NCBI GenBank assembly: GCA_913040915.1
Contig: CAJWHW010000001.1
Location: 1 to 64,000, forward strand
Reading direction: 5' to 3'
Length of the DNA: 64,000 nt
Source: an uncultured Fidelibacterota bacterium
GTDB taxonomy: Bacteria > Fidelibacterota > Marinisomatia > Marinisomatales > UBA1611
Part shown: in pieces, positions 1 through 64,000 of the stretch
Layout: every line of letters begins with the position of its first letter
Position numbering within the stretch: the stretch's first letter is position 1
Translations under genes and position numbers: made by a program
The notes under the pieces: model-generated
Databases searched by the model: none
What the model was told of the DNA's origin: nothing
What the model saw: only the letters and a program-made list of their open reading frames with translations

Positions 1-2
1 GA

Positions 3-698
3 CTCCGCATCCCCCTTACCTCGGATTACCGCCTGAACTTAGGGTTCACCCACATTGAAAGGTTACCGGATTGGGACAAGCGGTATTGGGCTGGTCATCC
101 AGGATTTACACTGGGGCTTGATATGGCTGTTCCAAGAGCACCCAGACGCAGATTAGAAGTAGGACCATCCGGCCCAACTAATTTGTATGGGCCTTCAGGA
201 GTTGCGCCTGGGATGGAAAATGTACCGTTACATCGGGACTCCACAATAACTATGGCTAATATCGCCGTTGAAACTCTACGAGATTCCATGGCACTAATGA
301 ATAATGAAATGAGAAATCTTTTAGTCCGATTATCGGCAATGGAACAAAATTCTAAATTTTTGACTGATTCATTGAATTCATTACAGTTAGAAACAAATGT
401 TTCAGAAAAAAATATGAATGAAGCATTAAGACATTTATCTAAGTCATTGAGATACTTTTATGCTGGAGATTACCGGGAGGCTTTGAAAGAAGTAGACCTG
501 GCTTTAGAATTAAATCCTAATTTGGCGTTAGCCTATGCCCGCAGAGGGTCAATCTATTATAAATTAGGGGATGTGCAGAGAGCTACTATTAATTGGAATT
601 TAGCACTACGATTGGATCCAGAGTATACAGACGTGAGGAATATTCTAAAAGCTCTACATGAAAATAAAATAAAATCAGCAAGTTTGAACGAGGAATAA
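3..698 (+). CDS. 5'-truncated protein: probable outer-membrane beta-strand region, coiled coil and C-terminal TPR repeats
   Basis: The frame of ORF 123..698 is open back to base 3 (LRIPLTSDYRLNLGFTHIERLPDWDKRYWAGHPGFTLGLD), so the gene probably starts before the window. TPR pattern ALELNPNLALAYARRGSIYYKLG...ALRLDPEY. Confidence 0.75.
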   Translation, partial: LRIPLTSDYRLNLGFTHIERLPDWDKRYWAGHPGFTLGLDMAVPRAPRRRLEVGPSGPTNLYGPSGVAPGMENVPLHRDSTITMANIAVETLRDSMALMNNEMRNLLVRLSAMEQNSKFLTDSLNSLQLETNVSEKNMNEALRHLSKSLRYFYAGDYREALKEVDLALELNPNLALAYARRGSIYYKLGDVQRATINWNLALRLDPEYTDVRNILKALHENKIKSASLNEE

Positions 699-702
699 TT
701 TT

Positions 703-1488
703 ATGGATATTGCTCTAATTATTGGCGTTGTACTAGGAATGGTTTTTATGATAGGCAGTATTGCCTATGCATTATTTGTTGAGGGTGCCGCAGGTGGTTT
801 TGGCAACTTTGTCTCCATTCCAAGTTTTGGAATTGTATTTGGAGGTATGTTGGCATCAGTTATGGTTGCTTTTCCAATGTACCACGTTGCTGCGCTTGGT
901 AAAGCTATAGGAGCTGTACTAAAACCTGCAGATGATAAAATGGGACCTTTAGTAGATGAAGCATGTGAAATTGCTGAATCTGCCCGAAAAGGTGCTGCTG
1001 ATCTTGAAAAGGCTGTGGATACCATTAGAACTTATTTCTTTAAAGATGGTGTCCAAATGGTTGTAGATGGCTATTCACTAGAAGAAGTAACTGAAATTAT
1101 GGAGACTAGAATTGAATATCGTGAAAAACGCGAAAAGGTACAGACTGACATGCTAAAAGCAATGGGTGACTTATCTCCTGCATGGGGCATGGTCGGTACT
1201 TTGATAGGCTTGGTCCTGATGTTGGCGGGTTTTGGTGGTGAAGGTGGAGCGGATAATTTAGGTGGGGGTATGGCAGCGGCTTTGATTACTACTCTTTATG
1301 GTGCTGTATTTGCAAATTTATTTTTTCTTCCTATGGCTCAAAAAATGGGAAATAAAACGACACAAACATCTATGTCAGCATGTCTATTGGTAGAGGCTTC
1401 CAGACTCATTCATCAAAAAAAACACCCTTTAATTGTTCGAGAAAAGTTGAATTCCTTTATTCCCCCTTCGGAGTGGAAACGGGAGTAA
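703..1488 (+). CDS. motA: Stator A subunit, MotA/PomA family
   Basis: Four hydrophobic segments; motifs FFKDGVQMVVDG, SPAWGMVGTLIGLVLML, ALITTLYGAVFANLFFLP. Confidence 0.93.
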   Translation: MDIALIIGVVLGMVFMIGSIAYALFVEGAAGGFGNFVSIPSFGIVFGGMLASVMVAFPMYHVAALGKAIGAVLKPADDKMGPLVDEACEIAESARKGAADLEKAVDTIRTYFFKDGVQMVVDGYSLEEVTEIMETRIEYREKREKVQTDMLKAMGDLSPAWGMVGTLIGLVLMLAGFGGEGGADNLGGGMAAALITTLYGAVFANLFFLPMAQKMGNKTTQTSMSACLLVEASRLIHQKKHPLIVREKLNSFIPPSEWKRE

Positions 1489-1493
1489 TCTAA

Positions 1494-2390
1494 ATGGCTA
1501 TGACACCAGGTGAAAAAAAGGCCTTTGGCAAAGGTTTTGAAGAAGGGGTAAACTCAGTAGAAGAGGGCTTACCGGGTTGGTTTGGTACTTTTGCGGACAT
1601 GATGACACTTCTTTTTGCCTTTTTCGTACTTTTGGCAGCAATCTCAACCATGGATCCTGTTAAATTACAAGAAATGGCCAATTCACAGGGGAAGTCATTG
1701 GGGAGTAAAATCAAGGCTGAAGGTAAAGCAGAAGAAGAAGGTGAATTTGAGCCAATCGAAAATTTAGCCCAAATGAAAAAAGAGCTGCAGGAAGCCATAG
1801 AAGAAATGAAAAAAGAAAACCCTGCGGGTGATCCACCAATTGATATTCAGACTAGTTCAAAAGGGTTGATAGTTAATATCAAAGGAGACTTTGCATTCCC
1901 ATCTGGTAAAGCAGACATGAAAACTGAACTAAAAGGTTTAATGGATGAGGAGATAATTCCAAGAATATTAGCAAGCCCTTTTCAAGTTGAAGTTGCGGGG
2001 CACTCTGATGCTGACCCTATGCCTCCTAAATGGAAGAAGTTTTATGCCAGCAATTGGGAGCTTTCTGCTGCCCGTGGAGCAACTTGTGTAAGGTATATGA
2101 TAGAAAAAGGAGTACCTGCTCCCAGGCTTTTAGCTGCAGGTTATGGAGATTGGTATCCTAAGGGGTTAGATAGTATAAAAAAAGTTAATCCTATGTATAA
2201 TCCCTTAACATTGACTTGGGAAGATCCGGTTATAAGGACTGATAAAGATGGAAGGGAAATAAAAATGCCGACGGTAATGTCCTTAAATTCTAATAAAAAA
2301 CAAAAGGCTTTGAATAGAAGAATTCAAGTTACATTTATTAATCCTCCTCATCATGGAAAAGGACGTTCAGGTACCAGTTATGAGGAATAA
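1494..2390 (+). CDS. motB: Stator B subunit, MotB/PomB family, with OmpA-like peptidoglycan-binding domain
   Basis: TM motif WFGTFADMMTLLFAFFVLL with the conserved Asp; GHSD...NWELSAARG...AAGYG...NRRI; follows motA. Confidence 0.93.
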   Translation: MAMTPGEKKAFGKGFEEGVNSVEEGLPGWFGTFADMMTLLFAFFVLLAAISTMDPVKLQEMANSQGKSLGSKIKAEGKAEEEGEFEPIENLAQMKKELQEAIEEMKKENPAGDPPIDIQTSSKGLIVNIKGDFAFPSGKADMKTELKGLMDEEIIPRILASPFQVEVAGHSDADPMPPKWKKFYASNWELSAARGATCVRYMIEKGVPAPRLLAAGYGDWYPKGLDSIKKVNPMYNPLTLTWEDPVIRTDKDGREIKMPTVMSLNSNKKQKALNRRIQVTFINPPHHGKGRSGTSYEE

Positions 2391-2443
2391 AATTATTCAA
2401 CCCGTATTCATATGCGGTAAAAACACATACCAAGGAGTTTCAC

Positions 2444-4186
2444 ATGAATAAGGTGAAAACAAATAAAATATCCATTATTGGAGCAGTTATAGCGGTCACA
2501 CTGCTCATTGGGCAAGGAGGAGGGTACTTATCACAAAAACTGATGGTGGAAAATAATATTCGTGGACGAGTAAAAGATGCTTTGTCCAAAATAATTGATT
2601 CCCAAAAGTATGTTATCAATGTTGATGTGGAATTAGAAGTTCTGGATGAAGTAAATGAACAGATCACGGTTTTTTCTCAACGCGATACTGATAATCGGGC
2701 TCCAACAACACCTGCAGAAAAAACAGCAGATGCGCTTGTCAAAATTCAGAAAAAAATGGCGATGGAGACTCAACAATCAGAAGAAAGTTATTCAGTAGGG
2801 CTTCCAATTCCTGGATTTGAAGTAGATGTTACCAAACCTAAAGCTGATGTATCGTCTATTACTCAATCAACGCCTATATCCCCTAGAACAATGGAGCCAA
2901 TGGATCTTACGACAGGTTCTGATAAATCAGATGAAGAAATGGTGGATAAGGTACTGTCACGCAAGCGTCCTTCACGAGCGCAAGTGAAGCGTATGGATTT
3001 AACACTTATTCTTCAGGAAGGGGCAGCGCCTGAATTAATTGAAAATATTCGTCAGCTTGCAATGGCTGCATCTAAGTTTGATCGTAACCGCGGAGATAAA
3101 CTTACTATAATGACTGCCAGTTTTAAAGAGCGGAGAGACCAGCGCTCTGCTGAGCAGATTATGTTAAAAAATATTGCTGAAAAAATTGATCTTTTAGAGA
3201 AAAAACGAGTTGCTGAAAACACAGATTGGCGAGATGAAATACAAAAATATCGTGATGAAGAGACAGCTCGACGCCAAGAAGATAAATCTTTCTTTGAAAA
3301 ACAGCTTAACCAGATGGAAGAACAAGCAAGGGCAGAGGCCTATGCTCAAGAAAAGAAAGAAATGCTTCGACGAGATTCCTTGAAAGTAGCCAAACTGAAT
3401 AATGAAATTTCTGCATTGAAAGACATGCTAACTATTACACATGAAGAAGATGCTGAAAAGCAATCAAAGGTGGATTCCACCCGCTTTGCAATGCTGGATA
3501 ATGAGTTGCAAAGTCTTAGACGAATGCTGCTTCAAGCTATTTTAAAAGATTCTATAGAAGCTCAGCAGCAAGCACAGGCACAAATCGAATTAGAATTAGC
3601 ATCTAGAGAAGAAGAAAAAGCAAAGCGTGATTCATTAATTGAAGAAAAAATAATGGCACTTGAAGGTGTGCAAACAGAATTAGATGCACTACAAGCTGAG
3701 CGATCAGAAGGCTTAGGCACTTCCCAATTATTATTAATAGCTTTTGGACTTTTATTAATAATTCTTATGGTGGCACTTGTTTTTGTTATGAACCGTAATA
3801 AGCAACAAGCGCCTATGCCCCCATGGATGTATCCACCACCACCACGTCAGCGCAGGAAAAGGCCGAAGAAAAAGCTAAACAAAGCAAAAAAAGAAGAAAA
3901 AGATGAACCAATAAAGGACGAAGTAAAAGAAGAGCCAAAAGAAGAGCCAAAAGAAACACCTGCCGCTATACAAGAACCGGTAGTGCAGCAAGCTACGGGT
4001 GATGATCCAAATGTATTAAAAAGCGAAATTGATGATATCCGAAAATCGGTTGTATCTATGAGTGTGGGGCAACCAGAAAGAACTGCATCCATTGTTAAAG
4101 AATGGTTAGAACAGCCGGCACCGGAGCCTCCTGCAGCACCTGAAACACCTGATGATGATGGCGCTGAAGAAGAGGACGAAGGCTAA
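2444..4186 (+). CDS. Divergent FliF (MS-ring)-like protein: RBM3 only, long coiled coil, one C-terminal TM and FliG-binding tail
   Basis: Split-RBM3-like segments (VKDALSKIIDSQKYVINVDVEL; LPIPG; VKRMDLTLIL...AASKFDRNRGDKLTI), TM at about aa 429-449, C-terminal PERTASIVKEWL, directly upstream of fliG. Confidence 0.7.
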   Translation: MNKVKTNKISIIGAVIAVTLLIGQGGGYLSQKLMVENNIRGRVKDALSKIIDSQKYVINVDVELEVLDEVNEQITVFSQRDTDNRAPTTPAEKTADALVKIQKKMAMETQQSEESYSVGLPIPGFEVDVTKPKADVSSITQSTPISPRTMEPMDLTTGSDKSDEEMVDKVLSRKRPSRAQVKRMDLTLILQEGAAPELIENIRQLAMAASKFDRNRGDKLTIMTASFKERRDQRSAEQIMLKNIAEKIDLLEKKRVAENTDWRDEIQKYRDEETARRQEDKSFFEKQLNQMEEQARAEAYAQEKKEMLRRDSLKVAKLNNEISALKDMLTITHEEDAEKQSKVDSTRFAMLDNELQSLRRMLLQAILKDSIEAQQQAQAQIELELASREEEKAKRDSLIEEKIMALEGVQTELDALQAERSEGLGTSQLLLIAFGLLLIILMVALVFVMNRNKQQAPMPPWMYPPPPRQRRKRPKKKLNKAKKEEKDEPIKDEVKEEPKEEPKETPAAIQEPVVQQATGDDPNVLKSEIDDIRKSVVSMSVGQPERTASIVKEWLEQPAPEPPAAPETPDDDGAEEEDEG

Positions 4187-4203
4187 GAAGAAGGAAAGAA
4201 ATT

Positions 4204-5139
4204 ATGATCAATGACTATCACATGCTCTCAGGACTTCAAAAAGTAGCTATTCTTTTTTCTGTTGTAGGGGAAAGCCTTGCGCTTTCTCTAGTAAAAGGAT
4301 TGTCAAAAACAGAAGTTCGAAAAATTCGATCTACTTTGCGTGAAATGGGTTCTGTATCCTTCTTAGTGAAAAAAAGGGTTATGGAAGAATTTTATTTTGG
4401 ATTTTTAAGTGAACAGTTTAATGGCAATACCCAAGAAGATGGCCCTATCCAACCTTTTGAGTTTTTAACAGAATTGCAAGATGAGCAATTACTAGCCTTG
4501 TTAAACAAGGAGGACCCACCGGTTGTAGCAATGGTTTTAGCTCAACTTGAGCCCGAAAAAAGGATGCTAATTCTGGATAAAGTAGACCCAATTGAAAAAG
4601 GTCAAATTTTGATAGAATTAGGCTCGTTAGAAGATATTCCTTTGGAAGGCATAATTGAAGTTGCAGCTCGATTAAAGGAAAAATCTTCTTATTTACCTCG
4701 GACTACAGAATTTTCTCGTGGCGGCGCAAAAGAAATAGCTGATTTAATTGGTGAAATGAGTGCCGATGATGCTGAAAGGTATATGCAGACCTTACAAAAT
4801 GAAAATCCAGAGCTTTATAAAGAAGTTAAATTGCTTGTGCTTACCTTTGAAGATATTCTAGGCAATTTCCCAGATGGGATATTGCGTGACCTGATGAACT
4901 CTGTTGAGCTCGATGACTTGGCAATGGCAATGAAAGGAATTGATCAAGAAACTGTGGATAGGGTAATAGGAAATCTTCCACAAAAGAAACAGGCAATGTT
5001 TGAACCGGTTGAAGGGCCAAAGCCTAAACGCGAAGTTGATAATGCAAGAAAGATTATAGTGTCAGCTGCCAAACAGATGGAAAAAGACGGAGCATTTAAT
5101 TTAGCTGACATGATGGGTGGTGGAGAAATGGTCGAATAA
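4204..5139 (+). CDS. fliG: Rotor protein FliG (divergent)
   Basis: LSGLQKVAIL N-terminus, EDPPVVAMVLAQL (EHPQ-box equivalent), GG linker, LTFEDI (MFxF equivalent), LAMAMKG, GPKPKREVDNARKII. Confidence 0.88.
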   Translation: MINDYHMLSGLQKVAILFSVVGESLALSLVKGLSKTEVRKIRSTLREMGSVSFLVKKRVMEEFYFGFLSEQFNGNTQEDGPIQPFEFLTELQDEQLLALLNKEDPPVVAMVLAQLEPEKRMLILDKVDPIEKGQILIELGSLEDIPLEGIIEVAARLKEKSSYLPRTTEFSRGGAKEIADLIGEMSADDAERYMQTLQNENPELYKEVKLLVLTFEDILGNFPDGILRDLMNSVELDDLAMAMKGIDQETVDRVIGNLPQKKQAMFEPVEGPKPKREVDNARKIIVSAAKQMEKDGAFNLADMMGGGEMVE

Positions 5140-5170
5140 TTAAACAGTTTTCCTATAAATTAATTAAAGA

Positions 5171-5198
5171 GCCCCTTTTCAATGAATAGGGGTTTTTT
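5171..5198 (+). terminator. Probable intrinsic terminator closing the motor operon
   Basis: GCCCCT...AGGGGT stem followed by a T-tract, about 30 nt after the fliG stop. Confidence 0.65.
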
Positions 5199-5224
5199 AT
5201 AATAATTACTTTATAATTTTATAT

Positions 5225-6052
5225 GTGAAAACTCGTAGAATTATTCAAATCATAGAAGGTGTAAAAACCACAGATGGGGCAGGTGTACACCTTACTAGAT
5301 TAATTGGTGCGCCAGATTTAAAGATGTTAGATCCATTTTTACTGTTTGACGAGTTTGGCACGGATAATCCAGATGACTATATTGCAGGATTTCCATCGCA
5401 TCCTCACCGAGGTTTTGAAACTATTACTTATATGTTAAAGGGCAAATGGGAACATAGTGATTCAAAAGGTAATAGAGGAATATTAACAGATGGATCTGTT
5501 CAATGGATGACTGCTGGGCGGGGTATTATTCATAGTGAAATGCCTATCCAAACTGATGGGCTGGCCCGAGGTTTCCAACTCTGGTTAAATCTTCCAAAAG
5601 AAAAAAAAATGATCGCACCAGCTTATCAGGATATCCACAGGGACCAGATCCCTACAGTAATGAAAGAAAGAGTCCGCGCACGGGTCATTTCAGGGCAATA
5701 TGAAGGGATTACTGGGCCAGGAAAATCACACACACCAGTACTCATTCTTGATATCCATTTAAAACCTAAAACAAAAACATTTGTTCATATTCCAAGCGGT
5801 TGGAATACTTTTGTATATATTTACAAGGGCGCTGTTTCCCTAAGTGAAATTTTGTCAAAAGGTCAACTAGCTGTTTTCACACAGGTAGGAGAAATGGTAA
5901 TACAAACAGAAGATTTAGAATCTAAAGTTTACCTTGTAGCAGGTGAGCCGCTAAATGAACCAGTATCCCGTGGTGGACCTTTTGTCATGAATACAAGTGG
6001 CGAAATAATACAAGCTTTTGCTGATTATGAATCAGGTAAAATAGACTTGTAG
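5225..6052 (+). CDS. Pirin family protein
   Basis: DPFLLFD, GFPSHPHRGFETITY, QWMTAGRGIIHSEMP, QLWLNLP, GPFVMN. Confidence 0.95.
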   Translation: MKTRRIIQIIEGVKTTDGAGVHLTRLIGAPDLKMLDPFLLFDEFGTDNPDDYIAGFPSHPHRGFETITYMLKGKWEHSDSKGNRGILTDGSVQWMTAGRGIIHSEMPIQTDGLARGFQLWLNLPKEKKMIAPAYQDIHRDQIPTVMKERVRARVISGQYEGITGPGKSHTPVLILDIHLKPKTKTFVHIPSGWNTFVYIYKGAVSLSEILSKGQLAVFTQVGEMVIQTEDLESKVYLVAGEPLNEPVSRGGPFVMNTSGEIIQAFADYESGKIDL

Positions 6053-6055
6053 GTT

Positions 6056-8752
6056 TTATCCTAAGCTTGCTTGGGCCGCTGCCAACCTTGCAATAGGCAC
6101 TCGGAAAGGAGAACAACTTACATAATCTAAGCCACTCTCTTTGCAAAAATGAATAGATGAAGGGTCTCCACCATGTTCACCACAAATTCCAATCTTTAAA
6201 TCATTATTTACACCACGTCCCAGCTTAACAGCCATTGAAACGAGCTTGCCTACTCCAGTTATATCTAAGCTTTGAAAAGGATCGCCAGTTAAAACATTTC
6301 GTTCTAAATAGTCAGGTAGAAAAGAGGCAATATCATCTCGACTAAAACCGTAAGTTGTTTGAGTAAGATCGTTTGTGCCAAAACTAAAAAATTCTGCATG
6401 TTCTGCAATTTCATCTGCGGTCAGACAAGCTCTAGGAAGTTCAATCATAGTTCCTACTAAATATTCAAGCTTAATACCTAATTCATTTTCGATATCTTTT
6501 GCAACGGTTCGGATAATTTTTTCTTGATCTGTATATTCAGTAACGGTCCCTACAAGTGGAATCATAATTTCAGGAGATACAGAAACATTGTCTTGAGTGA
6601 GTTCAGCTGTGGCCTCTAAAATGGCTCTAGCCTGCATCTCTGTAATTTCTGGATAAGCAATCCCCAATCTACAGCCCCGATGACCTAGCATTGGATTTAA
6701 TTCATGAAGTCCAGCAATGCGCTTTTCTACTTTGGAGGTTTCTAGGCTCACATGAGTTGCTAATTCTTCTATCTGATTTCTTGTTAGAGTCATGAATTCA
6801 TGAAGAGGAGGGTCCAAAAGCCGTATAGTTACTGGCTTTCCTTCCATTGCTTTTAAGATTCCCTTAAAGTCTTCTTTTTGAAAAGGAAGCAGTTCCATCA
6901 CAGCGGCTCTTCGGTCTGATTGATTATCAGCCAAAATCATTTTTCTCATAGCTAATATTCGTGTTTCATCAAAGAACATGTGTTCTGTACGACAAAGCCC
7001 AATTCCCTCGGCCCCAAATTGGATTGCCTGTGCAGCATCTGCTGGGCTTTCGGCATTAGTTCTTATTTTTAATGAACGAAACTCATCTGCCCATACCATT
7101 AATTCTTTGTATTCTTTATGAGTATCGGGGTCTGCGGGAATAAGATCTACCTGTTCTGCGTAAAGGTGTCCCACTGTACCATTCATGGTTACCCAATCTC
7201 CTTCTTTTAAAATAATATCTCCAATGGATACTTCTTTCGCAGCTACGTTAATGTGTAAATCACTACAACCAACGATACAGCATTTTCCCCATCCTCGAGC
7301 TACTAGTGCAGCATGAGATGTCATCCCGCCTTTGGCAGTAAGAATGGCTTCAGCAGCATGCATGCCATGGACATCTTCTGGAGAGGTTTCTTCCCGTATT
7401 AAAATCACTTGTTCTCCCTTCTTGTGCCATTCTTCTGCATCATCAGCTGTAAAAACAACTCGTCCTTTAGCGCCACCAGGACCTGCTGGTAACCCTTTTG
7501 CAAGCAAAGTTGAATTTTTTTCTGATTCTGCATCTAGCATGGGATGAAGTAATTCATCAAGTTGTTCCGGATTCACTCGCATGATGGCCGTCTTCTTATC
7601 AATCAGGCCTTCGTTAGCCATATCAACAGCCATTTTAATTGCTGCACTACCATTTCGTTTTCCAACCCGAGTTTGAAGCATCCATAGTCTTCCTTCTTGG
7701 ATCGTAAACTCAATATCCTGCATATCCCTATAATGTTTTTCTAAATTAGTTCGAATATTATCTAATTGTGTGTACAGTTCTGGCATAGATGATTCTAAGG
7801 AAGGCAGTTCCTGAGTATCTGCTGTCTTTGTTGCCTCATTTAACGGATTTGGTGTTCGTAGACCTGCCACCACATCTTCACCTTGAGCATTTGTCAGCCA
7901 CTCTCCAAAAAATTTATTTTCTCCAGTTGCGGGGTTACGGGTAAATGCAACACCAGTGGCCGAATTGTTACCCATATTGCCAAATACCATAGATTGTACA
8001 TTAACAGCGGTTCCCCATTCATCAGGTATATTTTCTATCCGGCGATAATTAATAGCTCGTACGCCATTCCAGCTTTGAAAAACTGCTTTAATGCCACCCC
8101 ATAGTTGTTCCATTGGTTCATCTGGAAATTCAGCATTCAGAGTTGTTTTTATTTCAGATTTAAATGAATTAGTTAGTGTTTTCCAATCATCAGCTGAAAG
8201 ATCCGTATCGTTAGTGTAATTATTTTGCTTTTTATAATCATCAAGTAATGACTCTAGCCTATGGCGGATACCTTGACCGTCTTTCGCTTCAATCCCTGCA
8301 GCTTTTTCCATAACCACATCTGCATACATCATTATCAGTCGCCGGTAAGCATCATATACAAACCGGGGGTTATTTGTTTTTTTAATTAGGCCGGGTATAG
8401 TCTTTGTTGTAAGCCCAACGTTTAATACCGTTTCCATCATCCCCGGCATAGAAGAACGTGCACCAGAACGCACAGACACTAATAATGGATCATTTTCATT
8501 TCCAAATTTTGTGCCCATAATTTTTTCAGTAAAGGAAAGCGCTTCATTAACTTCCTGATCTAATTCACTCGGGAAAGAATGATTATTATTGTAATAGTAA
8601 GTACAAACTTCTGTGGTGATTGTAAACCCAGGGGGGACGGGGATATTCAAATGATTCATTTCTGCAAGATTAGCCCCTTTCCCGCCTAATAAATTTTTCA
8701 TGCCAGCTTTACCATCAGCTGTACTATTTCCAAACTGATATACGTATTTCAT
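6056..8752 (-). CDS. ppdK: Pyruvate, phosphate dikinase
   Basis: LLGGKGANLAEM, VSVRSGA, GGMTSHAA (phospho-His), GIGLCRTEHMF, FSFGTNDLTQ, GICGEHGG. Confidence 0.98.
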   Translation of the reverse strand: MKYVYQFGNSTADGKAGMKNLLGGKGANLAEMNHLNIPVPPGFTITTEVCTYYYNNNHSFPSELDQEVNEALSFTEKIMGTKFGNENDPLLVSVRSGARSSMPGMMETVLNVGLTTKTIPGLIKKTNNPRFVYDAYRRLIMMYADVVMEKAAGIEAKDGQGIRHRLESLLDDYKKQNNYTNDTDLSADDWKTLTNSFKSEIKTTLNAEFPDEPMEQLWGGIKAVFQSWNGVRAINYRRIENIPDEWGTAVNVQSMVFGNMGNNSATGVAFTRNPATGENKFFGEWLTNAQGEDVVAGLRTPNPLNEATKTADTQELPSLESSMPELYTQLDNIRTNLEKHYRDMQDIEFTIQEGRLWMLQTRVGKRNGSAAIKMAVDMANEGLIDKKTAIMRVNPEQLDELLHPMLDAESEKNSTLLAKGLPAGPGGAKGRVVFTADDAEEWHKKGEQVILIREETSPEDVHGMHAAEAILTAKGGMTSHAALVARGWGKCCIVGCSDLHINVAAKEVSIGDIILKEGDWVTMNGTVGHLYAEQVDLIPADPDTHKEYKELMVWADEFRSLKIRTNAESPADAAQAIQFGAEGIGLCRTEHMFFDETRILAMRKMILADNQSDRRAAVMELLPFQKEDFKGILKAMEGKPVTIRLLDPPLHEFMTLTRNQIEELATHVSLETSKVEKRIAGLHELNPMLGHRGCRLGIAYPEITEMQARAILEATAELTQDNVSVSPEIMIPLVGTVTEYTDQEKIIRTVAKDIENELGIKLEYLVGTMIELPRACLTADEIAEHAEFFSFGTNDLTQTTYGFSRDDIASFLPDYLERNVLTGDPFQSLDITGVGKLVSMAVKLGRGVNNDLKIGICGEHGGDPSSIHFCKESGLDYVSCSPFRVPIARLAAAQASLG

Positions 8753-8804
8753 CGTATTATCTCCAATAAATATAAAGTGCTAAAAAAGAGCCGAATTTAA
8801 TAGA

Positions 8805-11800
8805 TTAAAATGTAGGTGAGAAATAACGAATCTCTTTCAAATTACCATTTTTATCATAAAAGAACCATTTGTCTACCATCTTCCCATTGCGGTATGCACC
8901 CTGCATTTCTTTTCTAGACCTATCATAATCCCACCAGCTGGTCCAGGTAGCATCTTTTTTCCCACCAGCATAATATCCTTCTGTTAGTCTTCCATCTTCA
9001 AACCAAGCTGTCCATTTGCCTTCTCTAGTTCCATCGCTAAATGTTCCCTCTTGAACCTTTTTGGAATTGTTATCCCAAAATATCCACAGCCCATCTGCAT
9101 TACCCTCGTTTAAATTACCTTCTTTTTCTTTTACACCATTTTTATGAAAAAATGTCCAGTGACCATTCATAATGCCACTATCGTAAGTCCCATGAGATTT
9201 AATATGCTCATTATCATACCACTCGGTCCACTTCCCATGTTTTTCCCCATTTTTATAACCACCTTGCTCTTGTTTCCCTCCGCTCCATGGCAAAACAGGT
9301 TCTGGTTCCGGTATATCTACAAGAATAATTTCCGGCACATCTTTGCCGCTTGGGTACCATTTTACCCACTGACCATCTTTTTTACCTTTATTGGTGCGAC
9401 CCAAAAACAAATAACCAACTTCTTGGTTTTCTTGAGTGATAATTCCAGTAAATGGGATTTCATCACCAATTTTATAAAAGATAGAATTGCGCTCTACTAA
9501 ATCTTCTAAGGCAATGTGCTCTAGTCCTGTTCCAAAATCAAATTCAAAATCTTTTTCACCCTTTGAATTCCAATAAGTCCATATACTTTCAGGTAATCCA
9601 TCTTTGAAAAACCCTTCCCTTTGCATAGTGCCATCTTCATAATAATATGTAGTTAAACCTTCACGAATACCTGCCTGATGGAATCCCTGCTCTTTTATTT
9701 GGTCACTGCCATGGTACCAAATAATCCAAGGGCCTTCTGGCGTATCAGACTTATATGTAGTCATCGTGGTACGATAACCATCTTCCCAATAAGTACTTGG
9801 GCCATCAAGTCGACCATGTTTATAATATTTTTCATCTTGTTTTTCTTCTGTTGTAAGCCACAGAGTTGATCTACCATCTCGCTTACCTCCTGAAAATGTT
9901 ATTTCTTCAGAAACAGAGCCATCCGTCTCATAGTACAGCCACAGTCCATCTTGCTCATTTGTAATATAGTTGCCCTCTGATTGTTTTACACCAGTTTCAT
10001 ACCACCAAGTCCAAACGCCATTTTTCTTACCATCTAAGTAGTGACCCTCCATTTCCTTATTATCATTAAGGTACCACCACCAATTCCATAGGACTTCCTC
10101 ATTTTCAGCTTTATAAGTGCCCCCGTTATACGACCAACTCCCATTGGTAAAAGTCAAATTATGATCGTGTTCATACCACCAGGTCCATTTTCCATGAGGT
10201 TTTCCTTTATGGTAAGTTTGTTCCATATGTAGATGGCCATTAGGATACCAGTATTTATAACTTCCATCCACGTTGCCCATATCAAATGTTCCACGTTCTT
10301 TTGGTAGACCGTCTTCATACCATAGGGTCCAATCACCGTGTTTTTTGCCGCGATAATAAACGCCGTCAACTTCTTTTTGTCCATTACGGTACCATTGCAC
10401 CCACTGCCCATCCCTCTTTCCTGAAGAAAAGCGTCCCAATAGGAGATAATCTTTAATGCCGCCTGTTTCAACCACCATACCAGTATAAGGTTTATGTTGA
10501 CCAATTTTATAAAAAATACCATCACGATTTTCCAATTCAGCAATACGAACCTGATCTAATCCCATTCCGTAATCAAACCCAAAATCCTTTGTCCCATCAA
10601 CCTTGTAATAACTCCAAACCCCTTCTGGTTCATTATCTCGGATTACGCCTTCGCGGTCTTTATTACCATTATCATACCAAATAGTGACTTTACCATTAAT
10701 ATCACCATTCACAAAGGTTTCTTCTAATTTTTTATGATCTGAATTATTCCATTGAGTCCAGATTCCGTGTTTCACTCCAGTTTTATATGTCCCTTCACGA
10801 TCTTTAACTCCATCTGGCCGCCACCAAATCCACTGACCATCCATTTCTCCATTACTGAAATTTTCCTGTGATTTCAATGTCCCATCATCATACCAAATTA
10901 ACCATTGACCGTGTTTTTCACCTTGGTTGTATTCACCTTCTATAACTTTATAGTTATCTGTATTCCATTCCAACACCTGACCATTTTTAATTCCTTTATC
11001 AAAACTAATTTCTTTTGTTTTTCGGCCGTCATCAGCCCAATATGTCCATTTGTTATCTAGCTTATTTTCAGCATATTGTCCAGTTTTTTCCTTAACAATA
11101 CCTCCTTCATACCATGATGTCCAATCTCCGTTTAATTTCCCATTTACGTATGTAGCTTGAAATTTTTTATTTCCATTTTCATACCATGATGTCCAAACAC
11201 TGTCCCGTTCCCCTTGAGTAAATTTTCGTTCTGATTTTTTTGCACCGTCTGAGAACCATTGGATCCAAAGTCCATCTTGTTGCCCATCAACAAATCGAGT
11301 TTGTTCTTTTTTAATTCCTGTCTTATAGTACCAAACCCATAAACCATTTTGTTTACCATTATCATAAAGACCTTCTTCAGATCTATTTCCATTTTCAAAC
11401 CAACGAATTAAAGTTCCGGCCAACTTACCACCTTGATAATTGGCTTCTTCCTTACGATTGCCATTATTATACCACATCGTCCATAATCCTTCTCGGTTAC
11501 CAGATGCATAGGTGCCTTCCATTTTCATTTGAGGAGGGTCATAAAATGTGTCTCCGTCTAGATCTAGCAAAACAGTTTCTGTAGAATCCCAAACACCATT
11601 ACCCTCACCCTCATCTTGAGTGTTGGGTTCACCATCTTCTCCAAAATCTTGATATACTTCGCCCTCGTACCAAAATGTCCAGAGTCCATCCCGAACTCCG
11701 TTGTTATAGTTACCATCGGTTTGAAGTGCCCCACTGGGGTAATATGTTTTCACCAACCCGTCGTTTTGAGCAAGCGCCACTGACGACAGAATGATAGATA

Positions 11801-11825
11801 AAACCAGTATTTTCCGCATGGTCAA
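8805..11825 (-). CDS. Large exported MORN-variant (YwqK-like) repeat protein; probable start ATG at 11819
   Basis: Signal peptide ending ALA-Q; dozens of ~24-aa repeats of the form EGxYxxGxxxGxWxxWYxNG. Confidence 0.85.
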   Translation of the reverse strand: MTMRKILVLSIILSSVALAQNDGLVKTYYPSGALQTDGNYNNGVRDGLWTFWYEGEVYQDFGEDGEPNTQDEGEGNGVWDSTETVLLDLDGDTFYDPPQMKMEGTYASGNREGLWTMWYNNGNRKEEANYQGGKLAGTLIRWFENGNRSEEGLYDNGKQNGLWVWYYKTGIKKEQTRFVDGQQDGLWIQWFSDGAKKSERKFTQGERDSVWTSWYENGNKKFQATYVNGKLNGDWTSWYEGGIVKEKTGQYAENKLDNKWTYWADDGRKTKEISFDKGIKNGQVLEWNTDNYKVIEGEYNQGEKHGQWLIWYDDGTLKSQENFSNGEMDGQWIWWRPDGVKDREGTYKTGVKHGIWTQWNNSDHKKLEETFVNGDINGKVTIWYDNGNKDREGVIRDNEPEGVWSYYKVDGTKDFGFDYGMGLDQVRIAELENRDGIFYKIGQHKPYTGMVVETGGIKDYLLLGRFSSGKRDGQWVQWYRNGQKEVDGVYYRGKKHGDWTLWYEDGLPKERGTFDMGNVDGSYKYWYPNGHLHMEQTYHKGKPHGKWTWWYEHDHNLTFTNGSWSYNGGTYKAENEEVLWNWWWYLNDNKEMEGHYLDGKKNGVWTWWYETGVKQSEGNYITNEQDGLWLYYETDGSVSEEITFSGGKRDGRSTLWLTTEEKQDEKYYKHGRLDGPSTYWEDGYRTTMTTYKSDTPEGPWIIWYHGSDQIKEQGFHQAGIREGLTTYYYEDGTMQREGFFKDGLPESIWTYWNSKGEKDFEFDFGTGLEHIALEDLVERNSIFYKIGDEIPFTGIITQENQEVGYLFLGRTNKGKKDGQWVKWYPSGKDVPEIILVDIPEPEPVLPWSGGKQEQGGYKNGEKHGKWTEWYDNEHIKSHGTYDSGIMNGHWTFFHKNGVKEKEGNLNEGNADGLWIFWDNNSKKVQEGTFSDGTREGKWTAWFEDGRLTEGYYAGGKKDATWTSWWDYDRSRKEMQGAYRNGKMVDKWFFYDKNGNLKEIRYFSPTF

Positions 11826-11910
11826 ATCCTCATTATCTGAAAGTTGAATAAGGGGAGGTTGTAATAGATGAAGGTTATTTCATCCCCCTCTCGGATACCT
11901 TTTGTATTAA

Positions 11911-11939
11911 AAGTTAAGATAATGAGACATTAAAGTCAA
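11911..11939 (-). promoter_or_regulatory. Sigma70-like promoter for the MORN-repeat gene
   Basis: TTGACT-17 nt-TAACTT on the minus strand. Confidence 0.55.
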
Positions 11940-11956
11940 AAAATTGTGTAAAAAGT

Positions 11957-12778
11957 TCATTCACCCTTATTTAGACGAATCCAGAAGCTTTGTCCAAATT
12001 TATCATTAAGATTTATCAAGCCCTCATTTGAATTATTTGTTCCCAAAAAAGCTGTTTCCGTCTCAAATTTATTGTTTGTTCGCAAATAACCACCGCCATC
12101 TCGTCCATTGCCTAAATACGCAGTCATTTTTCCAAACTGATTATAAGTACGAAAATAACCACTACCAAGAAACGTTCCTGTTTCTCCTGCGGCATCATAT
12201 ACTCTTAATTGGCCAGAACTATCAGCTCCAGTTCCCAGATAAACAGTTTCTTGACCGTCGAAATTATAAGTTCGTAAATACCCACCTCCGCTGGATCCAG
12301 TCCCCAGAAACAAAGTTCGCTCGCCAAATTGATTATAGGCCTGGTAATATCCTTCACCTAAGTAGGATGATGTCATACCTTCTTTGTTATAAATGCGTAA
12401 TTGCCCAGCATGGTCAGACCCAGTACCTAGATAAGAAGTTTCTTTTCCTGAATTATTGTAAGTGCGGATATATCCGCCACCCATGCGGCCTGTACCAACG
12501 TAAGCTGATTCATCACCGTTTCCATTATATGCTCTCATGTAACCTCCACCATCTTTACCTGTACCAATAAATAAAGTTGGTTCTCCATATTGGTTATAGG
12601 TTTGCATGTAACCGTTACCTAAGTACCCCATAATTACACCACGGTCATCTTCAATTGTTAGACTGCGCACTACTAAATGGCCTAATTCATCTGTTTTTGG
12701 ACGAAGTCCTAAAGTCGAAAAAATAAACAGTGTACCCAAAACACCGATAATTATACTTTTTGGATCAATGGTTTTCAT
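11957..12778 (-). CDS. Membrane-anchored/exported Gly-rich beta-repeat protein of unknown function
   Basis: N-terminal hydrophobic segment; about ten tandem 19-23-aa units of the form GGYxRxYNxxGxETxYLGTG. Confidence 0.75.
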   Translation of the reverse strand: MKTIDPKSIIIGVLGTLFIFSTLGLRPKTDELGHLVVRSLTIEDDRGVIMGYLGNGYMQTYNQYGEPTLFIGTGKDGGGYMRAYNGNGDESAYVGTGRMGGGYIRTYNNSGKETSYLGTGSDHAGQLRIYNKEGMTSSYLGEGYYQAYNQFGERTLFLGTGSSGGGYLRTYNFDGQETVYLGTGADSSGQLRVYDAAGETGTFLGSGYFRTYNQFGKMTAYLGNGRDGGGYLRTNNKFETETAFLGTNNSNEGLINLNDKFGQSFWIRLNKGE

Positions 12779-12819
12779 AACAATCTCCGGGAAATTTTAT
12801 CATTGGAATCATCCTGAAT

Positions 12820-13887
12820 TTACTCATATTCATAGGTTTGAAGCCTAACAGGAATTTTTCTATCATTTTGGCCTCGCCGCACCATATCATATTGTTTCAT
12901 TTGTCTTAGTAATCCATTGGCGTCATATGAATATACATTTTTTTCTAGTAATGTTTCTTCCCCATCTAACACTGCTTCTATATATGGACGTCCCATATCA
13001 TCGAGTAATAATTCCTTTTTTGAAATCAATTTCAAAGTAGAATCAGCAAGGTATTCATAATGTTTGAAATTATTATCATCATAAACTTTATTAATTGTTT
13101 CTTCTATTAATCCATCAGAGTTATAAAAAGTTGATTTAGTGCGCCTACCCAGAACATCATATTCAAAAGATATGGACCCTAGTGATTTGCCTAGCCTTTC
13201 TAAGGATATTTCGTGAGTCATTTGGCCCTGATTATCGTGAAAATAAATAGTCCTAAATATCACAGAAGGATCAAAATATTCTTCGCGCTTATGAGGGAGT
13301 TTTAGAGTATCTAGTTCATAAGTTGTTATTTCCAGAATATAATTATCATAAATTTCTTTGTGTTCTAAAATGGTGCCGGTAGAATCATAATCATAACTTT
13401 CTCCCCATATCATTTCTCCTGGATCTTCTTTTGAAACCATCATTTCTGGATTAATGGCTTTCTCTGGATTATAACGAATACGTTTTATTAACATGCCACG
13501 ATCATCATATTTTAAAAACTCTTTCCAATAAAGAGAGTCACCTTTTCCATAAAGAGCCGTACTGGTTCTTTTCCCTGTTCGGTTATTATTAAACCGGTAA
13601 GATAATACCATTTCTCGATTATAGCTTCTTTGCAGTTTAAGACCTTCATTTGGCCCCAAAACATATACATACTTTTCACTGAGCGGGAGACTATGAGTAT
13701 AAATTGTACTATCAACTAAAAACCCATTATTATCATAATTCATCACGATGGAATTTTTTAATTCCTGGGTTTCAGTGCCGAAGCTTGCAAACACATGATA
13801 AACCTTGATGGTGGTGGTTTTTCCATATAGGTTTGCAAAAAAGATTAAAATATACAACCAACGGGATCGATTTAAGATAGACAGCAT
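12820..13887 (-). CDS. Exported YD/RHS-like repeat protein
   Basis: Signal-like N-terminus; repeated YDxxG motifs (YDNNG, YDDRG, YDSTG, YDVLG, YDANG); ends YEYE. Confidence 0.65.
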   Translation of the reverse strand: MLSILNRSRWLYILIFFANLYGKTTTIKVYHVFASFGTETQELKNSIVMNYDNNGFLVDSTIYTHSLPLSEKYVYVLGPNEGLKLQRSYNREMVLSYRFNNNRTGKRTSTALYGKGDSLYWKEFLKYDDRGMLIKRIRYNPEKAINPEMMVSKEDPGEMIWGESYDYDSTGTILEHKEIYDNYILEITTYELDTLKLPHKREEYFDPSVIFRTIYFHDNQGQMTHEISLERLGKSLGSISFEYDVLGRRTKSTFYNSDGLIEETINKVYDDNNFKHYEYLADSTLKLISKKELLLDDMGRPYIEAVLDGEETLLEKNVYSYDANGLLRQMKQYDMVRRGQNDRKIPVRLQTYEYE

Positions 13888-13893
13888 TGGTAA

Positions 13894-13922
13894 ATTTTAT
13901 AGAGTGAATTGCGAAAATTCAA
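13894..13922 (-). promoter_or_regulatory. Sigma70-like promoter 6 nt upstream of the ATG (leaderless-type)
   Basis: TTGAAT-17 nt-TAAAAT-6 nt-ATG(13887). Confidence 0.55.
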
Positions 13923-14072
13923 ATGATCAATAAAATAATTACATTACCTGCATAGCTTTGATTAATGACACTAAAAGTACGCCTAAAACATGATATTCAT
14001 CATAAGATTGTATACTTATCTTTATAATATATCATCGGTAATCAATTCTTTTTTAATTTTACCATCATTAAA

Positions 14073-15719
14073 ATGGCAATAAAAGAATTCTATCAATCAA
14101 TTATGAAAGCAAATATAGGCTTCGCATTGTTTCACAAACTTCTTATTACTGTAACAGCCACTACTGCTCTTATTGCTGAAAACTATTTAGTAGATCTTCA
14201 ATATATCGTTCGAGCGAATGGCATTGAAATGAGATTAACTTATTCATCCCCATTAAAAAATGATAAAATTATTGCCTTGAAATCTCATCACAAAAAAATA
14301 TACTTAACATTATTGGATGTAAAACATCCCATTGAACTTTTTCCTAGTATGAAACCAGACAGTCCTATTTCTAGTGTGGTTATCGATGATTTTGATGGGT
14401 CTACCCAACTTGCCTTTATGTTTAAACAGCCTATAATAGATTATGGTATTATGAATACTCCCATAAACAATGAGTCAAAGTTATTTATATATTTATCTAG
14501 TTCAAAAAACCTAGTCAATCTGGATACTCAATTCCATCAAACCAAATTGCAACTTCCAAGTTTTCCTGAATATAAAGTGCAGGTATTTGATACAGCTTTT
14601 TCCCAAGCCCGAGATGAACTCGGAGCAAATGCAATTTTCAAATACAATAATAAATTCTACATAACAAATTATCTTGATGAGTATACAGAAACTCCCATAT
14701 CCGTTTTTGTTAAGGATGTTCAAGGGGAAGAAGTCAAGCAAGAAAAAATTATAAAAAATCTAAATTTGATAACAACAAACACAGAAAAGAAAAAAGAACA
14801 AAACTCTACAGAAGAGTTTGATCCACTTTTGAAACAATTATATAATCATTTGCCAAACACTCCATTAACTCCCCCAACACCTGTATTACAACTTGCGCCA
14901 AAACAATATGCGATAGAGTCAAACAAAACAGCTATTATCTCACAAACGGAACATAAGACAAATGGAAGATCAGCAAAAGAAATTCCTATGGAGCCTATAT
15001 ATGAGACTCCTCTCAAAAGATTTGCAGAACCCCAAGTAGCTATGATAATCCAAAATGACTATCAAGTAAGCAGTCACGTTTCAGATGATTTTTCTATTTT
15101 AAATCAGGTAGGATTTGAGCCTTCTATCGGTTTTCCTAAAGAGAATTCCTCAGATATACCAGAAATAGTGGAGTGGATAGACCATGAAATCTTTGAACAT
15201 ATGGAAGAAACTGAATTGGGTTGGCAATCTCCAAAAGAATTAAATGTTCCTGCATTTAAGCGGAAAGAATTACCGCAATCAGAATTAGACAAAAAACAAT
15301 GGTATCATATTAAAAATAATTATAGAGATAAAACAAATGCAGGAATAAGAGTCACATCTAATATGGATGGTGTCCCTATATATGTTGATGGAAAAATGAT
15401 GGGTAAAACACCATTAAATGGAGCGATAAAAATACAACCAGGATGGCACCAGGTAAGTGGTTTTTCTCCTGTATTTGCCCAAATTGTAGCAGATGGTGGC
15501 TTATATGAGCTTGGCGCTGATCCGATTACCCGCAACAATCAACTTTTTGGATCAAAAATGATATACGTTGAAATTGGAAAAGTAACAGTTGTGAATTTAA
15601 AGTTTAATAAAATTGACCCCGAGCCTACTAAAAAATGGATCCAGAATGCTGGTGGCATGATGATAGGTTTTCCTGTGATTATGGCTATGTTTGGTTTTAT
15701 TACCTGGGGCATTATATAA
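14073..15719 (+). CDS. Exported protein: AMIN-like N-domain, low-complexity linker, PEGA domain, C-terminal TM
   Basis: PEGA motif IRVTSNMDGVPIYVDGKMMGKTPL...PGWHQV; visible paralogue of 24694..26127; hydrophobic C-terminus. The AMIN call is tentative. Confidence 0.7.
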   Translation: MAIKEFYQSIMKANIGFALFHKLLITVTATTALIAENYLVDLQYIVRANGIEMRLTYSSPLKNDKIIALKSHHKKIYLTLLDVKHPIELFPSMKPDSPISSVVIDDFDGSTQLAFMFKQPIIDYGIMNTPINNESKLFIYLSSSKNLVNLDTQFHQTKLQLPSFPEYKVQVFDTAFSQARDELGANAIFKYNNKFYITNYLDEYTETPISVFVKDVQGEEVKQEKIIKNLNLITTNTEKKKEQNSTEEFDPLLKQLYNHLPNTPLTPPTPVLQLAPKQYAIESNKTAIISQTEHKTNGRSAKEIPMEPIYETPLKRFAEPQVAMIIQNDYQVSSHVSDDFSILNQVGFEPSIGFPKENSSDIPEIVEWIDHEIFEHMEETELGWQSPKELNVPAFKRKELPQSELDKKQWYHIKNNYRDKTNAGIRVTSNMDGVPIYVDGKMMGKTPLNGAIKIQPGWHQVSGFSPVFAQIVADGGLYELGADPITRNNQLFGSKMIYVEIGKVTVVNLKFNKIDPEPTKKWIQNAGGMMIGFPVIMAMFGFITWGII

Positions 15720-15761
15720 AAGTACTATTCTCTTTTCTTTTCATCTATTCAATTTAACTAC

Positions 15762-16976
15762 ATGATTCTTCAAGATAAAATTCGGAAACATATACTTTCA
15801 AAAACTGTTTCTACTAATAATCGAACTATTGGTATGGAAGAGGAATGTATCCTTTATACAAATGACGGACGTCGGCTTCCTGTTAATCCATGTGATGAGT
15901 TTTCAGCTATAGATTTACTCCAAATCATAAATGAACAGATTGGTGATAATGGTTTCTATACATTAGAGCCAGGTGGACAATTAGAATGGTCTAGTCCACC
16001 GTTTAAGGACTTAAATAATTTATACGCCTCATTGAAAAAACATAAAGAATTATTAGGGAATATTATTGAAACTTATTCACTAGATATTGTGAGTTTTGGA
16101 ATAGAGCCGAATTATTCACCTGAAGACATTGACCTTATTGATCAATTGAAGTACCAACTTATGGATACCAATATGGAGCGTAATGGTACTATGGGGAAAT
16201 GGATGATGCGAAATAGTGCCAGCATCCAAATTAATTTTGATATTGTTAATGAAAAAGATTTAGAAGAAATGGTTTTTGTTGCAGATTGTCTCCACCCTAT
16301 TTGTGCATATATTTTTTCTAATAGTCCAAGACAACGTGGAAAAATAGTAGGCGTAAAAAACCTTAGAAATATTGTTTGGGAGAATACCGATAGTCTTCGA
16401 TGTCGAAATTTGATTGATCACGGCATAAATTGCCCAGAAAAATTGTTAGATAAATTTATAGATTATATGCTGATGGTGCCCGGAATATTTCAATTAGATG
16501 TTGTAGGAGACATGGTAGCTACTGATCAAACCCTAGGTAGTCGGTTACAAAAATTAGAACAATCTGGCAAAATTCGGGATGATGATATTAAAACCGCATT
16601 ACAACAAATTTTCACTAATGTGCGCCTAAAAGATCTTGTTGAAGTACGAGGTTCAGATCGAACACCAATAGGATATGAAATGGCCCCAGTAGCTTTTTGG
16701 ACTGGCATTCTCACAGTTAATTCAGTGCGTGATCAAATTTTATCCGTTGTGAAAAATTGGACTATTGAAGAAAGAAATGATTTTAATAAGGCTGCTCTTA
16801 TTCTAGATGATGAACAAATTGGTCCAAATGGGGACACCTATAGAGAATGGAATATGTGGGCTGGAGATTTAGCTATTGAGGGTCTCCAGGAACGAGGCCT
16901 CAGAGAGGAAAGGTTTTTTAATGAGTTTTTTTCTATCGTAAAGTCTCAGGGGCCATTCAGCTTGCAGTCACAGTAA
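15762..16976 (+). CDS. Glutamate-cysteine ligase family 2 (GshA/EgtA-like)
   Basis: IGMEEE, TLEPGGQLEWS, MMRNSASIQINFD, NSP, VEVRGSD. Confidence 0.85.
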   Translation: MILQDKIRKHILSKTVSTNNRTIGMEEECILYTNDGRRLPVNPCDEFSAIDLLQIINEQIGDNGFYTLEPGGQLEWSSPPFKDLNNLYASLKKHKELLGNIIETYSLDIVSFGIEPNYSPEDIDLIDQLKYQLMDTNMERNGTMGKWMMRNSASIQINFDIVNEKDLEEMVFVADCLHPICAYIFSNSPRQRGKIVGVKNLRNIVWENTDSLRCRNLIDHGINCPEKLLDKFIDYMLMVPGIFQLDVVGDMVATDQTLGSRLQKLEQSGKIRDDDIKTALQQIFTNVRLKDLVEVRGSDRTPIGYEMAPVAFWTGILTVNSVRDQILSVVKNWTIEERNDFNKAALILDDEQIGPNGDTYREWNMWAGDLAIEGLQERGLREERFFNEFFSIVKSQGPFSLQSQ

Positions 16977-17426
16977 ATGAAGAACAAAACAAAACATAAT
17001 CTTATTTGGGGTCCATTATTTCTGATTGGGATCGGAGCAGTCGGACTTGGTCTTTGCTGGCTTGTCCATACAGAACCTTGGATGTTAGACCAACTCCCTA
17101 ATGAAGCATTGTTGCAAACATCTTTTAGTAATTTATTTGCTTCTGATATCAATACATATTTGCCAGAATATTTACGGGTTATTTATCGTTTTTTGGGTTT
17201 GTGGGTTATCTCTATTGGCCTTCTTATTATTACCTATGTCCAAGTAACCAGGCTGGGTACGCCCCTTTCTAGAATTTCAATACTAGGGGTACTGTTTTGC
17301 ATTTTAATTGGTATAGGATATATGGTTTTCAATTTTATTCCATTATCGCCATTTACAACGATACTATATTTACAAGCAGGTTTATTGATCACCAGTGCAT
17401 ATTTTTCTACACAACTGAAAGATTAG
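16977..17426 (+). CDS. Hypothetical membrane protein (about 4 TM)
   Basis: Four hydrophobic segments; starts immediately after the gshA-like stop. Confidence 0.65.
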   Translation: MKNKTKHNLIWGPLFLIGIGAVGLGLCWLVHTEPWMLDQLPNEALLQTSFSNLFASDINTYLPEYLRVIYRFLGLWVISIGLLIITYVQVTRLGTPLSRISILGVLFCILIGIGYMVFNFIPLSPFTTILYLQAGLLITSAYFSTQLKD

Positions 17427-17498
17427 TGTACCAAATCTTTGTGTATGAACATATTTGAAGCCTTAATTTCTAACCTAAGATTATAGATAATTTTCTGT

Positions 17499-18173
17499 AT
17501 GGATACTTATTTTACATCTACGCTTTTCAATAAAATGCTTGCAGCCCTGTCCGGCTTATTTTTAGTTTTATTCCTTATAGGTCACTTAGCCGGGAATCTT
17601 CAATTAATTTTTTTATCAGAAGATATTGCACAAAAGCAGTTTAATGAGTATGCAAAGTTTATGACTACAAATCCTGGAGTGAAGATTCTTTCGTTATTAA
17701 CTTATGGATCTATTCTTTTGCATACGATATTAACTCTTTCATTAGCCTTCCAATCTAAACGCGCTAGACCAGTGAGTTATGCTGCATCACATGGGTCAAA
17801 TAATGCTACATGGATTTCAAGAAACATGCCTCTACTGGGAATCTTTATATTGATATTTTTAGTCGTCCACTTGCGAAGTTTTTGGTATGAAATGCATTGG
17901 GGTACTATTGGGGATGATCCTTGGGGGAACCGGGACTTATTTACAGTAACAGTAACAGCTTTTAAAGAGTTATGGTATGTCATTTTTTATGTTTTCAGTT
18001 TTATTTTATTATCATTCCACTTACAGCATGGCATAGCATCTGGATTTCAATCCTTAGGGCTAAAAACAAAAAAATACATAAAAACGATTGAAAAATTAGC
18101 AATCGCATTGGCTATTTTAATCCCAATGGCATTTGCTAGTATTCCCATTATAATATATTTAGAGGTTCATTAA
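17499..18173 (+). CDS. sdhC: Succinate dehydrogenase/fumarate reductase cytochrome b subunit (b558 family)
   Basis: [16 protein letters not shown], heme His residues, [14 protein letters not shown]; precedes sdhA. Confidence 0.92.
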
Positions 18174-20086
18174 TGTTAAACAGTAAAATTCCAGATGGGC
18201 CTTTAGCAGAAAAATGGACAACTTATAAATCAAAAGTTCCTCTAGTGAGCCCTGCAAATAAACGGAGATTGGATATTATTGTTGTAGGGACAGGTTTAGC
18301 CGGCGCATCGGCTGCATCTGCGCTGGCTGAAATGGGCTATAACGTAAAAGCATTCTGTTTTCAGGATAGCCCTAGGCGTGCGCATTCAATTGCCGCACAG
18401 GGCGGAATCAATGCAGCAAAAAATTATCAAAATGACGGAGATTCTATTTATAGGCTTTTCTACGATACAATTAAGGGCGGTGATTATCGCTCCCGAGAAG
18501 CCAATGTATATCGCCTAGCAGAAGTCAGTGCAAATATAATTGATCAGTGTGTTGCTCAAGGGGTCCCATTTGCCAGAGAGTATGGAGGCACCTTAGCCAA
18601 CCGTTCTTTTGGTGGGGTACAAGTTTCAAGAACTTTTTATGCAAGAGGGCAAACAGGACAACAATTGCTACTCGGTGCTTATAGTGCTTTAAGTCGCCAA
18701 ATTGCAAAAAGTAATGTAAAAATGTACAATCGCCATGAAATGCAGGATATTGTAGTAATAGATGGGAAAGCGCGCGGCGTTATAGTAAGAAACCTTATTA
18801 CAGGTGAATATACGAGGCATTTTGGGCATGCTGTAGTTTTAGCTACTGGAGGATATGGCAATGTTTATTATTTATCAACCAATGCAATGAAAAGTAATGT
18901 AACTGCAGCATGGAAAGCGTATAAAAAAGGTGCCATGTTTGCCAATCCATGTTTTACGCAAATACATCCGACCTGTATTCCAGTATCAGGAGAGTATCAG
19001 TCTAAGTTAACACTTATGTCTGAGTCTTTAAGAAATGATGGGAGAATTTGGGTTCCTAAAAAGCAAGGAGATGATCGTAAACCTGAAGATATCCCAGAAG
19101 AAGACAGAGATTATTATTTGGAACGGCGCTACCCTGCTTTTGGTAACCTTGTTCCAAGAGATGTAGCATCCCGGGCAGCTAAAGAACGATGTGATGAAGG
19201 GTATGGTGTTGGCCCCACAAAGCTGGCAGTTTATCTGGATTTTAAAGATGCTATAAAACGTTTGGGAGAGGGTGTTATTAGCGCTCGTTATGGAAACCTA
19301 TTTCAAATGTATGAAAAAATTACGGGCGATGATCCATACAAAACTCCTATGCGGATTTTTCCAGCAGTCCACTATACAATGGGTGGACTGTGGGTTGATT
19401 ATAATTTAATGACTACAGTCCCGGGTCTCTATGCTATCGGTGAATGTAATTTTTCAGACCATGGTGCAAATCGTTTGGGTGCTTCTGCATTGATGCAGGG
19501 ACTTGCTGATGGATATTTTGTATTACCCTATACTATAGGACACTTTTTATCTGATGATATTAGGACAGATGATATATCCACGGACCATGACGCATTTATC
19601 CAAGCAGAAAAAGATTCTCGCGAAACAAATGAAAAATTGTTACATAATAATGGAAATAGATCCGTAGAAAGTTTCCACCGAGATTTAGGTCACATCATGT
19701 GGGAGTGTTGTGGTATGTCTCGGAATGCATCTAGTTTAAAAGACGCAATACAAGAAATTCAATCTCTAAGGAAAGATTTTTGGGATAATGTGAAGGTTCC
19801 AGGCAGGGATGATATGCTTAATTCAGAATTAGAAAAAGCAGGTCGAGTTGCCGATTTTATTGAGCTGGGAGAATTAATGATGCGGGATGCATTAGATCGC
19901 ACGGAATCTTGTGGTGGTCACTTTAGGGAAGAATCTCAAACAGAAGATGGGGAGGCTAAACGGGATGATGAAAATTTCACTTTCTCATCGGCGTGGGAAT
20001 TTAAGGGCGCTGATACTACTCCCATACGGAATAAAGAAGAATTGATATTTGACACAGTCCATCTAACTCAACGGAGTTATAAATAA
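18173..20086 (+). CDS. sdhA: Succinate dehydrogenase/fumarate reductase flavoprotein
   Basis: [19 protein letters not shown] (FAD-His), HYTMGG, HGANRLG. Confidence 0.97.
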
Positions 20087-20838
20087 TGTCTGATCTAAAG
20101 CTTACATTAAAAATTTGGAGACAAACTGATTCAAAAGATACAGGTGGTTTGAAATCCTACACTATTTCTGGACTAAATACCCATATGTCTTTTTTGGAGA
20201 TGTTGGATGTATTAAATGAGCAGTTAGTGATTAAAGGAGATGACCCCGTTGCATTTGATCACGATTGTAGAGAGGGGATTTGCGGTATGTGTTCTATGGT
20301 GATTAATGGAAAGCCCCATGGCCCACTAGAAGGTACGACAACATGCCAGCTTCATATGAGACATTTTAAGAATGGAGATACCATTACTATTGAACCTTGG
20401 CGTGCTAAGCCATTTCCTGTTTTAAAAGATTTAGTCGTTGACAGAACTCCTTTTGATCGCATCATTCAAGCAGGTGGGTTTATATCGGTTAATACAGGCA
20501 GTGCCCCAGATGGGAATTCTATCCCAATTAGTAAAGAAGATGCTGAGGATGCATTTGATGCAGCTGCATGTATTGGGTGTGGGGCATGTGTGGCTGCTTG
20601 CAAAAATGCTTCAGCAAGTTTATTCGTGGCTGCAAAAGTTTCCCAGCTATCTCTTTTACCTCAAGGTCAGCCAGAGCGAGAAAAGCGAGCCATTAATATG
20701 GTAGATCAGATGGATAAAGAAAAATTTGGTCATTGCACAAATACTGGTGCATGTGAAGCAGAATGCCCAAAGCAAATCTCAGTAGATTATATCAGAAAAA
20801 TGAATTGGGAATATCACCGGGCAAATGTGAAAGGATAG
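20086..20838 (+). CDS. sdhB: Succinate dehydrogenase/fumarate reductase Fe-S subunit
   Basis: [32 protein letters not shown]. Confidence 0.96.
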
Positions 20839-20875
20839 CCGAAGTTTTTTCTTGATAAATTATGAATCAACTAAG

Positions 20876-21490
20876 TTATTTTAGCTTGAAATTAACAGGT
20901 ATAGAGATCCAAACTGCCACAGCTCTTTCCCTCTGGGTCGCAGGTACAAACTTTGTTTTTCGAATGGCTTCCATAGCAGCTTCATCTAAACCTGTATTCG
21001 GCACTCCTTTTAATATCAAAGTTTCTTTTACTCGGCCTTTCTCATCAATAAATGCTTGCACCACAACTATACCTTCAATCCCTGCTTCCTGAGCGATTTC
21101 AGGATAAATAGGTCTAATAGCAGACTTAGGTCTTGGAGGGTCATCATAGGGAATAAATGTAACTCTGGGACCAGATGGCGGAGGTGGTGGAGCATCTAGA
21201 TTTGAAAAATCGTCAAAATCTAATTCATCCAAAGTCAAGTCATCAGCTATATCCTCATCATCAGAAGGTACAGGAATGGATGGTCTGGCCGGTGGAGGAG
21301 TATTATCAATTTGTTGAGTTTGTGGTATATCAATATTTTCAATGATAACTTGATCTACCTCTTCAAATTCCATACTGTTCAAAAAGCGAGGAAAAATTAA
21401 AAAGTTTAAGATTACCAATCCGACCCCAATTAAGCCAGTAATTCGAACCACAACAGGATATTTTTCTTTGAGTGGATTGATATATTCCAC
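20876..21490 (-). CDS. tonB: Energy transducer TonB
   Basis: N-terminal TM, Pro-rich linker, YPEIAQEAGIEG.VVV...IDEKG C-domain. Confidence 0.9.
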   Translation of the reverse strand: MEYINPLKEKYPVVVRITGLIGVGLVILNFLIFPRFLNSMEFEEVDQVIIENIDIPQTQQIDNTPPPARPSIPVPSDDEDIADDLTLDELDFDDFSNLDAPPPPPSGPRVTFIPYDDPPRPKSAIRPIYPEIAQEAGIEGIVVVQAFIDEKGRVKETLILKGVPNTGLDEAAMEAIRKTKFVPATQRERAVAVWISIPVNFKLK

Positions 21491-21900
21491 TAGTCTACCA
21501 GAGTCTTAGATGAATAGTTTAATTTCAACGCTTCCACTTTCCTTAAATTATCATGAATATCTGATATGAGTCCCATTTCAGCTTCTTCATCTCCTTTCAA
21601 AGAAACAACAATTTGCGGGTCTGCTACTCGCTTATCATACATAACCAATGCTACATCGTCTACGGCCAATAGTCTATCATCAATAGATATTAAACCATCT
21701 TTTGAAACCCAAACTTGAACGGTGTGCCGTTTAGATTTCAGCTTTTCTATCCGTTTTGCTTTTGGAAGATTTACAGGAAGACCCGAGTACTCTTTTAAAA
21801 CTGTAGTAACCATAAAAAACACCAAAAGCATAAAAATAATATCTGGCATTGATGCAGTTGGAATATCACTTGAAATTTTAGTTTTTCTTGAAAATTTCAT
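21490..21900 (-). CDS. exbD: ExbD/TolR family protein
   Basis: SMPDIIFMLLVFFMVTT. Confidence 0.9.
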   Translation of the reverse strand: MKFSRKTKISSDIPTASMPDIIFMLLVFFMVTTVLKEYSGLPVNLPKAKRIEKLKSKRHTVQVWVSKDGLISIDDRLLAVDDVALVMYDKRVADPQIVVSLKGDEEAEMGLISDIHDNLRKVEALKLNYSSKTLVD

Positions 21901-22298
21901 TAATTGCTGTTTGCGATAGAGATTCTTTTTGCATCAGCCATCTTTAGCTGGTCAATTACTCTTACGTAATCATTGTATGCTGTCTTTGGATGAGCTTTTA
22001 CAGAAATGATAAGCTTATCATTTGCTCTCAGCTTTTGACCAACAACACGATGGATCTGATCCACATTGGTTGGCTCTTCGTCCAGAAGCACTTTCCCTTG
22101 AGAATTTATCAGACAGTTTAGGATATTTTCTTTCCGAATTTCAATTTCCATATCACCCGGCGGTGGTAGAACAATGCCAAGTCCTTTATCGGTATCAATG
22201 GTGGTTGTTACCAAAAAGAATATTAAAAGTAGGAAAGCGATATCTGCCATTGACGAGGTAGGAATCTCGCCACCTTTAAATCTGCGTTTTTTGGCCAT
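21900..22298 (-). CDS. exbD: ExbD/TolR family protein
   Basis: SMADIAFLLLIFFLVTT. Confidence 0.9.
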   Translation of the reverse strand: MAKKRRFKGGEIPTSSMADIAFLLLIFFLVTTTIDTDKGLGIVLPPPGDMEIEIRKENILNCLINSQGKVLLDEEPTNVDQIHRVVGQKLRANDKLIISVKAHPKTAYNDYVRVIDQLKMADAKRISIANSN

Positions 22299-22312
22299 TA
22301 GCCTGAAATTTT

Positions 22313-22927
22313 CTAGTTTTTGGCTTCCTGCTCGTATAAGTAATCCATGATTTTCACAGATTGCTCTTCCATATCCAGGACAAGCTTATCAATCCGGGAT
22401 ACAAATATATTCTGGCAGGTCTGGATAATCATAGCAACAATTAAACCGAATGCAGTTGTCAATAATGCTTGCGAAATACCTCCAGCAACAACAGCCGGAG
22501 AAATATCATTTGCTGCCTTAATTGCATCAAATGCGCTAATCATTCCAACAACTGTTCCAGTAAAGCCCAGCATAGGGGCTATGGTGATCACGGCATTTAA
22601 CCAAATCATGTTTTTTTCTAGAAAGGCCATTTCTATAGCACCTGCATTTTGGATTGCCTTTTCAACATCATCTAATCCCCGGTGCATTCTGGAAAGCCCT
22701 GCATGGAAAATTGCAGCAACAGGACCATCGGTCTCTTCACAAGTGGTCGCAGCTGCAGTCGCACCATTTTCATCAATTGCGCTTGTAATTTCATCAAAAA
22801 ATGACTGTGAATCAACGGCAGACATCATGAGTGAATAAAAACGTTCAATGGCAAATCCAATTCCAAATAGCAATGTAATCAGGATCGGCCACATAAAGCC
22901 ACCGCCCTCTAAGAAATAATGGACCAT
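22313..22927 (-). CDS. exbB: ExbB/TolQ proton channel
   Basis: GGGFMWPI, APMLGFTGTVVGMI, GISQALLTTAFGL. Confidence 0.92.
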   Translation of the reverse strand: MVHYFLEGGGFMWPILITLLFGIGFAIERFYSLMMSAVDSQSFFDEITSAIDENGATAAATTCEETDGPVAAIFHAGLSRMHRGLDDVEKAIQNAGAIEMAFLEKNMIWLNAVITIAPMLGFTGTVVGMISAFDAIKAANDISPAVVAGGISQALLTTAFGLIVAMIIQTCQNIFVSRIDKLVLDMEEQSVKIMDYLYEQEAKN

Positions 22928-22996
22928 ATTGTTACTCCGTTATGATCTAATTAAGTTATTAAAATAATAAAAAGATTATTTAAAAAGATGTTTAAT

Positions 22997-24610
22997 TTAA
23001 TTGAATGAATGTAAGAATGCATCAGCTTCATTAAAGTGTTTTAGTGTTTGGAGAACTTGGTAGTCGGTCTGTAATCGGATGTTAGCGGCTTCATCTTTTC
23101 CCCAAATAGAACCAGCAATCTCTCCTTTAATTCTATTGTGTATAAAATTTAGGTTTTGTTGAAGTGAATCATGAATGACATAAATAGAATCTTTATCAAG
23201 CTGTACCAAAAATTCTGCGAATAAATCATCAGAAACGCGCCAGGAATCACGAAACTGATCGAAAGACTGAAATTCATCTTGGTGCTTGGATGCATATTCT
23301 GATGCAAAATTGAATATAGGTCTTTTTGCGCTTCTCAATACTTTTCCTGTCTCACCATTGATATTATTTTTATAGGGAATATAAATATCCGGTGTGATAC
23401 CTCCACCTCCATATACAGTTCGTCCTGATTTTGTTTCATACTTTGGTCGTAATTCCTTTAGACTATCAATTTTAGATTCTCTATTACTTTCATATAATTC
23501 CCGGTAATAAGCCAAATCATTCCCATCTTCAAAAGGCCGCTGTATTAATCTCCCGGATGGTGTATAGTATCTTGCAATTGTTACTCTAACTGCTGCGCCA
23601 CTATCTAATGGTAGTTGCCGTTGCACCAGTCCTTTGCCGAAGCTGGTTTCACCAACAACTAATCCACGATCTAAATCCTGCACAGCCCCCGACACTATTT
23701 CACTAGCACTGGCAGACCCACGATTAATCATTACAATCAGAGAAAAATCATCATAGCCTATATTGGGATCACCCATAAATACTTGATTCGATTCCTTGAC
23801 TTTACCGATAGTATAAACAAGAGTATCTTCCAGAGTAATAAACTGATCAGCAATCGCTGCAGCTTGCTCCAAAAATCCGCCACTATTTCCACGTAGATCA
23901 AACAAAAGCCTTTTCATCCCTTTAGCTCGTAGAGACTTTAACGCCTTACTTACCTCTTTTTCTGTAGTTGCTGAAAATCGCCTTAGAAATATATATCCAG
24001 TTTGATCATCTATCATGGTGGCTGCACCGACGCTGTAGATTGGAATATTGTCTCTGATAATTGTGACATCAAAAGGCTTTCCTATTCCAATTCGGCTGAT
24101 AGTAACATCAACCTTTGTCCCTTTTTGCCCGCGTAGCTTTTTAAATACCTCATCTTTTGTAATCTTATAGGCATCTTCACCATTTATGGCTATTATTTTA
24201 TCCCCTGACATAAGCCCCACAATATCAGATGGGCTATCTGGTATAGGAGAAATTACAGTAATGAAACCATCTAATATATCAAACTCAATTCCGATTCCTT
24301 GAAAATTTCCCTTGAATAATTCAGTAATATTTTCTTGTTCTTTTGCAGGAATATATGTCGAATGCGGGTCAAGCTCTTCCATTAATCCATGAAATGCACC
24401 ATCCATAACCTTATTCATGTCAACAGTGTCAAAATAAAAATGATTTACATATGAAATAATTTGTTGCAGAACGTTAATTTTTTCTCGTAAGACCCTGTAA
24501 ACATTTTGATTACTGGAATATATTTTAGGTGTAAGCAGTACAGCTGCTAAAAGAAAACCGAATGATGCAGATATTACCAGAGGCCAAATACGCCGAAAGT
24601 TTTTAAACAT
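22997..24610 (-). CDS. ctpA: Carboxyl-terminal processing protease, S41 family
   Basis: LDPHS, PDZ GIGIEF, DLRGNSGG, SASASEIVSGA, SFGKGLVQ, TIARYYTPSG. Confidence 0.93.
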   Translation of the reverse strand: MFKNFRRIWPLVISASFGFLLAAVLLTPKIYSSNQNVYRVLREKINVLQQIISYVNHFYFDTVDMNKVMDGAFHGLMEELDPHSTYIPAKEQENITELFKGNFQGIGIEFDILDGFITVISPIPDSPSDIVGLMSGDKIIAINGEDAYKITKDEVFKKLRGQKGTKVDVTISRIGIGKPFDVTIIRDNIPIYSVGAATMIDDQTGYIFLRRFSATTEKEVSKALKSLRAKGMKRLLFDLRGNSGGFLEQAAAIADQFITLEDTLVYTIGKVKESNQVFMGDPNIGYDDFSLIVMINRGSASASEIVSGAVQDLDRGLVVGETSFGKGLVQRQLPLDSGAAVRVTIARYYTPSGRLIQRPFEDGNDLAYYRELYESNRESKIDSLKELRPKYETKSGRTVYGGGGITPDIYIPYKNNINGETGKVLRSAKRPIFNFASEYASKHQDEFQSFDQFRDSWRVSDDLFAEFLVQLDKDSIYVIHDSLQQNLNFIHNRIKGEIAGSIWGKDEAANIRLQTDYQVLQTLKHFNEADAFLHSFN

Positions 24611-24693
24611 AAGTAATTTTTTATTAAATCTATAAAGAAAATTTATAGAAGGAATTTATCTATCTCCACTAGGAAGATATTAGCTATAACTGG

Positions 24694-26127
24694 TTATATA
24701 TTGGAAATAAGAAAAAGGAAAGCAGTTATCATTGGAATTCCAATAAACCATCCACCTTTTAATTCTCTAGGTTTTATGTGCGGTGTTTTATTATTCACTT
24801 GATTGTATCTAAATGCAACATCCACAATTTTTCCAGATTCAACGTAAATAGTTTCAACACCAAAAGATTGATTATGTACAATGAGATCATTATTGACAAA
24901 AGACCAATTGCCTAGACTTAGAGCTTTTTTATTTGCTGCTTTGAAGCTACTTATTTGGTGCCAACCGGGCTCAACTGATATAATATTTAAAAGCGGTGTT
25001 TCACCAACATATTCTCCATTTACAAAAATAGGTATACCATCCATGTTTGTGTTTACTTGAATACCGCCACTACCATACATCTCAACATCGATGATTTTAC
25101 TGTCTATCTTTTCTGCAAATTGACTTTGTGAGTTATCCGTACCATTATAGGCTTCAATAGCTTCAGATTCACCAGATCTGGTCCATAACTCATGGTTGTC
25201 ATCTGCGCCAGTACTCTCATTGGGTTCAATTGATTCTAAAGCATCGGAGTTTTGTAGAGATGATTTCTCCCTTTCATTTGCCAGAGTCGCCCTCGCTTTT
25301 TCAATCAATGCATTAAACTCTTTCTTTTTAGATTTTTTGGATTTAATAACATCATTGTGGGTCGCCAAACTTTGCTTTGCTGGTTTATGATTTTTTTCAT
25401 TCAGTACGTTGGTTTGGTTGTTATTAAGTAACCCTATTTTTTTAATGTTCTGATAGTTGTTACGGGCTTTTTCTACTCGCAGAGCTAATTCAGATTTATT
25501 TACACCCTTAGGATTAGAATGCTCTATGGTTGTATTTTGATTTACACCGTCATTATTATATTCAGTTGTTTTTTTAGTACTACGTTTTGTCAATAATGCA
25601 ACCTGCTTTGCATCTTCAAAACTTTTGCGCGCCTTTTCCACCCGCTTATTGAACTCAGATTTATTCGAATCTTTTTTATTGGACTCTGCAAGTCTAAATA
25701 CCGAACTACCCTCATTTTTTATATGAGTTTTTAGATTTGCAACTTTAGACTTGCTCATTTCTGTATGAATGAAAACAATTGTATTGGGGCTTGTTTGGGA
25801 GTTAATAATATCGAACCCAACAATAGGCCGACCAATTAAAAAAGCGAGTTGTGTTGAATTTTGAAAATCATCCATTTTAACTTTTTTCAGAGGGTGTTGC
25901 AAGTTTGAAAATGGCAGTTTGGTTGATGGAGGCCTCACCCCAAGAACCGTTAGATAGACCCAACCACGATCAGATTTCCAGCCAATTATATCGTCATCCT
26001 GGATTGGGTCTGTTAAGTCTATATTAACCATAATCCCATTATCCTTGATAGAATAATGAATGTTTTCAATAGATTTTTCTGCCATGCACAGCGATAGCAG
26101 AATGATGAATGTAATCTTATGTTTCAA
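24694..26127 (-). CDS. Exported AMIN-like + PEGA protein with C-terminal TM, paralogue of 14073..15719
   Basis: Signal peptide; DDFQNSTQLAF matches DDFDGSTQLAF of the paralogue; PEGA GIPIFVNGEYVGETPL...PGWHQI. Confidence 0.72.
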   Translation of the reverse strand: MKHKITFIILLSLCMAEKSIENIHYSIKDNGIMVNIDLTDPIQDDDIIGWKSDRGWVYLTVLGVRPPSTKLPFSNLQHPLKKVKMDDFQNSTQLAFLIGRPIVGFDIINSQTSPNTIVFIHTEMSKSKVANLKTHIKNEGSSVFRLAESNKKDSNKSEFNKRVEKARKSFEDAKQVALLTKRSTKKTTEYNNDGVNQNTTIEHSNPKGVNKSELALRVEKARNNYQNIKKIGLLNNNQTNVLNEKNHKPAKQSLATHNDVIKSKKSKKKEFNALIEKARATLANEREKSSLQNSDALESIEPNESTGADDNHELWTRSGESEAIEAYNGTDNSQSQFAEKIDSKIIDVEMYGSGGIQVNTNMDGIPIFVNGEYVGETPLLNIISVEPGWHQISSFKAANKKALSLGNWSFVNNDLIVHNQSFGVETIYVESGKIVDVAFRYNQVNNKTPHIKPRELKGGWFIGIPMITAFLFLISNI

Positions 26128-26296
26128 ATTATACTATGTGTTTCAATTAACAGAGCTCTATTAATGAAAACAATCTTTACTTTGTTAAGAAAAAAAGCAT
26201 CAAATATATATTACTGATTTAATTAAAGTCAAGCTTATAAATTTCTATTTAGGCTTTGTATAATTTTACATTAGAATAAAAATATTTAATTTGATG

Positions 26297-27187
26297 TTAG
26301 AGACCAATATATAGCATTGTTCTAAAAGAGACTCCCTGGAGCGCAGATGCGGGAGAGTCCTTAATTTCATTTTTACCATTTAAAACCCATTTACCTTCTC
26401 TAACGGTCCCTTTATTAAACCCTGCACTAATGCGCAAACCCAATCGCTCCAAAAATTGCCATTTAATTGCTACATATGGTTGAAAATTAAAAAATGTTGC
26501 ACTTACATCCCGCAATAATCCAGGTACTTCTCCTGGTGTAATATCGGGGTCATCGTATTCATCTGCGCTAACACCATAATATAATGTTCCTGTTGAATCC
26601 ATTGTTCCATATACATTACTGAAAACTCTCTCCCATCGAGGGTTCCCATTTTGCTCATCTACAGAAATAGCTGCTCTTCCCAGACCCATTAGGGCGCCTG
26701 CTGACAGTTCCAAATCTTGAAAAACAGGCATAACATATTCTACAGAGGCTGCACCTAGATAAAACGAGAATTTTGCTTCAATAGTTGGATTGAAAAATGA
26801 TGTATAATCTTTGGAATCTTCACCTTGATCAAAAACCCCGTTTGCTTCGCCATTTAAATTATCTTTAAAAACAATAATATCTGGAATTGTGGACACTGCA
26901 GTTGCCCCCATACCTGCGTATCCGCCAATGCGCCATCGTCCAGTTACATGTGCAAACCCTTCTCCACCATGAATAACAAAAGGATTATCAAAGTTTTCTG
27001 GTTTCAAACCCAATCCGGATAGATAATGTGACCCCGGAATAGAATCCAAGCTAATGTACATTGGACTATATCCAATGCCGCCACCAAGAAAATCCTGCGC
27101 CGGATAACTAAACTGCGCAGATAAAATAGAAATGTTGACTGAAATGAATAAAATGAAATTTTTCATATTTAATAGGGTTCTCCGCAT
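26297..27187 (-). CDS. Probable outer-membrane beta-barrel protein
   Basis: Signal ending LSA-Q; amphipathic Gly/aromatic strands (WRIGGYAG, FQPYVAIKWQF, LRISAGF); terminal strand FRTMLYIGL. Confidence 0.65.
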   Translation of the reverse strand: MRRTLLNMKNFILFISVNISILSAQFSYPAQDFLGGGIGYSPMYISLDSIPGSHYLSGLGLKPENFDNPFVIHGGEGFAHVTGRWRIGGYAGMGATAVSTIPDIIVFKDNLNGEANGVFDQGEDSKDYTSFFNPTIEAKFSFYLGAASVEYVMPVFQDLELSAGALMGLGRAAISVDEQNGNPRWERVFSNVYGTMDSTGTLYYGVSADEYDDPDITPGEVPGLLRDVSATFFNFQPYVAIKWQFLERLGLRISAGFNKGTVREGKWVLNGKNEIKDSPASALQGVSFRTMLYIGL

Positions 27188-27285
27188 GGTTTATGCTTTC
27201 AAATTAAGATTCATCTTTGAATTTAGAAAGAAAATATGGCTGAAAACGTAAGTAATATTAAAAAAATAAAAGCAGGGGCTTTTCC

Positions 27286-27314
27286 TTGTAAAAATAGCTT
27301 TAACATCCTATATT
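27286..27314 (+). promoter_or_regulatory. Sigma70-like promoter of the FG-GAP gene pair
   Basis: TTGTAA-17 nt-TATATT. Confidence 0.5.
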
Positions 27315-27393
27315 TTTCAAACAGTAAACGAGGTAAGGGAGATCAAAACGTGATTTGCCTCCCGAATAACTACATCCAATTTTGGTTTAAACC

Positions 27394-29973
27394 ATGAGGT
27401 TAAGTACGTTCAATGGAGCCGAAAATGGCTTCTTAAAAAACTTTTTTCTTGGAGTTCTGCTCTTGTCTTCGCTCTCAGGCGAGAGAGCAATCCATATTCT
27501 GGGGTCATATGATCTTGATGATGATGATCAAATTGATTTCGTCATCCTTAATAGAGGTGCATCTTCTATAATTTGGGTAGAAATTGCAAAATCTGGTGTT
27601 CAAGAAGTAAAATGGACATATCAACTACCTGATGGTCAACAATTTAATGATGCAGTAGTTACCGATATTAACAGCGATGGGTTTGTGGATCTTGTTGCCA
27701 TTATTGATTTATTCCCAGCTATTGATGATCAGCCGTGGATTTATGTATTTCTAGGTAGCTCTACAGGGTTTACGATGAATCCCCTGACTTTAGGACATAT
27801 GTCTCTGGGATTAAATGCAGTCCGTCCTTCCAATATCAGTTTGGTCCCGGGCGACGAAAACCAATTTGTTGTTGCTTTTGGTTCTCCACTCCGACAGGGC
27901 ATGGTATTCAATATTGATCTAGTAGATGGAGATATTATCGTAAAAAACACCAAAATGCTTTTAGCACCGATAATCAGTAATGGGTATGGACTGGTATATA
28001 CCGGCGCATTTAAAAGTAACGGTGGATACTTTGTTGTGACTATCGCTTTTGAAAACAAACAATTAAAAGTAGCAATTTTTGATATTGTACAAAATTATAA
28101 GCTAATACAGTCTGGCATTCTTAATATCGATAATGCGATTTATCCTTTGGGTGCGGATATCCAAGCTTTTAAGTCAAAATGGTCTGAAAAAAATGGTTTG
28201 CTTATCCCCTTTGGGTCAGATGATGTTTTTTTGTTAGAGATAATTGGAGAAAACCTAGAACTGAATAATACAAACTTGTCAGGCAAAGGACTATTTCAAT
28301 TACCTAACTCATATGATGCGCAAAGTTTAGTTTCAATTTTACAAAAAAGAATAGATGCAGAAATTATATCATCTTCGCCAATCTCGAAGTTTATCTCATC
28401 GGAAATAGAGAAAGGATACTTAGCTCCTCCACCTGCCCTTGTGATGGATGAAGTATCAACTTTAAAATCTGTCCCCATTCTCTATGATCAAGATTTAACC
28501 ACTTTGCCGGATGATCAAATAAAAATTTTATATGAAGAGACTGATGAAACTAAATCAAAAGCAAAATATCATTCTCTAACCCCAACCCTTGGAGACTATT
28601 TAGCAAATGTAGATAAAACATCCACAGAAGAAACATTGGATTTTGTAAAAGAAGCAGTCCCAGCGATGAATAAGGATATGGAAAGCGTGACCTGGGCTGA
28701 CGAAGCTGGGTTTACACGTATTAATCTTGGGGAATATACCCCTGACGCGACAGACTTGGATTCTATAGTTTCTCCTATCCCGGAAAAGGATGCAGGCATT
28801 ACCACTTTTCAACAATCTGTCCATGAAGCGATAGCACCTAGGGCTGTTTCACAGGATACTGTTTTGGATATGCAATCAGATGATGAAATTGACCTGTATT
28901 ATGTCTTAGCTATTACACCAGCATCTGATACAAAAGACCGTTACATTTTTGATGGCCAAGCGCCCTTCGGAGTGTCAGTTAATCAGGTTCCACCCATGGG
29001 AAAGGCAACTCATTTTCAGCATGGTATTTCTGCAAATCTTGCAAATTTGGACAGAGGTGAGACCTTTGATTTCGCCTATTCTCTTCGAGATGCAAGATTA
29101 GATAGTATCACAACATTGATGATGGTCCATGATATGCAGACTAATGTTGTTTTTATGTCAATATCACCTACCAGTGATTCTCTATCCCAAGCTTACCAAC
29201 CAGAAGCTTTTGATCCGAAATTATTTGAATTTCCAGATTATTTTTTTGAAGGATTTCCCACATCCCTTGATATGGATTTTACTGATAAATTAATCCGTTT
29301 TTCCTTTGATGGCTTCGAAGATTCAACTTATCATGGTATTTATCTTTCTTCCACCACCCCATCTAATCCAGCCCAATCTTTAGCCGTTTTTATGGACGAA
29401 GGAACATTGCAAGCTATTCGTGGTGAAATTGTGGTTCGTGCAAACGGCTCTAAAAAAGTTACTACAGAATTTGATTTAGTTGGCAAAGTTGAACCTGCCG
29501 TTATGTTTTCTCGCCTTATTCAAGAAATGTTCCCAGACGAATTGAAAATAAAATTATTACAGGGGGCATCTCTGGAAGAACCTCTGTTTGGTCCTAGTGG
29601 TAAATTACCTAAGGTTACTCGAGAGCCTCGTTTACCTGACGCACAACCTGCTCAGGCAAATCCGGAAATACCTGTTGAGCCTAAACAAAGTAATGTTCCT
29701 ATAGAAAGGAGTATTATGAATGATGAAAAGATAACGAAAGAATCCAATACACCAGTTCCACAGGAAAATGAACTAGAGCCAGATGTATTAGAAGTGGAAA
29801 AACAAGTATTGGAACCTACGCCCAGTGCTTCTGATTCATTAAAACTCGAGGATAGAAAGGAACCTTTGAAACAATTAAACAGTCATCCTGCAACTCCGGA
29901 AGAACCCCAATCTAAACCAGAGCCGGACAACCAACCGATAAAAAGTGATGATGAAAACGGAAAAAATCCATAG
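27394..29973 (+). CDS. Exported FG-GAP/VCBS-like repeat protein with unknown C-terminal domain and Pro/Glu-rich tail
   Basis: YDLDDDDQID, DINSDGFVDL Ca-blade motifs; signal-like N-terminus. Confidence 0.7.
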   Translation: MRLSTFNGAENGFLKNFFLGVLLLSSLSGERAIHILGSYDLDDDDQIDFVILNRGASSIIWVEIAKSGVQEVKWTYQLPDGQQFNDAVVTDINSDGFVDLVAIIDLFPAIDDQPWIYVFLGSSTGFTMNPLTLGHMSLGLNAVRPSNISLVPGDENQFVVAFGSPLRQGMVFNIDLVDGDIIVKNTKMLLAPIISNGYGLVYTGAFKSNGGYFVVTIAFENKQLKVAIFDIVQNYKLIQSGILNIDNAIYPLGADIQAFKSKWSEKNGLLIPFGSDDVFLLEIIGENLELNNTNLSGKGLFQLPNSYDAQSLVSILQKRIDAEIISSSPISKFISSEIEKGYLAPPPALVMDEVSTLKSVPILYDQDLTTLPDDQIKILYEETDETKSKAKYHSLTPTLGDYLANVDKTSTEETLDFVKEAVPAMNKDMESVTWADEAGFTRINLGEYTPDATDLDSIVSPIPEKDAGITTFQQSVHEAIAPRAVSQDTVLDMQSDDEIDLYYVLAITPASDTKDRYIFDGQAPFGVSVNQVPPMGKATHFQHGISANLANLDRGETFDFAYSLRDARLDSITTLMMVHDMQTNVVFMSISPTSDSLSQAYQPEAFDPKLFEFPDYFFEGFPTSLDMDFTDKLIRFSFDGFEDSTYHGIYLSSTTPSNPAQSLAVFMDEGTLQAIRGEIVVRANGSKKVTTEFDLVGKVEPAVMFSRLIQEMFPDELKIKLLQGASLEEPLFGPSGKLPKVTREPRLPDAQPAQANPEIPVEPKQSNVPIERSIMNDEKITKESNTPVPQENELEPDVLEVEKQVLEPTPSASDSLKLEDRKEPLKQLNSHPATPEEPQSKPEPDNQPIKSDDENGKNP

Positions 29974-29984
29974 ATAGAATCAAA

Positions 29985-32900
29985 ATGAAACTATCAAATC
30001 AAATTTCTAGAGTTTTTTCAATCCTGATAGTGATTTTGAATATGATTCAAGGGCAAAAGATTGTTCATATGAATGGAACGTATGATTTAGATGGCGATGC
30101 ACTTTTGGAGTTTATTGCGTTGGAATTAGATCCGACCCATGCCGTTTTTCCATCAACTGTCCGCTATTATGAGATTGATGCTGATGGATATCAAACTTTA
30201 GTTTGGGAATTCACCCCACCGGATGCTTTAGATGGCCATTTTGTAGATGCTCAAATTGGTGATCTAGATGGAGATGGTGCACCTGAACTTGTTCTTGTAA
30301 TGAATTTATCTAGATTTGGTGATAATGCAACTCCTCATGTTTTTGTCGCAACCTATTCTTGGGATGGATCTAATTTTTCAGAAATTCCTACAGCTACGTT
30401 AGATGTTGGAAAAGAAAATCGTTCTTTGCGTTGCAATAACTTTCAACTTTTAGATCAAGATTCAGATGGAGATCAGGAATTGGTCTTGGCACTTGGTAGT
30501 CCATTTCGTGGATTTGCAATTGTGAATTCAACTGCAACCGGATTGTCTTTGACAAAAAAAGTTCGTCCTGATGAGCTATTGGTGGGTTCAGGATTACTTT
30601 ATGTAGGTGTAGTAGATTATGATGGTGATGGCTATGAGGATGTTTTAGCAATTAGCCCTGAGGGGCATACAATAAAGGCTCAGCCTTTTTATAATATTGG
30701 TGGTGTATTTGATTCTGGACATTTGGTACGTAAAAGAATTGATGGCCTAAGTGGGATTATACCTTATTCCATTGAATTAACTGACTGGGACTCAGATGGT
30801 TTTTTTGATATCCTGATCCCATTTAGTTCTGGTGATATAGCTGCATTTACATTGACGCCAGCCACCTTGGTTATAGAAGAAATTCCTGTTAACCCTGGTC
30901 CTCTTACCCAGTTTGCTTTAGAAGATTTTAATCAAGATACTTTTGAAGATATATTAATGTTGTCATCTGACATTAACGCATTAACTTTAGTCTCTGGAAA
31001 AGATGGCGGTATAGAAGGCGCAGAAAATGCTATGAGACATGTCCCAGCGGACATGCAAATATTTTCAATGATACCTATGGTAAAAGCAGGACAATATACT
31101 GGCAATGTCTTGGTCTCTGGCTGGAATGGTCAAGAAAATTCTACTTATGTTATTCAACTTGGAAAAATATCTGATAAGCTGGACCAAGGGTTTTTGATCA
31201 CGTCTGACTTTATTTCAAAACGATTACCAGATTTATTGTCTAATGTTCAGGATTATGAGCCGGAAGTACCAGAGGTCTATATAGAAGTATTGCCTGAAGA
31301 AACAAAACCATTACAACCCCAACAGGAAGAAAAAATTATAACTGATTTAGGGCAATCTCCAGGGAGCTATATACCCGGGACATTAGTCCCTGATCAACAG
31401 GAAGGTAAAGCTCTAAGAGAGCAACCAAAAGCAACAATTCCAAAAAAAGTTGTTAGGACCTTAGAGCAACCCAAAAGACCTCGTCCAAAAGAAACTATTG
31501 GACAGCGTCTTCCGAAACATATTCTTCCACGATATGTACTTCGACCTGGCCAGCCTTTTCTCTATGAAATTCCCCGCGATAGTACGGATGAGTTTTATAG
31601 CTTTCGTTGGGAAAACCAACCACCAAAGGGCATGTATTTCCTCTATGAGAGCCAATCTATTAACTGGGTACCTACTGAAAAACAATTGGATGCTTTTCCA
31701 TTGGCATATCTGGTACGTATGAAAGTGGATGAGATTGTAGAGCCAACAAGTGCATCTACAGCAGATGAACAAATATTTAAAGCTGTTCCGGTTTTAGAAA
31801 GCAGGGATGAAGGTTTATGGATCTATGTGAATGACCCTCCTAGGTTTTTAACTCAACCTACCATAACTGAATTTATAGCAGGATCTAAATTTCGGTATGA
31901 GCCCGTAGTCCAAGATCGAAATAAAGATGCAAATGTCAAACTTGAATTAGAAATTGCACCTGAGGGGATGACTCTAGATAATGGTGTGCTTAATTGGAAG
32001 ACTGATAGTGCTCATGTTGAGATTTATGATGTACGATTAATTGCTACAGATGGCTTTGAACGGACCGCTCAAGAATTTCAGCTTTTTTCTCGTGCTGGCG
32101 TAAAAATTCTATCAAATGCGCCTGAGTATGCATCTGTTGGGACTCCTTACAAATATTCTGTAAAAGTGTGGCGTCAACGACCTGATGAAAAAATTAATTA
32201 CAAATTATTTTTTGGACCTGATGGTATGAAAATGGAACCAGATGGTACGATTTCATGGATACCAAACCCGGTACAGGTTGATACAGCCAAATATGCTGTG
32301 GTGGTAAGCCATGGCGTAGCGACAGATACACAATACGTGGACTTATTTGTTAATCATCCACCTATTATCAAAGCCTCACCAAACCCCGTGAATAAGATAA
32401 ATGTTGGCGGAATATGGGATTTTGAGTTAATAATCGAGGATCCAAATAAAAATGATAAGCTGATCTATACAGCTCATGAGTTACCAGAAGGAATGCGGAT
32501 GGACCCATATACAGGTCGCCTTCGTTGGGAACCAACCATGGGTGAATTAGACTTTCATACATTAAAAATTGAAATATCTGATGGTCATGAATCCCGTATG
32601 ATTGAATCTGATTTTTTTGTTAATGCTCCTATACATATAGTTTCCGTACCTACAATGTCAGCAACCGTAGGTGAAGAGTACACTTATCGTATTATGGTAA
32701 ATGATAAAAATAAGGGTTCATTATTGCCATTTAAGAGGGTTGTAAAAGTAGAAAATTTATCCGTTATACGTATGTATTCTATCAATATAACAGATGATGT
32801 TGCTCTGTCAGGCGTAGATCGTTATATAGGTGATTGGCATAATGCTGATGCTATTTATTACCATGATCCAAAATATCCTGCAGATTCTCTTGTTTCACGA

Positions 32901-33854
32901 TTAAACATGAAAAAATATACCCATTCGGTATTTTTTGAAGATGATAGATTATGGGTGATATTAGAAACTATTAATGGTCGGACCATTAAGATTAAAGACT
33001 TTTTATGGGAATTTTTCCATGGTGGAAAAGGAAAGCCTCCTAGGGTAGTTGTTGAACGAGTAAACCCAATCAAATTTTCGCTATTAGATTTTCCTGAAGG
33101 AATGGTTGTAGAAGAAGCATCTGGTACAATACGTTGGACACCAAATGTAGAGCAGACAGATGCACACCGAATAACTGCTGTTGTTTCAGATGGCTATACA
33201 AAAGATGAGCAGACATTCGAAATTTATTCAAACCATTTGCCTACAATAGTTTCTAATCCACCGAATATGGGTTTAGTTGGAGAATTATTCAAATATCAGG
33301 TAAGAGTCGATGATAGGAACGAAAACTCAAATTTGGAATATACTCTGCTGAAAGGGCCTCACGGAATGCAAATGGATCGCTATGGAAAGATTTTGTGGGT
33401 GCCAAAAGCAGCTCAGATTAACAATAACACGTTTGAAGTAGCTGTGAGTGATGGTTACGGTACCGATGTGCAGAATAGCAAAATTTTTGTGAATAACGCG
33501 CCTTCAGTCATTTCTAATCCTAAACCTGTAGGCCTCACTGGTCATTCATGGCGCTATAAAATGACAACAGAAGATTTGAATGGAGATAAAGTGGCATATC
33601 GTGCTGTGCGCCTACCGAAATATGCCCGTTTTGATAAAAGGAAGGCTACAGTCGAATGGACACCTAGGAAGAACCAATTAGGAATGAATGATTTTATTCT
33701 AATGGCGGTGGATGAACATGGTGCTACATCAAGCCATGAATTTCAAGTCCATATTTTTCATGACCCAAGCTCTCAACAATTAGTCAATACTGGATGGCCA
33801 CTTATGTTAACTTTTGTAGGTGTAGTATTCGCTTGGGGAATGGCACAGATATAA
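29985..33854 (+). CDS. Large surface protein: FG-GAP propeller, tandem putative-Ig (cadherin-like) repeats, C-terminal TM
   Basis: DLDGDG/DYDGDG/DWDSDG/DFNQD motifs; repeated NxPP...PxGM...G.I.W.P...V.DG units; hydrophobic C-terminus. Confidence 0.8.
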   Translation: MKLSNQISRVFSILIVILNMIQGQKIVHMNGTYDLDGDALLEFIALELDPTHAVFPSTVRYYEIDADGYQTLVWEFTPPDALDGHFVDAQIGDLDGDGAPELVLVMNLSRFGDNATPHVFVATYSWDGSNFSEIPTATLDVGKENRSLRCNNFQLLDQDSDGDQELVLALGSPFRGFAIVNSTATGLSLTKKVRPDELLVGSGLLYVGVVDYDGDGYEDVLAISPEGHTIKAQPFYNIGGVFDSGHLVRKRIDGLSGIIPYSIELTDWDSDGFFDILIPFSSGDIAAFTLTPATLVIEEIPVNPGPLTQFALEDFNQDTFEDILMLSSDINALTLVSGKDGGIEGAENAMRHVPADMQIFSMIPMVKAGQYTGNVLVSGWNGQENSTYVIQLGKISDKLDQGFLITSDFISKRLPDLLSNVQDYEPEVPEVYIEVLPEETKPLQPQQEEKIITDLGQSPGSYIPGTLVPDQQEGKALREQPKATIPKKVVRTLEQPKRPRPKETIGQRLPKHILPRYVLRPGQPFLYEIPRDSTDEFYSFRWENQPPKGMYFLYESQSINWVPTEKQLDAFPLAYLVRMKVDEIVEPTSASTADEQIFKAVPVLESRDEGLWIYVNDPPRFLTQPTITEFIAGSKFRYEPVVQDRNKDANVKLELEIAPEGMTLDNGVLNWKTDSAHVEIYDVRLIATDGFERTAQEFQLFSRAGVKILSNAPEYASVGTPYKYSVKVWRQRPDEKINYKLFFGPDGMKMEPDGTISWIPNPVQVDTAKYAVVVSHGVATDTQYVDLFVNHPPIIKASPNPVNKINVGGIWDFELIIEDPNKNDKLIYTAHELPEGMRMDPYTGRLRWEPTMGELDFHTLKIEISDGHESRMIESDFFVNAPIHIVSVPTMSATVGEEYTYRIMVNDKNKGSLLPFKRVVKVENLSVIRMYSINITDDVALSGVDRYIGDWHNADAIYYHDPKYPADSLVSRLNMKKYTHSVFFEDDRLWVILETINGRTIKIKDFLWEFFHGGKGKPPRVVVERVNPIKFSLLDFPEGMVVEEASGTIRWTPNVEQTDAHRITAVVSDGYTKDEQTFEIYSNHLPTIVSNPPNMGLVGELFKYQVRVDDRNENSNLEYTLLKGPHGMQMDRYGKILWVPKAAQINNNTFEVAVSDGYGTDVQNSKIFVNNAPSVISNPKPVGLTGHSWRYKMTTEDLNGDKVAYRAVRLPKYARFDKRKATVEWTPRKNQLGMNDFILMAVDEHGATSSHEFQVHIFHDPSSQQLVNTGWPLMLTFVGVVFAWGMAQI

Positions 33855-33864
33855 TAATAAATTA

Positions 33865-34896
33865 TTATTTATTTATTTTATTTAAACACCCATCTATCAA
33901 AATATTTAAATCTTTCTTCGGTTTAATTTCCAAACTCATTTCAATAATAATCAAAGGTTTTGAAATAGTAAATGATGCTAATTTCACCCAATCCTTTTCT
34001 GTTGTAATAATATAGTCGGCATTTACAGATAGAGTTTCTAGTAAAGTCCAATCTGATTCTGAGTATTTATAATGATCCGGAAAGACTTTTTCTCCTAAAA
34101 TTTTACAACCTAACTTTTTAACCGATTTTTTAAACCCAAATGGGTCGCCAATAGCAGAAACAATAAATACTTTACAACCGTCCACAGATTCTAATTTAAC
34201 TGGTGATAAAGGTGAAATTGAAGTTTTAACAAAAGAGCAAAAAATAGGCATTCCCGTTTCTTGAACTTTTCTAAATAAAAAAGGATTTGATTGTTTCAAG
34301 TTTATTTTCGTTAATATTATTGCACTCCCTCTTTTTATATTTAACCAAGGTTCCCTTAAAATACCGTAGGGAATAAGTTTATGATCATATTTTGTATCTC
34401 CACTATTGACTAGTACCAGATCTAAATCCCGATTTATAGCTCGATGTTGAAAACCGTCATCTAAAAGAATTACATCTGGATTAAATTTTTTCTTTAAAAA
34501 CTTACCTCCTCTAAAACGATCTTCATCTACGACTATCGGAATAGAGTTTAGTTTTATTGCCATTAAATAGGGTTCATCTCCTACATCTTGCCATGTAGTC
34601 TTTATCTCAGATCCATTTGACACTAAAACCATACCTGATGTAGAACGCCCATATCCTCGACTTAAAATTGCAACCTTCTTCCCATTACCTTTTAAATAAT
34701 TCGCTAAATAAATAACAGTAGGTGTTTTACCGGTTCCCCCAACAGTTATATTTCCAACACTTATAATATTGCATAATAAACGTCTTGAAATAAAAAAATT
34801 ATATTTATAAAAAAGATTTCTCCAATAAACAACTCCCCAGTAAATAAGTGCCAGCGGGAATAGCAAATAAGAGTAGAATCGCTTACGAACTCTCAT
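33865..34896 (-). CDS. lpxK: Tetraacyldisaccharide 4'-kinase; start moved to ATG 34896
   Basis: SVGNITVGGTGKTP, LSRGYG, GDEP, LDDGFQH, FPDHY, TTEKD. The longer ORF overlaps the upstream gene by about 200 nt. Confidence 0.95.
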   Translation of the reverse strand: MRVRKRFYSYLLFPLALIYWGVVYWRNLFYKYNFFISRRLLCNIISVGNITVGGTGKTPTVIYLANYLKGNGKKVAILSRGYGRSTSGMVLVSNGSEIKTTWQDVGDEPYLMAIKLNSIPIVVDEDRFRGGKFLKKKFNPDVILLDDGFQHRAINRDLDLVLVNSGDTKYDHKLIPYGILREPWLNIKRGSAIILTKINLKQSNPFLFRKVQETGMPIFCSFVKTSISPLSPVKLESVDGCKVFIVSAIGDPFGFKKSVKKLGCKILGEKVFPDHYKYSESDWTLLETLSVNADYIITTEKDWVKLASFTISKPLIIIEMSLEIKPKKDLNILIDGCLNKINK

Positions 34897-35536
34897 TATT
34901 TGTATAATGCAAATTATTATTTTCTGTTTGGCACATCTTTTGAATGAGAATTTTACTGCATAAATCAAAATCACATTTTTTTTCAAAATAAAATGGTTTT
35001 CCGTATTCAATAAAGATATTACCAAATGGTTTTTCCAGGTAAAATGTATCCCAGTTCGTAAACTTCCAGTGGCGTGTTGATCTAACATTGATAGGAATTA
35101 TGGCGGCGCCTGTTGCTTGTGCAGCTCGAATGACACCAGGCTTGGGTATTTTTGGGGGTCCAGTTGGACCATCCGGTGTGATAAATACAAGGCTTCCAGG
35201 AATTTTTAACGCACGGATCATTGCTTTATAAGCGATATCTCCTTTTTCTTTGCTAGATCCTCTCATCATATGCCATCCCCATTTGGTTGCGATTCTTGAA
35301 ATAATTTCAGCATCCTTATGGGTTCCGGCAACGGCATGTACAATTTCATCGCGTAGGTCATGTACAATTGTTAATAATTGACTATGCCATGCAGATAATA
35401 TCACTGATGTCCCTTTTTGAATTATTTGTCGATAATTTTCTCTTCCTCTTACATCTTTTTGATTTGTTCCATAGATGCACTTGAGCAATAAACTGCCTAG
35501 AACGACTTTTAAATTCATAGGAATTGATTTTATCAT
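34883..35536 (-). CDS. DUF374 / LpxJ-like lipid A acyltransferase
   Basis: AWH, HKDAE, RGSS, ITPDGPTGP, WD...KPF motifs; lies between lpxB and lpxK. Confidence 0.78.
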   Translation of the reverse strand: MIKSIPMNLKVVLGSLLLKCIYGTNQKDVRGRENYRQIIQKGTSVILSAWHSQLLTIVHDLRDEIVHAVAGTHKDAEIISRIATKWGWHMMRGSSKEKGDIAYKAMIRALKIPGSLVFITPDGPTGPPKIPKPGVIRAAQATGAAIIPINVRSTRHWKFTNWDTFYLEKPFGNIFIEYGKPFYFEKKCDFDLCSKILIQKMCQTENNNLHYTNNESS

Positions 35537-36663
35537 GAGTCCAGCATCATTTTGGATAAAATAGCTTCAGCAGCACGATTATACACTCCTGGCTTTCCCA
35601 AAGTAAGACGTACCGTATCAAATCGAGTTAACATCCTTTTTCTTTCTTCATTGTTTTGATCAATCAATGGCAATAAAGCTTTCACAAGATTGTCCTTAGT
35701 CATATTATGTTGTAAATATTCAGGTACAATTTTTTTATTAGCAATAAGATTTACAATTGATGCAAATGGTATTTTGGTCAAATTTTTTGCGATAAACCAT
35801 GAAATACAAGATAGCTTGTAACATACAACTAATGGAGTATCTTCCACCGCACATTCTAAGGTAGCTGTTCCAGAAGATACCAATGCAGCAGTGCCAGCTA
35901 TAATAGCTTTGCGCGAATTCTTTTCTATTTTAAAATGATTTGGTAATGGCGAAAGGTTAACGTGAGGTGATTTTCCAACCATAATCTGTAGATTAGGATG
36001 TATTTGTTTTAATGTTTTTGCCGTGTCTAGAAATATAGTCCAATGTCTATCGATTTCTTGTTGCCGACTGCCAGGTAATAAAACTAGTAGAGGATGTTCA
36101 ATTGTTAAATTATGGCGCTGGTAAAACTCTTTTGATGATTCATCAAAATGTTCCTTATCTGCAAATGGATGCCCTACATAGTCTATCTTTAATCCTTTCG
36201 ATTTAAACCAATCATGTTCAAATGGGAATATAGAAAGCGCCTGATTTAAAACTGACTTCATTGTTTTAACTCTTTTTTCTTTCCATGCCCATACTTGAGG
36301 TAGAATAAAATAAGTAATTGGAATATTTAATTTTTTGATTTTTTTTGCTAATCTCAAATTAAATCCTGGATAATCGATTAGAATAACTCTATTTGGTTTT
36401 GTCCTCTCTATTGTATTGCTTGTCTTTCTTAAAATATGCATCATCCGTGGCAAATGTTTTACTACTTCTGTAAATCCCATCATAGTTAAGTCATCCGAAT
36501 GTTCCAGAAGCTGCATGCCTGCATTTTGCATAAACTTGCCACCATGCCCCATAAAAGATGAATTAGGCTCTAGTCTTTGAATCGCCTTTATAAGTCTGCC
36601 TCCATGCAAATCACCTGATGGTTCACCGGCAATCAAAAAAAATTTTAATGGCGTAGAATCCAT
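35533..36663 (-). CDS. lpxB: Lipid-A-disaccharide synthase
   Basis: AGEPSGDLHG, IDYPGFN, PQVWAWK, VGHP, LLPGSR, SGTATLE. Confidence 0.96.
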   Translation of the reverse strand: MDSTPLKFFLIAGEPSGDLHGGRLIKAIQRLEPNSSFMGHGGKFMQNAGMQLLEHSDDLTMMGFTEVVKHLPRMMHILRKTSNTIERTKPNRVILIDYPGFNLRLAKKIKKLNIPITYFILPQVWAWKEKRVKTMKSVLNQALSIFPFEHDWFKSKGLKIDYVGHPFADKEHFDESSKEFYQRHNLTIEHPLLVLLPGSRQQEIDRHWTIFLDTAKTLKQIHPNLQIMVGKSPHVNLSPLPNHFKIEKNSRKAIIAGTAALVSSGTATLECAVEDTPLVVCYKLSCISWFIAKNLTKIPFASIVNLIANKKIVPEYLQHNMTKDNLVKALLPLIDQNNEERKRMLTRFDTVRLTLGKPGVYNRAAEAILSKMMLDS

Positions 36664-36673
36664 TTAAATTCAT

Positions 36674-37258
36674 TTAAACGGGCGGGAACAACACCGTTTT
36701 TATTACAATTATAGTTATAATGAGGATCAAGTTTTGTAAAGTCCGTTTTTCTGTTTTCAGGGTTTTAAAAAGATGTGTGGGTTTTCGGTTATCTTTACCT
36801 AACCAAGGGGACAGCCTTGGAAATAATCTAGGAACATATCGCTTATAAATTGTGTAATCCTCACCAAATAGGCCATTTAATGTTTCTTCTTCCAATGAAA
36901 TAATCATGGAATATTGAAATGAAAAAAATATAAAAACTAGAATAAATAATTCCCACATATATTGTCCACCTGCAATAAAAACAATCCCGCAATAAATAAT
37001 CATATTGCCTAGGTATAATGGATTTCTTGTACATGCATAAGGCCCTGTTGTGCACAAAGATGGTGCGCCTACTTTTATTGTCCTTGTAACACCTCCGGCA
37101 TATCGTACGGCATTTATTCTTATGGACTCCCCAAAAAAAGCTAAAACACAACCCCACATAAAATATGGCATAGAAGGTTTTGCAAAAAAAAGCACAACCA
37201 AAACAATTGGAATTGGTGTATAGCTTCTGTTGGAAAATAAAAAATTACGAAAATCCAC
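36674..37258 (-). CDS. ICMT/PEMT (Ste14)-family membrane methyltransferase, LmtA-like
   Basis: LCTTGPYACTRNPLYLG, EE..L...FGEDY..Y...VPR; embedded in the lipid A operon. Confidence 0.8.
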   Translation of the reverse strand: MDFRNFLFSNRSYTPIPIVLVVLFFAKPSMPYFMWGCVLAFFGESIRINAVRYAGGVTRTIKVGAPSLCTTGPYACTRNPLYLGNMIIYCGIVFIAGGQYMWELFILVFIFFSFQYSMIISLEEETLNGLFGEDYTIYKRYVPRLFPRLSPWLGKDNRKPTHLFKTLKTEKRTLQNLILIITIIVIKTVLFPPV

Positions 37259-38247
37259 TAATGTAAATCCTCTAAAATCATCTGTTGAATTTTCATGGCG
37301 ACCTCTAAAGCATCCTTTCCTGCTTTGCCGCTCACAATAGGTGTTTCCTTCCCTTGAATTGATCTAACAAAATTTTCTAATTCCTTTTGAAGTGCATCAA
37401 CAGAATCTATCGGCGGTTTATTATAGGCAATGAATCGTTTATTCTCTTCGTAGTGAAAGGGTAAAATCATTAGTGCGTCTGGGTTTTTATCAGGTTCAGA
37501 CACGATATTATAAACTTCTGTGATTCCCAAGAGTAGATCAATTGTGGCATAGAGATCACGTTGGAATACTTTCAGTTTACGTACCTTATCTTTTGCTACG
37601 CGGCTAGACATGATGCTGGCTACAGTACCATTTCCAAAGCGTATCCTGGCATGAGCAATATCTACAGAACTAGTAAGGATTGAAAGCCCGCTAGCGCTAA
37701 TTGATTTGACAGGAGAATTAACAAGGGTTAATAAAATATCAATATCATGAATCATTAAATCCAATACAACAGGCACATCTGTTCCTCTGGCAGTGTAGGG
37801 CGCTAACCTCTGAATCTCGATAAATTTCGGATTTATATTATATGGATTTAAAGCCACAAGGGCAGGATTTAATCTTTCTATATGTCCAACTTGAATCATG
37901 ACTCCTTTTTCTTTTGCCAAAAGTATTAAACTCTCTGCCTCTTCAATAGTTGTGGTAATAGGTTTTTCAATAAATACATGTTTCCCAGCCATTATACATT
38001 TTTCTGCTATAATTGCATGAGTAGGAGTAGGTGTCACAATTGAAACTGCATCCACATCAGATAATAGTGATTCTAGATTGGGGTAAACATTGACGCTGTT
38101 TTTTTGGGCTATGGTATCAGCTCTTTTGAGATTTAAATCAAATATACCGATCAAATTTGTATCTGGGAGAGTGACAAAATGTTTAACATGGTGCTGTCCC
38201 AGATGCCCCACACCAATGACGCCAATGTTAACAGATTCATTTCTCAT
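37258..38247 (-). CDS. Gfo/Idh/MocA oxidoreductase, GnnA-like
   Basis: GVIGVGHLG, EKP, GHIERLNP, DLMIHDID; first gene of the lpxB operon. Confidence 0.82.
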   Translation of the reverse strand: MRNESVNIGVIGVGHLGQHHVKHFVTLPDTNLIGIFDLNLKRADTIAQKNSVNVYPNLESLLSDVDAVSIVTPTPTHAIIAEKCIMAGKHVFIEKPITTTIEEAESLILLAKEKGVMIQVGHIERLNPALVALNPYNINPKFIEIQRLAPYTARGTDVPVVLDLMIHDIDILLTLVNSPVKSISASGLSILTSSVDIAHARIRFGNGTVASIMSSRVAKDKVRKLKVFQRDLYATIDLLLGITEVYNIVSEPDKNPDALMILPFHYEENKRFIAYNKPPIDSVDALQKELENFVRSIQGKETPIVSGKAGKDALEVAMKIQQMILEDLH

Positions 38248-38387
38248 AGTATACTTAAAAGTTACGGAATCGTAATATTAGATTACATGGGAGAAAACGA
38301 ACGATTTTGGTAATTGGAAAAATCTTGCTTTTCTCAAGTACAAAGAGCAATTTTTGACCATAAACGAGGTATTAATGGAGTTCCAAT

Positions 38388-39053
38388 ATGGCTAACGACA
38401 TGAAATCCGGGATAGGGTTTATTATCCCAGCAGCCGGCGTCGTCGGCTTTTTTACATCTCTTCTCATGGGGGAATTTCTCCTGAGTATCATTATCGCTGT
38501 GGCCGGTATATTAGTTTGGTTTCTATACATGCTGGTTATGGAATCCCGCATCCCTGATCAAATGGGAAATATGATTTTGCTTTTTGGGGTAATGTTGGCT
38601 ATCGGAATCTTTTTTGGTTTTGGTATCAACCAAAATATGTGGGGAGGATTTGAATTTAGATCAGAGGGATCGATATTTTCGCTTGTGATTCTTTTTTTTG
38701 CAATACTTACTGGTCTTAACTTTCGGAACCAGTCTTCTTCGATAGCGACAGCAGATAGCGGACTCTCTGATGCTGATCGAGATTTAGTCATGAATGCAAT
38801 TAAGCAAACAGAATCTTCTAGTGAAACCACTGATGATCCACGGGTGATTGTTGTGAAACAGGAAGCACCTTTGGAAAAAACGGAGGAAAAACAAGAACGA
38901 AAGGAAACAAAACAGCCTGAGACTTATGATCCATATGCTATGACTAATAATCCTTATTTTGCTTATCCACCTGATTACTATTATGATGAAGAAGATGAAG
39001 AAGATGAAGACTATGAAGAAGATGAAGATTATGAAGAAGATGAAGATGAATAA
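38388..39053 (+). CDS. Hypothetical membrane protein (4 TM) with Tyr/acidic C-terminal tail
   Basis: GGAG Shine-Dalgarno; four hydrophobic segments; tail YAMTNNPYFAYPPDYYYDEEDEEDEDYEEDEDYEEDEDE. Confidence 0.75.
   Translation: MANDMKSGIGFIIPAAGVVGFFTSLLMGEFLLSIIIAVAGILVWFLYMLVMESRIPDQMGNMILLFGVMLAIGIFFGFGINQNMWGGFEFRSEGSIFSLVILFFAILTGLNFRNQSSSIATADSGLSDADRDLVMNAIKQTESSSETTDDPRVIVVKQEAPLEKTEEKQERKETKQPETYDPYAMTNNPYFAYPPDYYYDEEDEEDEDYEEDEDYEEDEDE
38997..39050 (+). repeat. Coding tandem repeat, 3 x 18 bp (GAAGAAGATGAAGAYTAT)
   Basis: Units at 38997, 39015 and 39033 (last one degenerate) encode EEDEDY. Confidence 0.8.
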
Positions 39054-39074
39054 ATTCCATAATCCATAAAAAAT

Positions 39075-39101
39075 AAAAGGGCAGAATTACTGCCCTTTTT
39101 T
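39075..39101. terminator. Bidirectional intrinsic terminator
   Basis: Perfect AAAAGGGCAG-AATTA-CTGCCCTTTT hairpin with A/T tracts between convergent genes. Confidence 0.85.
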
Positions 39102-39110
39102 ATTACAATT

Positions 39111-40211
39111 TTAAACATTAAATCTGAAATATATACAATCACCGTCCTGTACTATGTATTTTTTACCTTCTTGCCTTATTAAACCTAAATTCGATAATGT
39201 TGTTTCCGACCCATGTTTGATCATATCATCATAATTAAAAACTTCAGCTTTAATGAATCCTCGCTCAAAATCAGTGTGGATTACACCCGCAGCTTTTGGC
39301 GCTGTAGATCCATTGGGAATTGTCCAGGCCCTGACTTGTCTTTTACCACAAGTAAAGAATGTATGTAGTCCCAGTAATTGAAATCCTGCACGGATTACTT
39401 TATGTAACCCAGGCTCTGAAAGTTGGTACTCCTGAAGGAATAGGACTTTCTCTTTATCCGGAAAGACTGCAATTTCTTGTTCAATAGACGCACAAATATC
39501 AATGGCTGAATTTCCTTCTCTATTAGCAAATTCATATAAGGCCTGAACATGTTTGTTTGTTTTTGTATGCATGATTTCAGCTTCTGCGACATTCGCAACA
39601 TAAAGGATAGGCTTGCTCGTTAAAAGATGAATTGAACGAAATATTTTTTTTTCATCCTGGTTCACGGGCAGTGTTCGAGCACGATTTCCATTATTACAAT
39701 GAGTTAATAATCGATTTAACAAATCTAATTCGTTTTTACTAGCCTTATCTCCTGTTTTAGCCCTTTTTATAGTTTTTTGATACCTCTTTTCTAGCGTTTC
39801 TATATCTGCCAACAATAACTCTGTTTCAATAGTTTTCGCATCACGGATTGGATCGATCTCTCCATCCACATGAGTAATATTTTTATCTTCGAAACAGCGT
39901 ACCACATGAATTATAGCAGTAGTTTGCCTAATTTGTCCCAAAAACTGATTGCCTAATCCCTCTCCCTTACTTGCCCCTTTTACTAAACCAGCAATATCCG
40001 TGAATTCAATAGTGGCCGGAATAATTTGTTTTGGATTATAAATTTTACCCAGCTCCTTTAATCTTGGATCGGGCAATGCTACAATTCCTATATGAGGTTC
40101 AATAGTGCAGAAAGGATAATTTTCTGCTGGAGTATTTGATGCTGTTAGTGCATTAAATAGGGTTGACTTACCTACATTGGGCAGTCCTATTATTCCACAT
40201 TGAAGGGACAT
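39111..40211 (-). CDS. ychF: Redox-regulated ATPase YchF
   Basis: GLPNVGKSTLFNALT, NYPFCTIEP, DIAGLVKGAS.GEGLGN.FL, IHTDFERGFI. Confidence 0.96.
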   Translation of the reverse strand: MSLQCGIIGLPNVGKSTLFNALTASNTPAENYPFCTIEPHIGIVALPDPRLKELGKIYNPKQIIPATIEFTDIAGLVKGASKGEGLGNQFLGQIRQTTAIIHVVRCFEDKNITHVDGEIDPIRDAKTIETELLLADIETLEKRYQKTIKRAKTGDKASKNELDLLNRLLTHCNNGNRARTLPVNQDEKKIFRSIHLLTSKPILYVANVAEAEIMHTKTNKHVQALYEFANREGNSAIDICASIEQEIAVFPDKEKVLFLQEYQLSEPGLHKVIRAGFQLLGLHTFFTCGKRQVRAWTIPNGSTAPKAAGVIHTDFERGFIKAEVFNYDDMIKHGSETTLSNLGLIRQEGKKYIVQDGDCIYFRFNV

Positions 40212-40274
40212 AGATTATTTTGAATTAATTTTATAAAAAATAATTAATAAACCAGGGGATTATACAATCTTTAA

Positions 40275-40826
40275 TTAAAAAGAATCTAATGATGGATCCT
40301 CGCCAAAATTATAAGTAAGATTATCAAATAAACCGACTTGGAGATTTTTTGCAAAATAGATTATTCTATCTTGGCTGGTACTTAATTCCCCATCTGCCCA
40401 GACCATATATTTACCATGACGATTTAATAATTTTTTGATATCAATTTTATAGGTCACTATGTCATGGTAAGGACGGACCTGTCCTTTAAATTTTAAATCT
40501 CCAACTCCTAATGCACGCCCTCGACCTTGTCCGCCAATCCAGGATAAAAAGAATCCTACTAATTGCCACATTCCATCCAAGCCTAAACAACCGGGCATTA
40601 CTGGATCTCCTTTAAAGTGGCAGTGAAAAAACCAAAGTTCCTCTGAAATATCTAATTCTGCAGTAATGTGACCTTTACCATATTTCCCTTTATCATCATT
40701 TATTTCAGTAATACGATCCATCATGAGCATAGGAGGCAATGGCAGTTTACCATTTTCCATCCCACCCAGAGTACCTTCACCGCTTTGAATCAGCTCTTTT
40801 TTTGTATAACTATTTTTTTTTATCAT
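40275..40826 (-). CDS. fabA: 3-hydroxyacyl-ACP dehydratase/isomerase FabA; start moved to ATG 40826
   Basis: LPLPPMLMMDRI, WFFHCHFKGDPVMPGCLGLDGMWQLVGF (FabA-type Asp), GRALGVG..KF.GQV. Confidence 0.92.
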   Translation of the reverse strand: MIKKNSYTKKELIQSGEGTLGGMENGKLPLPPMLMMDRITEINDDKGKYGKGHITAELDISEELWFFHCHFKGDPVMPGCLGLDGMWQLVGFFLSWIGGQGRGRALGVGDLKFKGQVRPYHDIVTYKIDIKKLLNRHGKYMVWADGELSTSQDRIIYFAKNLQVGLFDNLTYNFGEDPSLDSF

Positions 40827-40954
40827 TATTCGAATATTTTCCTGCTTTTTTGGATAGAAGAGAGTACAAATAATTTTAGATGAATAGAACCCACATTTCA
40901 CACTTAACTTTCAATAATAGCAGGTAAATTGTTGACTAAATTTTGGAGACATAT

Positions 40955-41737
40955 ATGCACGAATGGGTTTTATTACTGGGTGGATCAACTGGACACGGTG
41001 CTGCCACTGCAAAGCGCTTAGCAAAAGATGGTTATGGAATCATCGCATTTCATTTTGATCGAGGTGAAGCGAAAAAAATCGCAGAGGAAACAATTAATGA
41101 GGTAAACGAACTCACAAAGGGTTACTGTCATTATTTTAACACAAATGCTGCAGCTCCAGAAACAATTGAAAAATATTTACCCCAAATCAAAGAAATCACT
41201 AGGAATAAACCATTAAAATTATTACTCCATTCGATCGCTTTCGGGACAACAACAAATTTTTTTGGGAAAAAACCTGTTACTCAGCGTCAAATGGATATGA
41301 CTGTACATGTCATGGGTAATTCTATTCTATACTGGACACAGCAATTATACAATCAGGCATTACTGGAAAAAGGCTCACGGGTGATTGGATTAACAAGTGA
41401 AGGAAACTATGTTGCAATGGAAGGTTACGGTCCTGTAAGTGTTGCGAAAGTTGCCATGGAAGCGATCATTAGGCAAATTGGATGGGAACTTGGACAATAT
41501 GGTATTACAGCGAATGCTGTCCAGGCAGGTGTAACCCCCACTCGTGCATTAACAAAAATAACAGAAGGTTGGGAAACTTGGGTGGAGAATACAAAAAAAC
41601 GAAACCCAATGCGTAGAACAACAACTCCAGAAGATGTAGCAGGCACAATATCCATGTTATTAAAGCCTGAAGCTGATTTTATTAATTGTTCTATTATATA
41701 TTGTGATGGCGGTGAGAGTCGATCTGGGTCATTTTAA
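40955..41737 (+). CDS. SDR-family enoyl-ACP reductase-like (FabL-like); probable start ATG 40955
   Basis: GGSTGHG, Y-x6-K catalytic motif (YGPVSVAK), T.AL; GGAGA SD before ATG 40955; divergent from fabA. Confidence 0.72.
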   Translation: MHEWVLLLGGSTGHGAATAKRLAKDGYGIIAFHFDRGEAKKIAEETINEVNELTKGYCHYFNTNAAAPETIEKYLPQIKEITRNKPLKLLLHSIAFGTTTNFFGKKPVTQRQMDMTVHVMGNSILYWTQQLYNQALLEKGSRVIGLTSEGNYVAMEGYGPVSVAKVAMEAIIRQIGWELGQYGITANAVQAGVTPTRALTKITEGWETWVENTKKRNPMRRTTTPEDVAGTISMLLKPEADFINCSIIYCDGGESRSGSF

Positions 41738-41835
41738 CAACAAAAATTGCAGTTAGAAAATCCGGGTAGACTGGTGCTTATATATTACTATAAGTGGTAA
41801 TTACAAAATGTAATAATTAGAAGCGAAACGAAAGA

Positions 41836-42216
41836 CTAAGAATCTGTGTCTTGGGCTAATTTTGTTTCAATTAATCCAACGAGATCATGACTGTCTTTAC
41901 CAGGGGCAATATCAAAACTTCGTTTTGCTTCATTGAGTGCATACTCCCACCAACCTTTTTTTGTATATGCTATGGCTAGCTTGAAATGTGCATTACCCAG
42001 GATTTTAAATTCATCTCTGGTCAATTGACTTTGATCTCCTGAGAAAAGCCTTGCAACTTCACGATATTCCATAATGGCTTCATCAATGAGACCTTTTTGT
42101 AAATACCAATTTCCAAGATTTAGATGCCGTGAAGGATCTTCCTGGCAAGCATTAATAAATAGCGCAAGACAGGCAGGAAGAATTATTCTAACATGACGGG
42201 AAATTAAATGAATCAT
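41836..42216 (-). CDS. Small TPR lipoprotein
   Basis: Lipobox-like FINA-C; HLNLGNWYLQKGLIDEAI, AHFKLAIAY. Confidence 0.7.
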   Translation of the reverse strand: MIHLISRHVRIILPACLALFINACQEDPSRHLNLGNWYLQKGLIDEAIMEYREVARLFSGDQSQLTRDEFKILGNAHFKLAIAYTKKGWWEYALNEAKRSFDIAPGKDSHDLVGLIETKLAQDTDS

Positions 42217-42253
42217 AATTGATCAGGAATTTTTAGCTCTACCTTGTAGAAAA

Positions 42254-43543
42254 TCAAGTAGAAAATCTATCCAAATAAATTAGTTGATTTTTATCATGGT
42301 TTGGATCTTTAACTAGAAACTGAAGTAATATTATCCCAATAAATAAACTACTACCTAAAATTGCTAATGCAGTTTCGTATTGTCCAAATTGAATCAAATA
42401 ACCAATTCCCACAATATAAGCTAAAACAAATGGAGCCAATAGTGTATCCACCAGACCCATATAAATTTTGGTATCTCTATTTTCAGCAAAATCATAAATT
42501 AAATTCATTGCGGAAGGCATAAATGCACCTTGTCCAATACCAATGAATATAAATATACCATATACCCATATCATATTTTGAGCAAAGATGGCAAGAATTA
42601 CAGCTAAAAAATGGCCCAAATATGCAACCATCATCGCGGATTTATGGCCATATTCATCACCTAATTTTCCTGCAAGAAAACTGGCCAAGGACGCTGCCAA
42701 AACATTTAAAATAGTGAAAACTCCAGCCTCACTAATATCAAATTCAAAACGATCTTGGCAATAAACAGCGTAAAGACCCATTCCTGGTAAACAAGCTGTA
42801 TAAAATATTCTGGACAAAATATAATTTTGAAAATTTTGATGTTTCAAAATAATGATAAAGGTTTCCTGAATAAAATTTCGCACCGTTTTATAGGATTTAT
42901 TGATTTTTTTCGACTTAACTCGAAAAGGAATAAAAAGAATTGTTCCAATGGTGAGGGATATAAATAAAGTCATAAATCCAATACCAAAATTTTGTGGAAA
43001 ATGAATATTACTATTTAATAGATATCGCAATGCAAATCCACCAATGAAACTTCCTATACTATGAAAAGCAAATCCTAGACCAAAAAATTTTCCACGTTCA
43101 GATTTAAGAGTGCTTTGATTTAAGAAGTCAGCCCAGATTGGCACAACAATTCCAATGGAAAAAGCATAAATTAAAAAATAAAAAAAATAAATTTTCCAAG
43201 CAATTGTAGCCGTATCCAGAACACTAAAACAAAAAGTATAACCCATGGCGAAAGTCACAATTAAAATAAAACCATGTGCTAAAATAACAGCTTTTTTTAT
43301 ATTAATAATGTTACGTCCTATTGCAGCAATAAAAAGCATTGGAATTGCTATCAGTAAACTAAATATTCCTGGTGTTGAGACGATTAAACTTTCAGGTGCA
43401 CCCAGTTCTCTTAAAAATAATGGCACTATAGCGTAAATAGTATGGAATGCCAATCCAAAACCCCAGAAAAATTCGTGAGCTAAATTATATTTTAAATTAT
43501 GTTGATGGTCGCTTGATGTGAATTCAGGCATTGGTTTTTTCAT
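42254..43543 (-). CDS. MFS transporter
   Basis: About 12 TM segments; GKLGDEYGHK motif A; ERGKFFG. Confidence 0.85.
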   Translation of the reverse strand: MKKPMPEFTSSDHQHNLKYNLAHEFFWGFGLAFHTIYAIVPLFLRELGAPESLIVSTPGIFSLLIAIPMLFIAAIGRNIINIKKAVILAHGFILIVTFAMGYTFCFSVLDTATIAWKIYFFYFLIYAFSIGIVVPIWADFLNQSTLKSERGKFFGLGFAFHSIGSFIGGFALRYLLNSNIHFPQNFGIGFMTLFISLTIGTILFIPFRVKSKKINKSYKTVRNFIQETFIIILKHQNFQNYILSRIFYTACLPGMGLYAVYCQDRFEFDISEAGVFTILNVLAASLASFLAGKLGDEYGHKSAMMVAYLGHFLAVILAIFAQNMIWVYGIFIFIGIGQGAFMPSAMNLIYDFAENRDTKIYMGLVDTLLAPFVLAYIVGIGYLIQFGQYETALAILGSSLFIGIILLQFLVKDPNHDKNQLIYLDRFST

Positions 43544-44420
43544 GAGTAAGAAGGACTATAGAGCCAAGGAGCAAACCTGCACCAATTAACTGGGATAAAC
43601 TGAGCAATTTATCAAAAATGGCCCAATCAAGAATAACAGCAGAAAGAGGCCACATGAGTTCATACAACGTAGTATGAGAAGCTGGGAGATATTTAAGGCC
43701 ATAATAATAAATGAAAAGAGCACCACCGCCAGTAGAGATAACTATTATAAGTAAATTTCTCCATTGACTAATCGTCAGGTCTAAAGTGATTTGATCTCCG
43801 ATAGTAGAAGTTAAAATAATCAATGCTACTACTGCAGTTACAGTAAGCCTCAAAGCAGTAACTGCTGTAAAAGGTAGCTGACTTAATGCGTGTTTGCCTA
43901 ATACAGTTGAACTGCCCCAACTAAAAGCAGCTAAAGTTGCTAATAGTGCCGCAATACTTGTTTTCTCTTCCCAATCACTTATTGTATTAGTACCAAAGGT
44001 AACAAGATACCCACCAAACATAGCAACCAGAGCAAGACCAATAAAACGCTGAGATAATTTTTCCTTTAAAATTATAGAGGCTAGAGAAATAGCAAACAAA
44101 GGTTGAAGTTTTTGAAGCAGAACCACCACTGAAAGATTTATATAATTCACATAGCTTAAAGCTTTGGTGTAGAAGAATGTACCAAGAATCCCTCCACATA
44201 CTGAGATCCATAGAATAGAAAGCCATCCTCTCTGCCCCAATGTTTTTATTTCCGGCAAGGCCTTAATAAGAAATGGTAAAAATAACAGGGCTCCTAAAAA
44301 ATGTTCTAAGGTTACAATTAAAAAAGAAGATACAGAGTAGAGTTCTTGTCTTAGTAATCCATCAACGCTCCAAAGTAAGGCAGCAAAGATGACGGCCAAC
44401 GGAGGAAGTATTTTTCGCAT
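43524..44420 (-). CDS. DMT/EamA family transporter
   Basis: About 10 TM segments in two repeats; LQPLF...ILKEK. Confidence 0.85.
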   Translation of the reverse strand: MRKILPPLAVIFAALLWSVDGLLRQELYSVSSFLIVTLEHFLGALLFLPFLIKALPEIKTLGQRGWLSILWISVCGGILGTFFYTKALSYVNYINLSVVVLLQKLQPLFAISLASIILKEKLSQRFIGLALVAMFGGYLVTFGTNTISDWEEKTSIAALLATLAAFSWGSSTVLGKHALSQLPFTAVTALRLTVTAVVALIILTSTIGDQITLDLTISQWRNLLIIVISTGGGALFIYYYGLKYLPASHTTLYELMWPLSAVILDWAIFDKLLSLSQLIGAGLLLGSIVLLTHEKTNA

Positions 44421-44655
44421 TATTAAAATTAGGATTAAAATTGACTGGAATGTTGAGATTATTCCATTAGCATGTTATAGTACAATAAATAAAAGTATTA
44501 TATCTACCTTTTTCATTTGAGGAAAATTAATTCCAAAAAGGAGAAACTGATTTTTCATATACTGCGCCATTTGAATTGCATTATCCTCATTTGCATTATG
44601 TTTAAGTAGTTATGTGAGCTGATCAATATGCAATAGATCAGTTGGCATTTTATTT

Positions 44656-45210
44656 TCAAGCCTGTCCGCCGATGCCCATGGATGGGCCAAGATCTATTCC
44701 TAATGAACCTGCTGCCTGCTGCCACATTTGTCCTGGTTGTACATTAAAAACAAAATCTGGAGTAGTTGATTGCATAAGCCAATCCCCATTTTCAATCTCA
44801 CGTTCTAATTGTCCAGGAGACCAACCGGAGTGTCCAAGCATTAATTTAAATAAAATGTCCGGTTTATTTTGTAGTTCTCTTAAAACATATTTTTGGGATG
44901 TCATAGAAAATTCCTTGGAGAGGCGTATGGTTCCATTGACCTTGTATTCTGCACTATGGAGGACAATTCCTCGTTCAAGTAATACTGGACCGCCAAAGAA
45001 AACTTCGCTTACAAGTGAATTAATGCTATCATCTCCAATATATAATTTTTCAAAAATATCAATCAGATCTGGCTCTTTAAACTGCTTATTAATAATAATA
45101 CCCATTGCGCCCTCTTTATTATGTTCACAAATGTAAATTACAGATTTAGAAAAATATGGATCAGACATATGAGGCATGGAGATAAGGATTTGGTTTTTTA
45201 GAGATCCCAT
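44656..45210 (-). CDS. YqgE/AlgH family protein
   Basis: DPYFSKSVIYICEH..EGAMGIIIN, GGPV, LGHSGWSPGQLE.E. Confidence 0.92.
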   Translation of the reverse strand: MGSLKNQILISMPHMSDPYFSKSVIYICEHNKEGAMGIIINKQFKEPDLIDIFEKLYIGDDSINSLVSEVFFGGPVLLERGIVLHSAEYKVNGTIRLSKEFSMTSQKYVLRELQNKPDILFKLMLGHSGWSPGQLEREIENGDWLMQSTTPDFVFNVQPGQMWQQAAGSLGIDLGPSMGIGGQA

Positions 45211-45215
45211 GTCTC

Positions 45216-45244
45216 AACCTAACGAATCTGATAACCTGAGTCAA
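45216..45244 (-). promoter_or_regulatory. Sigma70-like promoter 5 nt upstream of the ATG (leaderless-type)
   Basis: TTGACT-17 nt-TAGGTT-5 nt-ATG(45210). Confidence 0.55.
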
Positions 45245-45360
45245 GTAAATGCATCAGTAGACTCCTTTGAAGAAATGTAAATGATCTTTGGGGCTAAAGA
45301 TCAAATTTCTGTAAATTTTACGATGCTCGAAATTTCTACAAATTTAAATGTCTAAATGTT

Positions 45361-48204
45361 ATGTCAACTCGAATAAATAAGATCATTGTTAAGGGCGCTC
45401 GCCAACATAACTTAAAAAATATCAATATAGAAATTCCTAGAGATAAACTAGTAGTTATTACGGGTCTTTCCGGATCAGGAAAATCATCTCTGGCTTTTGA
45501 TACGATCTATGCAGAGGGTCAAAGGCGATATGTTGAATCTCTTTCTTCCTATGCCCGGCAATTCTTGGGTCTCATGGAAAAACCTGATATGGATGCCATC
45601 GAAGGTTTATCGCCAGCAATTTCTATAGAACAAAAAGCAACAGCCCGAAATCCACGTTCAACAGTCGGCACTGTAACAGAAATTCATGATTATCTCAGAC
45701 TTTTATATGCCCATATTGGTAAACCACATTGTTGGGATTGTGGTAAGCGCATTCAAAAACAAACAGTACAGCAAATTGTAGATACTATAAGTAAGTTTAA
45801 GTCTGGCACCAAAATGCACATTCTTGCTCCGCTGGTTCGAGGTCGAAAAGGTCAGCACAAAGGAATTATTGAAGAAATCAAAAAGGATGGTTTTTTACGC
45901 GTTAGGGTCGATGGTAACATTATGACAGTAGATGATAAGATCATACTAAACAAAAATAAAAAACACACGATCGAAGTGGTTGTAGATCGTCTCATTATGA
46001 AAAAAGGAATCCATGATCGGCTTACAGAATCTATCGAATTAGCTTTAAAAATTGGCAAAGGGCTAATTATGGTAAATGAGTTACCAAATAAAAAACATTT
46101 ATTTTCAGAGCATTTTGCATGTCCGGATTGTGAGCTATCTATGGAAGAGTTGGTGCCAAGGATGTTTTCCTTTAATTCACCCTATGGTGCATGCTCAAAA
46201 TGTGATGGTCTCGGATCCCATATGGAAGTGGACCCAAATCTTGTTGTACCCGATAAATCTAAAAGTTTAATTCAGGGAGCTATTGCTCCGTTAGGGGAAC
46301 AGCCTCGCGGAAATTGGTACGGCAGTATTCTGAAGAGTTTATCACGCCATTATAATTTTAATTTTACGACACCTTGGATTAAAATGAATAAGGACATACG
46401 GCAAGTTTTACTGTACGGTACCGGAGATCATAAGTTTAAAATGCAGTATAACTCTGAGCGATGGAGTGGTACTTATACAGGAGGTTGGGAGGGAGCAATC
46501 AATAATTTAATGCGGCGATATACTCAAACTAAATCAACGGGAATTCAAGAATGGATCGAGCAATTTATGAGTATGCGACCTTGTTCTGATTGTGGTGGAG
46601 CAAGGCTAAAAAAAGAAATATTAAGTGTCAAAATTTATGATAAAGATATCGGTGATATTTCATCTATGTCTATTCAGGATTTGAGTGCTTTCTTTAGGCA
46701 ATTAAGCTTAACCAAAATGGAACAAGAAATTGCAAATCAAATTTTAAAAGAAGTTCAACAACGACTTTTATTTTTAGTCAATGTAGGTTTAAGCTATCTG
46801 ACATTAGATCGAGCTGCAGCAACTTTATCTGGCGGAGAAGCCCAACGAATTCGTCTTGCTACTCAAATTGGTTCTCAACTAATGGGGGTACTCTATATTT
46901 TGGATGAACCATCAATCGGTCTACATCCTCGAGATAATAATCGTCTCTTAAATACATTAAAGTCATTACGAGACATTGGTAATTCAATTCTTATAGTTGA
47001 GCATGATCAGGAAACAATTGAAGAAGCAGATTATGTGATAGATCTAGGCCCTGGTGCCGGCAAGTATGGTGGGGAAGTTACATTTGCGGGACCACCAAAT
47101 AGGCTAGTGAAATCTAAAAAGTCGTTAACTGGGCAATATATTTCAGGAAAAAAACAAATACAGTTGCCCAAAATTCGACGTACTTACGTTACCAATACAT
47201 TATCTTTGAAAGGTGCGTCTGGAAATAATTTAAAATCTATTAATGTTGATTTACCGTTGGGGCGGTTTATTGCTGTAACAGGTGTTTCAGGTAGTGGTAA
47301 AAGCACGCTAGTGAATGAAACATTATTCCCTCTTTTGTCCAAAGAATTGAATCGGGCCAGAGCTTATCCATTGGCCTATGATGAAATTGATGGTATTCAT
47401 TATTTAGATAAGGTAGTAAACATAGACCAAAAGCCCATCGGTCGTACCCCGCGATCAAACCCAGCTACATACACAGGTGTTTTCAACTTCATTCGTGATT
47501 TATTTGCTAAACTGCCTGAATCAAAAATTCGCGGGTATAAACCTGGTCGATTTTCGTTTAATGTAAAAGGTGGGCGTTGTGAATCTTGTGAAGGAGATGG
47601 TATTATTCGTATCGAAATGAATTTTCTCCCGGATGTTTATGTGACATGTGAAATCTGCAAGGGGAAACGATACAATCGAGAAACACTGGAGATAAAATAT
47701 AGAAGTAAGTCTATCGCAGAAGTATTGGAAATGCCTGTGTCAGAAGCATTAAAATTTTTTCAAAACATACCATCTATCCAGAAAAAACTTCAAACTTTAC
47801 ATGATGTCGGTTTAGGATATATTCATTTAGGACAACAGGCCACCACTCTTTCCGGCGGAGAGGCGCAAAGGGTAAAACTGGCCACAGAACTGTGCAGAAT
47901 ATCCAATGCAAAAACACTTTATATTTTGGATGAGCCCACTACTGGTTTACATTTTGAAGATATTAGAATGTTGCTGGATGTCTTGCAACGATTAGTGGAA
48001 CGAGGCAATACGGTGTTGGTAATTGAACATAATCTGGATGTCATAAAAACAGCTGATTGGATTATTGATCTTGGTCCCGAAGGCGGTGAAGGTGGAGGTG
48101 AAGTATTAGGAGCTGGTACTCCTGAAGCAATTGCACAGATAAAAAGTTCGCATACAGGAGTATTTTTAAAACAAATATTAAAAAAGAAACACCTTGCAGC
48201 ATGA
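45361..48204 (+). CDS. uvrA: Excinuclease ABC subunit A
   Basis: GARQHNLKN, two Walker A motifs ([16 protein letters not shown]), two LSGGEAQR signatures, Zn fingers. Confidence 0.98.
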
Positions 48205-50522
48205 AATCACCAACTGAGCTTTGTAACGATTTCCAATATTGGGAAATGACAAAAGACTTAATTGATCAGTGTATCGATATCATGTTGAATCTGCGACAGA
48301 GCGGTCACCCCGGTGGATCTAGATCAAAAGTTCATGCTATGGTTGCGACTTTATTATCCGGCGCGATGCGATGGGACATCCGTGAGCCAGGCAAAAGATT
48401 TGCAGATCGTTATGTATTGGTAGCAGGCCACTGTAATCCTGTGGTATATGCAACTTTGGCTGTTCTGAATGAAGCCTTACGAATTAAACATCGTCAAACT
48501 AATGATGCAAAATATTTAAATTTTCAAGGTGAAGGTTTCCAACTTGTTTGGGAAGATTTACTCACTTTGCGGCAAAGTGGTGGCCTCCCTGGCCATGCAG
48601 AAATGGAAGGAAAAACATTATTTTTTAAAGCCAATACTGGTCCTAGTGGGCATGGTTCTCCTTTTGCTGCTGGCGAAGCATTAGCGTTGAAATTTGCTAA
48701 TACTTCTGATGTGAAAGTATTTGCATTTGAAGGAGAAGGTGGATTCACAACAGGCGCAAGTCACGAGACCATTAATTCTGCATGGGGACTGGGTTTGGGT
48801 AATTTAGTTTATTTCATGGATTGGAATGATTTTGGTATTGATAATCGTCCCTTTAGTTCTATTATGTATGGTGGGCCTGATGAATGGTTTGGCTCCCATG
48901 GCTGGCATGTGGAAGGAACGGAAGATGGTGAAAACTGGGAACAATTAATAGAGGCATATTACAAATTGTTGGTAAAAAATGCCGATCCTAATGTGCCAAA
49001 AGTGATTTACAGTAAAACACGAAAAGGTCGTGGTTATTACATGTATGATAATAAGAGCCATGGAACCGCACATAAGCGGAACTCGGATCTATTTTGGAAA
49101 ACAAAAGAAGATTTTTCAATAAAATATAACCTTCAGTTTGATGGTTTTGGTGATGCTGCTGCTCATACCTGGGAAGGGCAACTAGACCAAGCCTACGCTA
49201 TGTTTGAAACAGTTTTTACTGTGATGAAAAATAACCAGAATTATGTGGATTATTTATCCAGTAGATTAGTGGAGCTGGGGGAATCAGTCCCTGATCAAAA
49301 TGATCAGTGTAAAATCGGTGTAAAGAACCCCTGCAATGATCCTGATCTCTTTAATGTAGATGCATTACCACCAGAGCTCTTTGTAGCACCGGGAGTTAAA
49401 GCTCCTAATCGTATTGGTTTTTCTAAATATGCCAGTTATATCAATACAATTTCAGAACAAAAGTATGGCCGACCCTTGGTTTTGGCTATGAGTGCTGACT
49501 TGGCAGATTCCACCAATATTTCAGGATTTGCAAAAGGATATAATGGCGTTGAAGATAAAGCACTTTTTGATAAACTTTCCAATAAGGATAGTCCGTTATT
49601 TCCACAAGGTATCACAGAATTCACCAACGCAGGAATGATGGCTGGTGCCGCTACTGTAAACTTCAATGAAAATACCTATGATGAATTCAACGGCTTTTAT
49701 GGTGCCACTAGCACCTACGGTTCATTTAGCTATCTTAAATATGGCCCCCTTCGTTTGTTTAGTCAAATCGCTCAAGATTCCGATTTGAAAGTTGGGAAGA
49801 TTATTTGGGTAGCAGGTCACTCTGGACCTGAAACTGCAGAAGATAGCCGCACGCATTTTGGTATTTATGCTCCTGGTGTGACTCAATTGATGCCAGATGG
49901 ACATATAATTAATCTTCACCCATGGGAACATAATGAAGTTGCCCCTTGCTTAGCTGCGGCACTTAGCACGGATGTTCCTTTGATTGTACTCCATTTGACA
50001 CGTCCCCCAGTGATTATTCCAAACCGTGAAGCCATAGACATTGCATCTCATTTAGATGCTGCGAAGGGTGCTTACATTATAAAAAACTATGATGAAGACA
50101 GCCCAAAAGAAGGAGTGGTTTTTGTTCGTGGTACAAGTTCGACAAACTCTATAATGCAAATATTGCCAAGGCTCAGAACAGAAGGTCCCAATGTGAAAAT
50201 TATTGCTTCAATTAGCTGGGAATTATACATAAGACAATCTGAAGAATACAGAAATTCAATAATTTCTGAATCGGAATGGCATGATGCTATGATTATAACC
50301 AATGGAGCTAGAAGATTAATGCATAAATGGATTGCAAACCGACTGGTAGAAAAATACTCTATGGCACCTGACTTTGATAATCGCTGGCGAACAGGCGGCA
50401 GTTTAGAACAAATTATTGCAGAATCTAAATTAGACCCAGATAGCCTTTGGGAAGGCATTACGCGTTTTGCAAAAGATAGAAAATACCGATTGGATAAACT
50501 TCGGAAAGTAATCCCTTCATAA
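48201..50522 (+). CDS. Transketolase-like TPP enzyme (divergent, single chain)
   Basis: SGHPGGS, AGH, LPGH, TGPSGHG, GEG...N TPP motif, SADLADS, GITEF, EDSRTH. Confidence 0.8.
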
Positions 50523-50659
50523 TTATTTGTTTGTGCCTTTCTGCAAATATTGCAAATTAATAAAGATTGTTCACTTTTCTTTTCCTCCATCTTTACGTCG
50601 GCATTTTGAGATCGTATCTTTAGTGTCAGAATTACAGTGATTTACATACAATTTATCTG

Positions 50660-51682
50660 ATGACAGAGATACATATTACAGATCCAACTCCCTTCGATGA
50701 TGATATAGCGATTGAAAAATCTCTACGACCTTCCCAGTTTGATGAATTTATCGGGCAGAAAGAATTAGTTGATAATTTGAAACTTTACATAGAAGCAGCC
50801 AACAATCGCGGTGATGCATTAGACCATGTTTTACTATTTGGTCCGCCAGGGTTAGGCAAGACAACTTTAGCAAATATTGTATCTAAAGAACTGAAATCAA
50901 ACATAAAACAAGCTGCTGGCCCTGTAGTTGAGAGGGCCGGTGATCTTGCTGGCTTGATTACAAACCTTAGTTATCGGGATGTATTTTTTATTGATGAAAT
51001 TCATCGTCTCAACAATGTCGTCGAAGAATATCTTTATTCAGCTATGGAGGATTTTTCCATAGATATTATGATTGATAAGGGCCCCAGTGCTCGGAGTGTA
51101 CAGCTTACTATAGAGCCTTTTACCCTCATTGGTGCTACTACAAGACTAGGAAACTTAACATCCCCTCTTCGGGACAGATTTGGTGTTGTATTGCGGGTAA
51201 ATTATTATCGGCCTGAAGAATTATTCCATATTATTAATCGCTCAGCCGATATTTTAGAAGTTGATATTAATGATGATGGTGCAATGGAATTGGCGCGGCG
51301 ATCTCGCGGAACTCCACGAATAGCAAACCGCATTCTAAGACGGGCTCGAGATTTTGCACAGGTAAAGGCTTCTGGAAAAATTGATATAGATGTAGCGCAA
51401 GCGTCCTTGGCTAAATTGGGCATTGATAATATTGGACTTGATCATATGGATAGAAAAATCTTAGATGTAATGATTGATAAATTTAATGGTGGTCCAGTAG
51501 GTGTAAAATCTTTAGCAGTTGCAATTGGAGAAGACCCGTTAACGATAGAAGATGTTTATGAGCCATTTTTGATTAAAGAGGGATTTATAAATAGAACATC
51601 TAGAGGGAGAGTTGCTCAGGCAGCTGCATATAAATTATTAGGGAAAAAAATGATAAAAGACCAACAGGGGTTATTTGAATGA
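50660..51682 (+). CDS. ruvB: Holliday junction helicase RuvB
   Basis: [34 protein letters not shown]. Confidence 0.98.
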
Positions 51683-52731
51683 TTGATAAAAAAAAGAAAT
51701 ATAAACTGGGTGATTTTAATTATCGCTTACCAAAAAATTTAATTGCTCAACATCCTCAATCCCGGCGGGATTATGCCAAGTTAATGGTTGTACATAGGGA
51801 TACAGGAAAAATTGAACATCGTAAATTCTTGAATGTGATTGATTACATGCGTAAAAACGATCTATTAATAGTGAATGATACTAAAGTTTTCCCAGCACGG
51901 TTATTTGCAAAAAAAGATAGAACTGAAGCAAAGGTAGAGGTTTTTTTGTTAAGGGAATTGGCTAATGATCTATGGGAAGTAATGGTTAAACCTGCCCGAA
52001 AAGTGCGGATTGGCAATAAGCTCATGTTCAATAAAAAACTCATGTGTGATGTAATCGATAATACAGTCTCAGGTGGCCGTGTTGTCCGTTTTGAATATGA
52101 TGGCAATAATTTCCATGAAGTAATTGATAAAATAGGTACTTCACCCCTTCCACCATACATTGATAGAGATGCCAATGTTCAGGATAAAAAACGTTATCAA
52201 ACAGTTTACGCTTCGAAACGTGGCGCTGTTGCTGCACCAACTGCTGGGATGCATTTTACCAATAGTTTGATTAAAAAAGCGGTAGACAAAGGTGTAAAAA
52301 TTGAAACAGTCACTCTTCATATAGGGTTAGGCTCATTTCGTCCAGTTCAAGTCGAGGATTTGAATCGTCATCAAATGGACTCAGAATATTTTGAAGTATC
52401 GCCTAAAACATCTATGGCTATTAATCAAGCAAGGAAACGGCATCGTCAAATTATTGCTATAGGAACATCTACTGTAAGAGCGCTTGAAACAATCGCTATT
52501 TCCGGTTTTCAGGTAACCCCTAAACGAGGCTGGACGGATAAATTCATTTATCCGCCATATGATTTTAAAATGGTAGATAAAATGGTTACTAACTTTCATA
52601 TGCCAAAATCTACTTTAATGATGATGGTAAGTGCTTTTGCAGGAAGAAAACTCATTAAAAAAGCATATAATGAGGCAAAGAAAAATGACTATCATTTCCT
52701 AAGCTATGGCGATGCCATGATTATGATTTAG
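51679..52731 (+). CDS. queA: SAM:tRNA ribosyltransferase-isomerase
   Basis: [46 protein letters not shown]. Confidence 0.96.
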
Positions 52732-52740
52732 AATCCTTTT

Positions 52741-53427
52741 GTGACTGCCTTGAGAGTCTCAGCTATTATACCTGCTGCAGGTTTGGGCCAGCGGTTCGGT
52801 GAAAAAAAACAATTTAAATTATTAGCCGGGAGGCCTCTTTTATTTCATACGCTTATACCTTTTTTTCATACTGAAAAAATACGGGAAATCATTCTTGTAC
52901 TCCCTGATAATGAACTGGACAAAATACGTCGCGATGTGATTTCAATATCTGGAGGTAAACCAGTCCAATTTGTCACGGGTGGTCAAAGGCGGCAGGATTC
53001 TGTTAAAAATGGGTTGCAAGCTGCAAGCGCAAACTCTGACTTTGTTTGTATTCATGATGCAGCGCGCCCATTTGTTACTAAAAAGTTAATTTGTGATTCG
53101 ATAAATGCCTGTAAAAATGTCGATGGTGCAGTTATTGCTTTGCCCTCAAAAGATACAGTTAAGTTTTCTGAAGATGGCATGGTAGAAAAAACTATCGACC
53201 GTGAAAAAGTTTGGCTTGCACAAACCCCACAAACCTTTAATAAAGAGAAACTACTCAAGGCTTTGAAAAATGCTGATTTATTGAATATCAATGGAACCGA
53301 TGAATCTGTACTTATGGAGTTTATGGGATATTCAATCAGACTGGCAGTTGGTCATACAAATAATTTTAAGGTAACTACATTTGAAGATTGGCAACGCGCA
53401 GAATCCCTTGTTATTCAAAAAAACTGA
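52741..53427 (+). CDS. ispD: MEP cytidylyltransferase
   Basis: PAAGLGQRF, RQDSV, IHDAARP, QTPQ. Confidence 0.94.
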   Translation: MTALRVSAIIPAAGLGQRFGEKKQFKLLAGRPLLFHTLIPFFHTEKIREIILVLPDNELDKIRRDVISISGGKPVQFVTGGQRRQDSVKNGLQAASANSDFVCIHDAARPFVTKKLICDSINACKNVDGAVIALPSKDTVKFSEDGMVEKTIDREKVWLAQTPQTFNKEKLLKALKNADLLNINGTDESVLMEFMGYSIRLAVGHTNNFKVTTFEDWQRAESLVIQKN

Positions 53428-53439
53428 GGATAAATCATT

Positions 53440-53934
53440 ATGATAAGAAGCGGCATTGGATATGATGTTCATCAATTGGCAAAAGGTGAAAAGCTCATCA
53501 TTGGTGGTGTAGAAATCCCAACACCTTATGGCTCGGTCGGGCATTCTGATGGCGATGGGCTCATTCATGCAATTGTTGATGCATTATTAGGTGCTACAGG
53601 ATTAGGGGACATTGGACAATTTTTCCCAAGTGATGATCAAAAATGGAACAATATTCCTAGCAGCCACTTTCTAGCTGATACAGTTAATAGAGTTCGAAAA
53701 GAGGGATTTGAAATAAATAATATAGATGCAACTATCATTCTACAGCAGCCCAAGGTTTCAGATTTCATTCCGGAAATGAGATACAATTTAGCATTTTCTA
53801 TGGAGCTTGATGAATCTCAAGTGTCTATAAAAGCCACAACAACAGATCATTTAGGTTTCGTGGGTGATTGTTTTGGCTGGGCAGTGCAAGCAATAGCGAC
53901 ACTCTATTTAAAAAATGGACATAATAAATCTTAA
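53440..53934 (+). CDS. ispF: MEcPP synthase
   Basis: GIGYDVH, HSDGD, DIG..FP, KATT. Confidence 0.95.
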   Translation: MIRSGIGYDVHQLAKGEKLIIGGVEIPTPYGSVGHSDGDGLIHAIVDALLGATGLGDIGQFFPSDDQKWNNIPSSHFLADTVNRVRKEGFEINNIDATIILQQPKVSDFIPEMRYNLAFSMELDESQVSIKATTTDHLGFVGDCFGWAVQAIATLYLKNGHNKS

Positions 53935-54754
53935 ATCGTTTGCAAAGGTTAATATAGGTCTTCGGATTCTAGAAAAGCGACCAGATGGGTACCATAATAT
54001 TCATACTCTTTTCCAGGAGTTGGATTTTCATGATTCAATTACGCTAGAAAAACGAGACTCAGGTATTGAATTTCTTTCAAATGTTGGATGGTTAAAAAAC
54101 GATTCATCTAATCTTTGTGTAAAAGCGTGGCAAACTTTGGTAGATGCTTTTGGCATTCCAGGCGTTTCGATTCAACTGCATAAACGTATCCCCGCTGGCA
54201 GTGGTTTGGGAGGTGGCTCTTCTAATGCAGCAACTGTTTTAAAAGGTCTGAAGCAGCTTTATGAATTAGATATCAGCAATAATGAATTAGAAAAATTAGG
54301 CAAGGTTTTGGGGGCGGATGTGCCATTCTTTATTCGGGGAGGCTTACAGCTTGGCGATGGTATTGGTGATAAACTAACCCCTTTGTGTAAAGCAGTTCGT
54401 GGAAATTATTTATTAGTTATGCCAGAGTTTTATATCGATACAAAATTGGCTTATTCAAATAGTAAAAAAATTTTGGATGAATCGAGAGAGAATATTAATT
54501 TTTCAAGCTTTATTCGAAATAATAATATTTCTTTCGAGCTTTTTGAGAATGATTTTGAAGCAATTGCTGTTCCAGCATATCCAGAGATTGGACAAATTAA
54601 AGAAACGCTCCGGGCACATGGCGCCCGGTTTGCCAGTCTGTCGGGCTCAGGTTCGACTGTGTTCGGGATATTTGATGAAGACGCTGATTTAAAACCAGTT
54701 GAGTTAGATTTTTCCACCCGTTATACAACTTTTATCTCCCGTCCAAATTTCTAA
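53915..54754 (+). CDS. ispE: CDP-ME kinase
   Basis: AKVN, KRPDGYH, KRIP.GSGLGGGSSNAA, GADVPFF, SGSGS. Confidence 0.95.
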   Translation: MDIINLKSFAKVNIGLRILEKRPDGYHNIHTLFQELDFHDSITLEKRDSGIEFLSNVGWLKNDSSNLCVKAWQTLVDAFGIPGVSIQLHKRIPAGSGLGGGSSNAATVLKGLKQLYELDISNNELEKLGKVLGADVPFFIRGGLQLGDGIGDKLTPLCKAVRGNYLLVMPEFYIDTKLAYSNSKKILDESRENINFSSFIRNNNISFELFENDFEAIAVPAYPEIGQIKETLRAHGARFASLSGSGSTVFGIFDEDADLKPVELDFSTRYTTFISRPNF

Positions 54755-54776
54755 GCTGTAGCTTACCCAAAATTTA

Positions 54777-54847
54777 TGGGGCGTCGTCTAATGGTAGGAC
54801 ACCGGGTTTTGGTCCCGGCAGTTGGGGTTCGAGTCCCTACGCCCCAG
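54777..54847 (+). tRNA. tRNA-Gln (anticodon TTG), CCA not encoded
   Basis: Cloverleaf: acceptor TGGGGCG/CGCCCCA, anticodon arm CCGGG-TTTTGGT-CCCGG, T-loop TTCGAGT; usual position between ispE and prs. Confidence 0.96.
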
Positions 54848-54872
54848 CTCTGATTCATTCATTAATACTAGT

Positions 54873-55817
54873 ATGGTAAACAGACTAAAAATATTCAGTG
54901 GCCGTAGCAATTTGCCTTTGGGCCAAAAGATCGCACACTCGCTAGGGCGAGAACTAGGGGAAATCTCCATTCAAACCTTCAGCGATGGTGAATTATGGGT
55001 CAAATTTGAAGAAAACATCCGAGGTCATGATGTTTTTCTTATTCAATCTACCAATGGTCCATCAGAAAATATTGTTGAGCTTGCATTAATGGTCGATGCA
55101 GCTGTTCGTGCATCAGCCGATCGCGTCACAGTTGTCATGCCTTATTTTGGATATGGTAGACAGGATCGCAAAGATCAGCCGCGTGTGCCTATTTCTTCTA
55201 GAGTTATGATTGATATATTTACTGCTATGGGAGCTGACAGAATTATTACTATGGATTTACATACAACTCAAATTCAAGGCTTTGCAAAGATCCCATTTGA
55301 TAATTTATATAGCCGAACTGTCCTATTTGAGACAATTAAATCTCAGGGTTTTGACCCTGAAACCAGTGTTGTATTAGCTCCCGATATAGGATCAGCGAAA
55401 ATGAGCCAAAGTTATGCAAAGCATATGAGTATGCATTTTGCGTTGATTGATAAGCGTAGATATGCGCCAAATAAAGCTGAAGTAAATCATTTGATTGGCG
55501 ATTTAGAAAATATGGATGTTTTAATTATTGATGATATGATTGATACAGCTGGAACGATAGTTAATGCAGCTCAAGCAGCACTGGATAAAGGAGCTAAATC
55601 TGTGACAGCTGTAGCGACACATGGTGTTTTGTCAGGACAGGCCATAGGCAAATTAAATGAATCAAAAATAAAAAAAATTATACTTACTGACACAATAGAT
55701 ATTTCACCACACAAGATATTGGATAAAATGGAAATTGTTTCTGTGGCCGGCGTCTTTGGGGAAGCTGTTAACCGGATTCATAACGGAGAATCTGTAAGTG
55801 CTCTATTCGAATTTTAA
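54873..55817 (+). CDS. prs: Ribose-phosphate pyrophosphokinase; start moved to ATG 54873
   Basis: FSDGE, PYFGYGRQDRK, DLH, IDDMIDTAGT. The annotated TTG start lies inside the tRNA. Confidence 0.96.
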   Translation: MVNRLKIFSGRSNLPLGQKIAHSLGRELGEISIQTFSDGELWVKFEENIRGHDVFLIQSTNGPSENIVELALMVDAAVRASADRVTVVMPYFGYGRQDRKDQPRVPISSRVMIDIFTAMGADRIITMDLHTTQIQGFAKIPFDNLYSRTVLFETIKSQGFDPETSVVLAPDIGSAKMSQSYAKHMSMHFALIDKRRYAPNKAEVNHLIGDLENMDVLIIDDMIDTAGTIVNAAQAALDKGAKSVTAVATHGVLSGQAIGKLNESKIKKIILTDTIDISPHKILDKMEIVSVAGVFGEAVNRIHNGESVSALFEF

Positions 55818-55831
55818 AAAGGAGAAAAACG

Positions 55832-56509
55832 ATGGCATCATCGTATTATAAATTAGATATTCAAGACAGAGTTCTAACCAGAACTAAAGGATCAAAAGCT
55901 TTACGCGGTCAAGGGTTAATTCCCGGGGTTCTTTATTATGGAGGTGAAAACAATGTCAATTTTTCTGTAAAGAAAACCGTTTTATTTCATGCCCTCCAAT
56001 CTGGTCAGCGTATTTTTGAAATTGAACAGGATGGTGAAATGCAATACACTATGATAAAGGAGCTCCAGTATCATCCTGTAACAGATGATGTAATTCACAT
56101 TGATTTGATGCGTGTCCGCCGTTCAGAAAAATTGACAATTGCTGTACCGCTTGTTTTAGTTGGTGAGTCAATTGGTGTAAAGGAGGGCGGAGTCCTGTCG
56201 CAGGCTATGAACCAAATTGAGATCAGCTGTTTTCCGACAGACGTACCAGAACAGATTGAATTAGATATTAATGATTTGGAAATGAATTCAGCAAAAAACG
56301 TATCTGATGTTGTCATAGATAACGAAGATATAGATATTGTTTCAGGCAAAGATTTGAATATTGTTTCTGTCCATCCTCCTGTAGCTGATGAAGAACCTGT
56401 GGTTGAAGAACTGGAAGGAGAGGATGCTGAAGAATCAGTTGAAGGAGATGCGCCACCCTCTGAAGAAGATGGCACAGAAGAATCAGGGGATGATTCGGAA
56501 GGTCCATGA
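55832..56509 (+). CDS. rplY: 50S ribosomal protein L25/Ctc
   Basis: LR..GLIPGVLY, QYHPV...HID, GVKEGG; acidic tail. Confidence 0.93.
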   Translation: MASSYYKLDIQDRVLTRTKGSKALRGQGLIPGVLYYGGENNVNFSVKKTVLFHALQSGQRIFEIEQDGEMQYTMIKELQYHPVTDDVIHIDLMRVRRSEKLTIAVPLVLVGESIGVKEGGVLSQAMNQIEISCFPTDVPEQIELDINDLEMNSAKNVSDVVIDNEDIDIVSGKDLNIVSVHPPVADEEPVVEELEGEDAEESVEGDAPPSEEDGTEESGDDSEGP

Positions 56510-57060
56510 TTGCTTTCATTGGTTTAGGGAATCCTGGTGAGAAGTATGCAAATACAAAACATAATGTAGGTTTTTGGGTGGTTGATGAATTTGCAAGAAG
56601 GCAAAAACTTCTATTTAAACCTGGGAATGGTGAATATGTATTTACTCAATACCAACGCCGTGACTTATTATTAGTAAAGCCAACCACAGGAATGAATAGA
56701 AGCGGAAACGCCGTGAAAGAATTAGTAAATAAATGGAAGTTATTACCAGCAGACATTTATCCCGTTGTGGATGATGTTGATTTGCCTTTAGGGACCATTC
56801 GAATCCGACCAAAAGGAGGTGATGGATGCCATCGCGGTATGGAAAATATTATTTACCAGCTTCAATCGGATCAATTCCCAAGAGTGCGATTAGGTATTGG
56901 AACGGATGAAAATATGCGCCCTGCAGAAAAATACGTACTAAAACCTTTCAAAGTATATCATGAGTCAGATGCTGCATCCATGGTAAATCGTGGTGCAGAT
57001 GCTTTAGAAAATATTTTGGTGATGGGCTTAAACCACACTATGAACTATTTTAATTCTTAA
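56506..57060 (+). CDS. pth: Peptidyl-tRNA hydrolase
   Basis: GLGNPG..Y..TKHNVGF, KPTTGMN.SG, DDVDL, RVRLGIG. Confidence 0.94.
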   Translation: MIAFIGLGNPGEKYANTKHNVGFWVVDEFARRQKLLFKPGNGEYVFTQYQRRDLLLVKPTTGMNRSGNAVKELVNKWKLLPADIYPVVDDVDLPLGTIRIRPKGGDGCHRGMENIIYQLQSDQFPRVRLGIGTDENMRPAEKYVLKPFKVYHESDAASMVNRGADALENILVMGLNHTMNYFNS

Positions 57061-57079
57061 TTCAGGAGAAAACTAACCC

Positions 57080-59224
57080 ATGAATTCGAATTTGTTTTTT
57101 GTAATAGGGGCTTCTGGGATTGCGTTGGCTTTTGCATTTTGGAAGACCAGTTGGATCAATGCTCAGGATGAAGGCACAGATCGTATGAAAATAATCGGTA
57201 AAAGTATTGCTGATGGTGCGATGGCTTTTTTGAAAGCAGAATATAGAGTTCTTGCAATATTTGTATTATTTGTTGCTGTATTGCTTGGTCTTGTAAATAA
57301 TGGTAGAGATGATTCAAGTTCATTGATTTCTTTATCATTCATTATGGGTGCCGTTGCATCTGGGCTAGCTGGATTCCTTGGAATGAAAGTCGCGACAAAA
57401 GCAAATAACCGGACAACACATGCGGCCCGTACTGGAATATCTAAGGCATTAAATGTTGCATTTAGTGGCGGTTCGGTCATGGGACTCAGCGTAGTTGGGC
57501 TTGGTGTAATGGGGCTCGGAGTCCTGTTTATGTACTACACATATATTTTTGGTACAGATAAAGCCAGTATTAGCACCGTATTAAATGTTATTTCTGGGTT
57601 TTCTCTGGGGGCGTCATCAATTGCTTTATTTGCCCGTGTTGGTGGAGGTATCTATACCAAAGCAGCAGATGTTGGTGCTGATCTTGTCGGGAAAGTAGAA
57701 GCAGGAATACCAGAAGATCATCCACTAAACCCCGCAACAATTGCAGATAATGTTGGTGATAATGTGGGAGATGTTGCTGGAATGGGTGCTGATTTATTTG
57801 AGTCATATGTTGGCTCCATCGTAGGTTCGATGGTATTAGGCTCGAGTATTCTTGTAATAGGGAATTTTGATCTTAACTTTGTCTTGTTACCACTTTTTAT
57901 TGCAGGAGTAGGAATAATTGTATCAATTCTTGGAACATTTATGGTTTCTGTTAAAGAGGGCGGAGATCCACAAAAAGCTCTAAATATGGGTGAATTTGGT
58001 TCTGCTGGGATTATGATGGTGGCTATTTACTTTTTGATTCAAGAATTTCTTCCTGAGTTTTTTATGCAAGGTGGTGTTTCCTACAGTAGTATAGGAGTTT
58101 TTTATGCAACTGCAACTGGACTTTTAGCTGGACTTGGAATTGGTATGGTTACAGAGTATTACACCGGCACCGGAACATCTCCTGTTAAATCCATTACTGA
58201 ACAATCTATAACCGGTCCTGCTACAAATATTATTGCTGGATTAGGTGTTGGTATGCAATCTACAGCTATGCCGGTTTTGATCATTGCCTTAGGAATTGTA
58301 GCAGCTTATCATTTTGCTGGATTATATGGGATAGCTATGGCAGCTTTAGGCATGCTAGCCAACACGGGAATTCAGTTAGCTGTGGATGCTTATGGTCCAA
58401 TCTCTGATAATGCTGGGGGTATTGCAGAGATGGCTGCATTACCAAAAGAAGTTCGTGAACGCACTGATAAATTGGATGCAGTTGGGAATACTACTGCTGC
58501 AATCGGTAAAGGTTTTGCAATCGGATCAGCAGCATTAACTGCTTTGGCATTATTTGCAGCATTTATGGTTCAAAGCGGAATTGATAGTATTGATATTTCA
58601 AATCCAACTGTTATGGCAGGTTTATTTGTGGGGGGAATGCTTCCCTTCTTATTTTCATCTCTTGCAATGGGGGCAGTTGGCCGTGCAGCAAGGGCCATGA
58701 TTGAAGAAGTGCGTCGCCAATTCAGAGAAATTCCTGAATTGCAAAAAGCTCTTGAGTTGATGAGTTTAAAAGAAGAAAAAGACTGGAACGATGATGACCG
58801 TCAAATATATGAAGATGCTCTTGGAAAAGCTGAGCATGAGCGTTGTGTAGAAATTTCTACACAATCCGCTATTAAAGAAATGGTAACACCTGGATTATTA
58901 GCAGTAATCACTCCTGTTTTTGTTGGTTTTGTTTTTGAAGCCGAAACACTGGGTGGATTACTCGCCGGTGTAACTGTATCGGGTGTTTTGATGGCCATTT
59001 TTCAATCAAATGCAGGTGGAGCATGGGATAATGCGAAGAAAATGATTGAAGAAGGTGTTATAGTTGGCACAGAAAATCTAATTAAGGGTTCTGAAGCTCA
59101 CAAAGCTGCAGTTGTTGGTGATACAGTTGGTGACCCTTTCAAAGATACATCTGGTCCTTCATTAAATATTTTAATTAAACTGATGTCAGTAGTCTCACTG
59201 GTCATCGCGCCGCTGATTGCGTAA
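57080..59224 (+). CDS. hppA: Membrane pyrophosphatase, K+-dependent, probably Na+-translocating
   Basis: [33 protein letters not shown] (Ala at the K+-dependence site), GDPFKDT. Confidence 0.93.
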
Positions 59225-59239
59225 AAATAAGGAGGCATT

Positions 59240-59800
59240 ATGCGGTATTACGAAATACTATATATAGTCAATCCCAACTTGGAAGATAACGCTCTATCAA
59301 ATACGATGGGTGAGATTGGATCTGAGTTGGAAAAAACTAAATCCAAATTGATAAACCATCGTGTATGGGGTAAAAAACGATTAGCATACCCCATTCAAAA
59401 ACAAAAATATGGTTCATATATTCTTCTGCAATTTGAAGGCGGGGAACAAAATCAAATGGCTGATTTTGATACTTGGATGAAATTAAACAATGCTGTATTG
59501 CGACATATGACAGTTTCTTTAGATGAAAAACCGGAAAGATATGTTGAAGAAAGGAAAGATGAACAATTGAAAGAAGATGGTAAAGCAGAAGGAGCTAAAG
59601 ATGCCAGTTTATCTGTTGCATCGGACATATTATCGCCTGTATCTGAAGATTCTGAAGTAGAGGTGTCTGCAGGAAAAATAGATGAAGGTGAATCGATTGA
59701 AGGACCAATAGAAGAAGAATCCTTAGAAAAAAATGCTGAAGAAGATGCCAAAGGCACATTAGAAGAAAATAAAATAAATGAAGAAAAGGAGGGTAAATAA
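59240..59800 (+). CDS. rpsF: 30S ribosomal protein S6 with long acidic tail
   Basis: [23 protein letters not shown]. Confidence 0.93.
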
Positions 59801-60027
59801 TGGCTTTCCAAAATCGAAAGAAGTACTGTTATTTTAAAGAAAATGGTATCACTATTATTGATTATAAAGATGTGAAACTCCTACGCAGGTTTGTTAATAA
59901 CCAGGGTAAAATCATGCCCCGGCGCATCACAGGTACAAGTTCTAAAATGCACCGCAAGTTAGTGAGGGCCATCAAAAGAGCCCGTTCTATTGCTTTAATG
60001 CCGTATGTTGAAAGTGGCACAGAATAA
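59800..60027 (+). CDS. rpsR: 30S ribosomal protein S18
   Basis: IDYKDV.LL, GKI.PRRITG, AIKRAR..ALMPY. Confidence 0.96.
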
Positions 60028-60037
60028 GGAAAGGATC

Positions 60038-60481
60038 ATGGATATTATTTTATTAAAGGATGTAGATGGACTTGGTGAAGCAGGTGATATTGTAACGGTC
60101 AAGCCGGGTTATGCCCGAAACAAACTAGTTCCAGAAGGGCTGGCGCTTCGAGCATCTAAAAGAAATTTAGCAGTCGCTAAAGAACGTAAGCAAATTGCAA
60201 AAACCCGTGAGGCCCGGGAAACTGCATCACATCAAGCTTTAATCAAAAAATTGTCAAAAACTGAGATTACAATTGAAGCTCAAGTCGGAGAGGAGGAAAA
60301 GATGTTTGGGTCTGTGACTACGATGGATATTCACAAAGCATTGGAAGAAAAAGGCATTGCTGTAGACCGACATGCCATTTTACTGGAAGAGCCAATTAAA
60401 GCACTTGGTATCTACCATGTATCTGTTCGAGTGGGACCTACACTTAATGGTGATGTGAAGATTTATGTGATAAAAGCATAA
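60038..60481 (+). CDS. rplI: 50S ribosomal protein L9; start moved to ATG 60038
   Basis: MDIILLKDV..LG..G..V.VKPGYARN, FGSVT, PIK.LG. Confidence 0.95.
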   Translation: MDIILLKDVDGLGEAGDIVTVKPGYARNKLVPEGLALRASKRNLAVAKERKQIAKTREARETASHQALIKKLSKTEITIEAQVGEEEKMFGSVTTMDIHKALEEKGIAVDRHAILLEEPIKALGIYHVSVRVGPTLNGDVKIYVIKA

Positions 60482-60549
60482 CTTATAAACCTATAATACT
60501 CCTCCCCTGTAACTTGATACATAAAAATATCAGGATCGGGGGTTTTTTA

Positions 60550-60578
60550 TTGCCCTTAGAAATCCAGAACTATAAACT
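60550..60578 (+). promoter_or_regulatory. Sigma70-like promoter just upstream of priA
   Basis: TTGCCC-17 nt-TAAACT-8 nt-ATG(60587). Confidence 0.45.
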
Positions 60579-60586
60579 CGCTGGTT

Positions 60587-62824
60587 ATGTTTGTAGATGT
60601 TGCCTTTCCTATCTCCGGTTTTCAAACCTTTACGTATAAAGTCCCGGTTAATCTGGTCAAACATATTCAAATTGGATCTAGGGTTAGGGTTCAGTTTGGT
60701 GCTCAAAAAACAAATGGGATTATTACAGGAATAAAACAAAAAACGTCTTATTTCGGAAAAGTAAGAGAAATTAGCGCATTGGTAGATGATGTAAAAATCA
60801 TGACACCGGAACTTTGGAAATTGATTCAATGGATGAGCCATTATTATATGACATCTGTTGGGCAAGTCGCCAAAGCAGTACTACCCAAAAATTTATCAAC
60901 TCGTTACAACCCGCCTAAAAACTGGATGGTAGAACCAAACCCTATCTTTGCTGATGAAGATTTAAAAAAAACTAAACGCCGTGCTCCTAAGCAATATGAA
61001 ATTTTTCAGAAAATTTTGACTGCTGATCATCCACTAAAGGTTTCGTCTTTGAAAAATAATTCTTCCAGTGTATTAGCAAGTTGTAGAGGCTTGGAAAGAC
61101 GAGGGCTTGTAAAACTCTTTGAAGAAACATCCTTGCCGGATGTAACTGGTTTTACTTTTGACCCTATTTATAAAAAAGTTGATTTTAATGACCATCAACA
61201 GGAAGCGGTGAGTCAAATAACTTTGGCAATGGATTCAAATATATATACACCCTTTTTATTACATGGTGTAACAAGTAGTGGTAAGACTGAAATATATATA
61301 GAATCCGTTCGCCATTGCCTGGATCAAAATCGTACGGCAATCATTTTGCTTCCTGAAATTTCTCTCACTCCGCAAATTGCGGGAAGATTTAGAGCTGTAT
61401 TTGGTGATACCATCGCATTGTGGCACTCTAAACTAACACAGGCTCAAAGATCCTGGACATGGAAGGAAATATGTAAAGGATCATTCCAAGTTGTCATTGG
61501 AGCTAGAAGTGCTGTGTTTGCTCCTTTAAAAAACCTAGGATTAATTGTTGTAGATGAAGAACAAGAATCATCCTTTCGCCAAGATTCACCTGCGCCACGG
61601 TATCATGCCAGAGATGTATCACTTGTAAGAGCTAAATATGAAGCAGCTTGTGTTGTCCTATCAAGTGCCACACCCAGCTTGGAAAGTTATTATAATCATT
61701 TGAATAAAAAATTAACTTATTTACATCTTCCTAAGCGTTATGGTGGTGCTAAATATCCTCAGGTGCATTTAGTCGATATGCTGAATGAAAATGATGAGTC
61801 AGGAAAATTTGGACAAATCTTCTCTGGTTTATTGCAGGATAAGATTGAGGCTCGCCTTCAGAAAAACGAACAAATAATTTTATTACAAAATCGACGGGGA
61901 TATTCTCCAGTGGTTCGATGTTCCGATTGCGGAGAGATAGTCATGTGTCCTCAATGCAAAGTAGCACTCACGTTTCATATCAAAGAATCCCAATTAATAT
62001 GTCATTGTTGTGGCCATTTTGAAACACAACAATGGGAAGTATGTATCAGTTGTCAAAGTCCCAACATTAAATATTCAGGGACTGGCACCCAGCGGGTCGA
62101 AGCAATCCTTAAAGAAATGTTCCCAAAAGCGATAGTGGAAAGATTGGACATGGATACAGCCAGAACTGGGAAGGGCCTTACTAGTATCCTTAAAAAGTTT
62201 TCTAACGGAGAGATCGATATTTTGCTTGGTACCCAAATGATTGCTAAGGGGTTAGATTTTCCCAATGCTACTTTGGTAGGTATTATTAATTCTGATCTTG
62301 GATTACACCTTCCTGACTTTCGTTCAGGGGAGCGAATTTTTCAACTCATTTATCAAGCTGCAGGCAGAGCTGGAAGAAATACGAAATTAGGTGAAGTGGT
62401 GATACAAACATATTCACCGGACAACCCGGTAATAAAAAATGCCGCTCAATTAAATATGAAAAAGTATTATAACATTGCACTCAGAGAAAGAAAAGAATTA
62501 CAATATCCGCCTTTCAGTTGGTTAGCAAAAATAGAAATAATTGGTAAAAATCAATCATCTGTAGAATTATTATCGAAGAGAATCGCTAAAACTCTCAAGG
62601 GGGACTACAAGGGATTAAAAATTCTTGGACCCGTACCTTGTTATTTAGAAAAACTTCGGAACAATTATAGGTATCAAATCGTGTTTAAATCAATTAAAGA
62701 AAAAGATGTTAATGGGAAAAAACTCCATCACTTTATTCAAACAAATTTCATGGATATTCAGAAAAAACTTCGTATTGGACAAAATAGAATCAATATACAT
62801 TTTGATCCATTAAGTTTGATTTGA
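60587..62824 (+). CDS. priA: Primosomal protein N'
   Basis: GVTSSGKTE, PEISLTPQ, VDEEQ, SATP, four CxxC pairs, GTQMIAKGLDF, GRAGR. Confidence 0.96.
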   Translation: MFVDVAFPISGFQTFTYKVPVNLVKHIQIGSRVRVQFGAQKTNGIITGIKQKTSYFGKVREISALVDDVKIMTPELWKLIQWMSHYYMTSVGQVAKAVLPKNLSTRYNPPKNWMVEPNPIFADEDLKKTKRRAPKQYEIFQKILTADHPLKVSSLKNNSSSVLASCRGLERRGLVKLFEETSLPDVTGFTFDPIYKKVDFNDHQQEAVSQITLAMDSNIYTPFLLHGVTSSGKTEIYIESVRHCLDQNRTAIILLPEISLTPQIAGRFRAVFGDTIALWHSKLTQAQRSWTWKEICKGSFQVVIGARSAVFAPLKNLGLIVVDEEQESSFRQDSPAPRYHARDVSLVRAKYEAACVVLSSATPSLESYYNHLNKKLTYLHLPKRYGGAKYPQVHLVDMLNENDESGKFGQIFSGLLQDKIEARLQKNEQIILLQNRRGYSPVVRCSDCGEIVMCPQCKVALTFHIKESQLICHCCGHFETQQWEVCISCQSPNIKYSGTGTQRVEAILKEMFPKAIVERLDMDTARTGKGLTSILKKFSNGEIDILLGTQMIAKGLDFPNATLVGIINSDLGLHLPDFRSGERIFQLIYQAAGRAGRNTKLGEVVIQTYSPDNPVIKNAAQLNMKKYYNIALRERKELQYPPFSWLAKIEIIGKNQSSVELLSKRIAKTLKGDYKGLKILGPVPCYLEKLRNNYRYQIVFKSIKEKDVNGKKLHHFIQTNFMDIQKKLRIGQNRINIHFDPLSLI

Positions 62825-62841
62825 TTAGCTAAGGAATAATA

Positions 62842-63756
62842 ATGAGATATTTTTATATCATTTTAATTTTTTATGTATATGCCTTATTATCAATCTGTTT
62901 TGGAAAAACGGGCTACCCTTCATTCGATGTTTTCCATTCACCATCCCAATTAAGTCTTGGAGGAGCAGGGTTTCTGAACCCTTCTCCAATATCATCAAAA
63001 ATGAATCCATCTGTTGCGGACACGGGAAAAAAATTTTCTACTTCAATCATTCGATATCATGCAAATATCATAAGTCAAAGTGTAGGATTGAGTGTCCCTT
63101 GGAGAAACGGGGTGGGGACTTTTTTTATAAGCCACATTTCATATGGAACATTCAATGGCTATGATACAGATGGGGACCCAACAGGGAAGTATCAATCAGG
63201 AGATACGTGGCTTAATGGTGTCTATTCAAAACAATTAAAATTTTTTCCTGTAAGGACCGGATTCTCCATACAATATTTCAATTCCGTTCTCAAGGATCAT
63301 AATATTATAGCTCTTTTATTTTCTTTGGGAAGTGAAGTGTTTATTCATAGTGTTAATGGAAGCTTAGGAGTCTCTTTCCATAATATTGGTTTTACTTTTA
63401 AAACAAATAATTTTGCTAAAGGCAGTTTTGCACCCAAAACAGTATTGAGTGGTTCAAAGGAATTAGCCCACCTTCCTCTCACCTTGTTTTTTGATTCAGT
63501 ATATTTAAATCAGGGAGGGGAGAGTGATGTATTTTTAGGGGGTATATTTAAATTAAAAAATAATTTGCGGTTTCAATGGGGTTCATCTACGCGTAAAATT
63601 AATCATAATATAAATCAGGATATTTTCCAAACTATTTTGGGCGCTACAGGACTTGGTATAGGTTATTGCACTGATCAAACTAAATTTCATTATGGCACAT
63701 TTGTTTTTGGTACCGGAGCCAGTAGTCATGGTCTAGAAATTACGGTTCAGCTATGA
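62842..63756 (+). CDS. PorV/PorQ-like outer-membrane beta-barrel
   Basis: Signal peptide; LSLGGA...MNPS N-terminal plug motif; SYGTFNGYDTDG.PTG; amphipathic strands. Confidence 0.55.
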   Translation: MRYFYIILIFYVYALLSICFGKTGYPSFDVFHSPSQLSLGGAGFLNPSPISSKMNPSVADTGKKFSTSIIRYHANIISQSVGLSVPWRNGVGTFFISHISYGTFNGYDTDGDPTGKYQSGDTWLNGVYSKQLKFFPVRTGFSIQYFNSVLKDHNIIALLFSLGSEVFIHSVNGSLGVSFHNIGFTFKTNNFAKGSFAPKTVLSGSKELAHLPLTLFFDSVYLNQGGESDVFLGGIFKLKNNLRFQWGSSTRKINHNINQDIFQTILGATGLGIGYCTDQTKFHYGTFVFGTGASSHGLEITVQL

Positions 63757-64000
63757 TTAAATCCTTCATTATTAGAGTTTTGGTGACATTTACTTGCCTT
63801 GTTGGGCAAAATAATTATCCCATCGTATTGATCCATGGATTTATGGGTTGGGGCTCTGAAGAGATGGGTGGTTACAATTATTGGGGAGGGATTAAAGATT
63901 ATGCTCAAATGCTCCGCGATGAAGGTAGTACAGTATTTACAGTTTCTGTTGGCCCAGTTTCATCAAATTGGGAAAGAGCAATTGAGGTTTATACACAATT
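63753..64000 (+). CDS. Exported lipase (Geobacillus/Staphylococcus-like), 3'-truncated; not in the ORF track
   Basis: Hand translation MIKSFIIRVLVTFTCLVGQNNYPIVLIHGFMGWG...YWGG...SVGPVSSNWERAIEVY; ATGA overlap with the previous stop. Confidence 0.85.
   Translation, partial: MIKSFIIRVLVTFTCLVGQNNYPIVLIHGFMGWGSEEMGGYNYWGGIKDYAQMLRDEGSTVFTVSVGPVSSNWERAIEVYTQ

Follow-up and report, generated by a model that had tools for sequence, protein, structure and literature searches.

Does a set of MotA, MotB, FliF-like and FliG-like genes belong to a flagellum when no other flagellar gene accompanies it, or does it drive a machine of another kind? The question is raised by one end of a 64,000-nucleotide stretch of DNA, referred to below as the window, from a MAG of SAR406/Marinimicrobia, a group of abundant ocean bacteria most of which have no flagellum. 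The first-pass annotation described a five-gene operon in the order outer-membrane/TPR protein, motA, motB, fliF-like and fliG, and regarded it as a stand-alone, non-flagellar stator and rotor module. The analysis reported here argues for this claim, the function itself being something that we infer. The operon is conserved, and its probable product is an ion-driven rotor-stator machine that crosses the cell envelope and works independently of a flagellum.

Organization of the locus

The reading frames confirm the five co-directional genes with a spacing of 4-53 nt announced by the first-pass annotation; the individual gaps are 4, 5, 53 and 17 nt. The features are as follows.

3-698, + strand: ORF1, 231 aa, open at its 5' end, 3' part of a barrel/long helix/TPR protein (TPR3)
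703-1488, + strand: ORF2, 261 aa, MotA/PomA-type stator A subunit
1494-2390, + strand: ORF3, 298 aa, MotB-type stator B subunit
2444-4186, + strand: ORF4, 580 aa, FliF-like rotor protein
4204-5139, + strand: ORF5, 311 aa, FliG-like rotor protein
5169-5198, + strand: terminator-like hairpin and U run, from sequence and RNA fold

Folding of the RNA from 5135 to 5215 (-18 kcal/mol, z -3.35) yields a G+C-rich hairpin with a run of six U behind it, at about 5169-5198, and none of 200 shuffles folded equally well. A terminator-like structure at the operon end is recovered by RNA folding, although a pattern scan for terminators reported nothing 3' of fliG. The 5' part of the operon is absent, as had been noted, because base 1 of the window is base 1 of contig C1; tblastn with the upstream proteins of relatives retrieved no missing part elsewhere in the same assembly. 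The proposed gene order was correct, but more than five genes make up the operon: a gene for a CarboxypepD_reg protein lies upstream and is joined in some lineages by a gene for another TPR protein (TPR2). The window genes form the 3' two-thirds of an operon of six to seven genes that is conserved in SAR406/Marinimicrobia. Three RNA-library runs contain contigs that match segments of motA, of the fliF-like gene and of fliG at 99% or more, one of these contigs bridging the motB/fliF-like junction (2355-2514), with the proviso that such libraries may contain DNA.

The encoded proteins

ORF2 matches MotA_ExbB (PF01618, 1.6e-26) in Pfam, its top NCBIfam families being MotP (174 bits, cut-off 394) and PomA (153 bits, cut-off 341). 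ORF3 matches MotB_plug (PF13677, 4.1e-15) and OmpA (PF00691, 4.3e-8) and stays below the NCBIfam MotB-family cut-off (113 bits vs 259). R95, P159 and P210 of MotA are invariant in an alignment that includes two canonical flagellar MotA, and D35, N187-W188, R194 and N274-R275-R276 are invariant in the corresponding MotB alignment; the invariance of the three MotA residues, of MotB D35 and of the peptidoglycan-binding residues extends to the canonical flagellar copies. The complete frames are intact and retain their key residues, as the first reading held. The OmpA-like peptidoglycan-binding domain of MotB also bears an insert of about 40 aa.

ORF1 contains a TPR_2 match (2.1e-11, Pfam) and is 86-87% identical to residues 227-466 of the orthologues at loci L026 and L023 (tblastn). 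The outer-membrane/TPR partner foreseen by the first-pass annotation finds its counterpart in the AF2 model of a full-length orthologue (locus L016), which comprises a signal helix, 12 strands (45-271), a long helix (308-382) and TPR repeats (385-458). With Foldseek, the barrel domain groups with the 12-strand barrels FapF, NanC and KdgM (E about 1e-4).

The FliF-like protein begins with an N-terminal signal or anchor, directly followed by the RBM3/collar ring domain (about 25-230). Two long helices (233-337 and 345-422) and a TM helix (426-452) come next in the AF2 model, and the C-terminal side consists of a Pro/Lys-rich linker and conserved C-terminal helices (522-556). Its sequence likeness to FliF is marginal: YscJ_FliF_C (PF08345) is the sole Pfam match (1.7e-5, 25.7 bits vs a cut-off of 23.8), NCBIfam returned no matching family, a PDB profile search reached FliF at E 0.0027, and an hhalign comparison with the canonical FliF of locus L066 was not significant (probability 3%). 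The best 18 Foldseek matches of the model, at E 1.9e-6 to 3e-5, are without exception FliF RBM3/S-ring structures (the next match being at E 0.09), with a TM-score on target of 0.53-0.61 for RBM3-only entries. RBM1-RBM2, the part of FliF that seats the export gate, gave no Pfam match (YscJ_FliF, PF01514); the same family scores 197 bits in the canonical FliF of L066. The tail motif reads '...QPERTASIVKEWLEQP' in the module and '...HPEDSAKIIRSWLTRP' in this canonical FliF of the same order. As modelled, the protein is a cut-down FliF of which only the RBM3/collar ring domain and a putative FliG-binding tail remain, with a predicted gain of about 190 residues of periplasmic helix. The original fliF-like label stands for the ring domain but understates the distance from a normal FliF: RBM3 is the only RBM left, and a coiled coil has been added. 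The predicted structures display both folds, that of the ring domain and that of the outer-membrane barrel. The coiled coil, an invariant LPIPGFE motif and the FliG segment LPQKKQAMFEP are conserved, lineage-specific features; 39 FliF-like orthologues were aligned.

The three domains of the FliG-like protein all score above Pfam cut-offs: FliG_N (8.1e-14, 52.5 bits), FliG_M (1.6e-7, 31.9 bits) and FliG_C (5.9e-22, 78.4 bits). Against the equivalog TIGR00207 the protein scores 103.3 bits, below the NCBIfam cut-off of 226.7, and it is 25-26% identical to canonical FliG of the same order. In an alignment of module FliG with two such canonical FliG, the N domain is about 25 residues shorter at its end, and only the first E remains of the FliM-docking motif EHPQR. 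The stator-contact segment is 'LPQKKQAMFEP' as opposed to the canonical 'MSERAAEMLRDEL', with changed charges. The canonical torque helix 'SERAAEMLRDEL' aligns with module 'PQKKQAMFEP', a segment nearly invariant among module FliG, in which Lys occupies the Arg position and one Glu is left. According to PMC12505986, the charged torque-helix residues of E. coli FliG are R281, D288 and D289. Because these charges are altered in the module, the stator contact may differ.

Pairing of the two rotor proteins, for which a structure prediction had been proposed, was addressed with the FliF-like tail (512-562) and FliG residues 1-100, using alignments built in this analysis. The score of 0.42, compared with 0.00 for the best control, weakly suggests an interaction: of 157 solved complexes 116 reach the benchmark mark, as do 2 of 215 mismatched pairs, and a score that reaches it at 0.60 or below came from only 18 of these complexes and from each of the two mismatches. 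At least 77% of contacts are shared between the runs, with a partner pLDDT of at least 64. Complexes of the FliF tail with the FliG N domain have already been solved, so the prediction may simply reproduce known structures. A related arrangement occurs in the Fibrobacterota protein P0271, in which a signal, a short RBM3-like part, a TM helix, a FliF-like tail and FliG N/M/C are present in a single chain; it is 25% identical to the window FliG across 72% of that protein.

Conservation and alternative readings

Distribution was established in 251 genomes of the phylum, each at least 85% complete. The FliF-like profile is matched in 178 of them, including 20/22 of the genome's own family, and the module was not found in the remaining 73, among them all 21 members of family f12, whose genomes measure about 1 Mb; it is therefore dispensable. 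A FliG orthologue is present in 53 of 61 relatives and in 33 of 35 high-quality ones, one of the 53 (G051) being a weak match of a canonical FliG. Synteny, the conservation of which had been left to be checked, is kept: the order CarboxypepD_reg-(TPR2)-barrel/TPR-MotA-MotB-FliF-like-FliG is observed at 40 of 52 related loci, and the other 12 are interrupted by contig ends, none showing a different neighbour. At one locus (L020) the barrel/TPR and FliF-like genes are broken into several frames, and a few whole-genome FliF-like matches contain an in-frame stop.

An unlikely alternative is that the module is the missing T9SS motor of SAR406, or a coupled gliding apparatus, replacing the GldLM/PorLM motor and PorKN ring of Bacteroidota and handing its energy to outer-membrane secretion or adhesin movement. 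The module does resemble GldLM-GldKN in linking an inner-membrane ion motor to an OM-anchored partner by a long periplasmic element. The genome itself encodes the SprA translocon (305 and 248 bits, cut-off 200) and 52 C-terminal sorting-domain matches, 51 of them above cut-off, and SprA is found in 250 of the 251 phylum genomes. GldM was matched in 0/251 genomes (TIGR03517) and its GldM_1st domain (PF12081) in 0/5 near-closed genomes, GldL gave nothing above cut-off in 31 genomes and GldK below-cut-off matches only (the best GldK-like match in the genome studied is a lone gene), but the GldL, GldM and GldK families matched none of the 14 control genomes either, so that these counts have no positive control. 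The two distributions differ, as a hand comparison finds the module absent from 72 of the 250 SprA genomes. Family f12 has SprA in 21/21 members and the module in none; its T9SS must therefore work without the module. No T9SS gene lies within the operon.

Also improbable is a non-rotating system of the Tol-Pal type, in which MotAB would generate force and FliF-like and FliG-like proteins would form a static scaffold. By way of the TPR proteins and the barrel, such a system would tether or remodel the outer membrane and the peptidoglycan, cell division being one occasion for it. TPR2 bears a weak likeness to YbgF/CpoB and BamD (TIGR02795, 2.9e-4; TIGR03302, 7.5e-7), MotB and the barrel supply peptidoglycan and outer-membrane anchors, and the changed charges of the FliG torque helix fit a scaffold. 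The parts retained are nevertheless exactly those that make torque in the flagellum, i.e. the FliG C-domain, the MotA cytoplasmic loop with its invariant R95 and the ring-forming RBM3. A housekeeping role in the envelope also sits badly with the loss of the module from a whole family of near-complete genomes (f12).

That these are the motor genes of an ordinary flagellum, the other genes of which lie elsewhere or are missing from incomplete assemblies, is very improbable. It could be argued from the state of the assembly containing the window (1.86 Mb, 85% complete, 71 contigs) and from the presence of FlhA in 41 of the 178 module-bearing genomes. The absence of other flagellar genes observed in the 64 kb extends nonetheless to this whole assembly: profile searches gave 0 matches for each of FHIPEP/FlhA, Flagellin_N (PF00669), FliMN_C, Flg_bb_rod (PF00460) and CheW, all of which were matched in control genomes (FlhA in 4 of them). 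FlhA is present in 59 of the 251 phylum genomes and in 0/22 of the own family. By hand tally, 137 genomes carry the module without FlhA, 41 carry both, 18 FlhA only and 55 neither; the first group includes the high-quality genomes G211 (2 contigs, 95% complete) and G058 (10 contigs, 96%). G271 is among those with both. In G056, which also has FlhA, the module coexists with a separate canonical cluster (FlgC, FliE, full FliF, FliG, FliH, FliI, FliJ, FlgD, FlgE, MotA and MotB) whose FliF, FliG and MotAB are only 25-32% identical to the module proteins; the module is therefore not the motor set of that flagellum. The FliF-like protein without RBM1/RBM2 and the FliG without its FliM-docking motif point in the same direction.

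A decaying, functionless remnant of a lost flagellum is hardly credible: flagella were evidently lost across most of the phylum and L020 has split frames, but full-length frames are kept across families that share merely 39-41% FliG identity, the operon conserves the lineage-specific novelties named above along with new partners of a non-flagellar kind, and selection is purifying (dN/dS 0.008-0.118 in 35 of 44 gene-pair comparisons, dS being saturated in the other 9, and 0.008-0.100 in the three least diverged pairs). Neither of the findings that the first-pass annotation had named as refuting its reading, a complete flagellar set that uses these motor genes or decay under relaxed selection, was obtained.

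Proposed machine and known systems

The genes are conserved, under purifying selection, and occur in genomes without flagellar export, rod, filament or switch genes. In the rotor-stator machine that we favor, MotA5B2-type units would be anchored in the peptidoglycan by the OmpA-like domain of MotB and let H+ or Na+ pass via the invariant MotB Asp. They would push the C-domain of a FliG ring seated on the cytoplasmic tails of the FliF-like subunits, themselves presumably assembled through RBM3/collar domains into a ring like the flagellar S-ring. With neither FliM/FliN nor a FliM-docking motif, the device would have no chemotactic switch; with neither RBM1/RBM2 nor export gate nor rod, the ring would have no axle. 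All these mechanical steps (rotation, ring, assembly) we infer from homology. More speculatively, about 190 residues of periplasmic helix per FliF-like subunit could take the place of the axle. Within the periplasm, torque or force would pass to the helix-TPR arm of the 12-strand outer-membrane barrel as well as to the TPR and CarboxypepD_reg proteins encoded alongside. Surface movement, secretion and envelope work are candidate outputs.

Possibly, SAR406 and the carriers of the fused relative share an unrecognised envelope machine, in which a free FliG/FliF-RBM3 rotor is spun by flagellar-type stators and its torque is transmitted through a periplasmic coiled-coil palisade to the outer-membrane barrel/TPR protein, driving some activity at the cell surface, for example adhesin movement, secretion or particle attachment. 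Full-text literature searching retrieved no published description of the module. If the proposal is true, the module would be either an extant relative of a rotary stage that preceded the flagellum or an early offshoot of the flagellar motor, and in both cases 'flagellar' stators could not be taken as a sign of flagella.

A close comparison is with the flagellar motor core (FliF MS-ring, FliG ring, MotA5B2/PomA5B2). The same four families are adjacent in the module, which keeps the Arg and two Pro of MotA, the channel Asp, plug and OmpA-like domain of MotB, the FliG N/M/C domains and, in the FliF-like protein, an RBM3/collar fold, as modelled, with a C-terminal tail that resembles that of FliF. 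It differs in that its FliG, MotA and MotB all fall under the NCBIfam cut-offs of the flagellar equivalogs, that most carriers lack export gate, ATPase, rod, hook, filament, FliM/N and Che genes, and that it shares its operon with genes for an outer-membrane barrel/TPR protein and for a CarboxypepD_reg protein. PflA/PflB of Campylobacter and MotX of Vibrio, from high-torque flagellar motors, are comparable as periplasmic TPR or Sel1-type proteins that place stator units around the rotor; they belong to complete flagella. The fused FliF-FliG protein P0271 shares the RBM3-like, TM, tail and FliG N/M/C domains, but has no long coiled coil, and the SAR406 rotor is split over two genes. In SAR406, barrel and TPR repeats are united in one protein.

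Tol-Pal and TonB-ExbBD are 5:2 motors for outer-membrane processes whose A subunit belongs, like that of the module, to the MotA/ExbB superfamily (PF01618). They also have an outer-membrane partner, as the module does, and the TPR/coiled-coil periplasmic protein of the module recalls YbgF/CpoB. In contrast to both systems, the module stator is MotP/PomA-like with a MotB plug and OmpA domain instead of ExbD/TolR, and a FliG/FliF-like rotor is present; the window contains a separate ExbB-ExbD-ExbD-TonB operon (20876-22927). The GldLM(PorLM)/GldKN(PorKN) apparatus, also from the FCB group, is depicted in PMC11205867 as an ion-driven inner-membrane motor with a long periplasmic link and an OM-anchored partner, the very plan suggested for the module. 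Pfam and NCBIfam searches of the window proteins gave no GldL or GldM match. The two are not homologous: the motor of the module is of the MotAB type with a FliG/FliF rotor, and not GldL5M2.

Organization and conservation of the operon

The operon lies at the start of contig CAJWHW010000001.1, in a SAR406 (Fidelibacterota) MAG of 1.86 Mb distributed over 71 contigs (85% complete, 2.3% contaminated). Its five frames, hereafter the module, and the neighboring features are as follows.

Features of the module and its surroundings
3-698, plus strand: frame 1, TPR repeats (Pfam), 5' end open
703-1488, plus strand: frame 2, MotA_ExbB (Pfam)
1494-2390, plus strand: frame 3, MotB_plug and OmpA (Pfam)
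2444-4186, plus strand: frame 4, FliF-like, YscJ_FliF_C only, just above cut-off (Pfam)
4204-5139, plus strand: frame 5, FliG_N, FliG_M and FliG_C (Pfam)
about 5169-5198, 3' of fliG: hairpin followed by six U (RNA fold)
5225-6052, 3' of fliG: pirin gene
6056-8752, convergent, downstream of the pirin gene: gene of 898 aa
8805-11825, minus strand: protein of 1006 aa made nearly entirely of short Gly/Trp/Tyr-rich repeats
20876-22927, minus strand: ExbB-ExbD-ExbD-TonB operon of the ordinary type
22997-24610, adjoining the latter operon: C-terminal processing protease

The five co-directional genes reported by the first-pass annotation were recovered as such: all are located on the plus strand within bases 3-5139, are separated by 4, 5, 53 and 17 nt, and carry the Pfam domains listed above. 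The terminator proposed after fliG was missed by a simple pattern scan and is seen in the RNA fold as a hairpin with a U run. The operon is indeed cut by the contig end, its 5' part lying outside the window. The missing 5' genes were not found elsewhere in the assembly using tblastn, the only match being a paralogue with 26-27% identity on contig C28. This CarboxypepD_reg paralogue (G000:C28:8952-10097) is located directly before two TonB-dependent-receptor-like genes.

Synteny was evaluated by ORF and BLAST comparison of 52 related loci. The order frame-1 orthologue, MotA, MotB, FliF-like, FliG was observed in 40 of them, and the 12 others end at contig edges with an identical order as far as visible. 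This order is kept even where FliG identity is limited to 39-41% (loci L057-L061). A protein with a CarboxypepD_reg domain is encoded upstream in all loci reaching far enough; a separate TPR protein (TPR2) is inserted between this gene and the frame-1 orthologue in some lineages, and a TPR lipoprotein-like gene and an Smr gene are often found farther upstream. Not all relatives have the pirin gene that separates fliG from the 898-aa gene; it is missing, for instance, at locus L016. Two loci display particular structures. The barrel/TPR and FliF-like genes of L020 (2947-9194) are broken into several overlapping frames, owing either to faulty assembly or to decay of this copy. One MAG carries the whole module twice on different contigs (L046 and L048), either as a true duplication or as two strains in one bin.

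The argument that the module is not a decaying relic was put to a dN/dS test using the Nei-Gojobori method on 11 locus pairs and four genes. Values of 0.008-0.118 were obtained in 35 comparisons, dS being saturated in 9 comparisons and above 1 in many; the range for the three closest pairs was 0.008-0.100. Contigs from three RNA libraries match portions of motA, the fliF-like gene and fliG, and one contig crosses the motB/fliF-like junction, which hints that the module is expressed; large stretches are left bare (e.g. 1594-2301 and 4957-5300), and these holes carry no inference.

Architecture of the proposed rotor, stator and outer-membrane proteins

The layout of the FliF-like protein was deduced from an alignment of 39 orthologues and an AF2 model (mean pLDDT 67.6). 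An N-terminal hydrophobic segment, either signal or anchor, precedes a ring domain of alpha-beta-beta ... beta-beta-alpha-beta topology, interrupted by a variable insert carrying the invariant motif LPIPGFE. Two long helices (233-337 and 345-422 in the model), a transmembrane helix (426-452), a Pro- and Lys-rich stretch and a conserved C-terminal helix pair complete the protein. The best 18 Foldseek matches in the PDB all correspond to the RBM3/collar region (S-ring) of FliF with E-values of 1.9e-6 to 3e-5, the match of rank 19 being at 0.09. RBM1 and RBM2 are absent according to domain scans, alignment and model. The end of the tail bears a motif close to that of a canonical FliF encoded by a flagellated relative within the order, and the hhalign comparison of the FliF-like profile with the canonical FliF of locus L066 was not significant. 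Querying a representative library of 1.84 billion proteins with this profile returned 364 proteins at E <=0.001, many of them fragments. Among 15 of these matches scanned, YscJ_FliF_C was detected in 8, YscJ_FliF in none, and no FliF family (E <=0.001) in 7. The ESM Atlas matches are the family's own clusters, labeled with phylum Fidelibacterota; one further match below 0.9 is a canonical-looking FliF from Poribacteria.

Complex prediction weakly suggests that the N-terminal domain of FliG pairs with the FliF-like tail, with a score of 0.42 against 0.00 for the best control; as the pair resembles solved complexes, the score may owe something to them. Independent genomic support for this pairing comes from the Fibrobacterota protein P0271, since an RBM3-like part, a transmembrane helix, a tail and FliG are fused there in a single chain. 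The range of the family outside the phylum is based on this one protein.

The module FliG reaches 103 bits with the NCBIfam equivalog model, whose cut-off is 227. Upon alignment with two canonical FliG of the same order, its N-domain ends with a deletion of about 25 residues, and only the first Glu remains of the FliM-docking motif EHPQR. The Gly-Gly is retained, and a nearly invariant segment of its own, LPQKKQAMFEP, stands in the place of the canonical charged torque helix. On the stator side, MotA has MotP and PomA as nearest NCBIfam families, each below cut-off, and retains the loop Arg and both conserved Pro; MotB retains the channel Asp, the plug and the peptidoglycan-binding residues. 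In a recent stator phylogeny, the clade of these stators is termed 'flagellar ion transporters' and set apart from non-flagellar homologues (PMC12505986). An insert of about 40 residues (approximately 224-262) is located within the OmpA-like domain of MotB (1494-2390); it is present in the family of the window and some others, and missing from distant lineages and from canonical MotB.

In the AF2 model of a full-length orthologue of frame 1 (mean pLDDT 73.5), 12 beta-strands follow a signal helix, and a disordered linker leads from them to a 75-residue helix and the TPR repeats. Its barrel resembles, according to Foldseek, the 12-strand outer-membrane barrels FapF, NanC and KdgM.

Distribution in the phylum and candidate functions

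The statement that no other flagellar gene is present could be extended from the window to the entire genome: FlhA, flagellin, FliM/N, rod proteins and CheW are all without match, each family being detected in control genomes. Three genes of the MotA/ExbB family are found in this genome, namely the module MotA, the ExbB of the TonB operon and an orphan MotA on contig C4. The latter (MotA_N and MotA_ExbB) is paired with a MotB (plug and OmpA) at G000:C4:52265-53927, following proS, recO and a rhomboid gene; FliG is absent from this neighborhood. Strong orthologues, searched with a threshold that also picked up the module MotA, are widespread in the phylum and absent from all 21 genomes of f12, another family. 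The pair might supply the module rotor with a second set of stators.

A FliG match was obtained in 53 of 61 relatives, one of which (G051) displays only a weak match of a canonical FliG, and in 33 of the 35 high-quality relatives. Across 251 sampled members of the phylum, each at least 85% complete, the FliF-like profile was detected in 178 genomes (84 of 100 genera) and FlhA in 59. When the two lists were compared by hand, the module occurred without FlhA in 137 genomes, both were present in 41, FlhA alone in 18, and 55 had neither; certain weak hits of the profile in genomes with a flagellum may be to canonical FliF. Of the 22 genomes in the window's family, 20 carry the module and none carries FlhA; in f12, whose genomes are about 1 Mb, the module is found in none of 21. 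Genome G271 possesses both the module and FlhA, and in G056 the module lies on a different contig from a canonical flagellar cluster.

The most economical mechanism is that of a switch-less, ion-driven rotor whose motion would be picked up on the periplasmic side; the operon also includes conserved new partners of the periplasm and the outer membrane. That the homologous parts rotate, and that they act on the outer membrane, is inferred. A serious rival is a non-rotary, Tol-Pal-like role, in which the same parts would operate without turning. A role in type IX secretion (T9SS) or gliding is attractive as well, its translocon SprA being present in 250 of 251 genomes; in the genome studied, SprA is split over two contig ends (G000:C14:60-3008 and G000:C25:28900-31923), and 52 matches to the C-terminal sorting domain of T9SS cargo are found, 51 above cut-off. 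GldM was detected in 0 of 251 genomes, and no credible homologue of GldL, GldK or GldM_1st in the SAR406 genomes searched; these searches had no positive control and hence give no proof of absence. As SprA and cargo are present and GldM, GldL and GldK were not found, SAR406 may run a T9SS without a recognizable PorLM/GldLM motor. However, 72 SprA-bearing genomes lack the module, which therefore cannot be a general T9SS motor. The motor of an ordinary flagellum and a relic are both excluded by the data, as far as the genomes allow.

Significance and comparison with the flagellar motor

FliG, FliF and MotAB-type stators are taken as hallmarks of the flagellum. Here, strong selection maintains flagellar-motor parts in a phylum that is abundant in the ocean and mostly lacks a flagellum. 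Matches to fliG or motAB in metagenomes should not be scored as 'motility'. A full-text literature search, subscription-only papers being outside its scope, found no account of a module of this kind. Should it rotate, the module would put the flagellar rotor-stator pair to a new use and provide a minimal natural system for the study of torque, devoid of export apparatus and switch. It bears on the origin of the flagellar motor and may help explain how SAR406 cells interact with deep-ocean particles or surfaces. Compared to the flagellum, the parts retained are precisely those that generate torque (MotA loop and FliG-C), form the ring (RBM3) and connect the two (FliF tail and FliG-N). All components by which a flagellum works as an export machine and as a switchable propeller are missing, and what remains is associated with outer-membrane proteins rather than with a rod.

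Follow-up and report, generated by a model that had tools for sequence, protein, structure and literature searches.

A stalked, RBM3-only FliF paralogue encoded with MotA, MotB and FliG homologues in Marinimicrobia/Fidelibacterota

To our knowledge, the rotor and stator of the flagellum normally occur only within the flagellum, around the type III export gate. In flagellar FliF, this gate is surrounded by the domains RBM1-RBM2. Chlamydial FliF, from organisms without a flagellum, is a reduced form that is linked to FliG and discussed in connection with the injectisome; it reportedly retains an RBM2-like part, lacks the SpoIIIAG-like (RBM3) domain and has no long stalk. SpoIIIAG, which forms the ring of the sporulation channel, has an RBM3-like ring-building fold by itself, and is not known to work with FliG or MotAB. 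In GldLM/PorLM, TolQRA and ExbBD-TonB, the work of the motor crosses the periplasm via an elongated protein to outer-membrane partners. Complex flagellar motors have TPR scaffold proteins in the periplasm, such as PflA/PflB of Campylobacter and FlcA of Borrelia.

The 64,000-nucleotide stretch of DNA analysed here (the window), from an uncultured Fidelibacterota bacterium, encodes a FliF paralogue (FliF*) together with stator proteins and a FliG paralogue (FliG*). Compared with flagellar FliF, FliF* has no RBM1/RBM2 and probably no N-terminal transmembrane (TM) anchor, and in its family the segment from RBM3 to the TM helix is longer by 124-204 helical residues; with respect to chlamydial FliF, it is reduced in the opposite way. 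No paper describing this cassette or a stalked RBM3-only FliF was found in full-text literature searches, and the accessible part of a 2025 mBio survey of stators neither mentions Marinimicrobia or Fidelibacterota nor describes a non-flagellar FliG-linked stator (PMC12505986).

The cassette and its partner genes

The cassette has the gene order TPR protein-MotA-MotB-FliF*-FliG* (Table 1). Of 80 related loci, 67 have the complete set of five genes with this order and a common strand, the remaining 13 being truncated by contig ends. The genes immediately upstream encode a protein with a CarboxypepD_reg domain and, often, a further TPR protein. A search of 1.84 billion proteins with FliF* returned 206 cluster representatives at E<=0.001 (45 at E<=1e-30), which argues that FliF* is not a chance ORF. 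Metatranscriptome contigs from three studies lie on FliF* with at least 99% identity, which does not in itself prove transcription; stretches of the window without an RNA-library contig carry no information.

Judged by sequence, the stator is of the flagellar type (MotAB/PomAB). MotA aligns over its full length with solved MotA/PomA (E 3.6e-35), in agreement with the layout of such A subunits, four TM helices and a cytoplasmic torque loop, and it matches the NCBIfam MotP/PomA models at E 2.8e-51 and 7.6e-45, yet under their equivalog cut-offs (174 bits for the cassette stator vs 394), which indicates a diverged subfamily. MotB keeps the plug, the channel Asp and the OmpA-like peptidoglycan-binding domain; the channel residue is D35 (TFADMM), which aligns with the Asp of the TFSD/TFAD motif in solved MotB/PomB. 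FliG* matches solved FliG (E 2.2e-20), and its three domains each score above the Pfam cut-off (FliG_N 52.5, FliG_M 31.9 and FliG_C 78.4 bits). It retains the charged C-terminal helix conserved in the family (KR.VD.ARK), has a deletion of ~22 aa relative to the canonical FliG of the phylum and lacks an Arg at the position aligned to that of the canonical 'PVR'. Where canonical FliG of the phylum has EHPQ and MFLF, FliG* of the window has EDPP and LTFE; conservation at the EHPQ and MFXF positions is below 60% across the set of 78 FliG* sequences. We take EHPQR to be the FliM-binding site of FliG and MFXF its hinge. The cassette thus resembles the flagellar torque core (FliF, FliG, MotA5B2/PomAB) in its three-domain FliG, its MotA/PomA-type subunit, the MotB plug, Asp and OmpA-like domain, the adjacency of fliF and fliG, and a homologous FliF RBM3/collar, TM helix and C-terminal tail.

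The contig begins within the TPR gene, and the N-domain of this protein is cut off in the window. At its full size (~455 aa), the protein consists of a beta-rich N-domain, a Pro/Gly linker, a helical segment and C-terminal TPR repeats; full-length orthologues comprise 444-506 aa with signal peptides, and 51 orthologues show 47-86% identity in the C-terminal part. The N-domain gave no Pfam match at E<=5, also in 24 orthologues, and no PDB sequence match in a profile search at E<=10. A protein atlas lead for this domain (YjbH-like, 0.93) would make it a candidate outer-membrane barrel, an idea left unsupported by the Pfam and PDB profile searches. As TPR proteins beside MotAB, the cassette protein and its orthologues could, by analogy with PflA/PflB and FlcA, position stators around the ring; the likeness is one of description, and the beta-rich N-domain without a Pfam or PDB match sets them apart. 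Complex prediction for aa 47-231 of the TPR protein fragment in the window with FliF* aa 26-240 scored 0.00 twice, which is uninformative either way.

Table 1. Features of the cassette in the window (positions in nucleotides; aa, residues of the encoded protein)
Feature	Position	Strand	Description
Cassette TPR protein, 3' part (231 aa)	3..698	+	Pfam TPR_2/TPR_1 at aa 175-208
MotA/PomA-type stator A subunit, 261 aa	703..1488	+	Pfam MotA_ExbB, E 1.6e-26
MotB/PomB-type stator B subunit, 298 aa	1494..2390	+	Pfam MotB_plug, E 4.1e-15; OmpA, E 4.3e-8
FliF*	2444..4186	+	RBM3-only FliF paralogue, 580 aa, open ORF
FliF* aa 1-23	2444..2512	+	Probable Sec signal peptide; predicted cleavage G23|Q24
FliF* aa 26-228	2519..3127	+	RBM3 + beta-collar domain (Pfam, PDB profile, AlphaFold2, Foldseek, VIA-align)
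FliF* insert, aa 77-168	2672..2947	+	Variable, mostly low confidence; at FliF collar loop position
FliF* motif P121-I-P-G-F125	2804-2818	+	Conserved, inside insert aa 77-168
FliF* stalk, aa 229-425	3128..3718	+	Charged, helical; helices 235-345 and 355-421
FliF* TM helix, aa 426-451	3719..3796	+	Sole TM helix (hydropathy and AlphaFold2 model)
FliF* linker, aa 452-521	3797..4006	+	Pro/Lys/Arg/Glu, low confidence, cytoplasmic; starts PPWMYPPPP
FliF* tail, aa 522-556	4007..4111	+	Two helices, FliF-type motif GQPERTASIVKEWL; presumed FliG-binding segment
FliG*, three-domain FliG paralogue, 311 aa	4204..5139	+	Pfam FliG_N, FliG_M, FliG_C

Architecture of FliF*

FliF* is a FliF paralogue reduced to the S-ring part (RBM3 plus collar) and a C-terminal tail of the FliF type. 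The Pfam family YscJ_FliF_C (PF08345) matches aa 47-227 over the complete model (1-147; E 1.7e-5) with 25.7 bits, the curated cut-off being 23.8, and is the sole Pfam family above its curated cut-off in the protein; one orthologue (L049) scores 46.9 bits. Against the PDB, the FliF* family profile finds Salmonella FliF (E 2.1e-8), with the alignment beginning at Salmonella residue 241, and Vibrio FliF (E 7.4e-7). PF01514 (YscJ_FliF, RBM1-RBM2) was not found in FliF* even at E<=1, nor in the window genome, while it matches the canonical FliF of four relatives at E 1e-57 to 1e-59. The preliminary description of the protein as an RBM3-only relative of FliF is borne out by these alignments.

The structural comparison with FliF that had been suggested as a check points the same way. 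The AlphaFold2 model of the RBM3 domain (pLDDT 76.8) comprises a helix (26-47), strands 56-67, 70-76, 169-175 and 178-191, a second helix (196-209) and a last strand (219-225). In Foldseek, FliF takes the first 18 places for the ring domain model, with E values from 1.4e-7 to 2.8e-6, followed by a match at E 0.1; in VIA-align, FliF chains reach Z 15.4, 15.4 and 13.4, and the next chain 9.4. SpoIIIAG (5wc3_A) ranks 14th in VIA-align with Z 7.8, within the generic range of alpha-beta-beta-alpha-beta folds, and is absent among the listed Foldseek matches. The parallel drawn earlier with SpoIIIAG concerns an RBM3-like fold standing alone; the match itself is weaker than that to FliF (Z 7.8 vs 15.4).

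Conservation within FliF* peaks in three regions (mean pairwise identity 0.65-0.73): the core of the ring domain, the opening 27 residues of the stalk, which reach the level of the ring domain, and the C-tail (0.68). The insert that splits the RBM3 segment has a mean pairwise identity of 0.32 and a pLDDT of 41-53 across most of its length; within it, P121, P123, G124 and F125 are invariant in the family alignment (A2), as is R216-G-D218 in the last loop of the RBM3 segment.

The N-terminus reads MNKVKTNK, followed by 15 uncharged residues and Q24. A short uncharged run and then a Gln is found in 104 of 106 distinct N-termini of the family, and the residue preceding this Gln is Gly, Ala or Ser in 101 of the 104. 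Across the window genome, Gln follows 58 of 135 crude signal-peptide-like N-termini, vs a frequency of 3.2% overall. From these patterns we infer cleavage at G23|Q24, after which mature FliF* would begin 2-3 residues ahead of the RBM3 helix. In the phylum's canonical FliF, 20 cytoplasmic residues precede a TM helix at 21-39; FliF*, unlike flagellar FliF, probably has no such N-terminal anchor.

At the other end of the protein, hydropathy over residues 430-448 is 3.34 and the model places a helix at 426-451. The linker that follows reads PPWMYPPPPRQRRKRPKKK, and the tail, ending ...GQPERTASIVKEWL, is modelled by AlphaFold2 as helices 522-542 and 544-556. The tail aligns with the C-terminus of Vibrio FliF (NEPELAAQVVKNWMNDN), in a stretch that is not significant by itself, and canonical FliF of the phylum ends with the same type of motif (...NPEGAAALIRIW); a FliG-binding segment is presumed here from sequence. 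Every element of the layout first proposed (signal-like N-terminus, split RBM3, helical run, TM helix, Pro/basic linker and tail) was thus found.

The stalk spans 197 residues between the ring domain and the TM helix, 41% of them charged, with no Pro and 3 Gly. As it lies between the secreted RBM3 domain and the lone TM helix, with the basic linker and tail in the cytoplasm, it must be periplasmic. AlphaFold2 predicts it as two helices, with block pLDDT mostly 74-90, separated by a break at residues 346-354. Its mean a/d heptad score is 0.528 vs 0.495 +/- 0.023 for shuffled sequences, 13 of 200 shuffles reaching 0.528, and no overall 3.5-residue periodicity was found over aa 229-425. Of the periplasmic coiled-coil stalk originally envisaged, the periplasmic location stands by topology. 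A coiled coil would have only a weak heptad signal behind it, which 13 of 200 shuffles equal, and the predicted break speaks against a straight stalk; the proposed reach to the outer membrane, with torque carried there, is conjectural. The stalk may be a single charged helix, perhaps kinked or folded back.

Stalk lengths fall into classes across 67 loci: 191-204 residues in 31, 145-159 in 34 and 124-129 in 2. The difference of ~42 residues between clades maps to aa 336-385, around the predicted break. The two arms flanking the break have 111 and 67 residues in FliF* of the window; in the short class they have about 107 and 40. Stalk length correlates with MotB length (r = 0.83, 67 loci), a correlation that carries no evidential weight as the loci are kin. 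Both the break and the clustering of the length difference around it would suit a rotor-stator machine whose stalk is folded back or strongly tilted, so that the disc stays near the inner membrane, below the peptidoglycan. The machine would then work in the inner periplasm instead of near the outer membrane, and its targets might be the wall or partners close to the inner membrane. Such an arrangement would also spare a wide rotating palisade the crossing of the wall, for which the bushing gene FlgI was not found in the window genome. The arms are, however, unequal in both classes, a cleaved N-terminus would leave the stalk as the only link between disc and membrane, and length is held in tight classes despite low sequence identity, as a spacer would show; a folded stalk of this kind is accordingly quite unlikely.

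Distribution and relation to the flagellum

Profile searches of the window genome (85% complete, 71 contigs) found no FHIPEP/FlhA, FliP, FliMN_C, Flg_bb_rod, FlgI, Flagellin_N or MCP. Of 301 Marinimicrobia/Fidelibacterota genomes sampled, 197 have a match to the FliF* profile, with intact, full-length ORFs; such matches occur in 130 of 180 high-quality genomes and in 85 of 103 genera. FHIPEP (FlhA) was found in only 69 of the 301, in a phylum most of whose members lack flagella. Within the window's own family, FliF* matches 22 of 25 genomes and FHIPEP was found in none, many of these 25 being 92-99% complete. The converse holds in two flagellated families (f13 and f30), where FHIPEP occurs in 5/5 and 9/9 genomes and the FliF* profile matches 0/5 and 1/9. 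That the profile (built from A2) merely detects ordinary FliF is ruled out by these two families, which are almost wholly negative.

A comparison of the two tables shows a strong FliF* match (E<=1e-100) together with FHIPEP in 19 genomes. In all four of those examined, a canonical FliF of ~535 aa with PF01514, and its own FliG, are encoded elsewhere in the genome. This canonical fliF-fliG pair beside FliF* in flagellated relatives argues for a separate system and against a relic. The cassette occurs in genomes with and without a real flagellum. It differs from the flagellar motor in this coexistence with the canonical set, in the loss of the EHPQ/MFXF sites of FliG*, and in that genes for the export apparatus, FliM/FliN, rod, P-ring and filament were not found in the window genome. 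The proposal that FliF* houses no export gate agrees with the lack of PF01514, with the absence of FHIPEP and FliP from the 85%-complete genome and with the count of 0/25 for FHIPEP in the family.

An incomplete assembly of 71 contigs, in a phylum where 69 of 301 genomes have FlhA, leaves some room for FliF* as a remnant of a decaying flagellum, or as the MS-ring gene of a real flagellum that was incompletely assembled. Set against this are the intact ORFs in so many genomes and genera, the lack of FHIPEP throughout a family with many near-complete genomes, the separate canonical pair in the four flagellated relatives, and differences conserved family-wide (no RBM1/2, an added stalk, altered FliG sites). 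This explanation is extremely improbable and close to refuted.

A candidate ion-driven envelope machine

The reading favoured here, with moderate confidence, is that FliF* is the membrane/periplasmic ring protein of a flagellum-independent, ion-driven machine that runs on its own separate version of the flagellum's torque core. Mature FliF* would be a single-pass protein, held in the inner membrane only via its stalk and TM helix, and its subunits would assemble into a FliF-like ring, with an oligomeric state assumed from FliF. The C-terminal tails would carry a FliG* ring beneath the membrane, on which MotA/MotB units anchored to the peptidoglycan would push as ions flow, so that the ring is turned or loaded. 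The helical palisade could lift an S-ring-like disc some 15-30 nm into the periplasm, where its conserved PIPGF loops may contact the secreted cassette proteins. The machine would not export protein, as neither an export gate nor a housing for one was found; its output would be mechanical and directed at the outer envelope or the cell surface.

This reading is favoured by the retention of the working parts of MotA, MotB and FliG* and by the loss of the FliG* switch sites (EHPQ not conserved, MFXF = LTFE). Against it stand the missing Arg of FliG* at the 'PVR' position, the weak heptad signal and break of the stalk, the incomplete genome with a contig that starts inside the TPR gene, and the sole cultured member of the phylum, which is reported as non-motile in the accessible part of the source (PMC11652737). 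To turn, a wide stalk ring needs a large wall opening or a bushing, and FlgI was not found in the window genome, so that the disc may sit below the wall. It is doubtful that a FliG*/FliF* rotor turned by MotAB bears a disc across the periplasm on rigid helices and thereby moves outer-membrane or surface proteins.

The proposed machine resembles GldLM/PorLM, TolQRA and ExbBD-TonB by analogy, as an ion-driven 5:2-type inner-membrane motor with an elongated periplasmic protein that would reach to the outer membrane. The parallel with GldM put forward at the outset is one of function only: GldM_1st was not found in the window genome, no GldM family is among the Pfam matches of FliF*, and GldM, TolA and TonB show no sequence relation to it. 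Coupling would also differ, passing through a cytoplasmic FliG ring and not a TM helix inside the stator.

The cassette might nevertheless be a Tol/Ton-like force transducer or envelope tether instead of a continuous rotor, with the RBM3 ring mainly an assembly platform. The work of MotAB would pass through FliG* and the TM helix of FliF* to the long periplasmic helix, which would pull or position outer-envelope proteins. A long, charged, Pro-free helix that shows no clear coiled coil does separate the TM helix from the distal domain, in a manner that presumably parallels TolA domain II; the operon holds secreted TPR and beta-rich partners, and FlgI was not found in the window genome. However, the stator has a plug and an OmpA domain and belongs to the flagellar MotA/PomA type, not the ExbB/TolQ type; the three-domain FliG is kept complete with its conserved charged helix, an arrangement that serves rotation in the known flagellar system; and a distinct ExbB/ExbD/TonB-like cluster apparently lies at 20876-22927 of the window (read by eye). 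A force transducer is, on this evidence, rather unlikely.

With its stalk and envelope partners, the cassette is probably part of an ion-driven envelope machine not yet described. In most of the Marinimicrobia/Fidelibacterota genomes sampled, selection maintains the torque core by itself (MotA, MotB, FliG and the FliF ring), which bears on the old question of whether motor or secretion system came first. If a stand-alone rotor is true, the flagellar torque core works, and perhaps arose first, without the type III export apparatus; rotation would be a new use for a well-studied motor, and structural and biophysical studies would gain a minimal rotor that occurs naturally. Marinimicrobia/Fidelibacterota are among the most abundant ocean phyla and common in the dark ocean, and a stand-alone rotor would imply a so far unseen motility or surface transport in them. 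More broadly, the cassette may hint that organisms that matter for ocean carbon cycling have a behaviour that has gone unrecognised, for instance surface movement, attachment to particles or work on the envelope.

Ring domain and topology of FliF*

Profile and structural matches to FliF indicate that the modelled ring domain of FliF*, the RBM3-only paralogue, is the S-ring module of FliF in particular, together with the collar strands. Its sole Pfam match is YscJ_FliF_C (aa 47-227), with the whole model covered at E 1.7e-5, barely above the cut-off; an orthologue gives a stronger match (E 5.2e-12). YscJ_FliF, the family covering RBM1/RBM2, was not found in FliF* by the Pfam scan, and an NCBIfam scan returned no named match. 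The family profile aligns with Vibrio FliF (E 7.4e-7) and, from residue 241, with Salmonella FliF (E 2.1e-8; profile positions 36-286 on FliF 241-530), which bears out the RBM3-only architecture of the preliminary description. The Vibrio alignment pairs the tail GQPETAsrIVKeWL with NEPELAAQVVKNWMNDN, a short stretch that alone is not significant. The model of aa 26-240, predicted from an alignment of 70 rows, has a pLDDT of 76.8 overall (core >90, insert ~50). In Foldseek, FliF RBM3/collar chains filled the first 18 places among the PDB hits (E 1.4e-7 to 2.8e-6; next E 0.1). An independent all-against-all structural search also ranked FliF highest, with chains scoring Z 15.4, 15.4 and 13.4 (rmsd for the third: 1.8 A across 93 residues); after these came a chain at 9.4, with PrgK domain 2 at 8.2 and SpoIIIAG at 7.8 (rank 14). 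FliF RBM3 and SpoIIIAG had been proposed as comparisons, and it is FliF that the model resembles most. The predicted disordered PIPGF insert occupies the position of the FliF collar loop. This collar insert is much enlarged in one 727-aa relative (L078:6704-8887), where the ring-domain region spans 327 residues against the usual ~215.

By sequence, the FliF* family is real and fairly small: of 1.84 billion cluster representatives, 206 match at E<=0.001, a number that falls to 131 at E<=1e-10 and to 45 at E<=1e-30. FliF* and 38 full-length members share a hydrophobic N-terminal stretch with Q at its end, YLxQKLxLEN...FVVDVxVEL, PIPGF within a variable insert, ...IENVRQV..VAS.FDR.RGD.L.IMTASFK, and a helical region leading to a single TM helix, PPPWMYPP, a basic linker and D..VL.SEI..IRQSVVSMSVGQP.TA..IVKEWL. 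The PPPWMYPP motif follows the TM helix directly throughout the family, its P460 being invariant in the narrower alignment behind the profile, and may act, on the cytoplasmic side, as a site for the membrane interface or for a partner.

Of the 106 distinct N-termini in the family, 104 have this Q behind a brief uncharged run with a median length of 15 residues, and 101 of these 104 have G, A or S at position -1. In the source genome, 58 of the 135 N-termini that resemble signal peptides by a crude criterion have Q next, whereas Q accounts for 3.2% of residues overall. In Bacteroidetes such a pattern is called the Q-rule for signal peptidase I substrates, and the sequences suggest that it extends to Fidelibacterota. 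The canonical FliF of the phylum begins differently, with a cytoplasmic stretch of 20 residues ahead of a TM helix at 21-39. From these three observations we infer cleavage of FliF* at G23|Q24, which would leave a mature protein that crosses the membrane once, with RBM3 and stalk outside, the TM helix at 426-451, and the basic linker and tail inside. The periplasmic placement of the helical region proposed earlier follows from this predicted topology.

The cassette and its independence of the flagellum

The genes for MotB and FliF* are separated by 53 bases, and those for FliF* and FliG*, the adjoining three-domain FliG paralogue, by 17. A scan of species-representative genomes yielded 187 stretches with FliF* relatives. 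Among the best 80 of the 187, read by ORF calling and BLAST, 67 carry TPR-MotA-MotB-FliF*-FliG* in the same order on one strand, and the other 13 start or stop inside the cluster. Most of the 80 are labelled Candidatus Neomarinimicrobiota or Marinimicrobia, and one each carries the label Fidelibacterota, FCB group or SAR86. Related loci encode upstream, on the same strand, a ~390-aa protein with a CarboxypepD_reg domain and, in many cases, a second TPR protein of ~290 aa. Because the contig begins inside the TPR gene, its true upstream neighbour is lacking here; a distant relative of the CarboxypepD_reg protein (27% identical) lies mid-contig elsewhere in the genome (C28:9084-10094). At full length (444-506 aa), the cassette TPR protein comprises a signal peptide, a conserved beta-rich N-domain matching no known family, a Pro/Gly linker, a helical segment and C-terminal TPRs. 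The downstream dikinase-like and repeat-protein genes probably reflect synteny only.

Features in the window and metatranscriptome contigs on FliF*
Feature	Position	Strand	Remarks
TPR protein			cassette gene 1; cut by contig start
MotA			cassette gene 2; PF01618; PomA/MotP-like NCBIfam matches below cut-offs
MotB			cassette gene 3; plug and OmpA-like domain retained
FliF*	2444-4186	+	cassette gene 4; open frame, 580 codons
PPPWMYPP	3797-3830		aa 452-463
FliG*			cassette gene 5; N, M and C domains
Pirin			directly after FliG*; unrelated to cassette
Pyruvate phosphate dikinase-like	6056-8752	-	downstream of cassette here and in many related loci
Repeat protein, ~1000 aa	8805-11825	-	YWxxG-type repeats; Q after signal peptide; downstream of cassette here and in many related loci
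Paralogous proteins	14073-15719; 24694-26127	+; -	similar N-terminal domains, long low-complexity middles, shared ...NMDG(V/I)PI(Y/F)V(D/N)G...GxTPL... segment, C-terminal hydrophobic helix
Four small ORFs	20876-22927	-	by eye, like TonB C-terminal domain, two ExbD, one ExbB/TolQ; would be a separate Ton-type motor
Secreted proteins	26297-27187; 29985-33854	-; +	Q after signal peptide
RNA-library run X16	2453-2603, 2706-3024, 3340-3608, 3776-4023		contigs on FliF*
RNA-library run X17	2689-2884		contig on FliF*
RNA-library run X18	2636-2802, 3700-3848		contigs on FliF*

Metatranscriptome contigs from three studies match FliF* at >=99% identity; further contigs lie on motA and fliG*, and a fourth run covers fliG* at 95-99%. 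As DNA can occur in such libraries, these are only compatible with expression.

One FliG_C locus is present in the source genome (71 contigs totalling 1.86 Mb, 85% complete), which at that completeness gave no match to FHIPEP (the family of the export protein FlhA), FliP, FliMN_C, Flg_bb_rod, FlgI, Flagellin_N or MCPsignal. Among 301 sampled phylum genomes the FliF* profile matches 197; these include 130 of the 180 high-quality genomes and 22 of the 25 in the organism's own family, and they span 85 of 103 genera. In a family whose genomes are near 1 Mb it matches none of 30. FHIPEP matches 69 (67 over the cut-off), with 0 of 25 in the own family. That the profile merely catches ordinary FliF was ruled out: in families with FHIPEP in 5/5 and 9/9, it matched 0/5 and 1/9. 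When both tables are read jointly, 19 genomes combine a strong FliF* match with FHIPEP. All four of the 19 that were examined have FliF* and FliG* within the cassette and, elsewhere, a flagellar operon in which a canonical FliF (535-538-aa open frames with PF01514) is accompanied by its own FliG. By gene content, the cassette is thus a paralogous system and not a remnant, and the notion of a relic of a flagellum is highly improbable.

The flagellar torque core is the closest known system. Flagellar FliF, however, has RBM1/RBM2 and flagellar genomic company, neither of which was found here, so FliF* is best called, from its sequence, a FliF paralogue of new architecture. The short chlamydial FliF described by Bergeron (PMC4768692) is also reduced, but in the opposite way. 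Full-text searching of the literature turned up no description of the cassette; the accessible part of the species description of the phylum's sole isolate says non-motile and leaves flagellar genes unmentioned (PMC11652737).

Stalk, stator and the proposed machine

In the full-length model (pLDDT 71.3) two helices, 235-345 and 355-421, precede the TM helix, after which come a disordered linker and a pair of helices in the tail. Charged residues make up 41% of residues 229-425, a stretch that has three glycines and lacks proline. The coiled-coil stalk of the preliminary description holds in part: the long charged helical run is present, with coiled-coil-like segments only at about 300-341, 335-369 and 391-425, but the heptad signal is weak (a/d score 0.528 against 0.495 +/- 0.023 in shuffles, reached by 13 of 200), an overall 3.5-residue periodicity is absent from residues 229-425, and aa 251-299 resemble a charged single helix. 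The distance from RBM3 end to TM helix falls at 191-204 residues in 31 of 67 related loci, 145-159 in 34 and 124-129 in two (202 for FliF* itself in a cruder parse of 107 sequences), the length classes differing at aa 336-385. Mean pairwise identity is 0.73 in the first 27 stalk residues, 0.65-0.72 in the ring and 0.32-0.46 in the remaining stalk; a length that is kept while the sequence drifts is in keeping with a spacer. If straight, at 0.15 nm per residue, it would reach ~30 nm here and ~23 nm in the short class. The weak coiled-coil signal and the predicted stalk break are objections to the machine proposed below; a stalk folded back, leaving the disc below the wall, is an unlikely alternative.

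The MotB channel Asp is kept (D35 in TFADMM, aligned with TFSD/TFAD of solved MotB/PomB). MotA can be aligned from end to end with solved MotA/PomA (E about 1e-35) and retains the loop Arg/Glu and two TM prolines, whose functional roles we take to be those of MotA/PomA. MotB adjoining FliF* is ~30 residues longer in the ~200-residue-stalk clade than in the ~155-residue clade (L002-L080), and its length correlates with stalk length (r = 0.83, 67 loci), a lead rather than a test, since the loci are related. Compared with three canonical FliG of the phylum, 78 FliG* sequences show a ~22-residue deletion between N and M domains, an unconserved EHPQ site and a replaced MFLF (EDPP and LTFE, respectively, in the window), together with a conserved charged helix of their own, KR.VD.ARK. 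The apparent loss of FliM-binding and switching sites fits the missing FliM/FliN and chemoreceptors.

By homology, FliF* subunits would most likely form an S-ring-like ring whose C-terminal tails bind FliG*, and peptidoglycan-anchored MotAB units would drive FliG*; both ring and FliF*-FliG* contact are putative. With neither RBM1/RBM2 nor any export gene present, the ring would house no export gate, in agreement with the earlier proposal. The helical palisade would hold the disc and PIPGF loops away from the inner membrane, where they probably meet secreted cassette proteins. A further objection is mechanical, since turning a palisade of this width would mean passing through the wall with no bushing; a non-rotary transducer of the Tol/Ton kind is conceivable but doubtful. 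Our preferred view is that the MotAB-driven FliF* ring would act mechanically on the outer envelope or surface.
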